A DNA stretch of 64,000 bases. Source: Candidatus Geothermarchaeota archaeon. GTDB taxonomy: Archaea; Thermoproteota; Nitrososphaeria; Geothermarchaeales; JDFR-13. The notes beneath the pieces were generated by a model. That model saw nothing but the letters and a program-made list of their open reading frames with translations. It ran no database searches and was not told the DNA's origin. Location of the stretch: positions 2,669 to 66,668 of the forward strand of contig WAKC01000001.1 in assembly GCA_015523605.1 (NCBI GenBank). The letters are read 5' to 3'. Position numbers and translations under genes: made by a program. Positions within the stretch are counted from its first letter, which is position 1. Each line of letters begins with the position of its first letter. Positions 1 to 64,000 of the stretch are shown here, in pieces.

Positions 1-389
1 CATTCCTGAAATATGAGAATGGTGAGAGTATTGTAGAGGCGGATAGCCCGACAAAAATGGGGGGCTCTGGGCTTAGACCCGATCCAGTACAATATTGTAT
101 GATGGGGTTGATAGCCTGCTATGCACAGACATATGTAGGGATTGCTGTAGAGAAGGGTGTAAAACTTACCAAGCTGAGGGTTGAGGCGATAAATAGGATA
201 AATCTTAGGAGACCTTTGGGAGTAGGTGAAGACCCTATCACAGAGGGTATAAAGCTCAAGGTATATGCTGAAGGAGCCTCTGAAGAGGTTCTAAAGGAGA
301 TAATGGATCTAGCTATGAAGAGATGTCCAGGGGTATACTGTGTGACGAACCCCATTCCTATCGAGCCACAGCTCAATCCAGAGGAGTAA
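1..389 (+). CDS. OsmC/Ohr-family peroxiredoxin-like protein, 5' partial (reading frame open to window edge, codons in phase with nt 3)
   Basis: Frame stays open upstream of the listed ATG at 57. It has the two conserved Cys contexts typical of OsmC (GLIACYAQTY and MKRCPGVY). Confidence 0.7.
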   Translation, partial: FLKYENGESIVEADSPTKMGGSGLRPDPVQYCMMGLIACYAQTYVGIAVEKGVKLTKLRVEAINRINLRRPLGVGEDPITEGIKLKVYAEGASEEVLKEIMDLAMKRCPGVYCVTNPIPIEPQLNPEE

Positions 390-403
390 CTCCTCTACAC
401 ATA

Positions 404-410
404 TTTTTTT
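404..410 (+). terminator. Oligo-T tract (T7) 15 nt after the OsmC stop
   Basis: Run of 7 T directly downstream of the TAA at 387-389. Archaeal terminators are oligo-T tracts. Confidence 0.4.
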
Positions 411-540
411 AACTGTAAATGCAGGATTTACATCTATGTAAACCTGTGAAAATATTGCGTGGGAATAGGGATTAATCATTAAATCATCCGCCCCGAATAT
501 ACACATTCAATTATACATGAGGCATTAGATTAATATCTAT

Positions 541-1338
541 GTGAGTATCCAGGATGTTATTGAGAAGTGTATAGTATGCCCAGGAATATGTACATATAAA
601 TGCCCCATTTTCAAATCAACGGATTATAGGGCCGCTGCACCTGTAAACATAGCTAGAGCAATATACTTCCAAGAATACCTGGACTTAGGAGGATTAAGGG
701 AATCCATTGGATACTGTACATTATGCGGGAAATGTAGGGAAGCATGTCCAATAAACAATCCCCTTCCAGAGGCGATCAAAACTCTTAGGAAGAAGCTGAT
801 AGAATCTGAGGAATTAGAGTTTAAACCTATCGAGCCAGCAATATATACTTCAAACTATCGAAGCCTCAGAGATACAATCAGATTAGGAGGTGAGGAATAT
901 ACTGTCATCGATACTTCGGAACTCTATATCCATGTATCCTATGGATATATTGAGAGAATATCACTGGAGACATCATATAATGAAGATCCAGACATCTTCC
1001 AAAACAACTATTCCATCGAATTACTTAGGAGGCTTGGATTAAAGATCTCTTTAGACAGCTACATACTACATAAACCATGTAAAATCGGATGGGAAAATAT
1101 AGACATGTTTAGAGATGTATTTGGTAAAGAGGAAGAAATATTAGAGATATGCTTAGGCGGCGGAGGCCTTGACCTAATATCCCCCAACCTATTAAAAAGA
1201 ATAAAAAGTAAGTTGAATAGCATAGATACAACCGTAATTACCCAATGTTGTAGGGCAGCCAAAAGGATGAGGGAGTGGGGGATAAAAGCATATACACCTA
1301 TCGAACTGGTGATACAATATGAAGCAACTGATAAATGA
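541..1338 (+). CDS. (Fe-S)-binding protein, short GlcF-like subunit
   Basis: GTG start. Two Cys clusters (CIVCPGICTYKCP and CTLCGKCREACP) and a degenerate CCG-like motif (TQCCRAAK). The stop overlaps the start of the FAD oxidase gene. Confidence 0.6.
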   Translation: MSIQDVIEKCIVCPGICTYKCPIFKSTDYRAAAPVNIARAIYFQEYLDLGGLRESIGYCTLCGKCREACPINNPLPEAIKTLRKKLIESEELEFKPIEPAIYTSNYRSLRDTIRLGGEEYTVIDTSELYIHVSYGYIERISLETSYNEDPDIFQNNYSIELLRRLGLKISLDSYILHKPCKIGWENIDMFRDVFGKEEEILEICLGGGGLDLISPNLLKRIKSKLNSIDTTVITQCCRAAKRMREWGIKAYTPIELVIQYEATDK

Positions 1339-2662
1339 ACTTAAGAAGATTGTAGGGGATGAATATGTCATCACAGACAAGGCGGGGTTAATACCATATA
1401 GTAGAGACTACAACCCAATATCCCTATACCTGGAGGTTAAGAAACTAAAGATTTCATATCCAAAGATAGCTGTGCAACCAGGAACTATACATGAGCTGCA
1501 GCAGATACTTGAGATAATTCCTAAATATAAGGTGAAGATGGGGGTATATGGAGGTGGCTCCGGAGTCTTACAGGCATATACCCCTGATGTAGATCTCGTT
1601 ATCGACCTATGTAGACTTAACTGGATAAGATGGTATGATGAGGAGTCCAGAATTCTATATCTAGGTCCGGGTGCATATTTAATAGAGGTGGAGGAGTGGC
1701 TAGGTAGGAGAGGATATACACTAGGCCATTATCCCCAGTCTATCCACGTAACAACGGTTGGTGGAGCCGTCGCCACAGGAAGTATAGGAATGTATTCATC
1801 TGGATACGGAGGGATAGAGGATCTCATAGTGGGTGTGGAGATAGCCACACCAAGATATGGAATCATTAGATATGGTCCTGTAGTCAGGGGGAATATCCCC
1901 CTACCACTCGATAAACTTATGGTAAACTCTGAGGGGAGGTTCGGAGTCATAACAGGGGTCTACCTAAAAGTATTCAGAAAACCTGATATCACATTGAAGG
2001 GTGTGGTTAAGATAAAATCTTTCTATGATGGTGTGGAGATCCTAAGAAGAATCATTGATTATAGGGTCTATCCACACCTAATCAGGCTCTTCGATGAATA
2101 TGAATCCTCGATTTATTTCCATAGTGATAAACCCGTGTTGATATATGGTCTACATGGATATAATGAAACATTGGAGTTGCTTATGAACTGGAAATCAACT
2201 CTGGATAGGATAGTGGATGGAGAACATATGGATGATAAATACTATGATGAATGGGTCAATAGTAGATATAGATATATCGATTACATCCATAGACTCTATA
2301 AAATGGGTATTATAGTCGATACGATGGAGTATGGAGTTCCATGGTCTAGGGTAAAAAAATTCAATGAAGAGATTAGAGGGAGGCTCCTTGAGAACCCCGG
2401 TATAGTATATCTATCTAGCCATATAAGCCATATACATACTACTGGATGTGGGATATACTACACCTTAGGTATAGATAGTGGGTCTATACAGGAGGAATAT
2501 ATGAATATCTGGAGGATAGCCCTTGAAACAGCCATAGAAAATGGATGTGATATAAGTCACCACCATGGAATCGGGAGGATAAGATATGAAGCCCTAAAAA
2601 GGATTTATGGAGAAGCAGGGGTAAAATTGATAGATGATATATCCAGACTCCTCGGCTTCTAA
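1319..2662 (+). CDS. FAD-linked oxidase (GlcD / D-lactate dehydrogenase-like)
   Basis: 447 aa with a PCMH-type FAD-binding N-domain (GGGSG, GGAVATGSIGM). C-terminal HHHGIG motif typical of FAD-linked oxidases. Overlaps the upstream Fe-S gene by 20 nt. Confidence 0.75.
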   Translation: MKQLINELKKIVGDEYVITDKAGLIPYSRDYNPISLYLEVKKLKISYPKIAVQPGTIHELQQILEIIPKYKVKMGVYGGGSGVLQAYTPDVDLVIDLCRLNWIRWYDEESRILYLGPGAYLIEVEEWLGRRGYTLGHYPQSIHVTTVGGAVATGSIGMYSSGYGGIEDLIVGVEIATPRYGIIRYGPVVRGNIPLPLDKLMVNSEGRFGVITGVYLKVFRKPDITLKGVVKIKSFYDGVEILRRIIDYRVYPHLIRLFDEYESSIYFHSDKPVLIYGLHGYNETLELLMNWKSTLDRIVDGEHMDDKYYDEWVNSRYRYIDYIHRLYKMGIIVDTMEYGVPWSRVKKFNEEIRGRLLENPGIVYLSSHISHIHTTGCGIYYTLGIDSGSIQEEYMNIWRIALETAIENGCDISHHHGIGRIRYEALKRIYGEAGVKLIDDISRLLGF

Positions 2663-2677
2663 CTCCAAACTCTTAAA

Positions 2678-3955
2678 TCAATTAAGTTTTTCAACCGCCT
2701 CTCTATATATCTCGATGACCCAGCTATATCGATCTGAAGATTCATATCTATATTTAACCGGCCTATACACATCGATGAAACTCTTCCAATCACCACCTCT
2801 ACGCATAATAAGATATAGATAGGCACCATATAGAGAAGCTCTATCATTACCATCCCTTACAACTACATCGACATCAGCAGATTCAGCTATCAATCGTGGG
2901 ATCAATGGATTCCCTACACCCCCTCCATCCAAATACACCTCCTTAAAATCTCTAATCTCCCGTAGAACCTCAATATACATCCCCACAGAACCCACTAGAG
3001 AGAGGACCACATCCCTCAAGGAATACCCCTCAGACTCTACATCTATAGCCTTCGGTGATAAGGTAGACCTTAGAAGAGGGGGATAAACCTTATAGGAGGA
3101 CTCTCCAATATCCACCTTAGATATAGATTCATATCCAAACCCAAACCTCTCCAAATATTTATCCAGTGATACACCCCAATCGAATATAAACCCTTCAGCC
3201 ATATAATGGGGGGTACCATCCATATAGAAAGACAACATGGGGTTAACCCCCTTATCTGGATCACCAATTAACTCTCCACCTGTATAGACATCGATAAAGG
3301 CACCAGTCCCCAGGGTAGCCTTTGAAACCTCAAGACCCTCCGATACCAATGAGGCTGATTGGTCAGGTATCATGAGGATTGGTACCCCCTCCTCAACACA
3401 CTCCCGGTATGAATCAACAAGTCTTGGGAGTCGGTCTATATCCAATTCAAGCCTCTCAATGAGGTAATCTATATACCTGGGTTCGATAGGGTCTAACAAG
3501 CCATATGGATAGGCATATGAATAGTCGACTATATACTCACCGGTTAAGAGCCACGCCACATAACTCTCGATACCGCCGACGTATCTATGGCCCCTCTCCT
3601 GTAGATATTTAATCCTAAGAGCCCCCGAACCAGGCCTAATAAAGAGATTCAACATGTAATCCTCTGGATCAAGATATTTCCGGCGATATTCTATATCGAT
3701 CTCAGATCTCCAGGTATATATATTACTAGATGCTCCAGAGGAATCCCACCCTATTATAGAGGCTCTCTGACCCGTAATAATATAAAGATCATACTTATTC
3801 CTAACATCTTCAGCAACCTCTCTAAAAAGGCTTGGATCTAGAATCCCATCCCCACCTACAACCTTAAATACTCTATACTCTCCAGCAGCCCCATCTACAA
3901 ATTCTAATGTCTTAAGCCTAGTAGAGCCCAAATCAAAAACAAATATCCTCTCCAT
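2678..3955 (-). CDS. FGGY-family carbohydrate kinase, short form (425 aa)
   Basis: N-terminal FVFDLGSTRLK (DxGxT phosphate-1 motif). ITGQRASIIGWD resembles the glycerol-kinase NQRET..W motif. C-terminal DGGG motif. Confidence 0.6.
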   Translation of the reverse strand: MERIFVFDLGSTRLKTLEFVDGAAGEYRVFKVVGGDGILDPSLFREVAEDVRNKYDLYIITGQRASIIGWDSSGASSNIYTWRSEIDIEYRRKYLDPEDYMLNLFIRPGSGALRIKYLQERGHRYVGGIESYVAWLLTGEYIVDYSYAYPYGLLDPIEPRYIDYLIERLELDIDRLPRLVDSYRECVEEGVPILMIPDQSASLVSEGLEVSKATLGTGAFIDVYTGGELIGDPDKGVNPMLSFYMDGTPHYMAEGFIFDWGVSLDKYLERFGFGYESISKVDIGESSYKVYPPLLRSTLSPKAIDVESEGYSLRDVVLSLVGSVGMYIEVLREIRDFKEVYLDGGGVGNPLIPRLIAESADVDVVVRDGNDRASLYGAYLYLIMRRGGDWKSFIDVYRPVKYRYESSDRYSWVIEIYREAVEKLN

Positions 3956-4063
3956 CTATACCCACTAAGAATATGTATTACCAAACTAACTATCAAATCA
4001 AGAGGATATAGAGGCTTTAATACGTTGATTATAGAAGGGACAACAACAATTATTATTGGTATT

Positions 4064-5116
4064 ATGAATAAAGTGCTCGTGATTGGAGCAGGGATAGTCG
4101 GCCTCTTCACAGCATATTACTTAAATAACAGGGGATACGAGGTAGAGGTTATTGAGAAGGAGGGAGAACTTGGTAAGGGGATATCAGGCAATAACGCAGG
4201 GGTACTACATCTGATACAGCAGCCATTCAACAGTATAAAATCTATACTCGCAAGAGAAGGCATAAAAAAGTATAGAGAGGTTGTAGATACACTAGAGATA
4301 GAATTATACGATACAAAACTTAGGATAGTAGGATTTACATACCTAGATAGGATCTATCTAAATCTAATTGCCTCTGTATTAGGGAGAAACGGATTCAAAG
4401 TATCTAAACATGACACTAGAGAATCGGGACTCCCAAATACCCTCAATAGAGGGATTAAATATTATATAGAGATCGATGGATACGGGATAGTCGAGCCTAA
4501 AATGGTTCTTGAGAGACTCAGTGAATACCTGGAGAGTAATGGTGTAGACATAAAACTCTCCACTACCGCCTATCAGGATGAGAAATATAGTTATATAGTG
4601 GTCGCCGCAGGGCCGCATACCTACTCCATCGGCGAGAAACTCGGAGATGATATACCAAAGCATAGGTATGGATTGGGGGTAATGATAGAAGTAGATATAA
4701 CCTTGGATTCAATATATGCTCTGCCACCTAACCCAATAAGGAGGTATACCAAGGGAGGGGCCGCCATCCCACATAAGGGATATACATTATTAGGACCCGG
4801 GTTTAAATGGGTTGATAACATAGAGGCTAGACCTGGGGAGAGGGATGTAGAAGAGGTATATAAAAGATTTGTAAGGATATTCAGAGAGCCTCCTAAAATA
4901 CTCTCAACCAGCTATGGGGTTAGACCGATAAATTATCCAAAGGATGACTTCATAATTAGGAAGAGGGGTAGATATATCTTCACATATGGGATAGACTCAC
5001 CCGGATTCACAGCAGCACCTGCAATAGGCATTATAATAGCGAATATGATTAGAGATGAAAACAAATCCCTCGAGATAACACGAGATAACCTTAAAATATA
5101 TATGGCTGAGCCATAA
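4064..5116 (+). CDS. FAD-dependent oxidoreductase (GlpA / LhgO / DAO family)
   Basis: Rossmann motif VLVIGAGIVGL..E directly after the ATG at 4064. The ORF-track start at 4025 is a TTG extension. SGNNAGVLH motif present. Confidence 0.7.
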   Translation: MNKVLVIGAGIVGLFTAYYLNNRGYEVEVIEKEGELGKGISGNNAGVLHLIQQPFNSIKSILAREGIKKYREVVDTLEIELYDTKLRIVGFTYLDRIYLNLIASVLGRNGFKVSKHDTRESGLPNTLNRGIKYYIEIDGYGIVEPKMVLERLSEYLESNGVDIKLSTTAYQDEKYSYIVVAAGPHTYSIGEKLGDDIPKHRYGLGVMIEVDITLDSIYALPPNPIRRYTKGGAAIPHKGYTLLGPGFKWVDNIEARPGERDVEEVYKRFVRIFREPPKILSTSYGVRPINYPKDDFIIRKRGRYIFTYGIDSPGFTAAPAIGIIIANMIRDENKSLEITRDNLKIYMAEP

Positions 5117-5245
5117 AGTCAATACCACACCAAGTGGGTATTATATAGTCTATATCTTGGTATTCAGTCTATACCAAACAGCGTTTAAGCATATACCAGC
5201 ACATTAATAGACAAAGTTCTACATAGAATATCAGGTGTTCATATA

Positions 5246-5416
5246 ATGCCAAAATTCGCATGTAAAGACCTGGGAATGGAATGTGGATGGGAGGCAGAGG
5301 CCGATACAATGGATGAATTAATGCAGAAGATAGCGGACCATGCAAAGCATGATCATGGAATGGAGGAGATACCTCCAGAGCTTGTCGAACAGGTTAAGAA
5401 GGTAATTAAGGATTAG
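5246..5416 (+). CDS. Small DUF1059-like protein (56 aa), below the ORF-track size cutoff
   Basis: Own translation: MPKFACKDLGMECGWEAEADTMDELMQKIADHAKHDHGMEEIPPELVEQVKKVIKD. The CKD.G..C start and HAK..HG pattern match DUF1059. A T-rich tract follows. Confidence 0.65.
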   Translation: MPKFACKDLGMECGWEAEADTMDELMQKIADHAKHDHGMEEIPPELVEQVKKVIKD

Positions 5417-5464
5417 AATAGGGATTTCCAGAATACTATCCAACAATTTTTTATTATCATTTCT

Positions 5465-6175
5465 TTAAAAGCCCCAGATCCTTCTACGGGCATCAACATC
5501 CTTCATAATGCCCTCTACATCACCCGAATATATGATCTCTCCACGGTCTATCCCATATACCCTATCTACAAGGTCTTGAATACGTTTTATATTCCCAGCC
5601 TCAGTAATTAAGATACCCAGGCCCTCAGACTTGATACCATTTATTATCCTGCGTACAGAGGCTACAATCTTTGGAGCCAGCCCTTCCAAAGGCTCATCCA
5701 AAAGTATAATCCTAGGCTTCATAACCAATGCCCTGGCAATAGCCAACATCTGCTGCTCACCCCCACTTAGGTGGATCCCCTTCCTATCCCTAATCTTCTT
5801 AAGCTCCGGAAAATACCTGAAGATATCCTCCAGGAGGTCATCTGGAGGGACGCCTCCATATGCAACCTCTAAATTCTCAATAACAGTAAGATCTGGAAAG
5901 ATAAACCTGCCTTGGGGTACTAGGGTAACACCTAGCCTAGCAATCTTATATGGTTTCATCCTACCCACATCTATGGTGGAGCCATCCCTCTCAATATATA
6001 TACTTCCCTCAGTAGGTCTAATCAAACCCATTATAGTCTTTAATGTAGTCGTCTTTCCGGCACCATTCCTACCAATTAGACCGACGACCTCACCCTCCCC
6101 AACCTCTAGGGAGACACCATTTAAAATCTTTACACCGCTTATATGGACATGGATATTATCTACTATTATCTTCAA
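5465..6175 (-). CDS. livF: Branched-chain amino acid ABC transporter ATP-binding protein
   Basis: Walker A GRNGAGKTT, signature LSGGEQQ, Walker B ILLDEP. Last gene of a 5-gene liv-type operon. Confidence 0.85.
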   Translation of the reverse strand: MKIIVDNIHVHISGVKILNGVSLEVGEGEVVGLIGRNGAGKTTTLKTIMGLIRPTEGSIYIERDGSTIDVGRMKPYKIARLGVTLVPQGRFIFPDLTVIENLEVAYGGVPPDDLLEDIFRYFPELKKIRDRKGIHLSGGEQQMLAIARALVMKPRIILLDEPLEGLAPKIVASVRRIINGIKSEGLGILITEAGNIKRIQDLVDRVYGIDRGEIIYSGDVEGIMKDVDARRRIWGF

Positions 6176-6954
6176 AGTACCTCACCCCCTAGATAGGCAG
6201 ATATAACTTCGGACATCTGTATAACTACATCCGGCTTATCATATGCCAGGACAGACCCGTCATACATAACCATAAGCATATCGGAGACCTCCCTAACAAC
6301 GTCTAGGTCATGCTCAACGACAATGAAGGATACATTCCTCTCCCTACGTAGACTCTTTATAAGATCAACCATCTCAAGCTTCTCCGAATAGGTGAGGCCA
6401 GAAGTCGGCTCATCCAAAAGCAGAACCCTAGGGCTCTGGGCAAATGAGAGGGCGATATCAAGCTTCTTACGCTCGCCATGGGACAACTCACTACCATATT
6501 TATCTATTACCTCCTCAAGCCTGAATATATTCACTACATTATCGACTATCTCTTCCACATCCTCATAAAATCCATATCCCCTGTTAAACCGGGTCATACG
6601 CTTCTTATAAGCCAATACGGCGAATCTAATGTTGTCCCTAACCGTCAGACCATCGAAGATATTAGGTATCTGGAAGCTTCGGCCGACACCCAAGAAGGTG
6701 ATGTAATATGGAGGCTTACCAGTGATATCTATTCTACCTCTCTCCCCATAGACGTAAACCCTACCATCATCCGGCTTTATAATGCCGCTCACGAGATTCA
6801 AGAGTGTAGTCTTCCCAGCACCATTAGGCCCGACTATAGATAGGATCTCACCCTGTGAGAGGGTGAATGAAACGTTATTAACTGCATGGACATTTCCAAA
6901 CCATTTATGGAGGGAGACTCCCCCCAAAACCACCTTATCTCCTTCCCCTGACAT
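6172..6954 (-). CDS. livG: Branched-chain amino acid ABC transporter ATP-binding protein
   Basis: Walker A GPNGAGKTT, LSHGERK, LLLDEPTSG. I prefer the ATG at 6954 over 6990 because the longer form overlaps livM extensively. Confidence 0.85.
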   Translation of the reverse strand: MSGEGDKVVLGGVSLHKWFGNVHAVNNVSFTLSQGEILSIVGPNGAGKTTLLNLVSGIIKPDDGRVYVYGERGRIDITGKPPYYITFLGVGRSFQIPNIFDGLTVRDNIRFAVLAYKKRMTRFNRGYGFYEDVEEIVDNVVNIFRLEEVIDKYGSELSHGERKKLDIALSFAQSPRVLLLDEPTSGLTYSEKLEMVDLIKSLRRERNVSFIVVEHDLDVVREVSDMLMVMYDGSVLAYDKPDVVIQMSEVISAYLGGEVL

Positions 6955-7867
6955 ATTCAACCACCCTATCGAAGATTCCGACAACCCCATATGGAGCTAG
7001 ATATACGAGGAGGGCGAGTATAATACCCAGTGTCAACTGCCAGAACTCGGTGAGATTCATAGCCTGGGTATTGATATATATGAATATCAAACCCCCTATA
7101 AAGGCTCCAAACATGTTTTTAGACCCGCCTATAATAGTCATTATAACTATTATGGCGCTGAACGTCCAGAAGGCTATATCCGGAGTTATGGCTCTATTCA
7201 AAGGGGCATATAATATACCTGCTACCGATAGATAGAAGGCACTCAAGACGAAACTTATAAGCCTGACCCTCCTGACATCCATGCCGAGAGCCTCAGCCCT
7301 ATATGGATTATCCCTAACCGCCTGGAAACCCAGGCCTAATGGGGTTCTAACGATCCACCAAGCAAGTAGAACTAGGAGAGCCACTATCATATAGACGAGG
7401 TAGTAATACTGCTCAATATCAGGTGGAAACCTAGGTATACCATATATCCCTTCATCACCACCTGTGATATCCCTAAGCTTTATAATCAATGCATATATCA
7501 ACTGTGCAAAAGCTAGGGTCAGCATCGCAAAATATATCTCCGTATGTTTAAGGCTTAGATAGCCAGTTACAACAGCAATTATAAAAGTAAGTGTGAAGGC
7601 TAGTAATATACTCAATACAGGATCGAGATTGAGTTTCACCAATCCAATCGCCAATCCATATGCACCTGCACTCCAGAACATCGCATGACCAAAGCTTATC
7701 AAGCCTGTATAACCATATAATATGTTGAATCCCACAGCCGCCAATCCATAGAGGAGGCCTACTGAGAGGAGCCTAACGTTATAAGTCGAAAGAAACTGGG
7801 GGATAACAGCTAGAAACATGAGTAACACAACCAGGGAATATAGTTCATTATCCCGAAGAATCTTCAT
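6935..7867 (-). CDS. livM: Branched-chain amino acid ABC transporter permease
   Basis: 310 aa polytopic membrane protein in the liv operon position. Overlaps livH by 4 nt. Confidence 0.8.
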   Translation of the reverse strand: MKILRDNELYSLVVLLMFLAVIPQFLSTYNVRLLSVGLLYGLAAVGFNILYGYTGLISFGHAMFWSAGAYGLAIGLVKLNLDPVLSILLAFTLTFIIAVVTGYLSLKHTEIYFAMLTLAFAQLIYALIIKLRDITGGDEGIYGIPRFPPDIEQYYYLVYMIVALLVLLAWWIVRTPLGLGFQAVRDNPYRAEALGMDVRRVRLISFVLSAFYLSVAGILYAPLNRAITPDIAFWTFSAIIVIMTIIGGSKNMFGAFIGGLIFIYINTQAMNLTEFWQLTLGIILALLVYLAPYGVVGIFDRVVEYVRGRR

Positions 7868-8760
7868 CTCCTCTCCCTCATCTCCATACCGAATAGACCA
7901 GTAGGTCTAAACATGAGGATAACGGCCATAATAACATATATCAATGCAATCTCAAAGACAGGGAAGAGGATAGCCATGAATACCCTGGAGAATCCAACTA
8001 TTAACGAACCTACAAAAGCTCCCAGGATACTCCCCATACCACCGATAACAATAACCGCGAAACTAAGTACTATAGCATCCCCACCCATACCTGGAGACGC
8101 TGTATAGAGAGGAACCGCAACACCTCCGGCAAGACCAGCTAATCCCGCACCAAGAGCAAAGGATAGAGCGAATAGCCTGTCAGTATTTATACCGAGGATG
8201 GATGATGTCTCTAGGCTATATGAGATCGCCCTCACCATCTTACCATATGTAGTCCTCGTAAAGAACCAATGGAGGAAGAGGCCCACACCAATGGCGATAA
8301 AAACGGTCAAGATGAAATATATTGGGATTTGATAATCGCCGACTGGAATACTCCAACCCGGTATCTTAGGAAATGCACGGTATTGAGCACCCCATATCAT
8401 CTTAACTATATCGTCCAAGATGAATATCAATGCAAAGGTTAGGAGAAGCTGTAGATCCTGAGGCTTATTATATAAAGGCTTCAATAAAACCCTCTCAATA
8501 AAGATACCTAGTCCAGCCACAACCAAGATCGATGCGAGATAAGCCAGTAACATCGAATACCAGCTCATCCCCAGCCATAGAATAGCAACTGTAAATGTAA
8601 CATAGGCTCCAAGCATATATAGAGCTCCATGAGCCAAATTCAATATCTTCATAATACCATAGATCAGACTTAAACCTGAGGATATTAGAAAGAGGATAGA
8701 GGCGAAGAAGAGTGCATTGAAGAACTGGACTATAAACAGGTTTATATCCATCACATACAC
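7864..8760 (-). CDS. livH: Branched-chain amino acid ABC transporter permease
   Basis: 298 aa polytopic membrane protein. N-terminus (..LSLIYGIMKILNLAHG) matches the LivH family pattern. Confidence 0.8.
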   Translation of the reverse strand: MYVMDINLFIVQFFNALFFASILFLISSGLSLIYGIMKILNLAHGALYMLGAYVTFTVAILWLGMSWYSMLLAYLASILVVAGLGIFIERVLLKPLYNKPQDLQLLLTFALIFILDDIVKMIWGAQYRAFPKIPGWSIPVGDYQIPIYFILTVFIAIGVGLFLHWFFTRTTYGKMVRAISYSLETSSILGINTDRLFALSFALGAGLAGLAGGVAVPLYTASPGMGGDAIVLSFAVIVIGGMGSILGAFVGSLIVGFSRVFMAILFPVFEIALIYVIMAVILMFRPTGLFGMEMRERR

Positions 8761-8797
8761 CTCTAGACAAAATTATATAAAAAATGGGGTGGAGAGA

Positions 8798-10138
8798 TCA
8801 ACAGCTCACCATCGTAGTCAGAGGCTCTGGGAATACCTTACCCGGTGGATAGATAACTAGATCGTCAAGTATAGGCATCGGATAGGTTGGACTTCCCTTC
8901 TTAAGCCTACCCCAGAAGACATCATAGAGACCCTGATGATCCTCAGGCCTGATATATACAGGTCCCATCGGGCCGGGGACGGTCAACCCCTCTAGAGCAG
9001 AGACTATATCATCGACCTCTGGCCAGGAGCCCTTCATAACATAGGCGGTCTCAATAGCCTTCTTAACAGCATATATGGCTGTATAGCTGGTGGCAGCAAC
9101 ATATGGGGGATAGCTTCCAGTCTTCCTCCTGAAATTCTCTACAAAGGCCTTGTTGAGAGGATATACATCATGAGGTGGATAGAGGAACCAGTATCTCCCA
9201 CTACCCCATACATCCACGCCCGTGGGGACATTATCATTACCTATAGCCTCCAAAGTATCTGTCGCACCCAACATAGCATTCATATAGACCTTTACAGAGT
9301 CGAAGAGACCCTTTGCAACAGCCTGCTTAAAGAAGGTTGCTGCATCACCACCCCATAAACTAGAGAATAGAAGGTCCGCGCCACTACCCTTAATCTGGTC
9401 TATATATGTTCCGTAGTCCGTCGTAAACAGCGGTGTATAGATAGGCTCTAGAAACTCTAGATCCGGCATCAACTCCTTCAACTTACCAGAGAATATGGCC
9501 CATGAATCATATCCATATGCATAGTCGGGACCTATATTGGCTACGACGCTAACCTCACCCTCATACAACTCCTTAACCAACTGAGCAGCCATAATATCGA
9601 TAGGCTCTTCATACATGCTAATCCTGAAGATATACTTCCTCTTGGCACACTCTGTAAGCTTGGGAGTAGCAGCATGGGTAACTATAAATGGGATTTGAAG
9701 CTCCTCCTCGACCAAAGGTATAACCTTCAACGCATCACCACTGCTATCAAGGCCCACGACAATCTCAGCGCCCTCGTCCTGAACCATCTTACTGATATTA
9801 TCTAGGACTCTCTCCCTATCAGCCTCATCCTTACTAGTCAACTCAATCTTCCTACCTAGAATACCGCCGTTATTATTAATCTCCTCGACAGCCAACTCGA
9901 TAGCGGCCGCAGCATTAGTACCATAAGTCCCAAGTGTACCGGTCATGAAATAGATATATCCAATCTTAAGAGGCTCATCGGGGATCCCGGGAAGTCCCTC
10001 AGTAGGAACCTCAACCTCCTTCTCCACAACCCTCTCCGGAGCCGTTAGAAACCCCAGCCCATAACCCACCGCTAGACCCGCTACACCCGCACCAGCCAGC
10101 TTAACCCAATCCCTCCTAGACTCAGAAACCTCAGTCAA
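8798..10138 (-). CDS. livK: ABC transporter substrate-binding protein (Leu/Ile/Val-binding family) with a twin-arginine-like signal
   Basis: Type I periplasmic-binding-fold sequence upstream of livHMGF. SESRRDWVKLAGAGVAGLAVG resembles a Tat signal. No ATG is available, so the start is uncertain: TTG at 10138 is preferred, and the longest ORF starts with GTG at 10186. Confidence 0.75.
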   Translation of the reverse strand: MTEVSESRRDWVKLAGAGVAGLAVGYGLGFLTAPERVVEKEVEVPTEGLPGIPDEPLKIGYIYFMTGTLGTYGTNAAAAIELAVEEINNNGGILGRKIELTSKDEADRERVLDNISKMVQDEGAEIVVGLDSSGDALKVIPLVEEELQIPFIVTHAATPKLTECAKRKYIFRISMYEEPIDIMAAQLVKELYEGEVSVVANIGPDYAYGYDSWAIFSGKLKELMPDLEFLEPIYTPLFTTDYGTYIDQIKGSGADLLFSSLWGGDAATFFKQAVAKGLFDSVKVYMNAMLGATDTLEAIGNDNVPTGVDVWGSGRYWFLYPPHDVYPLNKAFVENFRRKTGSYPPYVAATSYTAIYAVKKAIETAYVMKGSWPEVDDIVSALEGLTVPGPMGPVYIRPEDHQGLYDVFWGRLKKGSPTYPMPILDDLVIYPPGKVFPEPLTTMVSC

Positions 10139-10315
10139 GTTAACACCCCATCCAATATAAAATAATAAATTATACAATTCCCACACTCAATATTAAGAAT
10201 TACCATATACAACATACATACCCTGCCCTCTTGTATATAGGCTGTATCTATAGAGATAGGATTTTATATAGGGAGATCCCCTCAATAATATTGGAAAGAA
10301 AATATTATTTTATGT

Positions 10316-10870
10316 ATGACTAGTTCTGGGGATAACCTTAATAAGGCGGGATACCTCCTAATCATCGGTTCACTACAGTTTATAATTCTATGGAAGATAG
10401 CAGAGTTTATAAGACCTGGTTACAGCGTAGCAGAAGACGTCATAAGCGCGTTAGGAGTCGGGGAGAACAGCTTCATATTCAATGGTTCAGTAGCCTTATT
10501 AGGCCTAATGGGAATCGCCGCAGCATACCTACTCAAAGATTACGATAAAATATTCTCCGCCCTACTAGGCCTTTCAAGCATCGGAGCCCTCGGAGTAGGT
10601 ATATTCCCAATGGATATACCAATACCACATCTAATATCCGCACTCCTAGCATTCCTCTTCTCAGGATTAGCCGCGATATACAGCTACAAACTTGAGAAGA
10701 CCAACCTAAAATACCTATGGTTGATACTTGGTATAATAACACTAGCGGCTCTAATCCTCTTCATGACCGATAACTACATGGGACTAGGTAGGGGTGGAAT
10801 GGAACGTCTAATAGTATATCCAGCCCTCGCATGGCTAATGATGTATGGAAGGGGACTCATAACCAGATAA
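10316..10870 (+). CDS. DUF998-like integral membrane protein
   Basis: 184 aa with about 6 TM segments. RPGYSVAEDVISALG resembles the DUF998 signature. Confidence 0.5.
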   Translation: MTSSGDNLNKAGYLLIIGSLQFIILWKIAEFIRPGYSVAEDVISALGVGENSFIFNGSVALLGLMGIAAAYLLKDYDKIFSALLGLSSIGALGVGIFPMDIPIPHLISALLAFLFSGLAAIYSYKLEKTNLKYLWLILGIITLAALILFMTDNYMGLGRGGMERLIVYPALAWLMMYGRGLITR

Positions 10871-10882
10871 CCCATACCCCCA

Positions 10883-10888
10883 TTTTTT
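10883..10888 (+). terminator. Oligo-T tract (T6) after the DUF998 gene
   Basis: T6 lies 13 nt after the stop at 10868-10870. Confidence 0.35.
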
Positions 10889-10917
10889 ATAAAACAGGCA
10901 TCCCTAGAATTAGAAAT

Positions 10918-12555
10918 CTATTTGAAGACTTCACCACGTCTAGCCAAGACATAAGAAGATCTTATAAAGATAGAGGCCATTACAACCGAGATAATAAGTG
11001 AAATGATAACCAGATTCTGATCTATAAAGGCCCTTGACAATGTAATCCTTATAGACTCTACAAGAGATAGTAGAACCAACAGTGCAACAGCAAGTTCAAA
11101 TATGACCGGAAGGACTATACCTCTCTTCATAGTCTTTAACATCCTCTTTACAAACCTCCGATAGGTAAAGAATATAGTAACTATGACGATGGATAACTGG
11201 AAACTAAATATAACAGCAGATTCAAATGGCCTGGAGACTAGATAGAGGAGGCCAGCCGATAAATAGGCGGTAGCAGTCAAAAGGAGTATACGATATATAT
11301 CCTTAACGGTCTCACCCTCCATCCAGAGATACTCAAAATAAGTTCTGACCTCATTATTTATCTCGACCAACCTGTTAAATACAGAGTCAGGGATAGTCCG
11401 TAGAAACACTGTGGATATACTATCTATATTCCTAGCTACGTAAGAGACTATCGTCAGGTTAAATGCATAGCCAAACAATGTGACATAGAAGGCCCAAGGC
11501 TCTATAACACCCTGAGTTGCAAGGCCACCCAATACGATTAGACCGAACTCACCTGAATTGGCGAGTGTTAGTGAGAGGAGTATGGAGGAGTTCATCTCAA
11601 TCCCAGACAAGTTTGTTGAGAGATATAGGATACCGACCCTCAAGATATACGAGGCTAGACCCGCAACGGCACCATATAAGATATAGGTCAGGAATTGATC
11701 GAAAGCAATTGATACATCGAGGAAGTATGGGAGGGATATGACATATCCCATCAAGGCCAGATACATATATGAATGCATCCAAAGGTTGAGATCCTCATCC
11801 ACCACGTAATAACTTAGGAAGATCCCACCTAGAAAAACTACTAAAGCCTCTGGAAGATTTAGATTCTCACTAACCAGGATAAGTATTAAAATATAGAGGA
11901 TAGCCACTAGAGATTTAGCTTCTGGATGCCTCACCATGCCAATCATGGAGGCGAACGGCTTAGAAAAGACGAATAGGATGAGAACCACAACGACAGTCAA
12001 CATTATAAGCCTGAGGAGCTCCGCCTCCAATTGATAACCGATTTGAAAGGTGTAGAATCCTAGGGCCAAGAGGAAGACGGCCACCGAATCCTCCAATACC
12101 GAGATTACAATACCATATTTCCTAGTCTCCTCGTCATGCCCCACAGCCAACGCGAAAGCCTCATTAGATGCTACCGATAATGCCAAGAGAATATAGGATA
12201 TAGACCTTGAGATATACCTATAAAGTATGTATAAGATGGGAAAGAGGAGGACATACTCAAAGAATATTGTTAATATAAGGTTGAATTTATGTGTATTCAG
12301 AAACTCCATATCAACTTCTAAGCCGGCTGTAAACACTATAAGTGCAGCAGCCATAGGTGAAAAAGCAACTAGAGGAGGATATAATTCAAATCCGAGGAAT
12401 CTCGTAATCAAGGACCCAAACATCAACCCGGGAAGAATTATCACAGCCCCCAATACACCATATATAAAGCCAAATACTGCTATAAGCGCCAACGATAGAA
12501 ATTCTAGTATTATCTCACCACTGGCCATACCCAAGAGAAAAGATAGGTAGAACAA
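10918..12555 (-). CDS. Cation:proton antiporter-like membrane protein (CPA family) with an extra C-terminal membrane domain
   Basis: 545 aa and highly hydrophobic. TAGLEVD and VISVLEDSVAVFLLAL resemble Na+/H+ exchanger family motifs. The true start may be the internal ATG (MASGEI). Confidence 0.5.
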   Translation of the reverse strand: MFYLSFLLGMASGEIILEFLSLALIAVFGFIYGVLGAVIILPGLMFGSLITRFLGFELYPPLVAFSPMAAALIVFTAGLEVDMEFLNTHKFNLILTIFFEYVLLFPILYILYRYISRSISYILLALSVASNEAFALAVGHDEETRKYGIVISVLEDSVAVFLLALGFYTFQIGYQLEAELLRLIMLTVVVVLILFVFSKPFASMIGMVRHPEAKSLVAILYILILILVSENLNLPEALVVFLGGIFLSYYVVDEDLNLWMHSYMYLALMGYVISLPYFLDVSIAFDQFLTYILYGAVAGLASYILRVGILYLSTNLSGIEMNSSILLSLTLANSGEFGLIVLGGLATQGVIEPWAFYVTLFGYAFNLTIVSYVARNIDSISTVFLRTIPDSVFNRLVEINNEVRTYFEYLWMEGETVKDIYRILLLTATAYLSAGLLYLVSRPFESAVIFSFQLSIVIVTIFFTYRRFVKRMLKTMKRGIVLPVIFELAVALLVLLSLVESIRITLSRAFIDQNLVIISLIISVVMASIFIRSSYVLARRGEVFK

Positions 12556-12616
12556 TATCTAATAATATGGTAAGTCCATTGGATAAAGATAAAAAGATAC
12601 AGTATTTTGATTCAAT

Positions 12617-12623
12617 AAAAAAA
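12617..12623 (-). terminator. Oligo-T tract (T7 on the minus strand) about 30 nt after the stop of the Met-rich gene
   Basis: A7 on the plus strand, so T7 on the coding strand. Confidence 0.4.
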
Positions 12624-12652
12624 TGAAGAAGGGTATATATGGGGATTATCCA

Positions 12653-13090
12653 CTAATGACCTGCTTCACCATTGGTTGAGTTTCCCATATATTGATGCAT
12701 CATATTCATACATTCCTGATGCATTTGATCCATATCCATGTTCATATGCATATCCATGCCATTCATACCCATCATATGTTGCTGCATCTGAGCCATATCC
12801 ATACCGTTCATCATTGGACAGTTCATAGCGCCTGACATCATGCCTCCACCCATCATACCGTTACCCATCATCCCATTGGCCATCATACCGCCGTTCATCA
12901 TTCCACCGCCCATGCCCCCCATCATTCCACCAGGCATCATGCCATTACCCATCATGCCACCAGCCATAGGCTGAGTAGACATTCCTAGTATATTCCATCC
13001 CATCATGTTACCTGGAAAAGCCGCTGCGATTCCGAATCCCAGCACCAGTAGACCGATCAATCCTATCAAAAGATATCCTAGACCTTTCAT
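12653..13090 (-). CDS. Membrane-anchored, extremely methionine/glycine-rich protein (41 Met in 145 aa); putative extracytoplasmic soft-metal (Cu/Ag) binding or redox-buffer protein
   Basis: Uninterrupted 145-aa ORF with one N-terminal hydrophobic anchor (GYLLIGLIGLLVLGFGIAAAF). This is followed by GGMM/NGMM repeats and MDMHMNMDMDQMH. It has its own TATA-like element, an SD-like GGTGAT before the ATG, and a downstream oligo-T. Confidence 0.6.
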   Translation of the reverse strand: MKGLGYLLIGLIGLLVLGFGIAAAFPGNMMGWNILGMSTQPMAGGMMGNGMMPGGMMGGMGGGMMNGGMMANGMMGNGMMGGGMMSGAMNCPMMNGMDMAQMQQHMMGMNGMDMHMNMDMDQMHQECMNMMHQYMGNSTNGEAGH

Positions 13091-13116
13091 ATCACATCAC
13101 CATCCATACCTATGTG

Positions 13117-13165
13117 TTGAAACATTATTTAGAAGGTACTTGAAACGGTTGAAACGGTTTATAAA
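13117..13165 (-). promoter_or_regulatory. Promoter/operator region of the Met-rich gene: TATA-like TTTATAAA, tandem 9-bp repeat and a third half-site
   Basis: Read on the minus strand: TTTATAAA (13165-13158). Next comes CCGTTTCAA twice in tandem (13157-13140), and then GTTTCAA again (13123-13117). Confidence 0.45.
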
Positions 13166-13738
13166 CTAAGATGTTTCACCGTCTTCCGATGATCTCCCAC
13201 TATATTTCTCTAGAATCCAATCGGCAAGGATGACCTCATTAGTATTTCCAACCGGCTTCCTACTCACAATATTCCTCTCCTCAAGCCTCTCAATAACCCT
13301 ATGAATCTGAACCCTATTCATACCCAGTTCCCAGCGTAGATCCTTCTGGAGCATTTTACCGCCATTCTTGATTAGTAGATCAACAACCATCTTCTCATCT
13401 GGTCTCAAGACCTTAAATATATCAGGCTCTTCCTCAGTCTTCTCAACAGGATTCCTGATAGGCTTGGAAACTGTCTTCTCAGGACCTTTATAACTTTTTT
13501 GAGTAAGGAGATAGATGATACCCACGACTATGATTATGAAGAATACAAGGAAGAACCAGAATGGGATAAACATATTAAACATATGCATACCCATATCCAT
13601 CATACCATCCATCATTCCCCAATTCATGGGATTCGTTCTCCATCCCATGAATAACATCATAAACATTGGTATTCCTAATATGAGGAGGAATATAGCCAAT
13701 ATTATTATGAGAAAAGTCCTCATAAACTCTTCTGACAT
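13166..13738 (-). CDS. Membrane-embedded winged-helix transcription regulator with a Met-rich loop between two TM helices
   Basis: TM1 is FLIIILAIFLLILGIPMF. The loop is MGWRTNPMNWGMMDGMMDMGMHMFNM. TM2 is FIPFWFFLVFFIIIVVGIIYLL. These are followed by a Lys-rich linker and a wHTH (LRPDEKMVVDLLIKNGGKMLQKDLRWELGMNRVQIHRVIERLEERNIVSRKPVGNTNEVIL). Start taken at the ATG at 13738; the longest ORF reaches 13804. Confidence 0.65.
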   Translation of the reverse strand: MSEEFMRTFLIIILAIFLLILGIPMFMMLFMGWRTNPMNWGMMDGMMDMGMHMFNMFIPFWFFLVFFIIIVVGIIYLLTQKSYKGPEKTVSKPIRNPVEKTEEEPDIFKVLRPDEKMVVDLLIKNGGKMLQKDLRWELGMNRVQIHRVIERLEERNIVSRKPVGNTNEVILADWILEKYSGRSSEDGETS

Positions 13739-14154
13739 ACCCAAATCCCAATAGATAGATAGAGACAAAGGGAAATAAATGATATGACTATATAATTTTT
13801 CCAATAGATGTATATCTGAAACCCGGCGGGAGAAAATCTATTCTGTTAACCAATCCAATCATCTCCAACCATCTAATAACCAATTCAAAGCGTTACGAGA
13901 AGTAGCAAGGGTTTTAATATGATAGGTTTTAGAGATGGAAAACACTAATTCCTGTACAATGGTGTAACAATAACTTTATAATAGGAGAAGGGTAAATAGA
14001 TATCCCTTTTATATATAAATCTAATAATATGGAAGAATTAATCCTCTGTCAAAAACAGTTAGAAATGATTTATAAGTAATTTTATGTATTGATGTATTGT
14101 AACCGATTAATAGCTAGTCTCACGAGGTTGAGATCTTGCATATTAGTGGAAGAA

Positions 14155-14556
14155 ATGAGGAGGGAAAAGGGTATTCATATACTATTGGATATGGAGGGCG
14201 TAGACCCAGCAATCCTAGATGATTCTCTATACCTCAACAATCTCATAGACAAGGTTGTCAAGGAGTCGGGGCTTAAATCCTTCGGAACATTATACCACAA
14301 GTTTATCCCCCAGGGATTTACATCAGTGACGCTCCTCTCGGCAAGCCACATCTCTATCCATACATGGCCAGAATATGGATATATAGCTGCAGACATATTC
14401 GCATGTGAGGAGCCTGAAAAAGCGATAAAGGCTGCTGATATCCTGATAAGGGAGCTCAAACCTAAGAAAGTGACAAAGACTGTAAGGAGAAGGGGTTATG
14501 TATTCACGGGATATATAACAGCTGATAGAGATGGAGTATCATATAGAGAAGGTTAG
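14155..14556 (+). CDS. Pyruvoyl-dependent S-adenosylmethionine decarboxylase-family proenzyme (SpeH type, or the crenarchaeal arginine-decarboxylase paralogue)
   Basis: SASHISIHTWPEYGYIAADIFACEE matches the class 1 AdoMetDC self-cleavage/active-site block. Start taken at the ATG at 14155. Overlaps the spermidine synthase gene. Confidence 0.75.
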   Translation: MRREKGIHILLDMEGVDPAILDDSLYLNNLIDKVVKESGLKSFGTLYHKFIPQGFTSVTLLSASHISIHTWPEYGYIAADIFACEEPEKAIKAADILIRELKPKKVTKTVRRRGYVFTGYITADRDGVSYREG

Positions 14557-15316
14557 ACTAAAAGAAGGAGAGATTGAGATCAGATATCCCATAACCAAGA
14601 TATTATATAGGGGTAGGAGTAAATACCAGAAGATAGAAGTGGTTGAGTCAATATTCGGTAAAATGTTGATACTAGACGGAGTCATCCAACTGACCACCTA
14701 CGATGAAGAAATATATCATAAAGGCCTTGTTACACCCACATATCAGAAGAGATACAGGAAAATTCTTATTCTAGGTGGTGGTGACGGAGGAGCGGCCAAG
14801 CAACTAATAAACCTTAACCCCAGCCTAGAGATAGATGTGGTTGATATAGACCCAATGGTAACCAAGATAGTCAGTGAATACATCCCAGAAGTTATCAACA
14901 ACATATTCGACCATGAAAATGTAAGATTGATAAATCAAGATGCATTCGAATATGTCAAGAAATATAATGGAATATATGACATGATTATCGGCGACCTGAC
15001 CGACATTAGATACGAGGAGGAAGAGGGGAGTGAGGTAAACGCATTATACAGCACAGAATATCTTAAAGATCTAAAGAGGATTTTGAATAGAGAGGGAGTC
15101 ATAACCTACCATGTAGGGGGTCTAAACATGGATAGAGAACATATATTAACTGTCTATAAGACTTTTGAGAAGGTATTTAACCATGTAAAGGTATATGGAG
15201 TTCATATACCCAGCTTCCTAGATACATGGTGCTACATAACAGGCTCAGATAGACCTGTAAAAATTAGTAGGAGATACGTCCCAGTATCAGATGTATCAAG
15301 ACTACTCGAATTATAA
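14531..15316 (+). CDS. speE: Spermidine synthase / aminopropyltransferase
   Basis: YQKIEVVES..GKMLILDG, ILILGGGDGGAAKQL, VDIDP and IGDLTD motifs. Confidence 0.8.
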   Translation: MEYHIEKVRLKEGEIEIRYPITKILYRGRSKYQKIEVVESIFGKMLILDGVIQLTTYDEEIYHKGLVTPTYQKRYRKILILGGGDGGAAKQLINLNPSLEIDVVDIDPMVTKIVSEYIPEVINNIFDHENVRLINQDAFEYVKKYNGIYDMIIGDLTDIRYEEEEGSEVNALYSTEYLKDLKRILNREGVITYHVGGLNMDREHILTVYKTFEKVFNHVKVYGVHIPSFLDTWCYITGSDRPVKISRRYVPVSDVSRLLEL

Positions 15317-15322
15317 CCCCCA

Positions 15323-16447
15323 TTACTCAATAATCTCGATATACCATGTAGGGTGGATCTCACTCCAAGATCCATGATCAGTATCCACAACCCAGACACC
15401 AACTATTCTAACCCTGTCACCCTTCTCAGGAACTATAACTACATCTTGATCATCAGGTACAATCTCAACATGTATAGCTCCCTTCCTCAATATCCAGGAG
15501 CCAATCGATAGCATATGTTCATACTCCGGATCCAACCTAACATCGAAGACTATATCCCCATCCTCCACCCTATTAATCTCAGATACAACTACACCCTCTA
15601 CAGTTACACAGGTCTCCAGAATCCTGAGCCTCATAGGGTCGTAAGTAGCTATAAATACATTACCCTCCCTACAATAGGGACCTTCAACCCTCTGTAGCCA
15701 CTGCTCCCCAACCCACGATTCATATTTATATGGATATAAGGCGATTTCAACGTTATAAGCGAGATAAGGCATCGAGATGGCTCCAGCACCTGCCAAGAGT
15801 ATAAAGGATAGAGCCACAAACTGTTTATACAACCTACCACTTCTAAGCATATACAAGACAAGTAGAAATGCTAATACACCGATGTTTAAAACCGCTGCAT
15901 AGAAATACGCCGCCGAAAAATAGTATATAACCATATAAATAAGTGGAACTACAGCCCCAAAAGTGTCTCCCTCCCTATATCTAGTATACGATAGATATAT
16001 GAATGGTAGATATAATGCAGAGAAAATGCCTAGTCCAACCTCAATAGCGTCTCTACCATAGTATAGGAGGCCGAGAGATAGAGAAATAAGGTTATCAAGT
16101 ATAACAATACCTAGTATGACAGTCATAAACCTCTTAATATAACCCTTCTCAATTCCAAATGCCAATATAAAGAGTAAGAGACTCCTAAGGATTAGAGATA
16201 AGACCGCAACTATAACGAATGTAGACCCAGTATGGATCAATATAGCTGAGCCTATAAGATGAGCTAGGAGGAAGAGGGCGGCTCCCTTAAGAGGACGAGT
16301 AAACAATAGAGAGATCATCATCGCAGGGATTATAAGACCATAACCCACTAGGATATTAGGGACGTTAATCAAGAGTGTAACACTGAATAGACTAAACAGA
16401 AATATAGATACATCCTTAAGTCGATGACCAATATGGACATACATCAT
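15323..16447 (-). CDS. Hypothetical polytopic membrane protein with a C-terminal soluble beta-rich domain
   Basis: About 7 TM segments followed by a roughly 140-aa domain ending GDRVRIVGVWVVDTDHGSWSEIHPTWYIEIIE. I cannot name a family. Confidence 0.5.
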   Translation of the reverse strand: MMYVHIGHRLKDVSIFLFSLFSVTLLINVPNILVGYGLIIPAMMISLLFTRPLKGAALFLLAHLIGSAILIHTGSTFVIVAVLSLILRSLLLFILAFGIEKGYIKRFMTVILGIVILDNLISLSLGLLYYGRDAIEVGLGIFSALYLPFIYLSYTRYREGDTFGAVVPLIYMVIYYFSAAYFYAAVLNIGVLAFLLVLYMLRSGRLYKQFVALSFILLAGAGAISMPYLAYNVEIALYPYKYESWVGEQWLQRVEGPYCREGNVFIATYDPMRLRILETCVTVEGVVVSEINRVEDGDIVFDVRLDPEYEHMLSIGSWILRKGAIHVEIVPDDQDVVIVPEKGDRVRIVGVWVVDTDHGSWSEIHPTWYIEIIE

Positions 16448-16612
16448 ATAAAAGTTTTGAAGTATTAAAAGTTAAATCATATATGAAAATCAATACATGA
16501 ACCTAACCCTAGAAAGAAACGAGAACCCGATAAATATTTTCTGGAGATGACTATATCAATACTTGTTAGAAAGAATCTAATATCCAAATTTTGGGTATAC
16601 AGGTGACAAGTC

Positions 16613-17251
16613 TTGGATCTAACAGTCATCGAGATAACATTGAGAAGCCTCTTCGTCTCAGGAGGGGCAACTGTATTAGCATCGATATGGTCCATACCAT
16701 TAGGTATAATACTAAGTATATCCACAAATAAAGCCTCGAGAATAGCCCTGTCCATAGCAAATATGATGGTGGGCATACCCACCGTCCTAATAGGCCTCCT
16801 ACTATACATGATACTATCTAAAAGCGGGCCACTAGGCTTCCTAAACCTACTCTACACACCGATGGCAATGATGATTGGTCAAGCAGTCCTCATCACACCC
16901 CTAGTAATAAGCTTCATATATGAAGTAGTATCTGGCGAGGCCAGGGAACTAATCGAGATGCTTAAAATCTATGGAGCGAGCAAGATGCAGATGGTCGAGA
17001 CGATAGCCAATGAAGCCCGCGACAGGGTAATAGGTACAGCTATAATAGGGTTTCAAAGGGCTATCGGAGAATTGGGAATCGCGTTAATGCTAGGTGGAAA
17101 TATAAAAGGCTTGACAAGGGTATTTACAACCGCCATAGCCTTAGAAGTCCAGAAGGGCGAGTTCGAATTAGCCATACAGCTTGGTATAATACTCCTAGTT
17201 ATAGACCTACTACTCATAACAATAATAAGGCTTAAGGGGTGGATGAAGTGA
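16613..17251 (+). CDS. ABC transporter permease, TupB-like (tungstate/oxyanion type)
   Basis: TTG start; an in-frame TGA lies immediately upstream. GELGIALMLGGNIKGLTRVFTTAIALEVQKGEFELA resembles the TupB-family C-terminal block. Confidence 0.6.
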   Translation: MDLTVIEITLRSLFVSGGATVLASIWSIPLGIILSISTNKASRIALSIANMMVGIPTVLIGLLLYMILSKSGPLGFLNLLYTPMAMMIGQAVLITPLVISFIYEVVSGEARELIEMLKIYGASKMQMVETIANEARDRVIGTAIIGFQRAIGELGIALMLGGNIKGLTRVFTTAIALEVQKGEFELAIQLGIILLVIDLLLITIIRLKGWMK

Positions 17252-17883
17252 TTGAAGTAAGGAGTGTATCATTCAAATATGATAAGAAGAACTATATACT
17301 TTATAATATAGACCTGACATTCGATACAGGGCTACACCTTCTAAAGGGGCCAAATGGCTCGGGAAAGACAACCCTCTGTAAGATAATCTCCGGAATACTC
17401 CCGCCAACCGAGGGTAGGATATATATAGAAGGTGTGGATATATATGGTGAAGCTGGAGACGCCATCCTAGACAAAGTTATATTCGTCCACGACAAACCAA
17501 TAGTCCTCAATAGATCTGTATATGAAAACATAATATTCGGAGGTTTAATACAGAAGGGAAGACCTATTGACGCCAACTACCTAATCAAGAAATTCAGACT
17601 AGAAGACTTACTCGAGAAGAATGCAAAAGAATTATCAGCTGGGTATAAACAATTGGTCTCACTCCTAAGAGCATTCGCAGTAAAGCCTAAATACCTAATA
17701 CTTGATGAACCCATCTCAAATCTGGATGAAGAGTTTAGAGACCAAATACTGGAATACCTAATAAACTATTCAAAGGACAATACAGTAATTATAGCCACAC
17801 ACACTCCATACCTAGATGAGACGGCATCAACAATAACCTACTTAAACAACGGTAGGATAAAGAAGAGAATAGAAAGAAATTAA
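17239..17883 (+). CDS. ABC transporter ATP-binding protein
   Basis: Walker A GPNGSGKTT, signature LSAGYKQ, Walker B LILDEP. Overlaps the permease gene by 13 nt. Confidence 0.8.
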   Translation: MDEVIEVRSVSFKYDKKNYILYNIDLTFDTGLHLLKGPNGSGKTTLCKIISGILPPTEGRIYIEGVDIYGEAGDAILDKVIFVHDKPIVLNRSVYENIIFGGLIQKGRPIDANYLIKKFRLEDLLEKNAKELSAGYKQLVSLLRAFAVKPKYLILDEPISNLDEEFRDQILEYLINYSKDNTVIIATHTPYLDETASTITYLNNGRIKKRIERN

Positions 17884-18221
17884 CCCTTACCTATGAAGGA
17901 TAGGACATGGCCATCCGGATCAACAATATCAACCTCGTATAAACCAGGGGAGATCTCAACCTTCTCTCCATAGCCAATCCCCCTAGACTCAAGGAAGCCT
18001 AGAAAATCATTTATATCACCAACATCAAAAACAAGTTTAAAACCACTGGAGAAAACCTCTTCAGAAACATGTAACCCAAGTCTAACACCATACCCCGAGA
18101 CAACTACAAATGGCTCCTTAGAAGCCTCAAATATAGTCCTACCATCCTCAATCTGAAAACCCAAGAGATTCACATAGAACTCTAGAGATCTACCCATATC
18201 ATCAACAAATAACAAGACCAT
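17880..18221 (-). CDS. VOC (glyoxalase/bleomycin-resistance) family protein
   Basis: MVLLFVDDMGRSLEFYVNLLGF and a C-terminal DPDGHVLSF are typical VOC beta-alpha-beta-beta-beta module ends. Start taken at the ATG at 18221. Confidence 0.65.
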   Translation of the reverse strand: MVLLFVDDMGRSLEFYVNLLGFQIEDGRTIFEASKEPFVVVSGYGVRLGLHVSEEVFSSGFKLVFDVGDINDFLGFLESRGIGYGEKVEISPGLYEVDIVDPDGHVLSFIGKG

Positions 18222-18293
18222 ATCGAACTCCAAATAAACCACCAAAAGACTAAAACCAGCATCACAATATAAAACAATATTACCCAATGGCTT

Positions 18294-19046
18294 CTACTCC
18301 CTAATAACACGGAGATAAAGCATCGAAGAAATACCAAGGAAAACAAAAGAGAAGACAGTTAGATATAAAACCCTATCAAGTGATAAAACCCCAGCCTGAA
18401 GAACCTCTCTCATCAAATCAGCACCATGACTTATAGGATTATACAATGCAATAACATAAATGGGTTTAGGGAGGAGTTCGAATACATCCAAAGGATAGAA
18501 TACCGTGCTGTTAAACATCAAAAGAAAATATAATAACCCACGAACAGACACATACGCATCAAAATTTCTGATAACTGTAGCCAAAAAGATTGCGAGGGAA
18601 CTCACCCCCATAGCCAATACAAAGAGTATAGGAGGAAGATACACCAACATATAAGGATCTGGAAGGGGACTCAACACAATAGCTAGTATAAGTAAGGGGG
18701 TCGAATATATCAAACCCCTAATACTACCCGATATAGACCTACCAAGGATGAGCTCCCAATCCTTAAAAGGAAGACTCAAATAATAATGATGGATCTTCCT
18801 CCTAACCTCTGCAGCCACCTCCCTACCAATCGTGAAAGCCGATGCATAGAGAGCCAAGACAACTATACCTGGAAGGAGGAAATTAAAATACTTAAACCGT
18901 ACAACCAAATTATTAAATATAATCGCAAGGATGAAGATATCAGCTAGATTCATACTTATAAGGCCGGCCATCCACCACCTATATTTAAAGAAACGCCGTA
19001 CATCCCTCTCGATAACATAAAGTATCATCGGAACCCTACCAATCAT
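18294..19046 (-). CDS. ABC-2 type transporter permease (no cognate ATPase adjacent)
   Basis: 250 aa with 6 TM segments. The N-terminus (VIERDVRRFF) parallels the second ABC-2 permease at 24711-25463. Confidence 0.65.
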   Translation of the reverse strand: MIGRVPMILYVIERDVRRFFKYRWWMAGLISMNLADIFILAIIFNNLVVRFKYFNFLLPGIVVLALYASAFTIGREVAAEVRRKIHHYYLSLPFKDWELILGRSISGSIRGLIYSTPLLILAIVLSPLPDPYMLVYLPPILFVLAMGVSSLAIFLATVIRNFDAYVSVRGLLYFLLMFNSTVFYPLDVFELLPKPIYVIALYNPISHGADLMREVLQAGVLSLDRVLYLTVFSFVFLGISSMLYLRVIRE

Positions 19047-19111
19047 CAGAAATCAATGAATATATGGATATACGATGATTAATAAACCTTTGACCACAGA
19101 ATATCATAGTA

Positions 19112-19627
19112 ATGAGGTTTAAATGGCTATTCCTAGTAGATCTAGACGGTACGGTATGGGACCACAAAGACATATCATCTCTAGAGCCACCCTTCAAGAA
19201 AATATCTGAAGACACGATAGTAGATAGCAATAATATACCTGTCACTCTAAACAGGGACGTCATAGAACTAATTAAATGGGCCTTGGAAAACGGAGCCCTG
19301 GTATCAACCCTTTCATGGAACAATCCAGTGAAAGCCTATAAGGCGATAAAAGCCTTTGATATACTTGGGCTATTCCACTACCTAACAGTAGAGGATACAC
19401 CACGCAAAGACAATATGATTAAAAAACTACTTAGAAATATCGAGGAAGAATATAAAATAAGGTTTACCCCAGAAAAAATAGTCTATATAGATGATAGAGA
19501 CATACACATCCAAGACATATATAAAAACATAGGTAAAATCCTCTTCCTACACTACTCAAAAGAGATACATTCAAAAGAAGAGGCTATAGAAAGAATCCAA
19601 GAATTTATATCGAGAGAAAAATCCTGA
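19112..19627 (+). CDS. HAD-superfamily phosphatase, MDP-1-like
   Basis: FLVDLDGTVWDH (DxDxT/V motif I), SWN motif and IDDRD motif. Confidence 0.6.
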   Translation: MRFKWLFLVDLDGTVWDHKDISSLEPPFKKISEDTIVDSNNIPVTLNRDVIELIKWALENGALVSTLSWNNPVKAYKAIKAFDILGLFHYLTVEDTPRKDNMIKKLLRNIEEEYKIRFTPEKIVYIDDRDIHIQDIYKNIGKILFLHYSKEIHSKEEAIERIQEFISREKS

Positions 19628-19662
19628 TTAAAAACATATCTCCACAGAAATATTATATTATA

Positions 19663-21060
19663 ATGACTTCCTGGGAGAAACTCAGTAAAGAAGAAATACT
19701 CAGGAGACTAGATGAGCTCTCCTCCGACGACTTAGAACCAGAGGGAGGAAAGCTATTCAGCCATATATACGACCCCGGCATAGACGAACTCAAGAAACTA
19801 GCTGAAGAAGCCTACATCAAATATCTAGAGAAGACGATGCTCAACTTCTCCATATACCCAAGTGTATTAAAGATGGAGAGGGAGATCGTCTCAATAGTGA
19901 AAACCCTCTTTAACGGGGGAGATGAGACGGTTGGAAATTATACCTATGGAGGTACAGAAAGTATATTCCTAGCCTTAAAGACAGCCAGAGACTATATGAA
20001 GAAGAAGAGGGGGATAGCCAAGCCAAATATTATAGTCCCATATACAGGCCATCCAGCATTCATAAAATCAGCACAATACCTAGATATCAAGGTACGATAC
20101 GCCAGATTAACAGAGGAATATACGGTTGATGTGGATGACGTAAATGAAAAGATAGATGACAATACAGTTGCACTCATAGGCTCCGCACCCAGCTATCCAT
20201 ATGGAACCATAGACGACATTAGAGCATTATCTGATATAGCCCTAGAAAAAGATATATGGCTACATGTAGATGCATGTATAGGAGGCTTTGTACTACCCTT
20301 CTTAAGAGAGTTGGGTGAAGAGATACCGCCATTCGACTTTACATTAGAAGGTGTAAAATCCCTATCTGTCGACCTCCATAAATATGGATACTCTCCTAAG
20401 GGGGGCTCAATAATCCTGTATAGAAGTAGGGAGTTAAGGCTACACCAGATCTATGTAAATGCTTCATGGCCAGGCTATCCACTTGTAAATACCACCGTCT
20501 TATCAAGTAGGTCAGCAGGTCCACTGGCGGCTGCATATGCCACACTAAAATATCTCGGATACGACGGATATCTAAACCTGACAAGGCAGATTCTAAATGC
20601 GAAGAAGGTGATAATAGAGGGGCTACTCGAGATAGGATTTAAGATATTAGGGAAGCCAATATCGAGTATAGTAGCCTTTACATCAAACGATATAGACCTA
20701 TATATACTGGCTGAGAAGATGAAGGAACGCGGTTGGTACCTACAGCTACAACCCGGCTCAGCACAGCTGGGATTCCCGACCTCAATCCACCTGACTATAT
20801 CACCTATACATAGTAAAACCGCCCACCAGTTTATAGAGGAGATAAAGGAATTGTCTGGAGACCCTAGGGTGTGGAGCTATAAACCCGAGATTCCAGAGGA
20901 GATATTCTCCCTAGACGATCTAGACAGGCTGATGGATGCATTAGGACTCAAAGACCTAAAGTTTAGTAGAATGGACTTGGTAAATAGGTTGATACATGTA
21001 CTACCACCTGATGTAGTCGAGACGACTTTTAGAGAAATTGTTAACGAGCTGTTTCCATAG
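19663..21060 (+). CDS. PLP-dependent group II decarboxylase/lyase (GAD / sphingosine-phosphate-lyase-like)
   Basis: GGTESI, HVDACIGGF and SVDLHKYGYSPKG (PLP-lysine context). Confidence 0.75.
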   Translation: MTSWEKLSKEEILRRLDELSSDDLEPEGGKLFSHIYDPGIDELKKLAEEAYIKYLEKTMLNFSIYPSVLKMEREIVSIVKTLFNGGDETVGNYTYGGTESIFLALKTARDYMKKKRGIAKPNIIVPYTGHPAFIKSAQYLDIKVRYARLTEEYTVDVDDVNEKIDDNTVALIGSAPSYPYGTIDDIRALSDIALEKDIWLHVDACIGGFVLPFLRELGEEIPPFDFTLEGVKSLSVDLHKYGYSPKGGSIILYRSRELRLHQIYVNASWPGYPLVNTTVLSSRSAGPLAAAYATLKYLGYDGYLNLTRQILNAKKVIIEGLLEIGFKILGKPISSIVAFTSNDIDLYILAEKMKERGWYLQLQPGSAQLGFPTSIHLTISPIHSKTAHQFIEEIKELSGDPRVWSYKPEIPEEIFSLDDLDRLMDALGLKDLKFSRMDLVNRLIHVLPPDVVETTFREIVNELFP

Positions 21061-22608
21061 CTAGGAATTCAACTTTCTATATACATCCTTCAAACTCTTG
21101 TATAGAGAGGTAAACACATTATAAAACTTTTCATAAACCCTACTCCTATCTAGATCAGGCTTAAAAACTCTATCAACACCAAAACGAGAGACAGCCTCAT
21201 AAAAATCTCTATATAAGCCTATACCTATAGATGCAAATACGGCTCCACCTCTTAGACTCGCATTTTCAGGTTCAAAAACCCTTATAACCGGATATTGAAA
21301 TACGTCAGCTATTATCTGACACCATAGATCAGATTTTACACCTCCACCAACAGCCTTGATACCATCCCCTAAAGGTATCTTATTACTGAAATACTGGAGA
21401 GACCATCTAATGTTATATGCAACGCCCTCCATAACAGCCCTCAAAAGATGTCTACTATCATGTTCAAAACCTAGGTTTATATATCCTCCCCTCACATATG
21501 GATCGTCTATTGGCGCCCTCTCTCCAAACATCCAAGGCATGAAAATAAGCCCTTTAGACCCTGGTTCAACCTCACCAGCCAAATCATCAACCAATCTATA
21601 GTCACCTTCCAACCCAATAACGGTAGATATGAAGTCTAGAGCCGAACCTGCAACCTCCTGCTCCGCAATGTAGAGATACTTACCTGGGATGCCACTCGCA
21701 AGAGATCCCATATAGTGATTAATATCTAAGAGCCGTTTTGGTACATGAGCTGCAATCCAACTGCTAGAACCTATATATACATGGGGCTCATAATCATGGA
21801 CGGCACCACTACCAATCGCGGCAGAGGTAAGGTCCCCCGCACCCACATATACAGGGATACCCTCCTCAAGACCCATTTCAGAGGCTGCTTCACTATTTAA
21901 ACGGCCAGCCTCCTCAACCGGATATCTAATCTCAGGAAAGAGATTAGCATCCAGTCCAAATCTCCTCATCAACTTCTCAGACCACTTTACCCTACCCCCT
22001 CTGGTATCAGCCAACCATGTGAGGTGGGCCTCATCAGGACTAGTTACCAATGCACCGGAGGACTTGAGTATCAAATAGCCTTTAACATCAACGAATTTAT
22101 ATGTAGACCTGAATATATCACCCTCAAAACTCTTTATCCATAATATCTTGGAAATCGGATCTTTACCGGTTTTACTGGGGGCTCCACCAGTCAATCTAAG
22201 GAAGGTGAGTAGGTGGAAGAGGTTATACCCACTAACCATAGGAAAACCGCTGAAGACCTCTCTAGGAAGACCTGCAGACCTCTCATCAAGCCATATAATA
22301 ATATTCCTCAATGGATTATAATCACGGTCTATCGGGAGAACACCCGCCATATGAGCTGAATATACGATAGCCGAAACCCTATCATAATATTCACTAGAAG
22401 ATAGTTTTTTAGAGAGTGAAACAACCTGTTTCCAGAGGACATCTGGAGATATTTCCGCATATCCATGTTTAGGATACAAAACTTCAGCCTTCTCAACCAC
22501 CTTATCAACAACGCTAAAACCCCTAAGCTCAACTATACCAGCCTTAACATTTGTAGTACCGATATCAAAGGCCAGTACATACCCATGATCCCCAACGTTA
22601 GATGACAT
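21061..22608 (-). CDS. FGGY-family carbohydrate kinase (xylulokinase/gluconokinase-like)
   Basis: 515 aa. LAFDIGTTNVKAG, GAGDLTSAAIGSG and VGGGVKSDLWCQI motifs. Confidence 0.8.
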   Translation of the reverse strand: MSSNVGDHGYVLAFDIGTTNVKAGIVELRGFSVVDKVVEKAEVLYPKHGYAEISPDVLWKQVVSLSKKLSSSEYYDRVSAIVYSAHMAGVLPIDRDYNPLRNIIIWLDERSAGLPREVFSGFPMVSGYNLFHLLTFLRLTGGAPSKTGKDPISKILWIKSFEGDIFRSTYKFVDVKGYLILKSSGALVTSPDEAHLTWLADTRGGRVKWSEKLMRRFGLDANLFPEIRYPVEEAGRLNSEAASEMGLEEGIPVYVGAGDLTSAAIGSGAVHDYEPHVYIGSSSWIAAHVPKRLLDINHYMGSLASGIPGKYLYIAEQEVAGSALDFISTVIGLEGDYRLVDDLAGEVEPGSKGLIFMPWMFGERAPIDDPYVRGGYINLGFEHDSRHLLRAVMEGVAYNIRWSLQYFSNKIPLGDGIKAVGGGVKSDLWCQIIADVFQYPVIRVFEPENASLRGGAVFASIGIGLYRDFYEAVSRFGVDRVFKPDLDRSRVYEKFYNVFTSLYKSLKDVYRKLNS

Positions 22609-22687
22609 TACAAATATTTAATGGGAGACAAAATGTAAAAATAGCTTTTAAATGATATGTTTGATAAGCTCTATCATATCATCAGCA

Positions 22688-23911
22688 TTACTCGATAACC
22701 TTACCCTTGGTCTCTGGGAGGACAACTGGTAGAGTAACCATCAATATAAATCCTACCAATCCAAATAGGAACATCGAACCCGCAAGCCCAATATATTTAG
22801 ATGCAACCCCCACTATGAAAGCACCTAGGGATAGCCCTCTAGCCACGCTGAATATAAACGAGGTGGCAGTAGCCCTAACCTCTGTAGGAAACATCTCCGA
22901 ACTCCATACACCATAGAGTGAATGTGCACTAAACGCCAATGGAATAACATATAGTAGGTAGAAGGATGCATCGACGTCACCAGTTACGAAGAAGAGATAT
23001 GCATATACGATACTTCCTATTAGCCCTATGGATGAAGATAGTATAAATGCCTTTCGCCTCCCAATCTTATCACTTAGATACCCAACCACAGGGAGGAAGA
23101 AGACAACCAATAGGGAGATGCCGATGACAATCTCACTAGCGACCTCAACCTCAAATCCATAGACCTTATTTAACAGTGTAGGGGCCCAGTCAACCCATGC
23201 ATGATATGCAAACTCACTCCCCCAGAATAGAATCGATGCAAGAATCACATATTTAAGAATGTTAGCCTCAAGAAGCTTGGAGAAACTGAATTTCCCTCCC
23301 GCCTCTTCATCAGCCTCCTCCAACTCCTGAAGTTTTAGCCACACCCTAGACTCAGGGAGATACTTGGCTAGAATCAATACTATAGGAATTGGATACAACG
23401 CGACCAAATATGGCATACGCCATCCATATAAGGGATATAGAATACTTACCGAGGCCGCGCTTATGACATACCCCAATACGAATGTGGCGTGTACAAGCCC
23501 CCCAAAGAAACCTCTATATCTAGGGGAGTAAGTCTCACTTAATAATGCATATCCAATCCCCCATGAGACACCCAAGCCGGAGATAACCCTCAAAACAGCA
23601 AGCACGAGGAAGGATGGAGCAAAGAATGTCAAAGCAGTGAATACGGAATCCCAGACAACAGAGATGAATAGAGCCATCCTCCTACCATATTTGTCGGCCA
23701 ACGCACCGAATAATAGTGCACCGGGAACAGTCGCTATAAACTGAGCCGAAAAAACAAGTCCCAAAAGATCCTCACCAACACCGAACTCCTCCATTATAGG
23801 TACGGCAACGAAGTTTGTTATCGTAAGTCCAACTGCGTCATGGCTCCATCCAATCATAGCAGCTATAAACACCATAAACTGGTCAAATCTGGAGACACCC
23901 GTCCTACCCAT
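22688..23911 (-). CDS. MFS transporter
   Basis: 407 aa with 12 predicted TM segments. ADKYGRR and LSDKIGRRK loop motifs. Confidence 0.8.
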   Translation of the reverse strand: MGRTGVSRFDQFMVFIAAMIGWSHDAVGLTITNFVAVPIMEEFGVGEDLLGLVFSAQFIATVPGALLFGALADKYGRRMALFISVVWDSVFTALTFFAPSFLVLAVLRVISGLGVSWGIGYALLSETYSPRYRGFFGGLVHATFVLGYVISAASVSILYPLYGWRMPYLVALYPIPIVLILAKYLPESRVWLKLQELEEADEEAGGKFSFSKLLEANILKYVILASILFWGSEFAYHAWVDWAPTLLNKVYGFEVEVASEIVIGISLLVVFFLPVVGYLSDKIGRRKAFILSSSIGLIGSIVYAYLFFVTGDVDASFYLLYVIPLAFSAHSLYGVWSSEMFPTEVRATATSFIFSVARGLSLGAFIVGVASKYIGLAGSMFLFGLVGFILMVTLPVVLPETKGKVIE

Positions 23912-23975
23912 ATAAAAATAGATTATAGGTTGAGGGGGTAATTGAAACTATATAATATAAAAAGAAAGGGGAGGG

Positions 23976-24572
23976 TTAACCTTGTTCCAAAAAAGCCGCT
24001 ATATGACCGAATACAGCGTTATAGCCAGTGTATAAGGCCAAGATACCTGCGATAAACAAGAGTATGATAAAGAGATATGATGAGAATTTCTTGGTTGTTT
24101 CGAAGGCTAGTAGTGGAGATAGTAATGCCGATACACCGATTGATACATACATCAACCCCGAGAATGTGGGAGCCCTCGTCAAACCATAGCTCCATATAGC
24201 CAATCCATAAAAGATTATGGGTAGACCCAACGCCGATATGCCATACAAGACCCCCCTAAGATTGAGATTATAGATGTTTGTAAGGCCGAGTAGAATCATA
24301 GCTACACCAAAGATCGGCCATGGATCGGAGAGGATTATATTGTACGGCCCTGGAAGAGGCCATGTAAAGCTTGCCCAGAGACCAGTTAAGAAGCTATATA
24401 TACCAATCAATAGATAGAAGTATCCCAACCCCCGATTAACTTCATATAGAGACTCTCCATACTTCATAGGATTAACAAAGTTGATGTATAACCAGTAAAT
24501 AGTTACAAATAGTGTAGAACCTAGTAATAAGAGCCAGAGATCAAGGAGGTTGACAAACGCCATAATAACCAC
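23976..24572 (-). CDS. DUF981-like integral membrane protein
   Basis: 198 aa with about 6 TM segments. The WPLPGPYNIILSD motif is recalled from DUF981; the assignment is tentative. Confidence 0.45.
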   Translation of the reverse strand: MVIMAFVNLLDLWLLLLGSTLFVTIYWLYINFVNPMKYGESLYEVNRGLGYFYLLIGIYSFLTGLWASFTWPLPGPYNIILSDPWPIFGVAMILLGLTNIYNLNLRGVLYGISALGLPIIFYGLAIWSYGLTRAPTFSGLMYVSIGVSALLSPLLAFETTKKFSSYLFIILLFIAGILALYTGYNAVFGHIAAFLEQG

Positions 24573-24710
24573 CGAAAAATATAACTATTCACATATAAAA
24601 TACCAATCAAAGAATTAAAATATCCTTTAAAACCTCTAGATATAATTAGGTTTATCTATAACTGAAGTTCAACAACATGTTTCGACTATATCCCAAAAAA
24701 CTAATGTAAA

Positions 24711-25463
24711 CTATGTCCATCCCCCACCCTCCATCCTCCTCTCATATAGATAGATCCCAGTCGTCGTCATCGCAATCATAAAAGCCAGTAGAACTATGAA
24801 GGAGAATATAGGGTCACCCTCACTCTGTATACCTAGACCCCATCTAAACAGTTCAGCCGCATGGGTTAACGGGTTTACAGCTGCTGGAGCCGAGTAAAAG
24901 GGTGGCATAAACGCCTTTGGATAGAAGACTGTACTGAGCCTGATAATAAAGGCATCAATCGCTCCTAAGAGTATATCGGTTTTATCACCAGATTTTAGGA
25001 ATGATACTATACTTATACCAAGGCCGGCTACCCCAAAGGATAGGAGTAATAATCCGATGGATGCCTCGATGAGGATGGGTATATCCCTAACACCTATCAA
25101 ATATAGTGTGAAGAGGAGGGGTGGAATAGTGGCTAGGAAACTCCTTATACCACCTCCTATAGCCCTACCTACGATCAACACCCTCCTATCGATAGGTAGG
25201 CTCAACAAGTAATCCACAAAGCCATGCTCCGCCTCCTCAGATATATCGAAAGCTACAAACATAGCGGTTGAATAAAGCGTAGCCACATATATTCCAGCCG
25301 CATAATAGAATAGATAGTTCTCCACAACCACAAGATATGAAATGGCGAGGCCAAATATAGTGACTTGGAGGAAATACCATAACCACCTGATAATCAGGAA
25401 GAGTTTATACTGGATAATCATCCTTACATCTCTCTCTATAACGAGGAGTAGATGGTCAAGCAT
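24711..25463 (-). CDS. ABC-2 type transporter permease
   Basis: 250 aa with 6 TM segments. Lies immediately downstream of its ATPase (1-nt spacing). Confidence 0.7.
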   Translation of the reverse strand: MLDHLLLVIERDVRMIIQYKLFLIIRWLWYFLQVTIFGLAISYLVVVENYLFYYAAGIYVATLYSTAMFVAFDISEEAEHGFVDYLLSLPIDRRVLIVGRAIGGGIRSFLATIPPLLFTLYLIGVRDIPILIEASIGLLLLSFGVAGLGISIVSFLKSGDKTDILLGAIDAFIIRLSTVFYPKAFMPPFYSAPAAVNPLTHAAELFRWGLGIQSEGDPIFSFIVLLAFMIAMTTTGIYLYERRMEGGGWT

Positions 25464-26417
25464 CTAATCCTCCTCCTTCAGCCTAGCCCCTGTATAATGC
25501 ATGAATACATCGTCCAGTGTAGGTTCCCGCATATTTACAGACTTTACCTTCACACCATTCCTAATTAGATCCTCCAATATCTGTGGTAATAACTCCTCAA
25601 CCCTATTAAGATATAATTTAACCGTAGAGTCTACGAGTTCAACCTTACTAACCTCCCTATACCCTTCAAGACGACTCAGTAATCCATTTGACAAGCCACC
25701 CTCAACCTGTATCTCCAGTATATCCCCACCAGGAATAGTATCTTTAAGCTCTTTAGGCGTTCCAACAGCCACTATCTTACCCTTATATATAATTCCGATT
25801 CTATCGGAGAGTATATCAGCCTCATACAACTCATTTGTAGCCAGTATAATTGTGGACCCCTCATCCCTCAACCCTCTAATCATATCCCAAATCATATGTT
25901 TACCGGTCACATCTATCTGGGCGGTGGGCTCATCGAATATGGCTACCCTCGGCTTCTGTATAAACACTTTAGCAATCTCTACACGCTTCCTCATACCACC
26001 AGAAAGCTCCATCGCCCTCTTATTCCTAGCCTCCCACATATTCAACATACTCAAGACATCCCTAACCACTTCCCTAGCCTTAGACCCTCTATATCCACAT
26101 ACCTTCGCATGCCATATCAAGATCTCATATGGGGTATGTATCCAGAAAAGCTTCGGATCCTGGAAGGCAATACCAATTAGAGATCTGACCTTATCGGGAT
26201 ACTTCCTAATATCATATCCATATACATAGGCGGTACCCTCACTAGGTTTTAAAACGGTAGTCAACATTAGCAGAGTAGTAGATTTTCCGGCTCCATTAGG
26301 ACCTAGAAAACCGAATATCTCCCTATCATAGATCTCAAGATTGATATGATCAACCGCCAAGAACTTTCCATAATACTTTGTTAGGCCGACAACCTTAATA
26401 GCGATGTCCCTATCCAT
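25464..26417 (-). CDS. ABC transporter ATP-binding protein (DrrA/ABC-2 type)
   Basis: Walker A GPNGAGKST, signature LSGGMRKR, Walker B AIFDEPT. Start taken at the ATG at 26417 (MDRDIAIKV). Confidence 0.85.
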   Translation of the reverse strand: MDRDIAIKVVGLTKYYGKFLAVDHINLEIYDREIFGFLGPNGAGKSTTLLMLTTVLKPSEGTAYVYGYDIRKYPDKVRSLIGIAFQDPKLFWIHTPYEILIWHAKVCGYRGSKAREVVRDVLSMLNMWEARNKRAMELSGGMRKRVEIAKVFIQKPRVAIFDEPTAQIDVTGKHMIWDMIRGLRDEGSTIILATNELYEADILSDRIGIIYKGKIVAVGTPKELKDTIPGGDILEIQVEGGLSNGLLSRLEGYREVSKVELVDSTVKLYLNRVEELLPQILEDLIRNGVKVKSVNMREPTLDDVFMHYTGARLKEED

Positions 26418-26537
26418 GTTTACAACCACAAAAACTATTTCTTGCAATATAGTCATAAATAAAGTTTTCCACTATACCAACCCAATCAAAAAAGATAAAA
26501 ATAGATAGGGATGTAAATACTAAATATATTACTTGGT

Positions 26538-26990
26538 ATGAAGATATATCTCGTACAACATGGGAAAGCCTATACGAAGGAGGAAGACCCTGAGAGAAGA
26601 CTCACAGAAGAGGGTATAAAAGAGACAGAAAAGATAGCCAAATACCTATATGAGGTAGGTGTGAAGCCAAGGAAGATACTCCATAGTGGGAAGACAAGAG
26701 CTAGGATGACAGCCGAGATACTCTCGAAATACCTAGGTGTAGATAATGTAGAGGAGACTAAGGGTATAAACCCCCTAGACGAACCGGATATCATAATTGA
26801 AAAGCTGGGGGAGATCGATTATGACGTTATGATTGTAGGACATCTACCACATCTATCCAGACTTACATCAAAATTGCTAGGCTCTGAAGGGGAGATAGTA
26901 AAATTTAGATACTCCGGAGTGTTATCACTCAAGAAGACTGAGGAAGGATATAGGATAGAGTGGTATATAACCCCCGATCTAATACCCTAG
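26538..26990 (+). CDS. Histidine-phosphatase superfamily protein, SixA-like
   Basis: 150 aa. N-terminal KIYLVQHGKA (the RHG motif reads QHG here) and VGHLP near the C-terminus. Confidence 0.65.
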   Translation: MKIYLVQHGKAYTKEEDPERRLTEEGIKETEKIAKYLYEVGVKPRKILHSGKTRARMTAEILSKYLGVDNVEETKGINPLDEPDIIIEKLGEIDYDVMIVGHLPHLSRLTSKLLGSEGEIVKFRYSGVLSLKKTEEGYRIEWYITPDLIP

Positions 26991-27026
26991 CCATATATAA
27001 CATAGGACGATAATATCATCCAATAT

Positions 27027-27785
27027 ATGAAGAGTATAGAAGAGATTTTCGATAAGAAGAGGCCCCGTCCAATTATAGGATTCTCGGTCTATGACTATTT
27101 CGGAGCAAGACTCATAAATGAATTCAATGATATAGACTTTGTACTGGTAGGGGATAGCCTCTCAATGGTATTCAAAGGTAAGCCCAGTGTAAAGAGTGTA
27201 GATATAGATGAGATGTTATACCATCTGAGGATAGTCAGTGAGACCGTAAGGAATAAGCCGATCATCCTTGATATGCCTATAGGCTCATATGAAGATCCTG
27301 AGAAGGCGGTTGAAAATGCATATAAGGCTTTATCAAATGGGGCCCATGGAATAATGATAGAGGGTATCCACATCGAGACTATGGATAGATTAAAAGAAGA
27401 AGATATTAAATTCATCGTTCATCTAGGGTATATGCCTAAATACCATGATAGACCTAGGATAATCAAAGACCATGAAAAACTATTATATGAAAGCTTCACA
27501 TGCCAGAGGCATGGTGCGATAGCCATAAAATTCGAGGCAGTAGAAAAGAATGTGACGAAAATGATTAGGGAGAAACTTGAAATACCATTACTAGGCGTCG
27601 GCTCAGGCCCATGGGTAGATGGCCACATACTAGTCCTATATGACTTCCTCGGCATGTATCCAGACTTCAAAGCCAGATTTGTAAAGAAATATATCGACGT
27701 ATATGAATTAGCTAGAGAAGCTACCGAAAAACTCTTGGAGGATATAATTAGAGGTAGATATCCATCTGAAGAGGAGAGTTACTAA
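27027..27785 (+). CDS. panB: 3-methyl-2-oxobutanoate hydroxymethyltransferase
   Basis: VGDSLSMVFKG, ILDMP.GSY, IEG, HLGYMP and GVGSGPWVDGHILVLYD parallel E. coli PanB blocks. Confidence 0.8.
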   Translation: MKSIEEIFDKKRPRPIIGFSVYDYFGARLINEFNDIDFVLVGDSLSMVFKGKPSVKSVDIDEMLYHLRIVSETVRNKPIILDMPIGSYEDPEKAVENAYKALSNGAHGIMIEGIHIETMDRLKEEDIKFIVHLGYMPKYHDRPRIIKDHEKLLYESFTCQRHGAIAIKFEAVEKNVTKMIREKLEIPLLGVGSGPWVDGHILVLYDFLGMYPDFKARFVKKYIDVYELAREATEKLLEDIIRGRYPSEEESY

Positions 27786-27807
27786 ATAAAAAAGAGGTTA
27801 AAATGGA

Positions 27808-28059
27808 TTAGGAGCAACATCCACAGCCTTTATCCCCATGTTCATGATGATGTCCATGGCCGTGTTCATGCCCATGTTCATGGTGATGTTCCATGCCAGG
27901 CATACCCTGTGGACCATGTTCAAGATAAAAGTCTGGCTTCTCCTCAAAAGCCGTCTTACATTGTGGACTACAGAAGTAGTAGATAGTACCCTTATATACA
28001 GTCTTTGCAGCAGCGTTTGAAGGGTCCACCTCCATTCCACATACCGGATCCTTTGCCAT
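27808..28059 (-). CDS. YHS/TRASH-domain metal-binding protein with a His-rich tail ending GCGCCS
   Basis: DPVCGMEV....YYFCSPQCKTAFEEKP is the YHS/TRASH signature. The tail is MEHHHEHGHEHGHGHHHEHGDKGCGCCS. Lies directly downstream of copA. Confidence 0.8.
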   Translation of the reverse strand: MAKDPVCGMEVDPSNAAAKTVYKGTIYYFCSPQCKTAFEEKPDFYLEHGPQGMPGMEHHHEHGHEHGHGHHHEHGDKGCGCCS

Positions 28060-28132
28060 TTATAACCACCTTATACATTAAATATTGTTATCAAAATATT
28101 TAAACCATTAAAGAAAAATTTGTAGTGGTTGG

Positions 28133-30586
28133 TCACTCGAGACGCTCCCTCTTCATCAATAGTGCATTTCCAGTAACGGATATTGAGCTTAGAGCCATGG
28201 CCGCACCAGCGTATTCAGGTCTCAATATTATACCCATAGGCGCCAATACACCTGCCGAGATCGGAATTAATATTACGTTATAGATGAATGCCCAGAATAG
28301 ATTGAAGATTATTTTTCTCTTAATCTTCTTACTGATCTTTATAGAGGTGTATACGCCTGATACTGTATTCCTAACTATGATTATGTCGCCCGCCTCCTTT
28401 GCAATATCTGTGCCTCCACCCATGGCGAACCCTACATCGGCTTGTGTGAGGCTTGGTGCGTCGTTTATACCGTCTCCAACCATGGCAACGACCTCACCTC
28501 TCCTCTGTAGCTCTTTAATCTTCTCCGTCTTATCCTCAGGGCTTACCTCCGCAAAGACTTCATCAATACCCAGTTTCTTAGCTATGGCCTTCGCAGTCAC
28601 CCTATGGTCTCCAGTCAACATAATCACTTTATAGCCTTCCCTCCTAAGTTTTTCAACCACCTCTTTAGAATCCTCTCTAAGGGTATCTGCGACGGCGATT
28701 AGCCCGGCTAAAACACCGTCTATAGCTACATAGATAACTGTTTTACCCTCATCCCTAAGACTCTCCACATCCTTCTCAGCCTTGGATACATCTACTTCAA
28801 ACCCCTTCATCAACCTATCATTTCCAAGAACGACGGTCCTACCATCTACCACTGCATATACACCCTGGCCAGGGATATACTCGAAATTCTTAGGCTCTAT
28901 AAGGTCACCGACAGTCTTGGATGCCTTCTCAACTATAGCTACTCCAATAGGATGTTCACTCCCCTTCTCTGCGGAGCCTGCAAGTCTCAGGATATCCTCC
29001 TCTGTAAAGCCATTGTAACATATTACATCCGTGACTTCGGGCTCGCCTTTGGTAAGTGTTCCAGTCTTATCAAAGACTATAGTCGTTAGAGTATCAATCT
29101 TCTCCAAAACCTCGATATTCCTAATTATTATCCCCTTCTCAGCAGCCTTACCAACACCTACTGATACTGCTGTTGGTGTAGCCAATCCTAGGGCACAGGG
29201 ACACGCCACAAGGAGAACAGCTGCGGTAAACATAATGGCTAGGGATAGCTCTACACCTATTATGAAATACCATGTAATGAATGTTACAGTAGCTATAGCC
29301 ATTACTATCCATGTAAAATATCCAGAGATTTTATCCACAAGCTTCTGAATAGGCGGTTTTGCAGACTGTGCATATCTAACTAGCTTTATAATCTGGCTTA
29401 GTACTGTCTCTCTACCAACCCTTGTGGCAATCACCTTGAGATATCCAGATTTTAATATCGTACCTGCAAATACTGGGTCCCTCTCCTTCTTCAGAACAGG
29501 TATAGGTTCACCAGTCAACATGGACTCATCTACATATCCCTGCCCCTCGATGATAATCCCATCGACAGGGATCTTCTCACCAGACTTTATCACCACGGTA
29601 TCTTTGACCCTAACCTCTTCAATAGGTATCTCCATCTCCACGCCATCCCTGATAACCAATGCATTCCTACTCTGTAGCTCCATCAACTTCCTAACGGCCT
29701 CACCAGTCCTAAGCTTCATCTTAACCTCCATATACCGACCTAGGAGGATGAAACCGATTACCACAGCTGCAGCCTCAAAGAATACCTCCTCAGACTCTAT
29801 CAAACCGAAGAAGACTGCAGTACTGAATACATATGCAGCGCCTGTACCCAGTGCTACAAGGGTATCCATATTCGCAGTTCTATTCCTTAGGGCCCTTATA
29901 GCCCCGACATAGAAACGCCTGCCAGCAAAGAATACAACAGGTGTACTTAAGAGGAACCCTATCAAACCATAATATTCTTTGAATGGGAGCGGTATCCCGA
30001 AGACCGGGAGAGTAGTGTATATCATGAGTGGTATTCCGAGGGCTAGACTCAGTATAACCTGCCACCTCAACTTCCTCAATTCCTCTTCAACCACCTTCCT
30101 CTCGATATCCTCAACCTCGGCCTTAGTATCAACCTTCTCGACCTGGAAACCAAGCTCCTCTATCTTCCTCTGCACCTCCTCAAAGGATATAGTCATAGGG
30201 TTGATCGTTACATAGACCGCCTTAGAAACATGGTTAGCCTTTACCTCTATAACACCCGGATTCTTCATCAAGCTATTCTCAATTAGAGACTCATCATCAA
30301 CTGTGGACAAATTCTTTACTATGAACCTACCCTCCTCTTTATAAACATCATATCCAACCTTCCTAATCTCCCTAACAACATCCTTAAGTGATATCTTGAA
30401 GGGGTCATATTCGATGACTGCCTCCTCAGCTGTCAGACTTACTGATACGTCACCAACACCGGGCAATTTCTTAGACGTCTTTTCAATGGTTAATGCACAG
30501 GTGGCACAGTGCATACCAATGATCTTGAGACGCTCCTTCTGCCTAGCTTCTAACTTAGTTTCCGCACTTTTATCTGTCACAACCAT
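28133..30586 (-). CDS. copA: Copper-translocating P1B-type ATPase
   Basis: HMA domain GMHCATCA, TGEP, CPC (ACPCALGLATP), DKTGTLT, SEHP and GDGINDAP. Start set at the ATG at 30586 (MVVTDKS). The 898-aa ORF-track version extends through the divergent promoter. Confidence 0.9.
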   Translation of the reverse strand: MVVTDKSAETKLEARQKERLKIIGMHCATCALTIEKTSKKLPGVGDVSVSLTAEEAVIEYDPFKISLKDVVREIRKVGYDVYKEEGRFIVKNLSTVDDESLIENSLMKNPGVIEVKANHVSKAVYVTINPMTISFEEVQRKIEELGFQVEKVDTKAEVEDIERKVVEEELRKLRWQVILSLALGIPLMIYTTLPVFGIPLPFKEYYGLIGFLLSTPVVFFAGRRFYVGAIRALRNRTANMDTLVALGTGAAYVFSTAVFFGLIESEEVFFEAAAVVIGFILLGRYMEVKMKLRTGEAVRKLMELQSRNALVIRDGVEMEIPIEEVRVKDTVVIKSGEKIPVDGIIIEGQGYVDESMLTGEPIPVLKKERDPVFAGTILKSGYLKVIATRVGRETVLSQIIKLVRYAQSAKPPIQKLVDKISGYFTWIVMAIATVTFITWYFIIGVELSLAIMFTAAVLLVACPCALGLATPTAVSVGVGKAAEKGIIIRNIEVLEKIDTLTTIVFDKTGTLTKGEPEVTDVICYNGFTEEDILRLAGSAEKGSEHPIGVAIVEKASKTVGDLIEPKNFEYIPGQGVYAVVDGRTVVLGNDRLMKGFEVDVSKAEKDVESLRDEGKTVIYVAIDGVLAGLIAVADTLREDSKEVVEKLRREGYKVIMLTGDHRVTAKAIAKKLGIDEVFAEVSPEDKTEKIKELQRRGEVVAMVGDGINDAPSLTQADVGFAMGGGTDIAKEAGDIIIVRNTVSGVYTSIKISKKIKRKIIFNLFWAFIYNVILIPISAGVLAPMGIILRPEYAGAAMALSSISVTGNALLMKRERLE

Positions 30587-30610
30587 CACCAATTTTTTTG
30601 TACCAATACA

Positions 30611-30634
30611 ATTATATTTAAATAGGTATATAAA
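30611..30634. promoter_or_regulatory. Back-to-back TATA-like elements in the copA / regulator divergent intergenic region
   Basis: Palindrome TATTTAAATA (30615-30624) lies about 29 nt from the copA ATG. TATATAAA (30627-30634) lies about 26 nt from the regulator ATG at 30660. This spacing is consistent with leaderless transcripts. Confidence 0.4.
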
Positions 30635-30659
30635 CTTTCTATTAATAGGGGTGTGCCAT

Positions 30660-31196
30660 ATGGGGATTCCACATGTATTTAGAATTGACGAGGTGAAGGC
30701 CCTATCAGATGAGGTTAGAATCACTATATTAGATATGCTTAGTAAGAGGCCCATGAGTGTCCAGGAGATCACTGAGGAGTTGAAGAAGAGAGGGTTTAAC
30801 AAGAGTATAAACGCGGTTAGATACCACATTAAACTGTTGAAGGAGAGTGGATTGATTAACCTTGTTAAGGTGGTTGAGGTTAGAGGTGGAGTCCTAAAGT
30901 ATTATGCAACATCGAAGGATGTATATCTATATGAGGAGCCTAAAAACATCGATGAGCTTCTAAAACCATTCATAGATAGTATAAAAGATGATGTCAAAAG
31001 GATAATTATCAGGGTTTTGGAGGAGAAGCATGACGAGGTTGTAGATACCGCTAAGAATCTAAAGCCATGTCCATACTGCTATACAGAACATTTCGTCGAA
31101 CACATTATCCTAGAGAGTTTCAAGGGAGCCGTTGGAGAAGTCCTTAAAGATGGGGAAGTTAGGGAGTTGATATCTAAATATATCAAGGGGGATTAA
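30660..31196 (+). CDS. ArsR-like winged-helix transcription regulator with a C-terminal Cys/His motif; putative metal-responsive regulator of copA
   Basis: ALSDEVRITILDMLSKRPMSVQEITEELKKRGFNKSINAVRYHIKLLKESGLI is an ArsR-type wHTH. C-terminal KPCPYCYTEHFVEH motif. Divergent from copA. Confidence 0.7.
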   Translation: MGIPHVFRIDEVKALSDEVRITILDMLSKRPMSVQEITEELKKRGFNKSINAVRYHIKLLKESGLINLVKVVEVRGGVLKYYATSKDVYLYEEPKNIDELLKPFIDSIKDDVKRIIIRVLEEKHDEVVDTAKNLKPCPYCYTEHFVEHIILESFKGAVGEVLKDGEVRELISKYIKGD

Positions 31197-31202
31197 CCCC
31201 CC

Positions 31203-32270
31203 TCACTCCACAAAGGATATTACCTGTCTCTTCAATGCCTCTCCACGCTCCAACCGTCTAAATGCCTCATTAATATCTTCTAATCTAATCTTCTCCACAA
31301 GCTTCCAATATTCTATAACCCCATTCCTACCCAACATTCCAAGCTCATACAGATCATTTACACTTCCATACAACACTGTAGTCAATGTAATCTCATTTAT
31401 AACCATCTTATGAATAGGTATCCTAGGCCCCATCCTACTTCCAAGACCTACCAAGACATAGGCACCCGCGGGTGAAACAAGATCCAAATATGTAGATAGA
31501 GTAGCCTCTAGACCAACAAAATCTATAACGACCTTAGGTGCTTCACCACCTAGGAGTGATAACACCTCCCTCCTAGGGTCCACTTTAGAAGCATCGATGA
31601 GAAAGTCATAATCCTCACGTAGGTTTATCAACTCTTCAGCTAGAGATATCTTGGCCGGGTTAATATCGACGGCTACAACAGGATTGGGAAGTAGCTTCCT
31701 AACCGTCTCCAACCCAAATAATCCTGTCCCACCTAAGCCTACAATCAATATATACTCATCTGGATCCAGATATTCCCTAGCCTTCTTAACCGCTCTATAT
31801 GCAGTCAACCCAGCATCGCTAAGTATAGCGGCTGAAACCAGATCATCAATACCGGTCACATCAACTAAGTATCTATAGTGGGGAACGAGCATATACTCCG
31901 CATATCCACCATTGAACATTATTATCCCTCCAGGGGTACGGAGCCCACATATCTGGTCAAGCCCCTTAACCTGATATCTATCCCTCTGCATACAATAGAA
32001 GCTATAGACTAGAACCTCCATACCCTCAGATACATATTGAGAAGCTTCATCACCAGCTTCTACTACAACCCCTGAAACCTCATGGCCAAGTATAAATGGG
32101 AATGTTATTGGGAGTTCATCCTCGAAATCCCCTTTAATAAGGTGTAAATCGCTATGGCATACACCGGATCCATATACTTTAACCAAAACCTCATTACCAC
32201 TTGGTTTGGGGACCTCCACATCCTCAATCCTGAAGGGCTCCCTAAACCCATATAAGACCGCTGCCTTCAC
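31203..32270 (-). CDS. Zinc-dependent alcohol dehydrogenase (MDR family)
   Basis: GVCHSDLH, GHEVSGVV and GLGGTGL (Rossmann) motifs. Confidence 0.8.
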   Translation of the reverse strand: MKAAVLYGFREPFRIEDVEVPKPSGNEVLVKVYGSGVCHSDLHLIKGDFEDELPITFPFILGHEVSGVVVEAGDEASQYVSEGMEVLVYSFYCMQRDRYQVKGLDQICGLRTPGGIIMFNGGYAEYMLVPHYRYLVDVTGIDDLVSAAILSDAGLTAYRAVKKAREYLDPDEYILIVGLGGTGLFGLETVRKLLPNPVVAVDINPAKISLAEELINLREDYDFLIDASKVDPRREVLSLLGGEAPKVVIDFVGLEATLSTYLDLVSPAGAYVLVGLGSRMGPRIPIHKMVINEITLTTVLYGSVNDLYELGMLGRNGVIEYWKLVEKIRLEDINEAFRRLERGEALKRQVISFVE

Positions 32271-32692
32271 TATATCCCAACCTCCTTAGCAATATTAACA
32301 AGTTCTATCGCAGCCTTTGGAAACCTGAGTATAGTTGAGAAGTTCCCCTTGACAAGCCGTATCTTACGTCTAACAAGTGCATTAACAGGATTCATACCCT
32401 TTTTAATAACCTCCATCCAATCATCATAAGAGCCTGTTATAACAAATGGGGCATCCACCGAATCCTTATCATATACAAGTCTAACGCCTAGACACTCTCC
32501 ATCTTTAAGCTCAACATATATACCTACTGACTCCCCATATTTACTCCTCAACTCTTCAGGCAAGTCTTCAACCGTAAAGAGTATAGGCCAGACCCAGCCC
32601 TTGGCACTCCTCCTATACTCCTCAGATTCATTAACCTTCCTACAAAACTCTTCAGCCCATTCAAGAGAAGGGAAGTCAGGCACTCCAACCAC
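32270..32692 (-). CDS. SCP2 (sterol-carrier-like) domain protein
   Basis: 140 aa. The end (MNPVNALVRRKIRLVKGNFSTILRF) resembles an SCP2 C-terminal helix block. 1-nt overlap with the ADH gene. Confidence 0.55.
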   Translation of the reverse strand: MVGVPDFPSLEWAEEFCRKVNESEEYRRSAKGWVWPILFTVEDLPEELRSKYGESVGIYVELKDGECLGVRLVYDKDSVDAPFVITGSYDDWMEVIKKGMNPVNALVRRKIRLVKGNFSTILRFPKAAIELVNIAKEVGI

Positions 32693-32825
32693 CTAAAAAA
32701 TATAATGTATATAGCATAGAATAAAGACTGGGCCCTCAGAGATGATGTTAGATTATGACATGATAAGGCTGTTATATATAGACCTTGATTTATATAAGCT
32801 GTGAATAAAGATGTTTATTAGGTGA

Positions 32826-33146
<321 letters not shown>

Positions 33147-33203
33147 ATACTCTACATCCTCCACCCCATTTTTATTATTTATAGTTATATTGATTCCTAT
33201 CCA

Positions 33204-34139
33204 TCACATTAGCCTCTTAACAATCTCCATATCCACATCATCCTCAGAGAGAGCCTCCAACCACCTATCGAATACCTCCTTAGGAGGCTCCACACCAGCT
33301 AAAAGCCATACCATAGCAATATTACCTATATCACCCCTCCTAGAATCTACAGGTGTCTCTAGAATTAAAGGCTTACTTCGTATAAAATCGTATTCCAGGA
33401 AATATTGAAATCCCTTCTCGCCTATATATCCGAGTCCTATATGTTCATGATGGTCTCTCCCACTTCCAACCTCATGTTTAGAATCGTTTAGATGGATTAC
33501 ATATACATTCTCCCAACCGATTAAACTGTTAAACTCCTCCACAGTCTCCCTCACACCAGACTTTACCTTTAAGTCATAGCCAGCTGAAAATGCATGGGCA
33601 GTGTCAAAGCAGAAACCGATTCTATCCTCCAATCCCGAGAGCTCATCCATAAGCTTCCTTAAATCCTCAAATCTACTGCCCATATTATTCTTCTGACCAG
33701 CCATATTCTCCAGGAGTATACGTACACTATTTTCTACCGACTCGACAGCTTTATAAATAGCTCCGACAAGCCTCTTTTTACCAGACTCGAATCCACTCCC
33801 CATATGACTGCCTAAATGTATAACTAGATATGGAATCTCCAGCTCCTCACACCTTCTAAGCTCATTTATGAAAGTCTCTAGACTCTTCTCATAGATGTCA
33901 TCCTTGGGTGATGAGAGGTTTGGGAGGTAGGGCATATGTGCAACGTTAAATCCTTCAAATCCATACCTTCTTACCTTAGTCTTATATAGAACCTTCTCCT
34001 CCTCTTTAAGGGGGGAGGCTTTCCACCCCCTTGGATTCCTAGTGAATATCTGGAATGAGGTGCATCCTAGTTGATAAGCCCTATCTACACTCTTGTCAAC
34101 GCCTCCAGATATTGATGTATGGACGCCGACCCTCAACAT
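33204..34139 (-). CDS. nfo: Endonuclease IV (AP endonuclease family 2)
   Basis: VGVHTSISGG, FTRNPRGW, HMPYL, HLGSH, CFDTAHAF and HLNDSK metal-ligand blocks. The ATG at 34139 avoids overlap with the PAC2 gene. Confidence 0.85.
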   Translation of the reverse strand: MLRVGVHTSISGGVDKSVDRAYQLGCTSFQIFTRNPRGWKASPLKEEEKVLYKTKVRRYGFEGFNVAHMPYLPNLSSPKDDIYEKSLETFINELRRCEELEIPYLVIHLGSHMGSGFESGKKRLVGAIYKAVESVENSVRILLENMAGQKNNMGSRFEDLRKLMDELSGLEDRIGFCFDTAHAFSAGYDLKVKSGVRETVEEFNSLIGWENVYVIHLNDSKHEVGSGRDHHEHIGLGYIGEKGFQYFLEYDFIRSKPLILETPVDSRRGDIGNIAMVWLLAGVEPPKEVFDRWLEALSEDDVDMEIVKRLM

Positions 34140-34149
34140 ATCTATCACC

Positions 34150-34899
34150 CTATGAGATATATCCCAAGCCTTTATCACTCTTCTCCGGAGCCTTCTTCAT
34201 ATATTTAAGATATTCACGGTGGAAGAGGTTTGCCCTCTCCTCCAACTCCCTAAGATCAAGTTCAATCTTCAAGATTTTAGCTAGAACCTTAAGAAGGGCA
34301 TATGGGGCTATCACATCCTGGGATGTCCTTAGAAATGTCTCGGCCATCAACACCGCCCCTTTATAACCATATTGCTTGGCATAGCCTATAATTAGGCCAT
34401 TCATACCGGATATTACACCTTCACCCTCCATAGGTATCACTCCATACGCTACCAACTCATTTAGAAATTGTCTCGTTGTTGCGACTCCGTATATGGAGAC
34501 GTCATATTTGTAATACTCTATTGGAGTAGCTGCGAGTGTGAATATAGCAGCTACATCATATCCCTCCAAAGCCTTTACAACAGCCTTCGACATGATATGC
34601 TGCCACTCAGCACTTATAGGCTGGACATTACCGGTAAACAGGAGGAGATTCTTACCGTCTTTCTCGGCATAGTAAAATGAGAATATCTCTGGAGGGATAT
34701 CGTCAATTATCCCGTTAAGAGTAGAAACTGCAGGAGGATTGAGGAAATCACTCTCTATACTACTCACCTTATCCACATTTAATGTCTTAATTAAATGGTC
34801 TACAGCCTGTTTTCCCGAGAGCCCCATACCTGGGAGGCCAGCCACTACATACAAACCTCTTATATCTCTATCTAACTCTAAGTTTATCTTTACCTCCAT
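34150..34899 (-). CDS. PAC2-family (proteasome assembly chaperone-like) protein
   Basis: The N-terminal VVAGLPGMGLSGKQAVDHLI block is typical of archaeal PAC2/DUF75 proteins. Confidence 0.65.
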   Translation of the reverse strand: MEVKINLELDRDIRGLYVVAGLPGMGLSGKQAVDHLIKTLNVDKVSSIESDFLNPPAVSTLNGIIDDIPPEIFSFYYAEKDGKNLLLFTGNVQPISAEWQHIMSKAVVKALEGYDVAAIFTLAATPIEYYKYDVSIYGVATTRQFLNELVAYGVIPMEGEGVISGMNGLIIGYAKQYGYKGAVLMAETFLRTSQDVIAPYALLKVLAKILKIELDLRELEERANLFHREYLKYMKKAPEKSDKGLGYIS

Positions 34900-34969
34900 A
34901 CCACATCAAATCAAATATATAGAGCTGATGAAGAATAAAATGAGAGATATGGAATGTTTAAAAATGTGG

Positions 34970-36469
34970 TTAGAAGAGGGTCTGGAATAGACTTTCTAGG
35001 AAGGATGCCGCTGCATAGGCTGGTTCATAGATGAGGTTTGGATAGAGACCAAATGCTAGGAGTAGTATACCTATCATCAGGAGTGAAGAACCTAGGTATG
35101 GTGGTAGAGGCTTACTCTTCTTCAGCTCTTCACTAGGTTCTGAGAAGAATAGCCTCTGGAATAGCCATATATAATATATAACTGCGAATACACTGTTTAT
35201 CACACCAAAGAATGCCAGTAGAAGTTCTCCTGCCTCCACAGCAGAGAATATGAGGAGCCATTTACTCCAGAACCCCGGAAGTGGTGGGAGGCCGCCCAAA
35301 CTAAATAATGCCAGCATGAGGACGCCAGCCACACTTGGATATAACTTTCCGAAGCCCTCTAGCTTTGAGATACTACGGGTATGGATGAGATATAAGATTC
35401 CACCCACTGCAAGGAATGCAGCTCCCTTACCTAGGGCATGCGTAAACACATGTGCAAAGGCGGAGGCCAAACCAATATCTACATAGCCTTTAACGGCTAC
35501 CGTATATCCAATCAATATAAACCCTATATTCGCAATACTACTATACGCCAATAGCCTCTTAATATCATCCTGCATGAGAGCCATGAGATTAGCAACTGTC
35601 AAAGTTAAGAGTGTTATAGCCAGGAATACTGGATAGAATATCCTACTCTCTACTAGGAAGAAGGGTAGTGCAAATTTAGCTAGACCGAGTATACCGGCCT
35701 TTATAACGATACCAGATAACAATGCACTTATTGGACTTGGTGCAGCTGGATGCGCATCTGGAAGCCATGTCCATAATGGGAAATACGCGGCTTTCACACC
35801 AAATCCGATCATGAATAGACTTGCTGCAAAGAGAACTGGATATATGGACTGTCCACCCACTCCTCCCAAGAAGGAGAGGATACTATCGATGGTTAATGCA
35901 CCTGCCAATCCATATACAAAGCTGATTCCATAAAGCAATATGAGGCTGGCGACACCACTTATAACTATGTATTTAACGGCCGCCTCAAGAGGCTCGTCTA
36001 GATGGTATCTAAAGCCGACCAATACATAGCTACTTATTGCCATTGCCTCCCAGAATACGAAGAATGTGAAAAGATCGTCTGCAACAGTAATACCTATTAA
36101 TCCGAATAGCATAACACCGACTAATACATAATAGTTACTTAGATTCCTATCCTCCTCCATATAGTTAATGGAATGTAGATATGTTGGCAGAGCCAATATA
36201 GAGAATACTAGTATAAAGAATTTGCTGAAGTCGTTAAGAGCTAGTTTAGAGCTTCCAGGTATATCCATCAACGTCAATTCAAAGTTATTCGTCCATACAA
36301 AGTCTTGAAGGATATAGATTATAAGTATGATATATCCTATGAAACCGACGAAGCCTAGATATCTAAGTTTCTCCCTATCCTTCAGGAAGAATGCTAGTAA
36401 CGTCGTAATTATAGGTACTAACCCTGATATTATCAATACATCAAATATTGGATTCACCAGCTGCATCAT
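34970..36469 (-). CDS. nuoN: NADH-quinone oxidoreductase subunit N
   Basis: 499-aa Mrp-antiporter-like subunit, last in the nuo operon. [19 protein letters not shown] motif. Confidence 0.85.
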
Positions 36470-37965
36470 GCCACACCTCCCAAGATCTCAAAGAATTCAT
36501 TCAAACCCGATACGATCGGGTTGAGGACGGGTGATGGATATACACCGAATATAATTGCTAAAGCGGCTAGTGCAATCATAGGTAGTAACATAGACATTGG
36601 AGCCTCCTTAACATCCTCAAGCTCTGCAGGAAGCTTTCTAAAGAAGATATTCCTAATGAAGATCGTCATATACGCAGCGGATATAGCTGTACCTAGTACT
36701 GCAAACAATGTAAATAATACCTTATTGGCTATACCCACGTTATATACACCGCTGAATATCATAAACTCACTTATGAATGCCGCTATACCTGGTAGACCGG
36801 CTATTCCCATAGCCCCGACGATCGCGACAGAAGCTGTAAATGGCATCTTAGATGCTAACCCCCCTAGTTTATCTAGACTCCTTACACCCACTACATGAAT
36901 TAATACACCTGCAACCATGAATAGGAGGGCCTTTAGAAGACCATGGCTAAATACATGCATTATACTACCCTCTAAGGAGATTATATTTGCAGCGGCCAGC
37001 CCCACAAACATATAACCCATCTGGCTTATACTACTATAAGCAAGAAGTCTCTTCACATCCTTCTGGACAAGGGCCATCATACCTCCATAGAATAATGTCA
37101 CCAATCCTAAGACGAGTAGAGAGGTTATGTAAAAATCTGTAAGCCATACCTCACTTGTAAATGGAAGTGTAAATCTTATCAAACCATAGAGGCCAATCTC
37201 TATCATTACACCACTCAAGATAACGCTAATAGGTGTCGGTGCCTCAGCATGTGCCTCTGGAAGCCATCCATGTAATGGGAAGATAGCCATCTTCACTCCA
37301 AACCCTATGAGCATGAGGCCGAGTAATAGCCTCTGAATATCTGCAGGGATAATACCTATCAGTTTGTATAGATTATCCAAGTCAAATGTTAAGCTTCCAA
37401 AGACGTCGAGACTATACATCCCAAGAATACCTATAGCTATAATGAGGAGGACGCTACCTACCTGTGTATATAGGAAGTATTTAAATGCTACGCGCCTCCT
37501 ATCACCATATCCCCATTCCGCGATCATGTAATAGCTCGGCATAAGCATAGCTTCCCAAAAGAAGAAGAATTGAAGTATATTGTAGCTTGCTATGGCACCC
37601 ACCATAGCCGCTGTATACAACATATAGGTTAGGAAGTAGATATGTGGATTCTTAGCATGATCCATATACCCGACGCTATAGATCGCTGAGAACAGAGTTA
37701 CAATCAACACTATAAGTATGAAGATATAGGATATACCGTCTATCACAAATACCGCATTCAGTGAAATAAAGTTCGGTACAGCTGCCCACTCAATGGTCTC
37801 AACATATCTACCGGGAGATGCTGTATAGAGCTGTATAACAAGGAGTAGAGCCAATAGTATCGTCAATGCAGATACATACCCAGCTTTACTACCATATCTC
37901 GCTGCTACTACATATGATACAAAGCCTCCTATTATCAGTAGATACAGGGTTAATAGGAACAACAT
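36466..37965 (-). CDS. nuoM: NADH-quinone oxidoreductase subunit M
   Basis: 499-aa antiporter-like subunit. [19 protein letters not shown] motif. 4-nt overlap with nuoN. Confidence 0.85.
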
Positions 37966-37966
37966 T

Positions 37967-40021
37967 TTATATCACCACCATGAAGAAGATAGTAATTAAT
38001 ATGAACATCATCAGAAGGTATGACATATTGATCCTGAGTAATCCGGTCTGTAGTTTTCTAACCTGTTCCGAAAACTCTGTATATAGGTATTTCGTCGCCT
38101 CCCCTCCACCATTCGTTTCTATAAAGTTAAATATGAAACTTGATAATGCCCTCGTACCATCGACAAATACTTTGTAGTATAAAGCGTTTATGTACCATCT
38201 ATTATATAGGAATGTCCATAGTGGCTTCAACGGCCCATCTACAAGCTTGAGTAGGTCGGTCCTTCCAACCATGTAGATATAGTAAGAAGGTATTATACCT
38301 ATAGCCACTAACACCATCGCCACTCCGAATAAGGGGCTTAATACAGTCTTAATTAGGAAGTCGGGGAACTTGAATAGAACAACCTCTTTAAAGACCAGGT
38401 CTTCTATATTTAGGAACTTGAATAACGGCTTGAAATATCCAGCTAAGAATGGGAGTAATAGTCCAGATACTATGGATCCGGCTGCAAGTATAAATAGGGG
38501 TATCTTCATGAGAGGCCCTGGATCATGTGGCGGATGTCCATGCTCTATAAGATGCTTGACATTCTCACTCTCTTCACCATAGAACGCGAGTCCAATCATC
38601 CTAAATGTATAGAACGCAGTTAATATGGCTGATAAGGCTAGTAGGAGATATACCCAGAAAGGCCCCTCTGCATAGGCTGCATGGAGAATCGCGTCTTTAC
38701 TCCAGAATCCATTGAAGGGAGGTATTCCAGCGAGTGATAAGGCACCTATCATCATTAACGAGAATGTGACTGGCATATACTTCCTTAGACCACCCATATC
38801 CTTGAATAGATAACTCTCAACCGCATGACCAACCGCTCCAGCTCCTAGGAATAGAAGGGCCTTGAAAATCGCATGGCTACTTAGATGGAAGACACCAGTT
38901 AGATATGCATCTACAAATGCCTCAGGATGTTCAATCAATAAACCTGCTATTCCAAAGGCTGCGAACATATAGCCGAGCTGACTTACAGTCGAATATGCCA
39001 AGACCTTCTTTATCTGATCCGATACCATACCCTGTGAAGCAGCTAGAAACGCTGTAAACGCACCTACAAACGCCACTACTATATAGAAGGTCTGCAACTC
39101 ACTCCATATGTTTATACCTATCTCCTCTAACCCCCAATAGACGTTATAGAGTATCCCTGTTATCCTACCTAGGAAATATACTCCAGCCTTAACCATAGTC
39201 GCCGCATGTATCAATGCACTAACAGTGGTAGGGCCTGCCATAGCCTCTGGAAGCCATTCATGTAGTGGAAACTGTGCCGACTTACCTATAGGTCCTAAAA
39301 GGGCTAGGAGCAGAGTAACTGCTAAGACTCCCTCTCTAGCCAAGACCATGGCCCACTCAGGATTATTACTTAATTCCATAAAGTTGAGTGTACCTGATGA
39401 TATGAAGATTATCACGATCGCTGTTAACAGACCCACATCTCCAATCCTGGTTGTTATAAAGGCCTTCATACCAGCATGGGTAGGTGGATATGGACCTATC
39501 CAATACTTCTTCTCATCCTTATAGTAATATCCTATCAAGCCATAGCTGGCGAATCCAACACCCTCCCAACCGAAGAATAGGGTTAGAAAGCTATCTCCCA
39601 AGACAAGGAGCTGCATAGAACCTATGAATATATTCATTAGAATCCAATATCTAAGGATTGACTTGTCTCCATGCATATACTCAACTGAATATATCAGGAT
39701 TAAGGAGCCTATCAAAGACACTACATTAGCCATGAATAGGCTTAGGGGATCGAGTAAGACACCAAATGTTATGTTATATCCGTCAATAGGTATCCATTTC
39801 AACATTACAAGGTCATACGGAATCTTTAAACTACTTCCTCCAAAAGATATAACACCGTCCATCGCATCTACTCCAAGCGTTAGAGAGGCTAATGCGGATA
39901 TCAAACCACCGGATACAGCTACAGCATCCCTAACCCTATCCCCAACCTTATTAGCCAATGGGAGTAGGAATACTATTATGAATGGAGCCATCCAGATTAG
40001 ATTCGCCAAGACATCAATCAT
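37967..40021 (-). CDS. nuoL: NADH-quinone oxidoreductase subunit L
   Basis: 684 aa, the longest antiporter-like subunit, with a C-terminal extension. [22 protein letters not shown] motif. Confidence 0.9.
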
Positions 40022-40025
40022 ATAC

Positions 40026-40337
40026 TCACCACCTCAACTTCCTAAGGACATCTACATTCAAGGTACCATATCTTCTATATACCAGAAGGGTTAGGGCCAG
40101 CCCTACACCCACCAATACACCGTCTATCACTATCGAGGTGATTACGATAGAGTTTGCCAATGCATCAGACAACTCACCGTATTTTATAAATGCTAGGCTG
40201 ATGAAATTCAGGTTCACACCTGTAGCTAGTATCTCGATACCGATGAATATCTTTAATAGATTCTTCTTTGTAGACGCCATGTATATACCTATACCAACTA
40301 AGACTGCCGATGTGATGAGGAGTGAATACTCTATCAT
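40026..40337 (-). CDS. nuoK: NADH-quinone oxidoreductase subunit K
   Basis: 103 aa with 3 TM segments. Correct position between the J and L subunits. Confidence 0.8.
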   Translation of the reverse strand: MIEYSLLITSAVLVGIGIYMASTKKNLLKIFIGIEILATGVNLNFISLAFIKYGELSDALANSIVITSIVIDGVLVGVGLALTLLVYRRYGTLNVDVLRKLRW

Positions 40338-40588
40338 TCCTTATCACCCCATAAGACATAAGCCAATACTCCTATCAAACCAGCCAACACTACGATTCCC
40401 TGGGCAAGGGTATCGATGAACCTAGGCCCCCATAGAAAACGTGTTGCACCCTCTATAAACTGATACCCCTCAACCCTTGGAAGAAGAATCTCTTTAAAAA
40501 CTGTTGGACTAATCTCGATAAACCATAGTATCAATACGACTAGAAATGCGATACCAATATATCTAGGTAACTCCTCAGTAAGACTCAT
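40334..40588 (-). CDS. nuoJ: NuoJ C-terminal-half homologue encoded as a separate cistron
   Basis: The ATG at 40588 is preceded by GGAGGTG. 84 aa with two TM segments. Overlaps the end of the N-terminal half gene. Confidence 0.55.
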   Translation of the reverse strand: MSLTEELPRYIGIAFLVVLILWFIEISPTVFKEILLPRVEGYQFIEGATRFLWGPRFIDTLAQGIVVLAGLIGVLAYVLWGDKE

Positions 40589-40838
40589 CCTTCGGGACAC
40601 CTCCTTTAGTCATGATAAAAACGAATATAAACATTACTATGATGGCTCCTGAGAACACGGCTAATTGAACTATGGCAGTAAATACCGCTCCCAACATGAA
40701 GAAGACTATCCCAGCCAATACACTGATCAATAGGAGACTAAGTATAGAGTAGGCCAGGTTCTTAGTCTCTGCAGCATAAATCGCAAATAGAATCATCACA
40801 ACCTCCAGAATTATTAGGGATAATTCAAAGTGGTTCAT
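40575..40838 (-). CDS. nuoJ: NADH-quinone oxidoreductase subunit J, N-terminal half
   Basis: 87 aa. AVFTAIVQLAVFSGAIIVMFIFVFIM matches the NuoJ conserved block (..flA.vQvlVY.GAi.vLf.Fv.M). Confidence 0.75.
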   Translation of the reverse strand: MNHFELSLIILEVVMILFAIYAAETKNLAYSILSLLLISVLAGIVFFMLGAVFTAIVQLAVFSGAIIVMFIFVFIMTKGGVPKDESY

Positions 40839-41311
40839 CGCAACCTCCTCTTCACATACCTCATTCCATCCTTATCCGTAACAGGCTTTAAGACATATTT
40901 AAGCTCTGGAAGAAGCTTCTTAATATCCTCGGGCTGGGTCATCCTCTCCGGATAGTATGTAAGGTTTTTATATTCGTCAGAGGCTAGTTCAACTACATCC
41001 TGCATATATAAAGCGTCTCTAGGGCATATCTCAACACATAAGCCGCAGAAGCTACATTTCAGGAAGTCGATTGCAGGGTATGTCAACTCCTTACCTTCGA
41101 CAGGCTTCATCTTAATAGCTTCATCTGGACAGATATATCCACATGCACCACATCCTATACACTCCTCCATCCTTAGAACTATCCTTCCACGGGTCCTAGG
41201 ATACCCCTCTATCCTCTCAAAGGGATATTTATGGGTGACAGGCTTATATGCAGCATGCTTCAAAACCGTCGCGAATGGAACCAAGATCCGGCTGATTAGA
41301 TTCCTCTTCAT
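40835..41311 (-). CDS. nuoI: NADH-quinone oxidoreductase subunit I
   Basis: Two CxxCxxCxxxCP motifs (CIGCGACGYICP and CSFCGLCVEICP). Confidence 0.9.
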   Translation of the reverse strand: MKRNLISRILVPFATVLKHAAYKPVTHKYPFERIEGYPRTRGRIVLRMEECIGCGACGYICPDEAIKMKPVEGKELTYPAIDFLKCSFCGLCVEICPRDALYMQDVVELASDEYKNLTYYPERMTQPEDIKKLLPELKYVLKPVTDKDGMRYVKRRLR

Positions 41312-41315
41312 CTCT

Positions 41316-42332
41316 CTACACCCCCAGAGATTTCAATATAACAGTTAAAACTATATTGGCTAGAGCCAACGGGATTAGATAGTACCATCCAAGTCGGATG
41401 GCCTGATCTATCCTAAGTCGCGCATATGAAATTATAACTGTGAATGTAATTGTTAAGATAATTATTAATTTAATTAATATCCAGAAGGCTCCGTTCAAAA
41501 TAGGGTCTGGAAATACCTGTGGCCCATGATATCCGCCAAAGTAGAGTGTGATCATGAGTAGGCTCCATGCCAGTACATTCACATAGTCACCCATCATAGT
41601 ATCCAAGAAGAGGGCTCCTGTATACTCGGTTCTATATCCAAATACTAGCTCAGTCTCAGCCTCTGGAATATCCATAGGGGCCTTCTCAATCATCGCGAAA
41701 TAGCTTATAAAGAAGACTATAAAACCTAGGAATTGTGGAATTACGAACCACATATTCTTCTGCATCTCGACAATCGTCTGGAGGTCATATGTACCAGCCC
41801 ATAACATCACACCTAAAACCGCTAGGAAGATGGGTATCTCACCAGCTACATCAAGATAGATCGTCCTAAAGGCGCCTATCAACGTGAACTTATTATTTGA
41901 TGACCAACCCATCAAGATGATAAATATTGGATATAGACTCATTATACCGAGGAATAGTGGGGCTGTATATCCAGGTAGGTTGAAGATGGCGAAGTTAGGG
42001 CCAAACGGAATCAATGCTATCGCCGCCGCCGGGATAACCGGAAGAGTGATTGCGGAGAATAGAAACAGTTTTTTATATGCATATTTAGGTAGGATTATCT
42101 CTTTAGCTATCAACTTAAGTGCGTCAGCTACGAGCTGTAGCCATCCCAACACCTTACCTGCATGGACAGGGCCCATCCTCATCATAAGCCTAGCCAGATA
42201 CTTTCTCTGGAACCATACAGCAAATATTGTGAAGACAAATAGGAACGTGAGACCAGGGAATATAATTATTCTAAATAGAGGCTGGAAATTCGTCTTCACA
42301 AATTCCAATATCCAATCCAACATGGCTATCAC
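41316..42332 (-). CDS. nuoH: NADH-quinone oxidoreductase subunit H
   Basis: 338 aa with 8 TM segments. RKYLARLMMRMGP and EAETELVFGYRTEY motifs. Confidence 0.9.
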   Translation of the reverse strand: MIAMLDWILEFVKTNFQPLFRIIIFPGLTFLFVFTIFAVWFQRKYLARLMMRMGPVHAGKVLGWLQLVADALKLIAKEIILPKYAYKKLFLFSAITLPVIPAAAIALIPFGPNFAIFNLPGYTAPLFLGIMSLYPIFIILMGWSSNNKFTLIGAFRTIYLDVAGEIPIFLAVLGVMLWAGTYDLQTIVEMQKNMWFVIPQFLGFIVFFISYFAMIEKAPMDIPEAETELVFGYRTEYTGALFLDTMMGDYVNVLAWSLLMITLYFGGYHGPQVFPDPILNGAFWILIKLIIILTITFTVIISYARLRIDQAIRLGWYYLIPLALANIVLTVILKSLGV

Positions 42333-43477
42333 CTATCTGCATCTAAAAACCAGGGGTCAAAACTATATATCATAGGGGGTACATCAGCCAGTTTAATCTC
42401 CTGAATCTTAGGTAACTGCTCAATAACGAAGAAGTTTCTGAAACTTGCAGGGCTAATCTTAACCCTATACGGTTTATCCCTACCCTCAGTATATATATAG
42501 AAGTTGATCTCACCACGTCCAGTCTCGGCTCTAGCCAGAGCCTCCTGTTTCACAGGCCTAGGTGGAAGAGTCTTCTTAACAGGGCCCTCAGGCATATTCT
42601 CAATAGCCTGCCTAATAATATCTACACTAACCTTCATCTCCTCAAATCTAACCCAACCCCTAGCATAGGAATCACCAGCAGTGTGGGTAACAATCTTGAA
42701 ATCAAGCTCTGGATATGCGGAATAAGGCTCATTCTTCCTAGTATCATATGCAACGCCTGAGGCCCTTAGACTAGGGCCTGCAGCCCCCCATTCAATGGCC
42801 TTATCCCTAGGTAGGACGCCTACACCCTCAGTCCTCAACCTGAAAGTCTCATTATATATCCATGCATCCTCATAAACCTCAAAACGCTTCTCCAGATAAT
42901 CCATCGTATTTAAAATCCTCTCTTTAATCCCCCTAGGCAGATCCGCCCTAACACCACCGGGTATGAAGAATGAGTGGCTCCATCTAGCGCCTGTAATCAT
43001 CTCAAGAAGATCTAGGATAGGCTCACGATCTGCGGTGGTCCATATAAATATTGCTGGATTCCATCCAGCAGACTCTGCAAAGAGTCCTAAGGCATATAGA
43101 TGGCTGGAGATCCTGTTCAACTCGTTTATAATAGTCCTTATATATTTAGCTCTAGGTGGAGGTTCTACCCCATATAGGTCTTCAACAGCCCTCACAAAAC
43201 CCATCAAAATATTTGATGTGTCGAGCATCACCATACGCTCTAGAGGGACTACAGCCTGTACATAGTTTTTATACTCAAGTATCTTCTCAATACCCCTATG
43301 GCTATAGCCGATGTCAACCTCTATATCATATACAATCTCACCATCTGTTATGACTAGGAATCTCCCCTGACCACTAATAGGGTGCTGCGGGCCGATATTA
43401 AGTCTGAATAATCCATCACCCAGCTCAGTTATCTCCTGGAAGGGGTCGGTCAAATATCTATGCATATCATGACTCAC
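42329..43477 (-). CDS. nuoD: NADH-quinone oxidoreductase subunit D
   Basis: 382 aa. NIGPQHP, GYSHRGIEK and a C-terminal DPWFLDADR-type ending are typical of NuoD / [NiFe]-hydrogenase large-subunit relatives. Confidence 0.9.
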   Translation of the reverse strand: MSHDMHRYLTDPFQEITELGDGLFRLNIGPQHPISGQGRFLVITDGEIVYDIEVDIGYSHRGIEKILEYKNYVQAVVPLERMVMLDTSNILMGFVRAVEDLYGVEPPPRAKYIRTIINELNRISSHLYALGLFAESAGWNPAIFIWTTADREPILDLLEMITGARWSHSFFIPGGVRADLPRGIKERILNTMDYLEKRFEVYEDAWIYNETFRLRTEGVGVLPRDKAIEWGAAGPSLRASGVAYDTRKNEPYSAYPELDFKIVTHTAGDSYARGWVRFEEMKVSVDIIRQAIENMPEGPVKKTLPPRPVKQEALARAETGRGEINFYIYTEGRDKPYRVKISPASFRNFFVIEQLPKIQEIKLADVPPMIYSFDPWFLDADR

Positions 43478-43974
43478 TCCTCATCACCCCATGGCCTCTT
43501 ATACCTGGATGGATTGAAGTCTTTCCTGAGGGGATACCCCTCCTCCTCAAAACTCCAATCATCTGGAAGGAGAAGGAGTTTGAGCCTGGGATGCCCCTCA
43601 ACCTCAACACCCAGTAACTCCCAGGTCTCCCTCTCAAAGTTATGCACACCAGGCCAGATCTCAATAAAAGTCTTAAACTTGGGCTCTTCACGGCTAATAT
43701 CAAACTTCATCATAACAACGAAGTCATGGACTGATGACCAGATACCATAGAAGATCTCGATGACGTTCTTCTTCGGGAAGTCCGTCCCACCCATTGTAAT
43801 GGGCATGTCAAATCCATTCTCCTTCAGAAAGAGAGCCACTTCATGAGCCTTTTCATAAGGGACTTTAAAGAATAATCTCTTATTCTCCACTCTAGCCTCC
43901 TGAATATTCTCCTCTCCAAACCTCTCCTTAAGTTGATTTAACAGTTCCTGAGGATTCATACATCCCAACCTCAT
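43474..43974 (-). CDS. nuoC: NADH-quinone oxidoreductase subunit C
   Basis: 166 aa. ERETWELLGVEVEGHP motif. The start may be the ATG at 43959. Confidence 0.85.
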   Translation of the reverse strand: MRLGCMNPQELLNQLKERFGEENIQEARVENKRLFFKVPYEKAHEVALFLKENGFDMPITMGGTDFPKKNVIEIFYGIWSSVHDFVVMMKFDISREEPKFKTFIEIWPGVHNFERETWELLGVEVEGHPRLKLLLLPDDWSFEEEGYPLRKDFNPSRYKRPWGDEE

Positions 43975-44434
43975 TCAAAACCCTCTCCCTAAGCTTTAGA
44001 AAACCATAGTGGATAGACTCCGGCTTGGGGGGGCAGCCGGCTGCGAACATATCCACCTTCATATAATCCTTGACCCTAACGAGGCTATAGCTCTCGGGGA
44101 ACGGCCCCTTACTAGAGGCACATGCACCAACTACATATACCCATTTAGGCTCAGGCATCTGCTCATATACCTTTTTAGCCCTTATCATCATCTTCCTAGC
44201 CACATTCCCCACGAATATCATCACATCACTCTGCCTCGCAGATGCGAGTGGCAGGACACCCCACCTCTCAAGATCATACCTGGGCCCGAAGAGCTGCATA
44301 TACTCGGGGCTACAACACCCCGTTACAAGATGTACAGGCCATAGACTGAATGACCTCCCCCAGTTATACAGTTTCCTTATAGTCTTAGGCATCTTCTCAA
44401 GAAGACCTTTTTGATACTCTCCATTACCACTCAT
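43928..44434 (-). CDS. nuoB: NADH-quinone oxidoreductase subunit B
   Basis: SLWPVHLVTGCCSPE, VGACASSKGPF and GCPP cluster N2 motifs. Confidence 0.9.
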   Translation of the reverse strand: MSGNGEYQKGLLEKMPKTIRKLYNWGRSFSLWPVHLVTGCCSPEYMQLFGPRYDLERWGVLPLASARQSDVMIFVGNVARKMMIRAKKVYEQMPEPKWVYVVGACASSKGPFPESYSLVRVKDYMKVDMFAAGCPPKPESIHYGFLKLRERVLNEVGMYESSGTVKST

Positions 44435-44802
44435 TTTCTATACACCTCCAAAACCTTAGTTACATAATACCATAGACCCAACAATAGAGTGGATATATAG
44501 ATTAGAAGGTATAAAACAGCCACCTTACCATTTAGGCTGATAACCCCTGTATAGGCCACCAAAATCCATACAAAGGAATCTAGGACAAAGAAGGCCATGG
44601 CATATGCAAAATATCTAATCGAGCCGAAGAGCCCCACGACATTGGGAATGACGTCCATAGGCTGACCAGCCTCGAATACATCATATTTAGAAGGTTCTCT
44701 CTTCTTACTAGCAATCATCCACGCCATAGCAACCATGGCTACGGATGTTATGAAGAAGAGAATCACAAATATCCAGAACGACTCAAAAGGTCCTAACAAC
44801 AT
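44431..44802 (-). CDS. nuoA: NADH-quinone oxidoreductase subunit A
   Basis: 123 aa with 3 TM segments. YDVFEAG motif. The start overlaps the stop of the upstream FrhB-like gene (TAATG) and follows GGAGGTGG. Confidence 0.85.
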   Translation of the reverse strand: MLLGPFESFWIFVILFFITSVAMVAMAWMIASKKREPSKYDVFEAGQPMDVIPNVVGLFGSIRYFAYAMAFFVLDSFVWILVAYTGVISLNGKVAVLYLLIYISTLLLGLWYYVTKVLEVYRK

Positions 44803-45929
44803 TAGGAACCACCTCCATACAACTCATTCAATTTAGATTTAACGAGAGACTCATCAAAATCAAGAGGCTTGAGAAGACCTTCATCAAACATTCTAGATAC
44901 TATCTCCTCCGCCTTCTCAGTCCTAACAATCAAGACTATCCCATCCACACCCTCCACCCTACCTGCAGACACATCCGCATACTCTCCAGTCATGTCACCA
45001 GCCTCCTCAATAGCCTTGTTAATACTCGGCTCTAACTCCTCAAAACTAAACTCCACCCATTTATCACCAACTTTAAACTTGATTGAATCACTACCATACT
45101 CCACATCCGATATATTGTTGAAGTTGACACCCTTCTTAGCGAGGATTGGCAGAAGCTTAGTTGGCTGGAAGAACTTCCTATGGAAATAGGAGGCTGTGAA
45201 CACAACCGTCCTTAAAAGCTTTGTATGTCCAGCCCATGATAGACGCCCCTTCCATATACTCCTTATATGCTCTGGGGGACCTAGAACAGCGACTTGTGGA
45301 ACCTCCACACCCTGGAAAAATCCTCCTTTAAGCTCATCGACAATCCCCCTCAAACCAAGAATTGTAGGGGGGTGTGTAAACACCTTCAGTTTAATCCTCT
45401 CCACATCACTAGGTTTGAGAGCATATGAAGGTCTAGACTTCCACCCCACAACCTGATAACTCAATAGACCCTCCGTTACTGGAGTGTCCCTACCTGCATA
45501 TGCAACGGCCCCCCAATAGCCCTTCTCCATACCAAATTTTAAGATAGCCTTTAAGACGGCCTCCTCCGGGAATGCATCTTCATCTTCAATAGCCTCAACA
45601 ACATAGATCTTTCTATATACTCCAAACCTCTCAGTCCTCTCAGTTCCAAAAACCCTAGTATCAACATCCTTATAATCCCCAAATCCTTGGAAACCCTCCT
45701 CAACGGTACCTGGACATGCATAGTAACAATATCCACATTTGATACATACACCTAATAGTCTAGGGACATCGTCGAGCATCTGGATAGCATAGGTAGGACA
45801 TACAGATGCACAGGCACTACAATATACACATTTATTCGTCCTAATAATATCCTTCAATAGATTTGCGAATATCTTCCTCTGTGTTATCGGTCCATATGGT
45901 GTCGGCCACAACTTAGGCTCCGACGACAT
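44802..45929 (-). CDS. FrhB/FpoF-like protein (2x[4Fe-4S] ferredoxin domain plus F420-hydrogenase-beta-like domains), first cistron of the nuo operon
   Basis: CVYCSACASVCP and CIKCGYCYYACP. The C-terminal YADVSAGRVEGVDGIVLIVRTEKAEEI resembles the FrhB_FdhB C-terminal block. Translationally coupled to nuoA. Confidence 0.6.
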   Translation of the reverse strand: MSSEPKLWPTPYGPITQRKIFANLLKDIIRTNKCVYCSACASVCPTYAIQMLDDVPRLLGVCIKCGYCYYACPGTVEEGFQGFGDYKDVDTRVFGTERTERFGVYRKIYVVEAIEDEDAFPEEAVLKAILKFGMEKGYWGAVAYAGRDTPVTEGLLSYQVVGWKSRPSYALKPSDVERIKLKVFTHPPTILGLRGIVDELKGGFFQGVEVPQVAVLGPPEHIRSIWKGRLSWAGHTKLLRTVVFTASYFHRKFFQPTKLLPILAKKGVNFNNISDVEYGSDSIKFKVGDKWVEFSFEELEPSINKAIEEAGDMTGEYADVSAGRVEGVDGIVLIVRTEKAEEIVSRMFDEGLLKPLDFDESLVKSKLNELYGGGS

Positions 45930-46052
45930 ATCGAATCAATCCTCCACAGCCTATTATTCATTACATATCATAGTTCTTTATAGATGTGGTATATCATAAT
46001 ATATACGTATATTAGATTATAACGATAGATAAATACATTCGATTGAATAGCG

Positions 46053-46640
46053 GTGAAGATAGCTATTGAACATCTGGAGGAGGAGTATAGCCTCTGGATA
46101 ATATATGAATATATCAATGCATCCATCCTATGCGAGGGGAAAATTATATACACAAATATTGATAGAGAAAGGGTTGCGAGAATATTATCTCGATATGGGG
46201 AGGTCTATAGAGAGAAGGTAGATGAGATAATTAATCCCGATAATCTGATTATACTGGACCCTGAAGCATCAAAACCCCTATCCCCCTATGAGATCAACAG
46301 AGAAACCGTATTAGTAGTGGGCGGGATACTTGGAGATAACCCTCCTAGAAAAAGAACCAAAAAACTCTTAACAGATAGGATAGAGACTAAAGCCAGAAAC
46401 CTTGGAGAGAAGCAGATGAGCATAGATGGAGCGGCCTACACCGCATATCTAGTGGCAAACGGGATGAGCCTAAATCAGATACCATTCATCGACGGCCTCG
46501 AGATAGTAGGTAGGGATTGGGAAGTGACATTACCATATAGATACCCCTTGAAAAACAGTAGACCTATACTATCACCAATAATAAAGAGGATTATAGAAGA
46601 GATTGGGATATTCGATGAATACTGGATGAGGACATTCTAG
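46053..46640 (+). CDS. SPOUT-fold methyltransferase, Sfm1/DUF431-like
   Basis: GTG start. IEHLEEEYSLWIIYEY, ILDPEA and VVGGILGDNPPRKRTKKL....LGEKQMSIDGA parallel the yeast Sfm1 blocks as I recall them. Confidence 0.65.
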   Translation: MKIAIEHLEEEYSLWIIYEYINASILCEGKIIYTNIDRERVARILSRYGEVYREKVDEIINPDNLIILDPEASKPLSPYEINRETVLVVGGILGDNPPRKRTKKLLTDRIETKARNLGEKQMSIDGAAYTAYLVANGMSLNQIPFIDGLEIVGRDWEVTLPYRYPLKNSRPILSPIIKRIIEEIGIFDEYWMRTF

Positions 46641-46735
46641 ATAGGATAAACATTGGATATAAAGTATATTTACCTACATTTTCACGAATATTTATAATAA
46701 TGTGAATAACGGAATATATATTGAGGAGGATAGTC

Positions 46736-46930
46736 ATGATAGAGAAATTTACACTTCTTTTAGGACAGAACGAATTGATATTCCTCATAATAATAGCAAT
46801 AGTGCTTCTAATCTGGGGACCAAACCAGCTTCCAAAACTAGCTAGAGCATTGGGACAAGCTAAGAAGGAATTCCAAGAGGCACAAAAAGAAGCTGAGAAG
46901 GAAGAATCAGAGAAAAAGAAGGAGGAGTAA
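46736..46930 (+). CDS. tatA: Twin-arginine translocase subunit TatA/E
   Basis: The ATG at 46736 is preceded by GAGGAGGA. One TM segment followed by an amphipathic helix (IWGPNQLPKLARALGQAKKEFQ) and an acidic/Lys-rich tail. Confidence 0.75.
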   Translation: MIEKFTLLLGQNELIFLIIIAIVLLIWGPNQLPKLARALGQAKKEFQEAQKEAEKEESEKKKEE

Positions 46931-46975
46931 TAACCCCAAAAATTTTTTATAGGTTAAGATTTAGTAAAAAAGGAT

Positions 46976-48637
46976 TTAGTCTTCTCCGCCGAACTCCTCA
47001 GTTCCTGATGGTCCCTTGCCCTTCTCCTCTTCCTTTAGCCTGCTAGCAGCGATAACGTCGTCAATCCTTAGAATCATTGACGCAACCTCAGTAGCAGCCT
47101 TTATCATCTGCTCCTTGACTAGTGCTGGCTCAACAACCTCTTTCTCCATCATATCAGCAACCTTACCTGTATGTACGTCTACACCGTACCATGTCTTGCC
47201 TCTCTTATGAGCACTCTTCAACTTAACCTCTATATCAATAGTATCTAGACCTGAGTTCTCAGCTAGTGTCAATGGTATAACCTCTAGGGCGTCTGCAAAG
47301 GCCTCGGCAGCCAACTGCTCCCTACCATGTAACTTTGCAGCCCAGTCCCTAACCTCCTTAGATAGCTCGGCCTCGGTAGCACCTCCACCAGCAACTATCT
47401 CAGGCTTCAGAATCACATCCTTAACAACATTCAATGCATCTACTAGGCTCCTCTCAGCCTCGTCAACAACCCTCTCGCTACCACCCCTCACTAGAATGGT
47501 CACAGCCCTTGGATTCTTACAACCCTCGATGAATACGAACTTGTCATCCTCAATCTTCCTCTCCTCGACAACCTCGGCATAACCTAGGTCATCACTTGTC
47601 AAGTCATCTATGTTATTAACGATTCTAGCACCTGTGGCCTTGGCGATCTTCTCCATATCGCTCTGCTTAACCCTCCTAACAGCTAGTACACCAGCCTTAG
47701 CTAGATAATGCTGTGCAACATCGTCAATACCCTTCTGGCATATCAATACATTAGCACCTGTAGCTGTAATCTTGTCGACCATCTCCTTAAGCATCCTCCT
47801 CTCTTCCTCAAGGAACATCCTAATCTGGTCTGGAGATGTTATGTTAATCCTAGCATCGAACTCGGTCTTCTCAATCTCCAATGGAGCGTTTATCAATGCA
47901 ATCTTAGCATTCTCAACCCTCTTAGGCATACCACTGTGTACAACCTCCTTATCCAAGACTATACCATTTACAAATACAGTGTCCTTAATACTTCCACCCG
48001 GCTTCTTCTCAATCTTTACATCGTCCAAGTCAATCTTTATCTCTCCATTCCTCTCCTGAACAATGTGCTTGACAGCTTTTACCGCGATCTCTGCTAGATA
48101 GTCTCTATAGCCAGCTACCAACTTACTGTTCATAGCGGTCTTAGCAACCTTCTTAAGAACCTCATCATCATTCCTGTCAACCTTAACAGCGATCTTACTT
48201 AGAACCTCGACAGCCTTCTCAGCGGCTCTCTTATAACCCTCTATGATGACTGTTGGATGAACCTCCCTCTCAATAAGCTTCTCAGCATTTGCAAGTAACT
48301 CACCAGCCAATACAACAACAGAGGTTGTACCATCACCAACCTCAGCATCCTGCGCCTTAGCAACCTCAACCATCATCTTGGCTGCAGGATGCTCAATCTC
48401 CATCTCTTTCAACATAGTTGCACCGTCATTGGTGATCACTACATCACCGAGGCTGTCTACCAACATCTTATCCATACCCTTTGGTCCTAGGCTTGACTTA
48501 ACAATCTCTGCAACAGTCTTTGCAGCGAGGATATTCTTCTTCATAGCCTCTCTGCCCTTACTCCTGGAAGTCCCTTCTTTCAAGATTATAATCGGCTGTC
48601 CAGCCGCAACTGGATATGCAGGTGCGCTCATAGTCAT
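46976..48637 (-). CDS. ths: Thermosome subunit (group II chaperonin)
   Basis: 553 aa. [25 protein letters not shown] and VAGGGATE motifs, with a C-terminal charged tail. Confidence 0.95.
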
Positions 48638-48865
48638 CTCACCTCAAAATCCTATTTTTCACCATATAAAAAGTTGGAATTCCTTTATAAATCTTTCTTT
48701 TCCAACGATGAAACGTATGAAAAAGAACTAAATTAAACATTTATTAGAAACTGTTAAATCAAAATAATAAAAATATAAGCCGATGGAGATTCCAGAAAGG
48801 AGATAACAACAAAAATGAAAATAACCTATATAACTAACAAACTTTTTTATTCTATTTGATAGTTC

Positions 48866-49108
48866 ATGTTTAATCTAATAAGATACCTTCAGAAACTCAT
48901 TGGAAAAGAGATAATTGTAAAGACGAAGTTTGGGCTTGTCAAGGGAATCCTTAAAGAGGTTGGGCATAACGGAGCCTTACTACTAGATGAATACGAGACT
49001 ATATCGGGCAAGGTAGATGCAGAGTTCCAGGGAAAAACTATCTTAATAAGGGGAGATAACATCGTCGCAATTATGATCGGTATGGAGGAGATTAAAGAAG
49101 GTGATTAA
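48866..49108 (+). CDS. Sm-like (LSm) archaeal protein
   Basis: Sm1-like LIGKEIIVKTKFGLVKGILKEVGHNGALLLDE and Sm2-like ILIRGDNIVAI. Confidence 0.7.
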   Translation: MFNLIRYLQKLIGKEIIVKTKFGLVKGILKEVGHNGALLLDEYETISGKVDAEFQGKTILIRGDNIVAIMIGMEEIKEGD

Positions 49109-50306
49109 CCTCCTTCTAGACATAGTCTTCATACTAATCCTACTCGCAATAACAGTCAACATCTTAAAGGGGGTTAAAGATGTTGGAGACGAGATAAGTG
49201 AGATACCAACCAGAGGTAGAGCACTTATAATACTCCCTACTAAAGAGCCTCCAGAGACATTTAACAAACTCGTTGAACAACTAATTAAGTACACAAAAGA
49301 CGCTGAACTCTACATAGTATATCAAGGCGGAAAACCGCCTCTAAATATTGAGTCACCACCATCAAACATAAAAATCGAGGTCCTAGAGGGGATGGAAGAT
49401 AATGATTATAAAGGAAAGATAGGGAACATAGTCACCATACTCAGAAGGATCGATATATCAAGATATAGATATTTGATTATAATCGATGACGATATACTCA
49501 TCCATCCTAGATGGTTCACATATCTAACATCACTCGCGGAATACAAAGATTTTTCAACTGGTTATAGAGTATACCTACCAATCAAAAATAGATTAGGTTC
49601 CATTTTAACATCACTCTGGAACCTATACACACTGGATACTATCTACAATAGAGAGGAGAGGATAGTATGGGGAGGTTCTACATGTATCAAGACGGAGGCC
49701 GTTAAAACCTCTACTCTGATGAGACTATGGAGGAGGGCTGTATCGGATGACGTGCCACTAACATATCTAGCTAGATGCAGAAAAGGCATAGGATTTAACG
49801 AAAACACCTTAGTACCGAGTCCCTCCCTACATACACTCAAGGACGCCATAAACTTTATAATTAGACAGCAGAGGATCGTATACGTCTATAACAAGACTCT
49901 TTGGCTGAAAGGGGTCCTTATACATCTATTCATAAATTTAATTACCGCTATAGCATTAGTCAACCTTATAACTATCATATATACAGGTATCCATATCCTC
50001 AGCCTCATTAAGCTATTGGGGATAGTTACGGTCTTTCTTTCGTACACCCTCAAAAACCATTTCAGGCTTAGACGATACCAAGAGATCTTTGGGTCGGATC
50101 AAATGAGATATTTGAATAGGCTTAAGCTCTACAACCTCTTATTTACACCCTTAATTCTGATTCTCCAACTCTACCTACTCTTACTATCAAGGGGTAGAGA
50201 GATTCTATGGAGGGGGCGTAAATACATCCTACCCACGATGGAGGAGTTAGGCTATAGCGAGTGTATAAAGGATGTCATAGATGAACAAGGCTCCAAAACA
50301 AATTAA
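49101..50306 (+). CDS. Membrane-bound family 2 glycosyltransferase (GT2/GT21-like)
   Basis: GTG start overlapping the Sm-like gene by 8 nt. N-terminal TM segment, IIIDDDILIHPRW (DxD), RQQRIV (QxxRW-like) and C-terminal TM segments. Confidence 0.65.
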   Translation: MINLLLDIVFILILLAITVNILKGVKDVGDEISEIPTRGRALIILPTKEPPETFNKLVEQLIKYTKDAELYIVYQGGKPPLNIESPPSNIKIEVLEGMEDNDYKGKIGNIVTILRRIDISRYRYLIIIDDDILIHPRWFTYLTSLAEYKDFSTGYRVYLPIKNRLGSILTSLWNLYTLDTIYNREERIVWGGSTCIKTEAVKTSTLMRLWRRAVSDDVPLTYLARCRKGIGFNENTLVPSPSLHTLKDAINFIIRQQRIVYVYNKTLWLKGVLIHLFINLITAIALVNLITIIYTGIHILSLIKLLGIVTVFLSYTLKNHFRLRRYQEIFGSDQMRYLNRLKLYNLLFTPLILILQLYLLLLSRGREILWRGRKYILPTMEELGYSECIKDVIDEQGSKTN

Positions 50307-50885
50307 GATAATTCCAAGACCGATGTTCACATACTTGAGAAACTCGCTTCTAAACTTCGTGACACCTAGATTTGCAAGTAGGGATAGGAAGGTGAGCCAT
50401 GCATAATCCATCCATACATGGGCTAGATACACTACTGGAAGCCATAGAAAGCCAAGCAATTTAATAGCGTCATATATGAAGATAGAGCCTATAGTCACCC
50501 ACCATAGTATGAAATAGGGGTTGAAGAGACTGAATACAAATCCTATTGTAAATGGATGCCTAACCTCCTCCAGAGCCTCATACTCAACCTCATCTATTTT
50601 AATATGTAGATACCCTAGATAGAAGAGAAATATGCTCGTAACAATCAGGAGGAGATCCCTTAAACCAGCTATAGATTCTATGCTAAGCATACCGTATGCA
50701 ACTAGAAGAAATACCGGAAGCTCAGCCGTTAAATGCCCTGTTGCAGCTAATACACCCGCCTTCCATCCACGTCTCAACCCAGCTCCTAGTGTAGCCATAG
50801 ATAGGGGGCCTGGAGCCAATGCTCCAGAAGCGGTAAACACTTGTATCTCAATAAAGAGAACTATTACCTCATTCAACGAGGCCAT
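50247..50885 (-). CDS. LysE/RhtB-family amino acid exporter
   Basis: 212 aa with 6 TM segments. PGPLSMATL motif near the N-terminus. Confidence 0.7.
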   Translation of the reverse strand: MASLNEVIVLFIEIQVFTASGALAPGPLSMATLGAGLRRGWKAGVLAATGHLTAELPVFLLVAYGMLSIESIAGLRDLLLIVTSIFLFYLGYLHIKIDEVEYEALEEVRHPFTIGFVFSLFNPYFILWWVTIGSIFIYDAIKLLGFLWLPVVYLAHVWMDYAWLTFLSLLANLGVTKFRSEFLKYVNIGLGIILICFGALFIYDILYTLAIA

Positions 50886-50893
50886 TAAAATAG

Positions 50894-51379
50894 TTAGAAA
50901 TGATACACCATTATATATGCAGACTCTCCATCCCTATAATATCCTTCAACCGTCTTTGAAATCTTGAAGCCAAGTCTCTCATAGAATTTTATAGCGGGAT
51001 GGTTTGAGACCCTTACCTCTAGATAGACATATTCACATCCATAGATATTCTTCAGTGCATCCATAGCCCTATTCATAAGAGCTGTTCCAATCCCCATCCT
51101 CCTATAGTTAGGCTTAACCGCTATCGAGACTATATGGCCGACTCTCCTAAATTTTAGGGGAAACTCAAGTTTAAACTCCTTCTCAACTCTGCACATTATA
51201 TAACCCACTATCTCATCTCCAACTTTAGCAACAAGGAAAGACTCACCAAAATTTTGGAAAAGGTTCTCATAGAAATACATAGGGTAATTCTCTGGGAGGA
51301 TCATCTCATTTATAGATTTGACGAGTGGAAGCTCTTCATATCTAACCTTCTCTATACGAAACTGAACGTTCCTACTCAC
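50894..51379 (-). CDS. GNAT N-acetyltransferase (RimI / Ard1-type N-alpha-acetyltransferase)
   Basis: VSIAVKPNYRRMGIGTALM (acetyl-CoA Q/RxxGxG/A motif) and YLEVRVSNHPAIKFYERLGF. Confidence 0.8.
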   Translation of the reverse strand: MSRNVQFRIEKVRYEELPLVKSINEMILPENYPMYFYENLFQNFGESFLVAKVGDEIVGYIMCRVEKEFKLEFPLKFRRVGHIVSIAVKPNYRRMGIGTALMNRAMDALKNIYGCEYVYLEVRVSNHPAIKFYERLGFKISKTVEGYYRDGESAYIMVYHF

Positions 51380-51482
51380 ACTAAAGTTAAAGTATGTAGA
51401 GATATATTTATTAGTAAAGGCATAAAAAAACCAAAATTAATATAGTTTACAAATGCCTTAAGTATAAGGGGATAGCAGGAAA

Positions 51483-52589
51483 ATGTATGATGAAACACTA
51501 GACTCTAATCTAGTCATTTTAGATAGGATAACGTCCAAGTATTTCACTATATTAGATAGCTATAAATATACAGGTCTATACAAATATATCATAGAACCAC
51601 AAGAGAACTTCAAAGAGAAGTTCTTTGAGTATAATAAGGAGTTGAAGACGAATGGTTTCATAGCATTCACTGATTTACGTCCGGATGGAAGGATAGAGAT
51701 TACGATAAGAAGCTATCCATTGGTCCATTCATCACCGACTAAGAAACCCTTAATCCTATTCATAATCACATTCATTTTCATTGCTATTGATGCATATTAC
51801 AGGAGTTTCAATCCAATACTCTATGAGATAATACCGAATTACAATCCTATACTTACAGCGCTGATATATAGCGTAGGATTGATAGCGATAATAGGTATAC
51901 ACGAGTTGGGACATCTGGTTATGATAAGGAGATATGGTGTAGATGCATCCTTACCATATTTCATACCTGGGATACCAGTATTTGCATTACCGACTTTTGG
52001 AGCTGTAATATCCCAAAGAGAGCCTCCGAACGATAGAGACGCCCTATTCGATATAGGCCTAGCAGGTCCATTGGCAGGTTTGATACCTACACTACTAATA
52101 ACCTTATATTCGATACCAACCACCCCTATACTTTCAGAAGAGGAGTTTAACTTGATAGTAGAGAAATTTGACGTGGAATTCGCTCCAATGCTTACACCAT
52201 GGCTCTACCTTAAGATACTAAGCTTTTTCAGGGTTATAGGGCCGACAGACATTATAATATTGCCTCCACTAGCATTCGTCGCACTACTTGGATTTTTAAT
52301 CACAGGTCTGAACCTCTTACCCGCTTGGCAACTAGATGGAGGCCATTTAGCAAGAGCATTTTTTGGAGAGGAGACACAGAGGATAATCACATTCTTAGCT
52401 ATTGGTATACTATTTATAATGGGGTTCTTCTTCTTCGCCTTAATTATACTAACCTTCTACTTCCTATCGGGAGGAAGGAGTGTAAGGCCTTTAAACGACG
52501 TCTCACCACTCTCTACAAGTCGTAAGATACTCTACGTCATCTCACTACTACTAGGTATAACTATGCTTCCACTTCCGATTCCATTCTAA
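51483..52589 (+). CDS. Site-2 protease family (M50) membrane metalloprotease
   Basis: HELGH in a TM helix and a downstream LLPAWQLDGGH (NxxPxxxLDG) motif. Confidence 0.8.
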   Translation: MYDETLDSNLVILDRITSKYFTILDSYKYTGLYKYIIEPQENFKEKFFEYNKELKTNGFIAFTDLRPDGRIEITIRSYPLVHSSPTKKPLILFIITFIFIAIDAYYRSFNPILYEIIPNYNPILTALIYSVGLIAIIGIHELGHLVMIRRYGVDASLPYFIPGIPVFALPTFGAVISQREPPNDRDALFDIGLAGPLAGLIPTLLITLYSIPTTPILSEEEFNLIVEKFDVEFAPMLTPWLYLKILSFFRVIGPTDIIILPPLAFVALLGFLITGLNLLPAWQLDGGHLARAFFGEETQRIITFLAIGILFIMGFFFFALIILTFYFLSGGRSVRPLNDVSPLSTSRKILYVISLLLGITMLPLPIPF

Positions 52590-53526
52590 AACATTTAAAG
52601 GGATGAAATAGATATAGGTCTTCAATTACAAGAATATCCCTCTTTTTAGTAATTGGTATGCGGGCTAGATACCTTTCAGGGTTTAGCGTCTTATTTATGT
52701 TTAACATGGAAGCTATAGACCTTGGTATAGAACCATAATGGACAATAGAGTATCCAGACAACCTATCACGGCAATAGGCTATGTAAAACTGGAAGGGATC
52801 GTCTGCGTTATCCAACGTCAAACCTTTAAACACCGTTGGATCTAAATCTCTAACCCTAGTTCTCGATACTACGATAGCCGTGGATTCTTTAACACCTAGG
52901 ACCGCCAATTTTGAAAGCCCAATCATAAATAGATATAGACTAGAATCCCATGGCAATCCGCCGAGACTTGCTATTATAAGTGGAGAGAGGTCAGTTTTTA
53001 GACACCATCCCTCCGTATATACCTTATGGACTTCTTCATAATGGCTCCCATCCCGTGAACCGAAAACATCATATAGTCTAGCGCCTCCATCTAACACGAG
53101 GTCGATATATAACTTCTCACCATCGTCAACATCGGGAGTAGGCTCTTTATAAATAGCCTTCTTCAAGAAGGATAGTGGATCCTCCACAAGCTTACCGACC
53201 CACAAAGAAGTTCTATACCCTAATATAGGGTCATATCTGAATATATCCACCACTACATTCGAATCATCGAGATCCTCAACAACCTCAAAATCGACTGCTA
53301 GACGTCTCAACACACCTACTATAAAGCCTCTTTCAGCATCATCCGCCAAAGGACTTAAAAAAACTTTTAATGGAATTCTCTTTATAACCATAGCCCTAAA
53401 CTTCTCTAGTGCATCCTGCTCCCTACTCGAGGGATAGATGGTTTTAGGCATAATCTTAAGATTTATAGGGTCTGGAAGCATTATAGGTATCTCTGTATCA
53501 CCATATGGGAGCCAAACCTCAACCAT
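52561..53526 (-). CDS. DUF2088 / LarA-N-terminal-like protein, short (321 aa)
   Basis: The N-terminus (VEVWLPYGDTEIPIMLPDP) resembles the LarA start. It is shorter than canonical LarA and I cannot identify the catalytic residues. Confidence 0.4.
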   Translation of the reverse strand: MVEVWLPYGDTEIPIMLPDPINLKIMPKTIYPSSREQDALEKFRAMVIKRIPLKVFLSPLADDAERGFIVGVLRRLAVDFEVVEDLDDSNVVVDIFRYDPILGYRTSLWVGKLVEDPLSFLKKAIYKEPTPDVDDGEKLYIDLVLDGGARLYDVFGSRDGSHYEEVHKVYTEGWCLKTDLSPLIIASLGGLPWDSSLYLFMIGLSKLAVLGVKESTAIVVSRTRVRDLDPTVFKGLTLDNADDPFQFYIAYCRDRLSGYSIVHYGSIPRSIASMLNINKTLNPERYLARIPITKKRDILVIEDLYLFHPFKCFRMESEVEA

Positions 53527-53570
53527 ACAAACACCTTTACTAATGCGTTATGATATTAATTTATAGAATC

Positions 53571-54140
53571 ATGAATATTAAAGAAGGGGCTAGGGTACTC
53601 GCCATCGCTGAAAGCTTTAAAAGGAATCATGGAGACGCTGTCCTCGTATGCCTGGTATATCGATTAGACGGTATCATCGACGGAATAGAAATCGGTCGCA
53701 ACACAGTTGGTGGTAAGGACTCGACAGAAAACATATTAAGGCTTATAGAGTCTATGGGGAGGGAGGATATAAACTATATCTTACTCTCGGGAGCAGTTAT
53801 AAGTTGGTTCAACATAGTAGATATCAACGAGATATATTGGAGAACAGGGATACCAGTTATAGTAGCCACATATGAAGAGAGTAAGGGGTTAATCCCCTAC
53901 CTCATAAAATATTTTAAAGATTGGGAGGACAGGGTCCTATCCTATCTAACCCTAGGAGATAGATTACCAGTTAAACTTTCGACCGGATACACAATCTACA
54001 TTAGATGCATAGGGATAGACACCTCAACAGCATCTAAACTTATCGATCGCATAACATTCCATGGTAGATACCCAGAGCCAATTAGAATAGCTAAGATGAT
54101 AGCCAACTCGATACTAAACAGTTGCATATTAAAGAGATGA
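53571..54140 (+). CDS. DUF99 (UPF0215) family protein
   Basis: VLAIAESF, LDGIIDGIEIGRNTVGGKDSTE and LSGAVISWFNIVD resemble the archaeal UPF0215 pattern. Confidence 0.6.
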   Translation: MNIKEGARVLAIAESFKRNHGDAVLVCLVYRLDGIIDGIEIGRNTVGGKDSTENILRLIESMGREDINYILLSGAVISWFNIVDINEIYWRTGIPVIVATYEESKGLIPYLIKYFKDWEDRVLSYLTLGDRLPVKLSTGYTIYIRCIGIDTSTASKLIDRITFHGRYPEPIRIAKMIANSILNSCILKR

Positions 54141-54283
54141 AAATTAGCTATGTAGTTAGGTAGGATGTTTAAACACAATATAAAAATCGGTGTTTTACTA
54201 AACATATTCTAAATAGACAATAGATTTATATATTCTAAACACAGGGTTTTAATATGGAGATACTTTCAGATTGAGGGCTATCC

Positions 54284-54586
54284 ATGATGAGGGGTAGGAT
54301 GGTAGAACCTGGTAGCGTCGAATACTGTACTCCTTTCTGTAGATTCTTCCGGTGCAGCAACAAGTCACTATTAATCACAAGGGATAAGAGGATATGTAAA
54401 CTGGTAAATGACGACTGTGACCCACTGCCATGTAAATTCCCACTATGCTCAATAAACAAGCTCCTACCAGATGGGAGGTGCGGGTTATATGTCGAGAGGA
54501 ATATGAGGAGGAAGAAGAGGGTAAGCAGTCTAGAAAAGATAAACATCAGCGATATAGAAGACTATGATAAATATGTAAAGTTCTAA
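54284..54586 (+). CDS. Small Cys-rich basic protein (8 Cys in the first 66 aa), hypothetical
   Basis: The plus-strand ORF has regularly spaced Cys and an RRKKR patch. The opposite-strand ORF (54235-54546) is Leu/Ser-rich and low in complexity, and looks like a shadow ORF. Confidence 0.4.
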   Translation: MMRGRMVEPGSVEYCTPFCRFFRCSNKSLLITRDKRICKLVNDDCDPLPCKFPLCSINKLLPDGRCGLYVERNMRRKKRVSSLEKINISDIEDYDKYVKF

Positions 54587-54588
54587 TG

Positions 54589-56334
54589 CTAGTCAACCGA
54601 CTCGAGACCCATTGACGACGCTATCGACTCGAAAGACTCGCCTTCGACTAGACGCTCTACAAACTCCACAACCCTATTTATTTCTATCCTATATTGACGC
54701 CAACTATCCCTATCCCTGACAGTAACTGTATCATCATTCAAACTTCTAAGGTCTACTGTAAATGCTACTGGAATACCGATCTCATCACCCCTAGCATATA
54801 AACGGCCTATACTATCTCCATAGTCATAGAACACCCTGAAACCAGCCATCTCAAGGTCCCTAACAATTGATGCAGCGACACCCTTGAGATCATCCCTATC
54901 TAGAAGTGGATATACAGCAGCCTCTATAGGAGCTATATACGCTGGTAGAGACAATACAACCCTATCTCCACGTTCTGTATAGGAATACTCTAAGACGGCG
55001 TATGTAATCCTATCCAAGCCAAAAGAGGGTTCCACGACATGGGGGATAAACTTTTCCACGGTAACTCTCTTCTCCTCCTCAACAATCCTAAAGAAACTCT
55101 TATCAAGCTTAACATCATCGACTTCGATAGAGCCGTTTTCATCTAAAATCTTATATAACTCGGATGGAGAATATCTAGAGAGCTCCTTCATAACCAAACC
55201 TATCTTATCTGGATACTGCTCTTTAATCTTCTTAGGCTCGGGATAAGCCTCACGAATATAGACCGTCTTAGGCTCTGGAAGGAGCCGTTCAACAGCGATC
55301 TCCTCCCCACTATACTTCGCATGTCTTGATAAGTCATAGTTAGTCCTATCTGCATGTCCCGATACTTCAACCCATCCCCACTTATCGAGAAGCACCTCCT
55401 GGTCAAAGACCTTCCTAGCATAGTGTGCTCTTTCACCCTCAAGCTTCTCCCTAAACCTTTGCCGACTCTTCGGGATACCAAGGATTTCTAGGAAGCGCTG
55501 GGCTAGAACCATGAAATAAAGCATAGACTTATGCTCTACAATCCCCCTCTCTAAAATCTCTTTAACAGTGAGTGTCTCGTATTCACCGCCTCCCTCCCGA
55601 ATCAACTTCTCATGAAGGATGTTTAAGGTCTCATCCATATATTCATCCAAGTCGAATTGATCATCATTCTCAGGATCGAAGAAATATTCAACCTCCATCA
55701 TATCAAACTCTCTAAGCCTTATAACACCTTGTCTAGGCGATATCTCATTCCTAAACCCCCTACCAATCTGAGCAATACCAATAGGAAACCTCTTTCTAAA
55801 CACTTCATATATCCGCTTAAACTCTACAAACATTCCCTGAGCCGTCTCCGGCCTTAAAAAACCTATAGCATCTGAATAGGGGCCAATAGTAGTTTTAAAC
55901 ATAGTCATGAAATAATCCGGATCCCCTAGGCTTCCACCACAAGAAGGACATTTAATACCCTCCCTATTAATGAGATCCAAATATTCCTCAGGCTTTAGAC
56001 CCTCCTCAACCTCCACACCCTTCTCCTTAAGAAGGGTATCCGCTCTAAACTTCTTCCCACAGGATTTACACGTCACCATCACGTCTTTAAATCCTTCGAC
56101 ATGGCCGGAAGCCTCGAAAACGATATAGGGAGAGATGGTTGGAGAGTCGATCTCGAAGAATCCCAGGTTATATACAAATAACTCACGCCATAAATCTCTA
56201 ATCTTACGTTTTAGAAGGACTCCATATGGTCCCCACACATAGAAACCGGAGACCCCTCCATAAATTTCGTATGCAGGCCAGAAAAACCCCCTTCTTCTAG
56301 CCAGACTAAAGACTTTATCCGCCTTTGACATCAT
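54589..56334 (-). CDS. glyS: Glycine--tRNA ligase (archaeal/eukaryotic type)
   Basis: RRGFFWPAYEIYGGVSGFYVWGPYG at the N-terminus, FRNEISPR (class II motif 2) and GLDR (motif 3 context). Confidence 0.9.
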   Translation of the reverse strand: MMSKADKVFSLARRRGFFWPAYEIYGGVSGFYVWGPYGVLLKRKIRDLWRELFVYNLGFFEIDSPTISPYIVFEASGHVEGFKDVMVTCKSCGKKFRADTLLKEKGVEVEEGLKPEEYLDLINREGIKCPSCGGSLGDPDYFMTMFKTTIGPYSDAIGFLRPETAQGMFVEFKRIYEVFRKRFPIGIAQIGRGFRNEISPRQGVIRLREFDMMEVEYFFDPENDDQFDLDEYMDETLNILHEKLIREGGGEYETLTVKEILERGIVEHKSMLYFMVLAQRFLEILGIPKSRQRFREKLEGERAHYARKVFDQEVLLDKWGWVEVSGHADRTNYDLSRHAKYSGEEIAVERLLPEPKTVYIREAYPEPKKIKEQYPDKIGLVMKELSRYSPSELYKILDENGSIEVDDVKLDKSFFRIVEEEKRVTVEKFIPHVVEPSFGLDRITYAVLEYSYTERGDRVVLSLPAYIAPIEAAVYPLLDRDDLKGVAASIVRDLEMAGFRVFYDYGDSIGRLYARGDEIGIPVAFTVDLRSLNDDTVTVRDRDSWRQYRIEINRVVEFVERLVEGESFESIASSMGLESVD

Positions 56335-56521
56335 ACTCCACCAGCCACTAATAAACTATGATGCATATAACTAGATAATTATGTTTTATACCGATTAACT
56401 TTACAGCTGTGATAATGCTCCTCTAATCTTTATGAGGTACTTAAAACTGGGTTGGATTTCAATATTTATAAAGAAAATATTTTAGGATAAAAATGGATGG
56501 GAACACTCAAGACGTGTTTTT

Positions 56522-57031
56522 CTAATCCTCTCTAAACCTTAAGGCCTGCTCAATAAAGAAATCAACGAGCTTATCCATCTGGTAAGGCCATGCATATATA
56601 ATTTTACTCTCTGGATATCTCCTCCTAAACTCAGAGATCTTCTCAGGAATATCTTTCTCAGAATGAGCCCCACCTGGTATAACCATTGTAGGGACAACTA
56701 TAATGTACGACCCAGGGTTCTCCTTAATAGCCCTATCCAAAGACTCTTCAATAGATGGAGGGGAAAATTCATTGAATGCAACATACACATTTTTAAATAC
56801 ACGCCTTTCCCTAATCTTATTAGCCAATTCATTAAGATAAAACCAGTATGGATCATTCTCCCTCGTTCTCGGTATACTTCTAACCTCCCTATCCAATTCA
56901 TGAAACTCTTTAACAGCGCTAGGATCACCCTTCTCAGCCAACTTCTCAAGCTCAATATACCTAGAAACCTTCTTTAAGTCATATCCTCTCGGTGGGACAC
57001 CGTGACCAACTAAAACTAGAACATACTCCAT
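56522..57031 (-). CDS. CbiX/SirB-like chelatase-fold protein
   Basis: VLVLVGHGVPP start and a GGAHSEKDIP block. The assignment is tentative. Confidence 0.45.
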   Translation of the reverse strand: MEYVLVLVGHGVPPRGYDLKKVSRYIELEKLAEKGDPSAVKEFHELDREVRSIPRTRENDPYWFYLNELANKIRERRVFKNVYVAFNEFSPPSIEESLDRAIKENPGSYIIVVPTMVIPGGAHSEKDIPEKISEFRRRYPESKIIYAWPYQMDKLVDFFIEQALRFRED

Positions 57032-57430
57032 TCATCCCCACCAAAAACTACATAACTTAATGATTATAAGGCATGGAGAATTATTTTGAAAACAATATAG
57101 AATGAATATATAAAAATTAAAAATCAAAATTAAATCATTCCCTAATAGCTTAATTTATCAAACTCAATATGGTTTACTAATAGATACAAATAACAATTTA
57201 TAGATTTAACATATTAAATTAGGAAACTTAAATAATGATAGGTATAAATCTTCAAGTTTGATATACGAATCTAAAAAATAGAAATGTAAATCGAGAGTTT
57301 ACTATACTCGTATCCGGAATTTTTTTACTAGAGAACCTGTAAAACCGGAGGGAGGAAATATCTTATCCAAGATATGATATTTAGTGATACTATCAGATCT
57401 TTACAATGATTTTTTAAGATTTACAATATT

Positions 57431-57450
57431 ATTAGATGAAATTAGATGAA
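57431..57450. repeat. Perfect tandem 10-bp duplication (ATTAGATGAA x2) spanning the stop codon of the JAMM gene
   Basis: Positions 57431-57440 equal 57441-57450. On the coding strand the last codons plus the stop (TTCATCTAAT) are duplicated. Confidence 0.8.
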
Positions 57451-57849
57451 ATCGTAGTCTACTGGGACTATATCATCATTATTATAGATCCATACACCTA
57501 TATCTAGAGATGTAGAGTCTATTATTACCCAGGGAATCCTCCAACTTGACATACCTCTTTTATCGAGGTCGCTAGGTATTGGAGGGGCTGGATGGCTATG
57601 GATAACAGATAACACTTCATACCCATATCTATCGGCAAATTCATGAGCTGAAATTATTGTATAGGGGTCAATAGAGAATCTAACAGGGCTGTTCTCAATA
57701 TTAACCCCCATAAAGAGAGCCTTTACCATATATACATCACCCTCTATACCACCTACTAAAATACCACACTCCTCAATCATACTCTTCTCAACATGTGATA
57801 TAAAGTATTTCAGTAAACTTCGAGGTATAATGAGCTTCATCCATTCCAA
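57442..57849 (-). CDS. JAB1/MPN/Mov34 (JAMM) metalloprotease
   Basis: EECG glutamate and the HSHPAPPIPSDLD (HxHx7Sx2D) JAMM motif. Confidence 0.8.
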   Translation of the reverse strand: MEWMKLIIPRSLLKYFISHVEKSMIEECGILVGGIEGDVYMVKALFMGVNIENSPVRFSIDPYTIISAHEFADRYGYEVLSVIHSHPAPPIPSDLDKRGMSSWRIPWVIIDSTSLDIGVWIYNNDDIVPVDYDFI

Positions 57850-57893
57850 CCCAAATACTATTTAGCTAATGAAGATGAAAATATATTGTGACG

Positions 57894-58226
57894 ATGGCCA
57901 ACAAGAGATATAGGAAGGGATATCGGTTTGAACATAGGGTGAAGAAGTATCTCGAGAAGATGGGGTATAAAGTCTTTAGACTGGCAGGCTCCAAACCAAT
58001 AGACTTGATAGCCGTTAAAAAAGGGGGTAAATCAATATACTACATCGAATGTAAAACTACTAGATACACGAAGAGAACTGGAGTAAAACTATTAACCATT
58101 ACGGAGGGACTCCCAGGGAGGGCTGTCGTAGCATATAGAGACGATAACAATAGAATTAGATTCTACGACCCAAGAGAGAATAAAGAGATCAATATCCCAT
58201 TAGTCAAGGAGATAGATAAATTCTAA
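57894..58226 (+). CDS. hjc: Holliday junction resolvase Hjc-like PD-(D/E)xK nuclease (short, 110 aa)
   Basis: KGYRFEHRVKKYLEKMGYKVFRLAGS, PIDLIAVK and YYIECK reproduce the Hjc E / D / ExK catalytic pattern. Confidence 0.6.
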   Translation: MANKRYRKGYRFEHRVKKYLEKMGYKVFRLAGSKPIDLIAVKKGGKSIYYIECKTTRYTKRTGVKLLTITEGLPGRAVVAYRDDNNRIRFYDPRENKEINIPLVKEIDKF

Positions 58227-58292
58227 ATTCTGGGAGATAGACAAATATATTCTAGAGGTTAGATATTCATTAAATATCTAAATGGGTAACAC

Positions 58293-58367
58293 GCCCCGGT
58301 AGCTCAGCGGTAGAGCGGCGGCCTCGTAAGCCGCAGGTCCCGGGTTCAAATCCCGGCCGGGGCTCCA
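58293..58367 (+). tRNA. tRNA-Thr (anticodon CGU) with genomically encoded CCA, no intron
   Basis: Manually folded. Acceptor GCCCCGG/CCGGGGC, D arm GCTC-AGCGGTA-GAGC, anticodon arm GCGGC-CTCGTAA-GCCGC, variable AGGTC, T arm CCGGG-TTCAAAT-CCCGG, discriminator T, then CCA. It is a GC-rich island in AT-rich surroundings. Confidence 0.9.
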
Positions 58368-58553
58368 AACAGCATAAAAAGGATATTCCCATCATCACAC
58401 CCTTTTACAATAATAATGTATCTATAATTTTTCGGAATATTCTTCTGTAAAATTCTGTTTGTCTATCCTCTAAAACCCTTAAGCACTTTAATAGAAAAAA
58501 TATGTAGTTTTTAGTTGAAAGAATTATATAACGGTGTTATGTTTTCCTTTCAT

Positions 58554-59159
58554 ATGTCAACCTATAAGTTTATTGAAGAGAGGATAAAGGAGAGGGAGCG
58601 TTGGGCCCTAAGGAGACAGCTAGGAATACCAAACGATAGGAGACTGTGGGTTCTAGCATGTATGGATGAGAGGCTCCCTGTCGAGGAAGTGCTTGGGCTA
58701 AAACCTGGTGATGCCCATGTCTTCAGAAACGCAGGAGGTCTGGTAACCGGTGACGCTATTAGATCAGCTGTTCTGAGCATCCATTTCTTCGGGACAAAGG
58801 AGATAATAATATTGAATCATACGGAATGTGGAATGATGTCTGCCACTACAGATTTCGTTGTTAGAGAGCTCCTTAATAAGGTTGACGTAAAACCCGAAGA
58901 TCTGGATATAGAGCCCGGCATACCAGAGCTCGGCAAATTCCCCAATAAAGAGGTCTTCGGGAAATGGTTCAGGATGTTTGATGAAGTTGATCTAATAACA
59001 CAAGAGCAGATAAGGATTTTGAGGGAGCATCCATTGATACCAGATGATGTTGTGATAAATGGCTACATATATGAGGTGGAGACAGGCTTCCTAAGAAAAC
59101 CATTCCAGAGACTATCTTACAAGGTCAACACATCAAAGGATATGGGGGCTAGGACTTAA
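58554..59159 (+). CDS. Beta-class carbonic anhydrase-fold protein (Cab / CS2-hydrolase-like subgroup)
   Basis: Zinc ligands in ACMDER and HTECGM, plus RNAGG. Start taken at the ATG at 58554. Confidence 0.8.
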   Translation: MSTYKFIEERIKERERWALRRQLGIPNDRRLWVLACMDERLPVEEVLGLKPGDAHVFRNAGGLVTGDAIRSAVLSIHFFGTKEIIILNHTECGMMSATTDFVVRELLNKVDVKPEDLDIEPGIPELGKFPNKEVFGKWFRMFDEVDLITQEQIRILREHPLIPDDVVINGYIYEVETGFLRKPFQRLSYKVNTSKDMGART

Positions 59160-59227
59160 ACAGCTTTAGACCTCTATATTTATCCTCTTCCTTTATTTAT
59201 CATATCCTCCATGCTCTATATATAGAA

Positions 59228-59731
59228 ATGAAATTAGTCCTGCTCTCAGATACCCATGACAATAAGAGGTTTTTTGAGGCCCTAGCAACTTGGAATACCG
59301 AAAGAGAGTTAAAGATTGCAATTCATGCAGGAGACCATATAGCACCCTTCACAGTGGATTGGATGGAGAAGGCAGGATTTGAAATGGTTTATGGGGTTCT
59401 CGGGAATAATGATGGAGAGATTAAGATACTTCATAAAAAATATAGTGAGAAAGGATGGAGTCTAAAGGATTTAATTAACGAGATTGATCTGGAAGGTGTT
59501 AAGATAGCTGTTACCCATGGCACGATGTTTGAACTTCCAAGGATACTGGCTCAATCAGGTAGATATGACGTTGTGGTATATGGGCATACCCACCAGAAAC
59601 ATGTCGAATGGATTGGAGATACTCTCCTGGTAAACCCTGGGGAGGCATGTGGCTATCTAACGGGAGAATCCACCATAATGATATTAGATTTGAGTAAAAA
59701 GGAGGTTGAAGAGGTTAGGCTCCACCCTTAA
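59228..59731 (+). CDS. Metallophosphoesterase (YfcE / MJ0936 family)
   Basis: LLSDTHDN, GDH, GNND, THG and GHTH motifs in canonical order. Confidence 0.8.
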   Translation: MKLVLLSDTHDNKRFFEALATWNTERELKIAIHAGDHIAPFTVDWMEKAGFEMVYGVLGNNDGEIKILHKKYSEKGWSLKDLINEIDLEGVKIAVTHGTMFELPRILAQSGRYDVVVYGHTHQKHVEWIGDTLLVNPGEACGYLTGESTIMILDLSKKEVEEVRLHP

Positions 59732-60911
59732 CTATGTTAAGAGCTATCCTCAGCAAATCGATGTTAGAGGGGGCTTTAGTATAGACTAGGTCATAAATCC
59801 TATCTTTACCGACGATCTCCATAAACTTATCTGTATATTTATCATCCTTTGTTATAAGATCAACTACGAGTCTCAGTTTATACCCATTCTCCAATGCCCT
59901 TCCTAAAAGCCTCCTCCACAAGTCCTCGTAATACTCAAGTTTCACTTCCCCCGCTAAGAACTTAGATATTGCCTCACCAGCCGCCATACCGGCGATTGAA
60001 CTGGTGACTATACCAGCCCCTAGAGAAGCTATATTATGGTTGGCAGCATCACCCACAGAGAGGAAACGTCCAGAAACTGTCTTATCAGGGGGTGGGCCAA
60101 CAGGGACTAGGCCGCCCACATATGAAAGGGGTTGAGCTCTCCTTAGCTTTCTACTAGCTATTGGATGTTTCCGCCAGAACCTCTCCATATAGACGTTTAT
60201 ATCCCTCTCTCCCTCCACATATGGATATCTAATCCCAAGCCCAACATTAGCGACCCCATCACCCTTTGGTATTATCCAGGCATATGCACCAGGTGAATAT
60301 TCCTTACCTGTGTACATCTCAACCACGGATGGATCACTATCAACCCCTGCCATCTGATAGTTTATGACATGTCCCAGATTCATCTCGTCAACCTCCCTGA
60401 ATAAACCCACCTGCTCTAGAAGAGTTGATGATGTACCAGCCGCGATTACCACAGTCTCACCGAGAACCTCGAAATTACCCGACTTCCCCTTCGCATATAC
60501 CGTGCCGTCCTCACCAAGTTTATAGACAACAGTGTTTATCATGACATCGGCTCCACGATCTACAGCTTCCTTAACAATCCACTTATCAAATGCCTCTCTA
60601 TCGATCACATACCCATCAAAGTTGACGCTATACTCTCTACCTGAAGGAGTAATTACACTTACTGATTTAGTCTCATTGGAGACTAGCTTCATAGGCATCT
60701 TCCTAAAAATCTCTAGATATGGTTCCTCAACTTCTGGTAGAATCTTGCTATATTCGTGATACTGTGGGATAAACTCTCCACATTGGATGGGCACCCCGAT
60801 CTCGCGCCTCCTATCAATACCCAAGACCTTGAGCCCTTCACTAGCCAATTTATATAGTGCTGAAGCACCTCCAGGACCTAAACCAACTACTACTGCATCA
60901 TATTTTTCCAT
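59715..60911 (-). CDS. Geranylgeranyl reductase-family flavoprotein
   Basis: YDAVVVGLGPGGASA (FAD Rossmann motif) directly after the ATG at 60911, and a later VGDAA motif. Confidence 0.8.
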   Translation of the reverse strand: MEKYDAVVVGLGPGGASALYKLASEGLKVLGIDRRREIGVPIQCGEFIPQYHEYSKILPEVEEPYLEIFRKMPMKLVSNETKSVSVITPSGREYSVNFDGYVIDREAFDKWIVKEAVDRGADVMINTVVYKLGEDGTVYAKGKSGNFEVLGETVVIAAGTSSTLLEQVGLFREVDEMNLGHVINYQMAGVDSDPSVVEMYTGKEYSPGAYAWIIPKGDGVANVGLGIRYPYVEGERDINVYMERFWRKHPIASRKLRRAQPLSYVGGLVPVGPPPDKTVSGRFLSVGDAANHNIASLGAGIVTSSIAGMAAGEAISKFLAGEVKLEYYEDLWRRLLGRALENGYKLRLVVDLITKDDKYTDKFMEIVGKDRIYDLVYTKAPSNIDLLRIALNIVKGGA

Positions 60912-60989
60912 AGAGACACCACTAATCAAATATATGGTCATAACTAGCGATATTAAAGCCAGATATTACAATAGAAGAGGAAATATTGA

Positions 60990-61808
60990 TTACTTAAACA
61001 ACCCATCTAGAACATCATTCACTGCATCAGCCACATGCTGAACCCTCCTCAGATTAGGGGTAGATGAGAGGTTGGATAGCGAGATGGGGGTTAATGATAT
61101 ATTACCATTTATAAACACTTCATAACCGTCCGTGCCTTTAGGGAAACTCTTGAACTTCTCACCCCAAAGCCAGAAATACTCCCTCCCCCTTGGATCATAC
61201 CTGACATATAATTTTGTATTTAGGGAGAGCCTAGCAAGTCTAGTAACCACTATCCTGGATTGAGGAGTGATCTGCTTAGGAAAATTGACATTAAATAGAT
61301 CTACATTTTCCGGGAGACCCTCCTCAAGAACGATCTTAACAAGCTCCCTAGCGATTAGAGAAGCCATTTTAAATCCACCTCTCACCACCTCACCGCCAAT
61401 CACATCAGCCTTGGGCATAGACTTAGAGAAGGAGATACTAGGTATATTATGTAGAGCGGATAAGAGTGCTCCAGCGACCGTCCCACTCATAAAAAACTCA
61501 AGGAGGCTTATATTCTCTCCAATATTTATCCCTGACACCGTGATATCAGGCGGCTTCTCCATTATATGAAACAACCCCATACTTACACAGTCACCAGTAG
61601 TTCCATTCACAAGGTAGCATAGTTGGTCCTTATAGACAGCCTTTCTAACACGGAGTGGCTTATGCAGTGTAACGCTTAACCCTGCCGCACTCCTCTGCTG
61701 CTCTGGACATACAACCGTCAACTCCCCCAAATCCCTAAGCGCATCTATTAAACGTCTCAATCCGGGTGAGCGATATCCATCATCGTTAGTCAATAGTATC
61801 CTAGCCAA
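60990..61808 (-). CDS. surE: 5'/3'-nucleotidase SurE
   Basis: TTG start. ILLTNDDGYRSPGL and SGINIGEN motifs. Confidence 0.85.
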   Translation of the reverse strand: MARILLTNDDGYRSPGLRRLIDALRDLGELTVVCPEQQRSAAGLSVTLHKPLRVRKAVYKDQLCYLVNGTTGDCVSMGLFHIMEKPPDITVSGINIGENISLLEFFMSGTVAGALLSALHNIPSISFSKSMPKADVIGGEVVRGGFKMASLIARELVKIVLEEGLPENVDLFNVNFPKQITPQSRIVVTRLARLSLNTKLYVRYDPRGREYFWLWGEKFKSFPKGTDGYEVFINGNISLTPISLSNLSSTPNLRRVQHVADAVNDVLDGLFK

Positions 61809-61814
61809 TACATT

Positions 61815-62954
61815 TCACCTCGTTATACCAAGGCTCTCCAACTCCTCAATATACTTCCTCCCAGGACCCTCCCTAAGATACTCGGAGACCGGTTTAATCA
61901 TCATCCATAGATACTCCGAGACCGCATTCTTAAGATCTAACGGATGTATACCGCCCCTCAAATACTCCTCCCTCACCTCATCTATAGAAGAGTAGCTCGA
62001 CTCAGAACCAGTCTTCAAATTCACAATCTTAAACTCAAGACCCCTTCTAATTATATATGGATATACAACGTTCTCCAACATCGAAAACACGGGATTCACT
62101 ATAACATCATCGGGGGGACAATATGCTTTTCTAACCTTCCTTCTAATATCCTCTTGAGAATCATGTAGGAAGATCGCTGTTTCAGGAATAGATTTAGACA
62201 TCTTAATATTCAAAACCGTATCGACAAACCTATCCTTGTCACCACTCTCCCTAGCCTCCCTAATCTTTACAGCATCTTCCTGGGTCAACCCCACACCTAA
62301 AACAAGGTTGTGATGAAGAGCTATAGGCTTATAACCAAATTTATCACCCAATTCAATAGCTATGACATGAGCCTTCCTCTGATCAATCCCACCATGTGCA
62401 ACGTTAACACCTAGACTAAATATATCGGCGACTTGCATAGGGACATATACCAACTGGCCGAAGTTTACAGACTCACCCATCTTACGTCCGAGAATCGATA
62501 TACTCCTCCTCACCCTTGAGAGAGTGGTAGACATAGATACCTTAAGGAAGTTCTCAAAATATTTAAGACCATATTCATCGTAAAATTCGGATGCAAGTAC
62601 AAAACGTGTCTTACCAGGATCCCCACCTAAAGACCTTATCATCCGGGAAAAGACATCGACATAATATCCCCCTGCTACCTTCTTAATCGTATCTAGGTCG
62701 CCACCCAACTTCCTGTTTATCCAGCTATGATAATCACCGAGGAATATAATAGTCTCTACACCAGCCATCTGAAGATCAACTACTTTATGTATGGGTACCA
62801 AACCAGTTCCAAGATGCATAAAACCCGAGATCTCAAACCCTATATAATGCCTAAGAGGTATGCCGGTCTCCAGATATTCACGCAGACGGTCTACTGTTAA
62901 AATCTCATTTGTGGGTGGCCTCAGAAATAAATCCATCCTAGATTCTACATCCAT
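61815..62954 (-). CDS. tyrS: Tyrosine--tRNA ligase (archaeal type)
   Basis: YIGFEISGFMHLG (HIGH region of the TyrRS type) and KMSKS. Confidence 0.8.
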   Translation of the reverse strand: MDVESRMDLFLRPPTNEILTVDRLREYLETGIPLRHYIGFEISGFMHLGTGLVPIHKVVDLQMAGVETIIFLGDYHSWINRKLGGDLDTIKKVAGGYYVDVFSRMIRSLGGDPGKTRFVLASEFYDEYGLKYFENFLKVSMSTTLSRVRRSISILGRKMGESVNFGQLVYVPMQVADIFSLGVNVAHGGIDQRKAHVIAIELGDKFGYKPIALHHNLVLGVGLTQEDAVKIREARESGDKDRFVDTVLNIKMSKSIPETAIFLHDSQEDIRRKVRKAYCPPDDVIVNPVFSMLENVVYPYIIRRGLEFKIVNLKTGSESSYSSIDEVREEYLRGGIHPLDLKNAVSEYLWMMIKPVSEYLREGPGRKYIEELESLGITR

Positions 62955-63033
62955 TTTAGACTCCCCTCACAGTTAAATATATATTTAGATTATAGCATCA
63001 AACATCTAAATATTTCGGTTAGGTTAGGCCGTG

Positions 63034-64000
63034 ATGAAGATAGATATAGCCCTCTATAAAAAGGTTTCAGATGAGATTGAGAGACATAAAGTAGGGTATA
63101 GAGGATATATCCACACCCTCTCAAACAAGATTAGAAGAAGGGAGATGGACATAAGGAATCTCTACTATATCTTAAAAAGCCTCAGGATATACGACAACGT
63201 AGGATATGCAAGCCTCGCCGACGAAGCATTAAAACTCATCATCTCAAACCAGTTGAAGGAGGGAGACACCATCATCATCGAAGACGTATATAGAGGATTG
63301 AGGGAGGCAAAGTCCGCCACGGAATATTCCGAAGGTGGATTTCCAGACAGAGTAGAGAGGAATAAAAGGTTTATTCATAGCCAGGCACCATCTATAGATT
63401 CGACCATCTACGCGCTCCAGACAATAGTTGAATATTCAACCCATATCCAATATTGGGATGACACATTAGATGGAGTGATTAAAAAGGGATTACAATACCT
63501 CAACCTAAGAGATATTAATGGAGATGGGCTCCTTGAACAATCAACCGGCGAGGATTGGATACCAATTTTAAAGAGGAGTGGCAGCCTCCTCTATACAAAC
63601 ACGCTCTATCTTAAGCTGCTGGAGGACCTATACTACCTATATCTAGATAAAGATAGGGAATATAGCGAACATATTAGGAATTTATACATTAAGGTATACA
63701 GGAGAATAGATGAAATCTATTGGATGGACAATTTATACATAGAATACATCAATACCAGCGGGGCGAAAGTCTGTAGAGCAAGTATAGATAGCTCGATAGC
63801 TGGGAGACCAATAATTATGAGAGAAGCGAATAGAATACATAGACATTTCACGACACTCTATAACAAGCTGTATAACGAGGCTAATAATCTCCTACTCACC
63901 ACTGAGACAAAGATTAAAGTTACACCAGAGGATAGAAACTTATACAGAATCTCAACCCCTCTACAGACAGCAGTATATGCCATGGATGTAGCGGAAGCTG
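63034..64000 (+). CDS. Six-hairpin glycosidase-like protein (GDE_C / amylo-alpha-1,6-glucosidase-like), 3' partial
   Basis: Own translation (MKIDIALYKKV...DINGDGLLEQSTGEDWIPILKRSGSLLYTNTLY...) stays open to the window end. The DGLL...W...R.G...YTN pattern resembles GDE_C-type (alpha/alpha)6 enzymes. It is absent from the ORF track because no stop is reached. Confidence 0.45.
   Translation, partial: MKIDIALYKKVSDEIERHKVGYRGYIHTLSNKIRRREMDIRNLYYILKSLRIYDNVGYASLADEALKLIISNQLKEGDTIIIEDVYRGLREAKSATEYSEGGFPDRVERNKRFIHSQAPSIDSTIYALQTIVEYSTHIQYWDDTLDGVIKKGLQYLNLRDINGDGLLEQSTGEDWIPILKRSGSLLYTNTLYLKLLEDLYYLYLDKDREYSEHIRNLYIKVYRRIDEIYWMDNLYIEYINTSGAKVCRASIDSSIAGRPIIMREANRIHRHFTTLYNKLYNEANNLLLTTETKIKVTPEDRNLYRISTPLQTAVYAMDVAEA

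Follow-up and report, generated by a model that had tools for sequence, protein, structure and literature searches.

A conserved archaeal gene pair encoding a methionine-rich exported protein and a membrane-embedded winged-helix regulator, a candidate one-component sensor of extracytoplasmic soft metal

We characterized a gene pair of an uncultured archaeon from the hot subsurface within a window of 64,000 nucleotides, by which we mean the whole stretch of DNA that was analyzed. Both ORFs lie on the minus strand, at the coordinates given in an earlier note on this DNA. The upstream gene (13166..13738) encodes a regulator of 190 amino acids, in which an N-terminal tail, a first transmembrane (TM) helix, a Met-rich outside loop, a second TM helix, a disordered linker and a winged helix follow one another. 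The downstream gene (12653..13090) encodes an exported protein of 145 amino acids that is extremely rich in Met. Both ORFs, with the architecture that the earlier note had described for them, are present as claimed. Its proposal of a two-gene module, and the co-occurrence of the pair in other archaeal genomes that it suggested looking for, are borne out by 13 related loci (L001-L012 and L014; Geothermarchaeota/Nitrososphaeria), all of which keep the Met-rich gene downstream of the regulator, with a spacer of 70-77 nt and a conserved promoter and candidate operator between the genes. Among these loci the regulators have diverged to 52-54% identity, and the gene pair is still kept.

Both genes are real and under purifying selection. 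For the Met-rich gene, dN/dS in the minus frame was 0.009/0.30 against L001 and 0.058/0.99 against L014 (ratio 0.03-0.06), and this frame is the sole one open in all six homologues compared; sequence comparison settles the coding strand as minus. Since ATG reads CAT on the opposite strand, a Met-rich ORF could instead be an antisense shadow cast by a His-rich gene; it could also be a tandem repeat that codes for nothing. The window itself holds an example, a 60-aa "Met-rich" ORF (27838-28020, plus strand) that runs antisense to a genuine His-rich YHS gene; moreover, the plus-strand ORFs opposite the pair are His-rich, and some relatives have long open stretches in the antisense frames. In the window, however, no antisense frame stays open for more than 60 codons, and the antisense frames are inconsistent between relatives, whereas the sense frame is intact in all and bears the low dN/dS given above, and the signal peptide, Shine-Dalgarno sequence, TATA box and operator are all conserved in sense orientation. 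We consider an artefact of this kind highly improbable. An antisense His-rich product was ruled out by dN/dS and the frame comparison; the earlier note had named a product on the opposite strand as grounds for abandoning its reading.

The Met content of the pair is far beyond chance. Against a background of 2.7%, the mean over the 56 ORFs in the window that reach 150 aa or more, the regulator contains 9.5% Met, the highest value among them. The exported protein has 41 Met (28%; 33% after residue 24), in agreement with the earlier count of 41 and an ectodomain about one third Met, together with 35 Gly (24%), two Cys, five His and eight GMM units. Residues 1-24 (13019..13090, minus strand) constitute a putative signal peptide or membrane anchor, with MK followed by 20 hydrophobic residues, a conserved hydrophobic core and a model helix at residues 3-24. 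This segment was previously read as an anchor helix. The hydrophobic helix is indeed present, but it closes with a conserved AxA motif (AAA here; small-x-small AAA, VSA, ATA or AVA in most homologues), so the protein may be secreted instead of anchored. The following Gly/Met repeat region (residues 25-90; 12821..13018, minus strand) is predicted to be disordered and consists of GMMGN-type pentads with a 15-nt period in the DNA, of which TRF reported 9.2 copies at 12836-12967; the copy number differs between relatives. In the structural model of the protein, mean pLDDT was 48, with values below 50 over residues 29-101. Residues 91-145 (12656..12820, minus strand) form a C-terminal Cys/His/Met module (CPMMN ... 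MQQHMM ... QECMNMMHQYM ... H) with two weak predicted helices (99-107 and 120-135), in which C91, E126, C127, M128, M131, H132 and M135 are invariant in the four closest homologues. The protein holds four MxxH/HxxM motifs. It matched no Pfam or NCBIfam family at E ≤ 1 and, by sequence search, no PDB chain at E ≤ 10, and homology to SilE/PcoE, CusF or CopM was not detected in these Pfam, NCBIfam and PDB searches. Two word-indexed searches returned five relatives and one repeat-only match.

The ATG at 13738 is the real start of the regulator because all homologues begin with MSEEF/MTDDA, and this start is common to its eleven close homologues. The AlphaFold2 model comprises helices at residues 3-31 and 43-83, disorder at 82-104 and a winged helix at 107-185. 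TM1 (residues 8-31; 13646..13717) lies in the first model helix and coincides with a hydrophobic stretch conserved in alignment A1, whereas TM2 (residues 58-80; 13499..13567) falls within the second and has an invariant P59 and W61. Between them, the proposed sensor is a Met/His loop of 26 residues with 10 Met (residues 32-57; 13568..13645; GWRTNPMNWGMMDGMMDMGMHMFNMF), in which M46, M47, G50, M53 and F54 are invariant and M42, M43, G45 and H52 nearly so. Read with its flanks, 33 residues in all (MFMMLFMGWRTNPMNWGMMDGMMDMGMHMFNMF), the loop contains 13 Met, as our recount confirmed. After TM2 comes a Lys-rich cytoplasmic linker (residues 81-106; 13421..13498) that varies in length and sequence, with pLDDT below 50 over 82-104; all of these features are on the minus strand. 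Over 87 family members the density of Lys plus Arg is 27% in the N-terminal tail, 2.5% in the loop and 12% after TM2, the loops of the family being nearly free of these residues. This distribution, together with the modelled hairpin, supports a topology with the loop outside, as had been predicted. A signature N-x-M-x-GW/NWGMM, which the earlier note had seen in both proteins, did not hold up, since it is not conserved: close relatives lack it in both loop and partner.

The cytoplasmic part of the regulator ends in a winged helix (residues 107-185; 13184..13420, minus strand), modelled with a pLDDT of ~88. Pfam DUF7343 (PF24034) matched residues 113-171 with 39.2 bits against a cut-off of 27.6, which bears out the winged helix of the earlier note, and a precomputed PF24034 match exists in all 11 close homologues. 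DUF7343 alone passed its gathering score; MarR_2 (22.7 bits, cut-off 27) and MarR (13.5 bits, cut-off 24.6) fell short, which argues against placing the regulator among the MarR proteins. Nor does it classify with ArsR/SmtB, HTH_5 (PF01022) being absent from its Pfam matches and the protein being membrane-embedded. The best PDB matches of the winged helix in Foldseek were nonetheless of ArsR/SmtB and MarR types (AntR 6uvu, SmtB, CzrA and MexR). Its recognition helix, NRVQIHR, is invariant within the clade. N-terminal dimerization helices are missing, the N-terminal half being the TM hairpin. A ToxR/CadC-like assignment is likewise disfavored by the lack of a Trans_reg_C match in Pfam, the lack of a folded outside domain and the presence of two TM helices. 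The regulator does combine at least one predicted TM region with a predicted DNA-binding domain in one polypeptide, as do the transmembrane transcription regulators (TTRs). The earlier note had not recognized the architecture as a described system; we find that the regulator belongs to the large DUF7343 family and to the TTR class surveyed in PMC10269533, which includes ToxR, CadC and archaeal ArnR/ArnR1. Our literature search found no paper mentioning DUF7343.

Three CGTT[T/A]CA boxes surround a TATA box in the spacer. Boxes 1 and 2 form a tandem direct repeat, CGTTTCA-AC-CGTTTCA (13141..13156), upstream of the TATA box of the Met-rich gene (TAAATAA/TATATAA; 13125..13131), a conserved A/T block in the 7-locus alignment A8. 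Box 3 (TGTTTCA, or CGTTTCA in relatives; 13118..13124) lies directly downstream of it, with GTTTC invariant in A8. A Shine-Dalgarno-like GGTGAT (13096..13101) stands 5 nt before the ATG, and GGTGA occurs in 7/7 aligned loci; all four elements are on the minus strand. The tandem box, a candidate operator, is unique in the 64-kb window (0.01 expected), and has an invariant core in A8; every one of the 13 related loci has a single copy, and none of the other 88 loci has any. YGTTWCA sites number 23 in the window, four of which fall within 13118-13172, three of them being boxes 1-3. A lone TGTTACA occurs 225 nt upstream of the regulator. TTTATAAA at 13158-13165, right after the regulator stop codon, looks conserved but was rejected as a promoter, the more distant loci lacking it. 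As regards autoregulation or a wider regulon, no second tandem box was found in the window and none near copA in L003 and L010, and the spacer/UTR gave no match to an Rfam RNA element at E ≤ 1. The tandem box and box 3 would be bound by the winged helix of the regulator. The boxes would suit a repressor or an activator, since their positions alone do not separate the two.

A cop island with a regulator of its own lies ~15 kb from the pair, as the earlier note had stated. It consists of CopA (28133-30829, minus strand), a His-rich YHS protein (27808-28059, minus strand) and an ArsR-type HTH (30660-31196, plus strand).

Judged by sequence, the regulator is a member of a large unstudied archaeal family and not an orphan. 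An exhaustive profile search gave 237 cluster representatives at E ≤ 1e-10; a metagenome scan used a 12-sequence alignment as query. In 87 two-helix representatives, Met averages 13.3% in the loops vs. 1.7% in the cytoplasmic part, and 66 of the 87 loops contain at least three Met, with MxxMMxxMMG as a recurrent motif. Distant matches on haloarchaeal plasmids are two-TM "MarR family" proteins without a Met loop. Loop type covaries with the neighboring genes. Loci with a Met loop (33, plus L098 and L099) had a Met-rich exported partner in 15 cases, a P1B ATPase in five (three lineages), a cupredoxin in four (three lineages) and VIT1 in none, whereas the 54 loci with a GRGHG loop had VIT1 in 21, an exported Cys-rich partner in 47, and neither P1B ATPase nor cupredoxin, counts that overstate independence because the loci were not dereplicated. 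Pfam confirmed the cupredoxin, P-type ATPase and ArsR neighbors. In addition, the regulator of L098 has a multicopper oxidase nearby, and ArsR-CopA lies 2.3 kb from the pair in L003 and L010. Partner proteins elsewhere in the family seem to be analogous and not homologous to the Met-rich protein: hhalign gave a probability of 2% for the Asp/Arg/Gln/Cys-rich partner of a Bathyarchaeota-like subfamily, and a non-significant 1% for the partner in L094, although ECxxxMxxHM aligns in the latter. Among cultured archaea, a paper on the copper-limitation transcriptome of N. viennensis gave no link.

With a probability of about 0.5, we interpret the regulator as a one-component TM sensor of extracytoplasmic Cu(I) or another soft metal that would control a predicted disordered, SilE/PcoE-like Met sponge. 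The link to metal rests on gene neighborhood, and the soft-metal reading gains indirect support because Met-loop relatives adjoin P1B ATPases, ArsR, multicopper oxidase and cupredoxins in independent lineages; relatives with a different loop adjoin VIT1 transporters instead. Both the loop and the Met-rich protein would bind metal, and the ligand would be a soft metal. Under this model, the regulator would sit with its N-terminus inside, the 26-residue Met/His loop outside, and the flexible linker and ArsR/MarR-like winged helix inside, where the latter would occupy the three boxes flanking the TATA box, two in tandem upstream of it and the third between it and the transcription start. Should Cu(I), Ag(I) or another soft metal build up outside the membrane, for instance through export by the CopA pump encoded ~15 kb away, the methionine stripe of the loop would bind it. 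A change in the TM hairpin would then alter box occupancy and lead to synthesis of the Met-rich protein, whose largely disordered chain, with its ~40 thioethers, two Cys and five His, would be exported and buffer the metal in the pseudo-periplasm. The Met-rich protein might also act back on the loop, either as a competitor for the metal or through direct contact, and the module would work in parallel with the cytosolic ArsR-CopA-YHS island. Several observations count against this reading: the pair sits 15 kb from copA in the window, the boxes are absent from the cop promoters there, a metal-related neighbor occurs in only about half of the Met-loop lineages, recognizable homologues of the Met-rich partner are confined to a narrow clade, and Met stripes also serve in protein-protein or hydrophobic-ligand recognition and in redox sensing.

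The first of these other uses leads to a partner-switch or envelope-stress module without a metal ligand, in which the Met stripe would be a flexible hydrophobic docking surface, like the "methionine bristles" known from the SRP54 M domain and calmodulin. The Met-rich protein would then be a cognate modulator or chaperone, comparable to CpxP-CpxA, ZraP-ZraS or ToxS-ToxR, and the signal would be its titration by envelope proteins that are unfolded or hydrophobic, or by disturbance of the S-layer or the lipids. Loop and partner share a GMM-type composition and a side of the membrane, the MxxMMxxMM spacing sets all Met on one helical face, and in the GRGHG-loop subfamily, too, the regulator has a small exported partner of its own, encoded at a fixed distance. 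The Met-rich family profile, moreover, weakly matches a bacterial protein of the Spy/CpxP/ZraP type (Metal_resist; E = 1.8e-3, 28% coverage), but this match lies solely in the low-complexity repeat, the bacterial protein having an N-terminal GMMG-repeat region, and the window protein itself has no Pfam match to Metal_resist/LTXXQ that would place it with Spy/CpxP/ZraP. The loop is unlikely to serve partner binding alone because most Met-loop relatives have kept it without a stand-alone Met-rich partner, and the neighboring genes specifically concern metals (P1B ATPase, cupredoxin, multicopper oxidase, ArsR and VIT1). We consider docking without metal unlikely.

An extracytoplasmic oxidant sensor with a sacrificial Met sink, an alternative raised in the earlier note, is quite improbable in our view. 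HOCl, H2O2 or chloramines would oxidize loop Met to the sulfoxide and so switch the regulator, much as HypT is activated by Met oxidation, and the induced protein would scavenge oxidant at the cell surface. The extreme Met content, the surface exposure of the loop and the exported protein, and a disorder that leaves every thioether accessible would all fit. Nothing in the window backs such a sink, however, because no MsrA, MsrB or MsrP-type motif occurs in its 64 kb, nor among the called neighbors of related loci, and a sink without re-reduction outside the cell is costly. Oxidation also leaves the conserved Cys pair, the His residues and the cupredoxin, P1B-ATPase and multicopper-oxidase neighbors unexplained, and Bathyarchaeota and other lineages of anoxic sediment contribute many members of the family.

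The same architecture could also serve another role or another metal, either as a copper-acquisition or delivery factor induced under copper limitation, a tethered "fishing line" feeding cupredoxins and oxidases, or as a sponge for Hg(II), Cd(II) or Au(I). Cupredoxins beside Met-loop regulators carry GMM-rich linkers, and in L033, L098 and L100 this stretch links a membrane anchor to the cupredoxin domain, which suggests a role in metallating copper proteins. The Cys pair would favor Hg, Cd or Au, and the module is not co-located with the efflux pump in the window. On the other hand, neither cupredoxin nor oxidase lies beside the pair in the 13 Geothermarchaeota-type loci, the proximity of ArsR-CopA in L003 and L010 points to detoxification, and no mer genes were noted near the pair. 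Either variant has, in our estimate, a low probability.

A broader proposal, which we advance tentatively and at odds short of even, concerns the two-TM/DUF7343 family as a whole, hundreds of proteins with a loop of 20-40 residues. Its members may be the first one-component TM metal sensors described in archaea, the loop being the entire sensor and its composition setting the metal. With an MxxMMxxMMG loop, the signal would be Cu(I)/Ag(I) and the output Met-rich sponges, cupredoxins and P1B pumps; with a GGFGGRGHGMG loop, the signal would be Fe/Mn or another hard metal and the output VIT1 and an exported Cys-rich protein. The pair in the window would be the cleanest example, and its protein a new kind of Cu(I) buffer. 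To our knowledge, nearly all that has been learned of archaeal metal sensing so far concerns cytosolic regulators (CopR/CopT-type, ArsR and others), and we know of essentially no description of extracytoplasmic metal monitoring in archaea, which have no outer membrane. If the metal-sensor reading is true, a 26-residue loop connected through a TM hairpin to a winged helix and a three-box operator would be a minimal, compact extracytoplasmic sensor with parts small enough for biosensor engineering, and the Met-rich protein would represent a new class of disordered thioether sponge. A Pfam DUF present in hundreds of uncultured Thermoproteota, Bathyarchaeia and Nitrososphaeria lineages would acquire a testable function, and the loop types would be a natural experiment on how loop composition programs ligand specificity. 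Should one of the rival explanations be true, the family would still be an unstudied envelope-signaling system.

The regulator resembles known systems in part. Among repressors, the best structural matches to its winged helix are ArsR/SmtB and MarR proteins (AntR 6uvu, SmtB 1smt, CzrA and MexR); AntR, SmtB and CzrA, the ArsR/SmtB members, are metal sensors. Those repressors work as soluble dimers, and their metal-sensing sites are cytosolic, lying within the winged helix or next to it, whereas no such site is evident in the regulator, whose candidate sensor lies across the membrane. As in the TTRs (PMC10269533), a membrane anchor and a cytoplasmic DNA-binding domain are joined in a one-component protein that would receive an outside signal and bind its promoter at the membrane, and the candidate boxes recall the direct-repeat operators of ToxR/CadC-type winged helices. 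ToxR and CadC, in contrast, combine a winged helix of OmpR type at the N-terminus with a single TM helix and a periplasmic domain that is folded. The present regulator crosses the membrane twice, carries its winged helix, of ArsR/MarR type (DUF7343), at the C-terminal end, and would have a loop of ~26 residues as its whole sensor. None of the TTRs described in PMC10269533 is tied to metal sensing, and the word "metal" is absent from its text.

A short outside loop between two TM helices is also found in CusS/CopS, two-component kinases that sense extracytoplasmic copper. CopS of C. glutamicum has two TM helices and a 31-aa loop whose His and Met are proposed to recognize copper, and it runs alongside a cytosolic copper sensor (PMC3140484), as the present regulator is proposed to do with ArsR-CopA-YHS. 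Unlike CusS/CopS, the regulator uses neither histidine kinase nor response regulator, its winged helix being fused directly; it has no sequence homology to them, and its loop is far richer in Met (10/26 residues).

The exported protein resembles SilE/PcoE, His/Met sponges whose disordered chains fold once Ag(I)/Cu(I) is bound (PMC5008109). Like them, it is small, exported and predicted to be disordered without metal, has MxxH/HxxM motifs and a gene beside that of a sensor-regulator, and by analogy might be a first-line Ag(I)/Cu(I) buffer. It differs from SilE/PcoE in its 28% Met and 24% Gly, its GMMGN pentads of variable number, its conserved Cys pair, its archaeal host without an outer membrane, and the lack of detectable homology. 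In the oxidizing extracytoplasmic compartment, CusF, CopC, the "Mets" motifs of Ctr1 and the Met-rich inserts of CueO/McoP ligate Cu(I)/Ag(I) by thioethers only or by thioether and His. Their sites are defined ones in folded domains or short N-terminal tails, whereas the Met-rich protein, with similar MxM and MxxM spacings, would present a disordered stretch of ~65 residues joined to a 55-residue Cys/His/Met module without a known fold.

Two successive ORFs lie on the minus strand within window positions 12653-13804. The downstream one (12653-13090) encodes 145 aa, including 41 Met (28%), 35 Gly, 13 Asn, 5 His and 2 Cys, and Met accounts for 33% of the residues beyond its N-terminal hydrophobic segment. 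The upstream ORF, a two-TM regulator with a C-terminal winged helix, was called from TTG at 13804; all homologues begin at ATG 13738 (MSEEF...), giving a 190-aa product (13166-13738, minus). Among 56 window ORFs of at least 150 aa, which average 2.7% Met, the regulator is the richest. ORF calls and composition counts reproduced both Met-rich stretches described in the earlier note, including 13 Met within 33 residues of the regulator. At the DNA level, the Gly/Met region of the downstream gene is a 15-nt tandem array of ~9 copies (12836-12967). The His codon CAT is the reverse complement of ATG, so the strand of such an ORF is worth questioning. Indeed, the window does contain a mirror artefact of this kind, a 60-aa "Met-rich" ORF (27838-28020, plus) opposite a genuine His-rich YHS-domain gene. 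However, the minus frame of the Met-rich gene is the only one intact in all six homologues compared, with dN/dS of 0.009/0.30 vs. locus L001 and 0.058/0.99 vs. locus L014. In the sense orientation, a TATA box and a GGTGA Shine-Dalgarno sequence are conserved, as is the hydrophobic segment at the N-terminus. On these grounds we take the ORF as a real minus-strand gene; an antisense or repeat artefact is highly improbable, and the product did not prove to lie on the opposite strand, as the earlier note had allowed.

Close homologues of the regulator, sought among 5.8 billion clustered proteins, numbered 11. On every contig reaching beyond the regulator, a Met-rich ORF follows 70-77 nt downstream on the same strand (loci L001, L002, L003/L004, L005, L006, L008, L009, L010, L012, and L014, with an assembly gap within the repeat of L005), even though these regulators have diverged down to 52-54% identity. 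The records are labelled as MAGs of Candidatus Geothermarchaeota, Nitrososphaeria archaeon or Thermoprotei archaeon. The pair, whose co-occurrence in other archaeal genomes the earlier note proposed to test, is conserved. A further conserved neighbor of the pair is a multi-TM protein of 364-374 aa whose C-terminal domain is soluble and which matches no Pfam family (window 15323-16447, minus; L003 4861-5955; L001 3292-4416; L005 3378-4493). In L003 this gene shares the regulator's strand and stops 46 nt ahead of it, which makes it a possible member of the module.

Alignment of the spacer between the two genes from seven loci revealed three CGTT[T/A]CA boxes with invariant cores, all on the minus strand: box 1 (13150-13156) and box 2 (13141-13147) in tandem, 9 bp apart, and box 3 (13118-13124) directly after a conserved TATA box (13125-13131), with a Shine-Dalgarno sequence at 13096-13101. 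The 64-kb window holds a single copy of the tandem box vs. 0.01 expected, and 13 of 13 related loci have exactly one, always just past the regulator's stop codon; it was not found in the other 88 loci scanned. From the conserved boxes and TATA box between the genes, we infer that the Met-rich gene is driven from its own promoter by a sequence-specific factor. The adjacent regulator, whose recognition helix NRVQIHR is invariant in the clade, is the obvious candidate for a factor acting on these boxes. The stretch from the TATA box to the start site is the classical place for an archaeal repressor box, and boxes upstream of BRE/TATA can activate; since the spacer holds both arrangements, either sign of regulation is possible. 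In the divergent spacer between the regulator and an AdoMet decarboxylase gene, a 10-nt tandem repeat (TCCAACCATC x2, 13854-13874) and a lone TGTTACA at 13963 may control the promoter of the regulator itself.

The C-terminal domain of the regulator matches DUF7343 above the Pfam gathering score; scores against the MarR, TrmB and GntR models fall below theirs, and the scan returned no match to ArsR (HTH_5). An AlphaFold2 model built from 10 sequences comprises a helix (residues 3-31), a low-confidence turn (32-42), a helix in which the Met-rich segment continues into TM2 (43-83), a disordered Lys-rich linker (82-104) and a confident winged helix (107-185, pLDDT ~88), for which the closest PDB structures are the ArsR/SmtB and MarR winged helices of AntR, SmtB, CzrA, MexR, and NolR. 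Across 87 family members, K+R make up 27% of the N-tail, 2.5% of the loop between TM1 and TM2, and 12% of the segment after TM2. By the positive-inside rule, the loop therefore lies outside, as the earlier note had predicted, and the winged helix on the inner side, where a DNA-binding domain has to be. When 1.84 billion cluster representatives were searched exhaustively with a profile, 1,944 matched at E<=1e-3, of which 237 reached E<=1e-10; many of the proteins are 160-220 aa long and align across both TM helices. These matches place the regulator in a large, uncharacterised family of archaeal proteins; no member carries an informative protein name, and DUF7343 is not mentioned in the literature searched. 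Transmembrane transcription regulators have been surveyed as a class and are common in archaea, with no metal link drawn (PMC10269533).

Met averages 13.3% in the loop vs. 1.7% in the cytoplasmic part of 87 two-TM representatives, with at least three loop Met in 66 and an MM dipeptide in 60 of them. The spacing of the recurrent loop motif, (W)MxxMMxxMMG, would set all thioethers on one helical face. Such stripes might instead be hydrophobic docking surfaces of a partner-switch or envelope-stress sensor that involves no metal, a reading that we consider unlikely. A second large subfamily carries the loop GGFGGRGHGMG, its one named member being a hypothetical protein of Candidatus Bathyarchaeota, and loop composition across the family seems to encode ligand class.

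When 100 loci, not dereplicated, were sorted by loop type and their ORFs searched with reference proteins, the 54 with a GRGHG loop had a divergent exported repeat protein, rich in Asp/Arg/Gln/Cys, at a constant distance of 132-139 nt (47 loci), a VIT1-family transporter (21) and ArsR (15), and no P1B ATPase, cupredoxin or Met-rich partner. The exported protein, recurrent in this Bathyarchaeota-like subfamily (L016-L092), has 100-120 aa and belongs to no Pfam family; it consists of LLQTQDRDRLRTQD-type repeats together with CxCxC and NRICNCTMNLEQYR motifs. At L020, for example, it occupies 2382-2723 (minus), with the regulator at 2860-3375. The VIT1-family gene often overlaps the regulator's stop codon and lies within ~1.4 kb of the regulator in the remaining loci that have it. 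Met-loop loci (33 plus L098/L099, likewise not dereplicated) had a Met-rich exported neighbor in 15 cases, a P1B-type ATPase in five from three lineages (L003/L010/L011, L015, L050), a cupredoxin in four from three lineages (L033, L098/L099, L100), and VIT1 in none; nothing informative stood beside about half of the Met-loop lineages. Pfam confirmed VIT1, the cupredoxins, the P-type ATPases (HMA in L015) and ArsR. That neighboring genes track loop type is suggestive rather than statistically proven: it is guilt by association, with counts from non-dereplicated loci.

The cupredoxins (plastocyanin/azurin family) are membrane-anchored, with a GMM/GMG-rich, Met-laden linker between anchor and copper domain (L033 1114-1674; L098 7065-7610; L100 4364-4966; all minus) and as many as 22 Met in 181 aa; in each of three unrelated lineages, the cupredoxin gene is no more than 1.5 kb from a Met-loop regulator. 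Further neighbors in L098 are a multicopper oxidase and a membrane protein, rich in His, with weak resemblance to NicO. Downstream of the L047 regulator is an anchored protein that contains (GGMMN)x6 and matches PepSY weakly, under the Pfam cut-off. L094 has a convergent anchored Met/His/Cys-rich protein whose CP...EECLEYMNSHM resembles CP...QECMNMMHQYM of the window's Met-rich protein; homology between the two was not significant by hhalign. The same architecture could serve another role or metal, such as copper acquisition for cuproproteins, or Hg/Cd/Au, to which we assign a low probability.

The cop island reported ~15 kb from the pair is indeed present with its own regulator, an ArsR-type HTH protein (ArsR/HTH_20; 30660-31196, plus) with a C-terminal CPYC in the motif CPYCYTEH. 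It also includes a P1B-1 CopA (28133-30829, minus; MHCATC and CPC motifs) and, just downstream of CopA, an 83-aa YHS/TRASH protein (27808-28059, minus) that is conserved in L003 and whose His-rich tail HHHEHGHEHGHGHHHEHG ends CGCCS. Because the 898-aa CopA ORF, as called, runs at its 5′ end into the ArsR/HTH_20 gene, CopA probably starts further downstream (L003 CopA has 811 aa). The ArsR-CopA-panB block is only 2.3 kb from the pair in L003/L010, indicating that the larger distance in the window reflects rearrangement. The boxes were not found in the cop promoters, which fits the separate circuit proposed for the pair. Base skew of the plus strand across the window (A 32.5%, T 26.0%, C 23.2%, G 18.2%) fits a majority of minus-strand genes with a purine-rich coding strand.

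In the AlphaFold2 model of the Met-rich protein, pLDDT averages 48, residues 29-101 are disordered, and two weak helices span 99-107 and 120-135; the protein has four MxxH/HxxM motifs and eight GMM units, and showed no resemblance in Pfam, NCBIfam or PDB. Its homologues share the hydrophobic N-terminus, which in most of them closes with a small-x-small motif. Also shared are a Gly/Met repeat region, differing in length, and a C-terminal module that contains two Cys besides several Met and His, in which E-C-M..M-H..M is invariant among the closest four; most homologues end in His. Close relatives vary in how many GNGMM/GGMM pentads they carry (L005 ~6830-6940; L006 2824-3150; window 12836-12967). 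The L006 copies of GNGMM, at least 14, are perfect, and the L005 assembly is broken at the repeat by a run of N. Repeat length seems to change rapidly in evolution.

The earlier interpretation of the pair as a sensor plus a sponge is partly supported, in a sharpened form. We put a probability of about one half on a role of the module in soft-metal homeostasis, as an extracytoplasmic complement to the cytosolic ArsR-CopA-YHS arm. Cu(I) or Ag(I) outside the membrane would be bound by the loop through its Met/His stripe, and the TM hairpin would pass the signal to the tethered winged helix, changing occupancy of the three boxes. Production of the exported Met-rich protein would follow, and this protein would buffer the metal and perhaps act back on the loop. 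A sensor of Met oxidation paired with a sacrificial sink is quite unlikely, as no MsrA/MsrB motif was seen in the 64-kb window.

The proposed metal-responsive module combines known kinds, a transmembrane one-component regulator and a thioether sponge, and is a variant of these. SilE/PcoE, His/Met sponges that are disordered until Ag(I)/Cu(I) makes them fold and whose genes lie beside their sensor (PMC5008109), are the nearest functional likeness of the Met-rich protein, although it falls outside that family. For a minimal two-TM, short-loop sensor such as that proposed here, a precedent is CopS of C. glutamicum, whose two TM helices are joined by a 31-aa loop containing His and Met, and which acts beside the cytosolic CsoR (PMC3140484).
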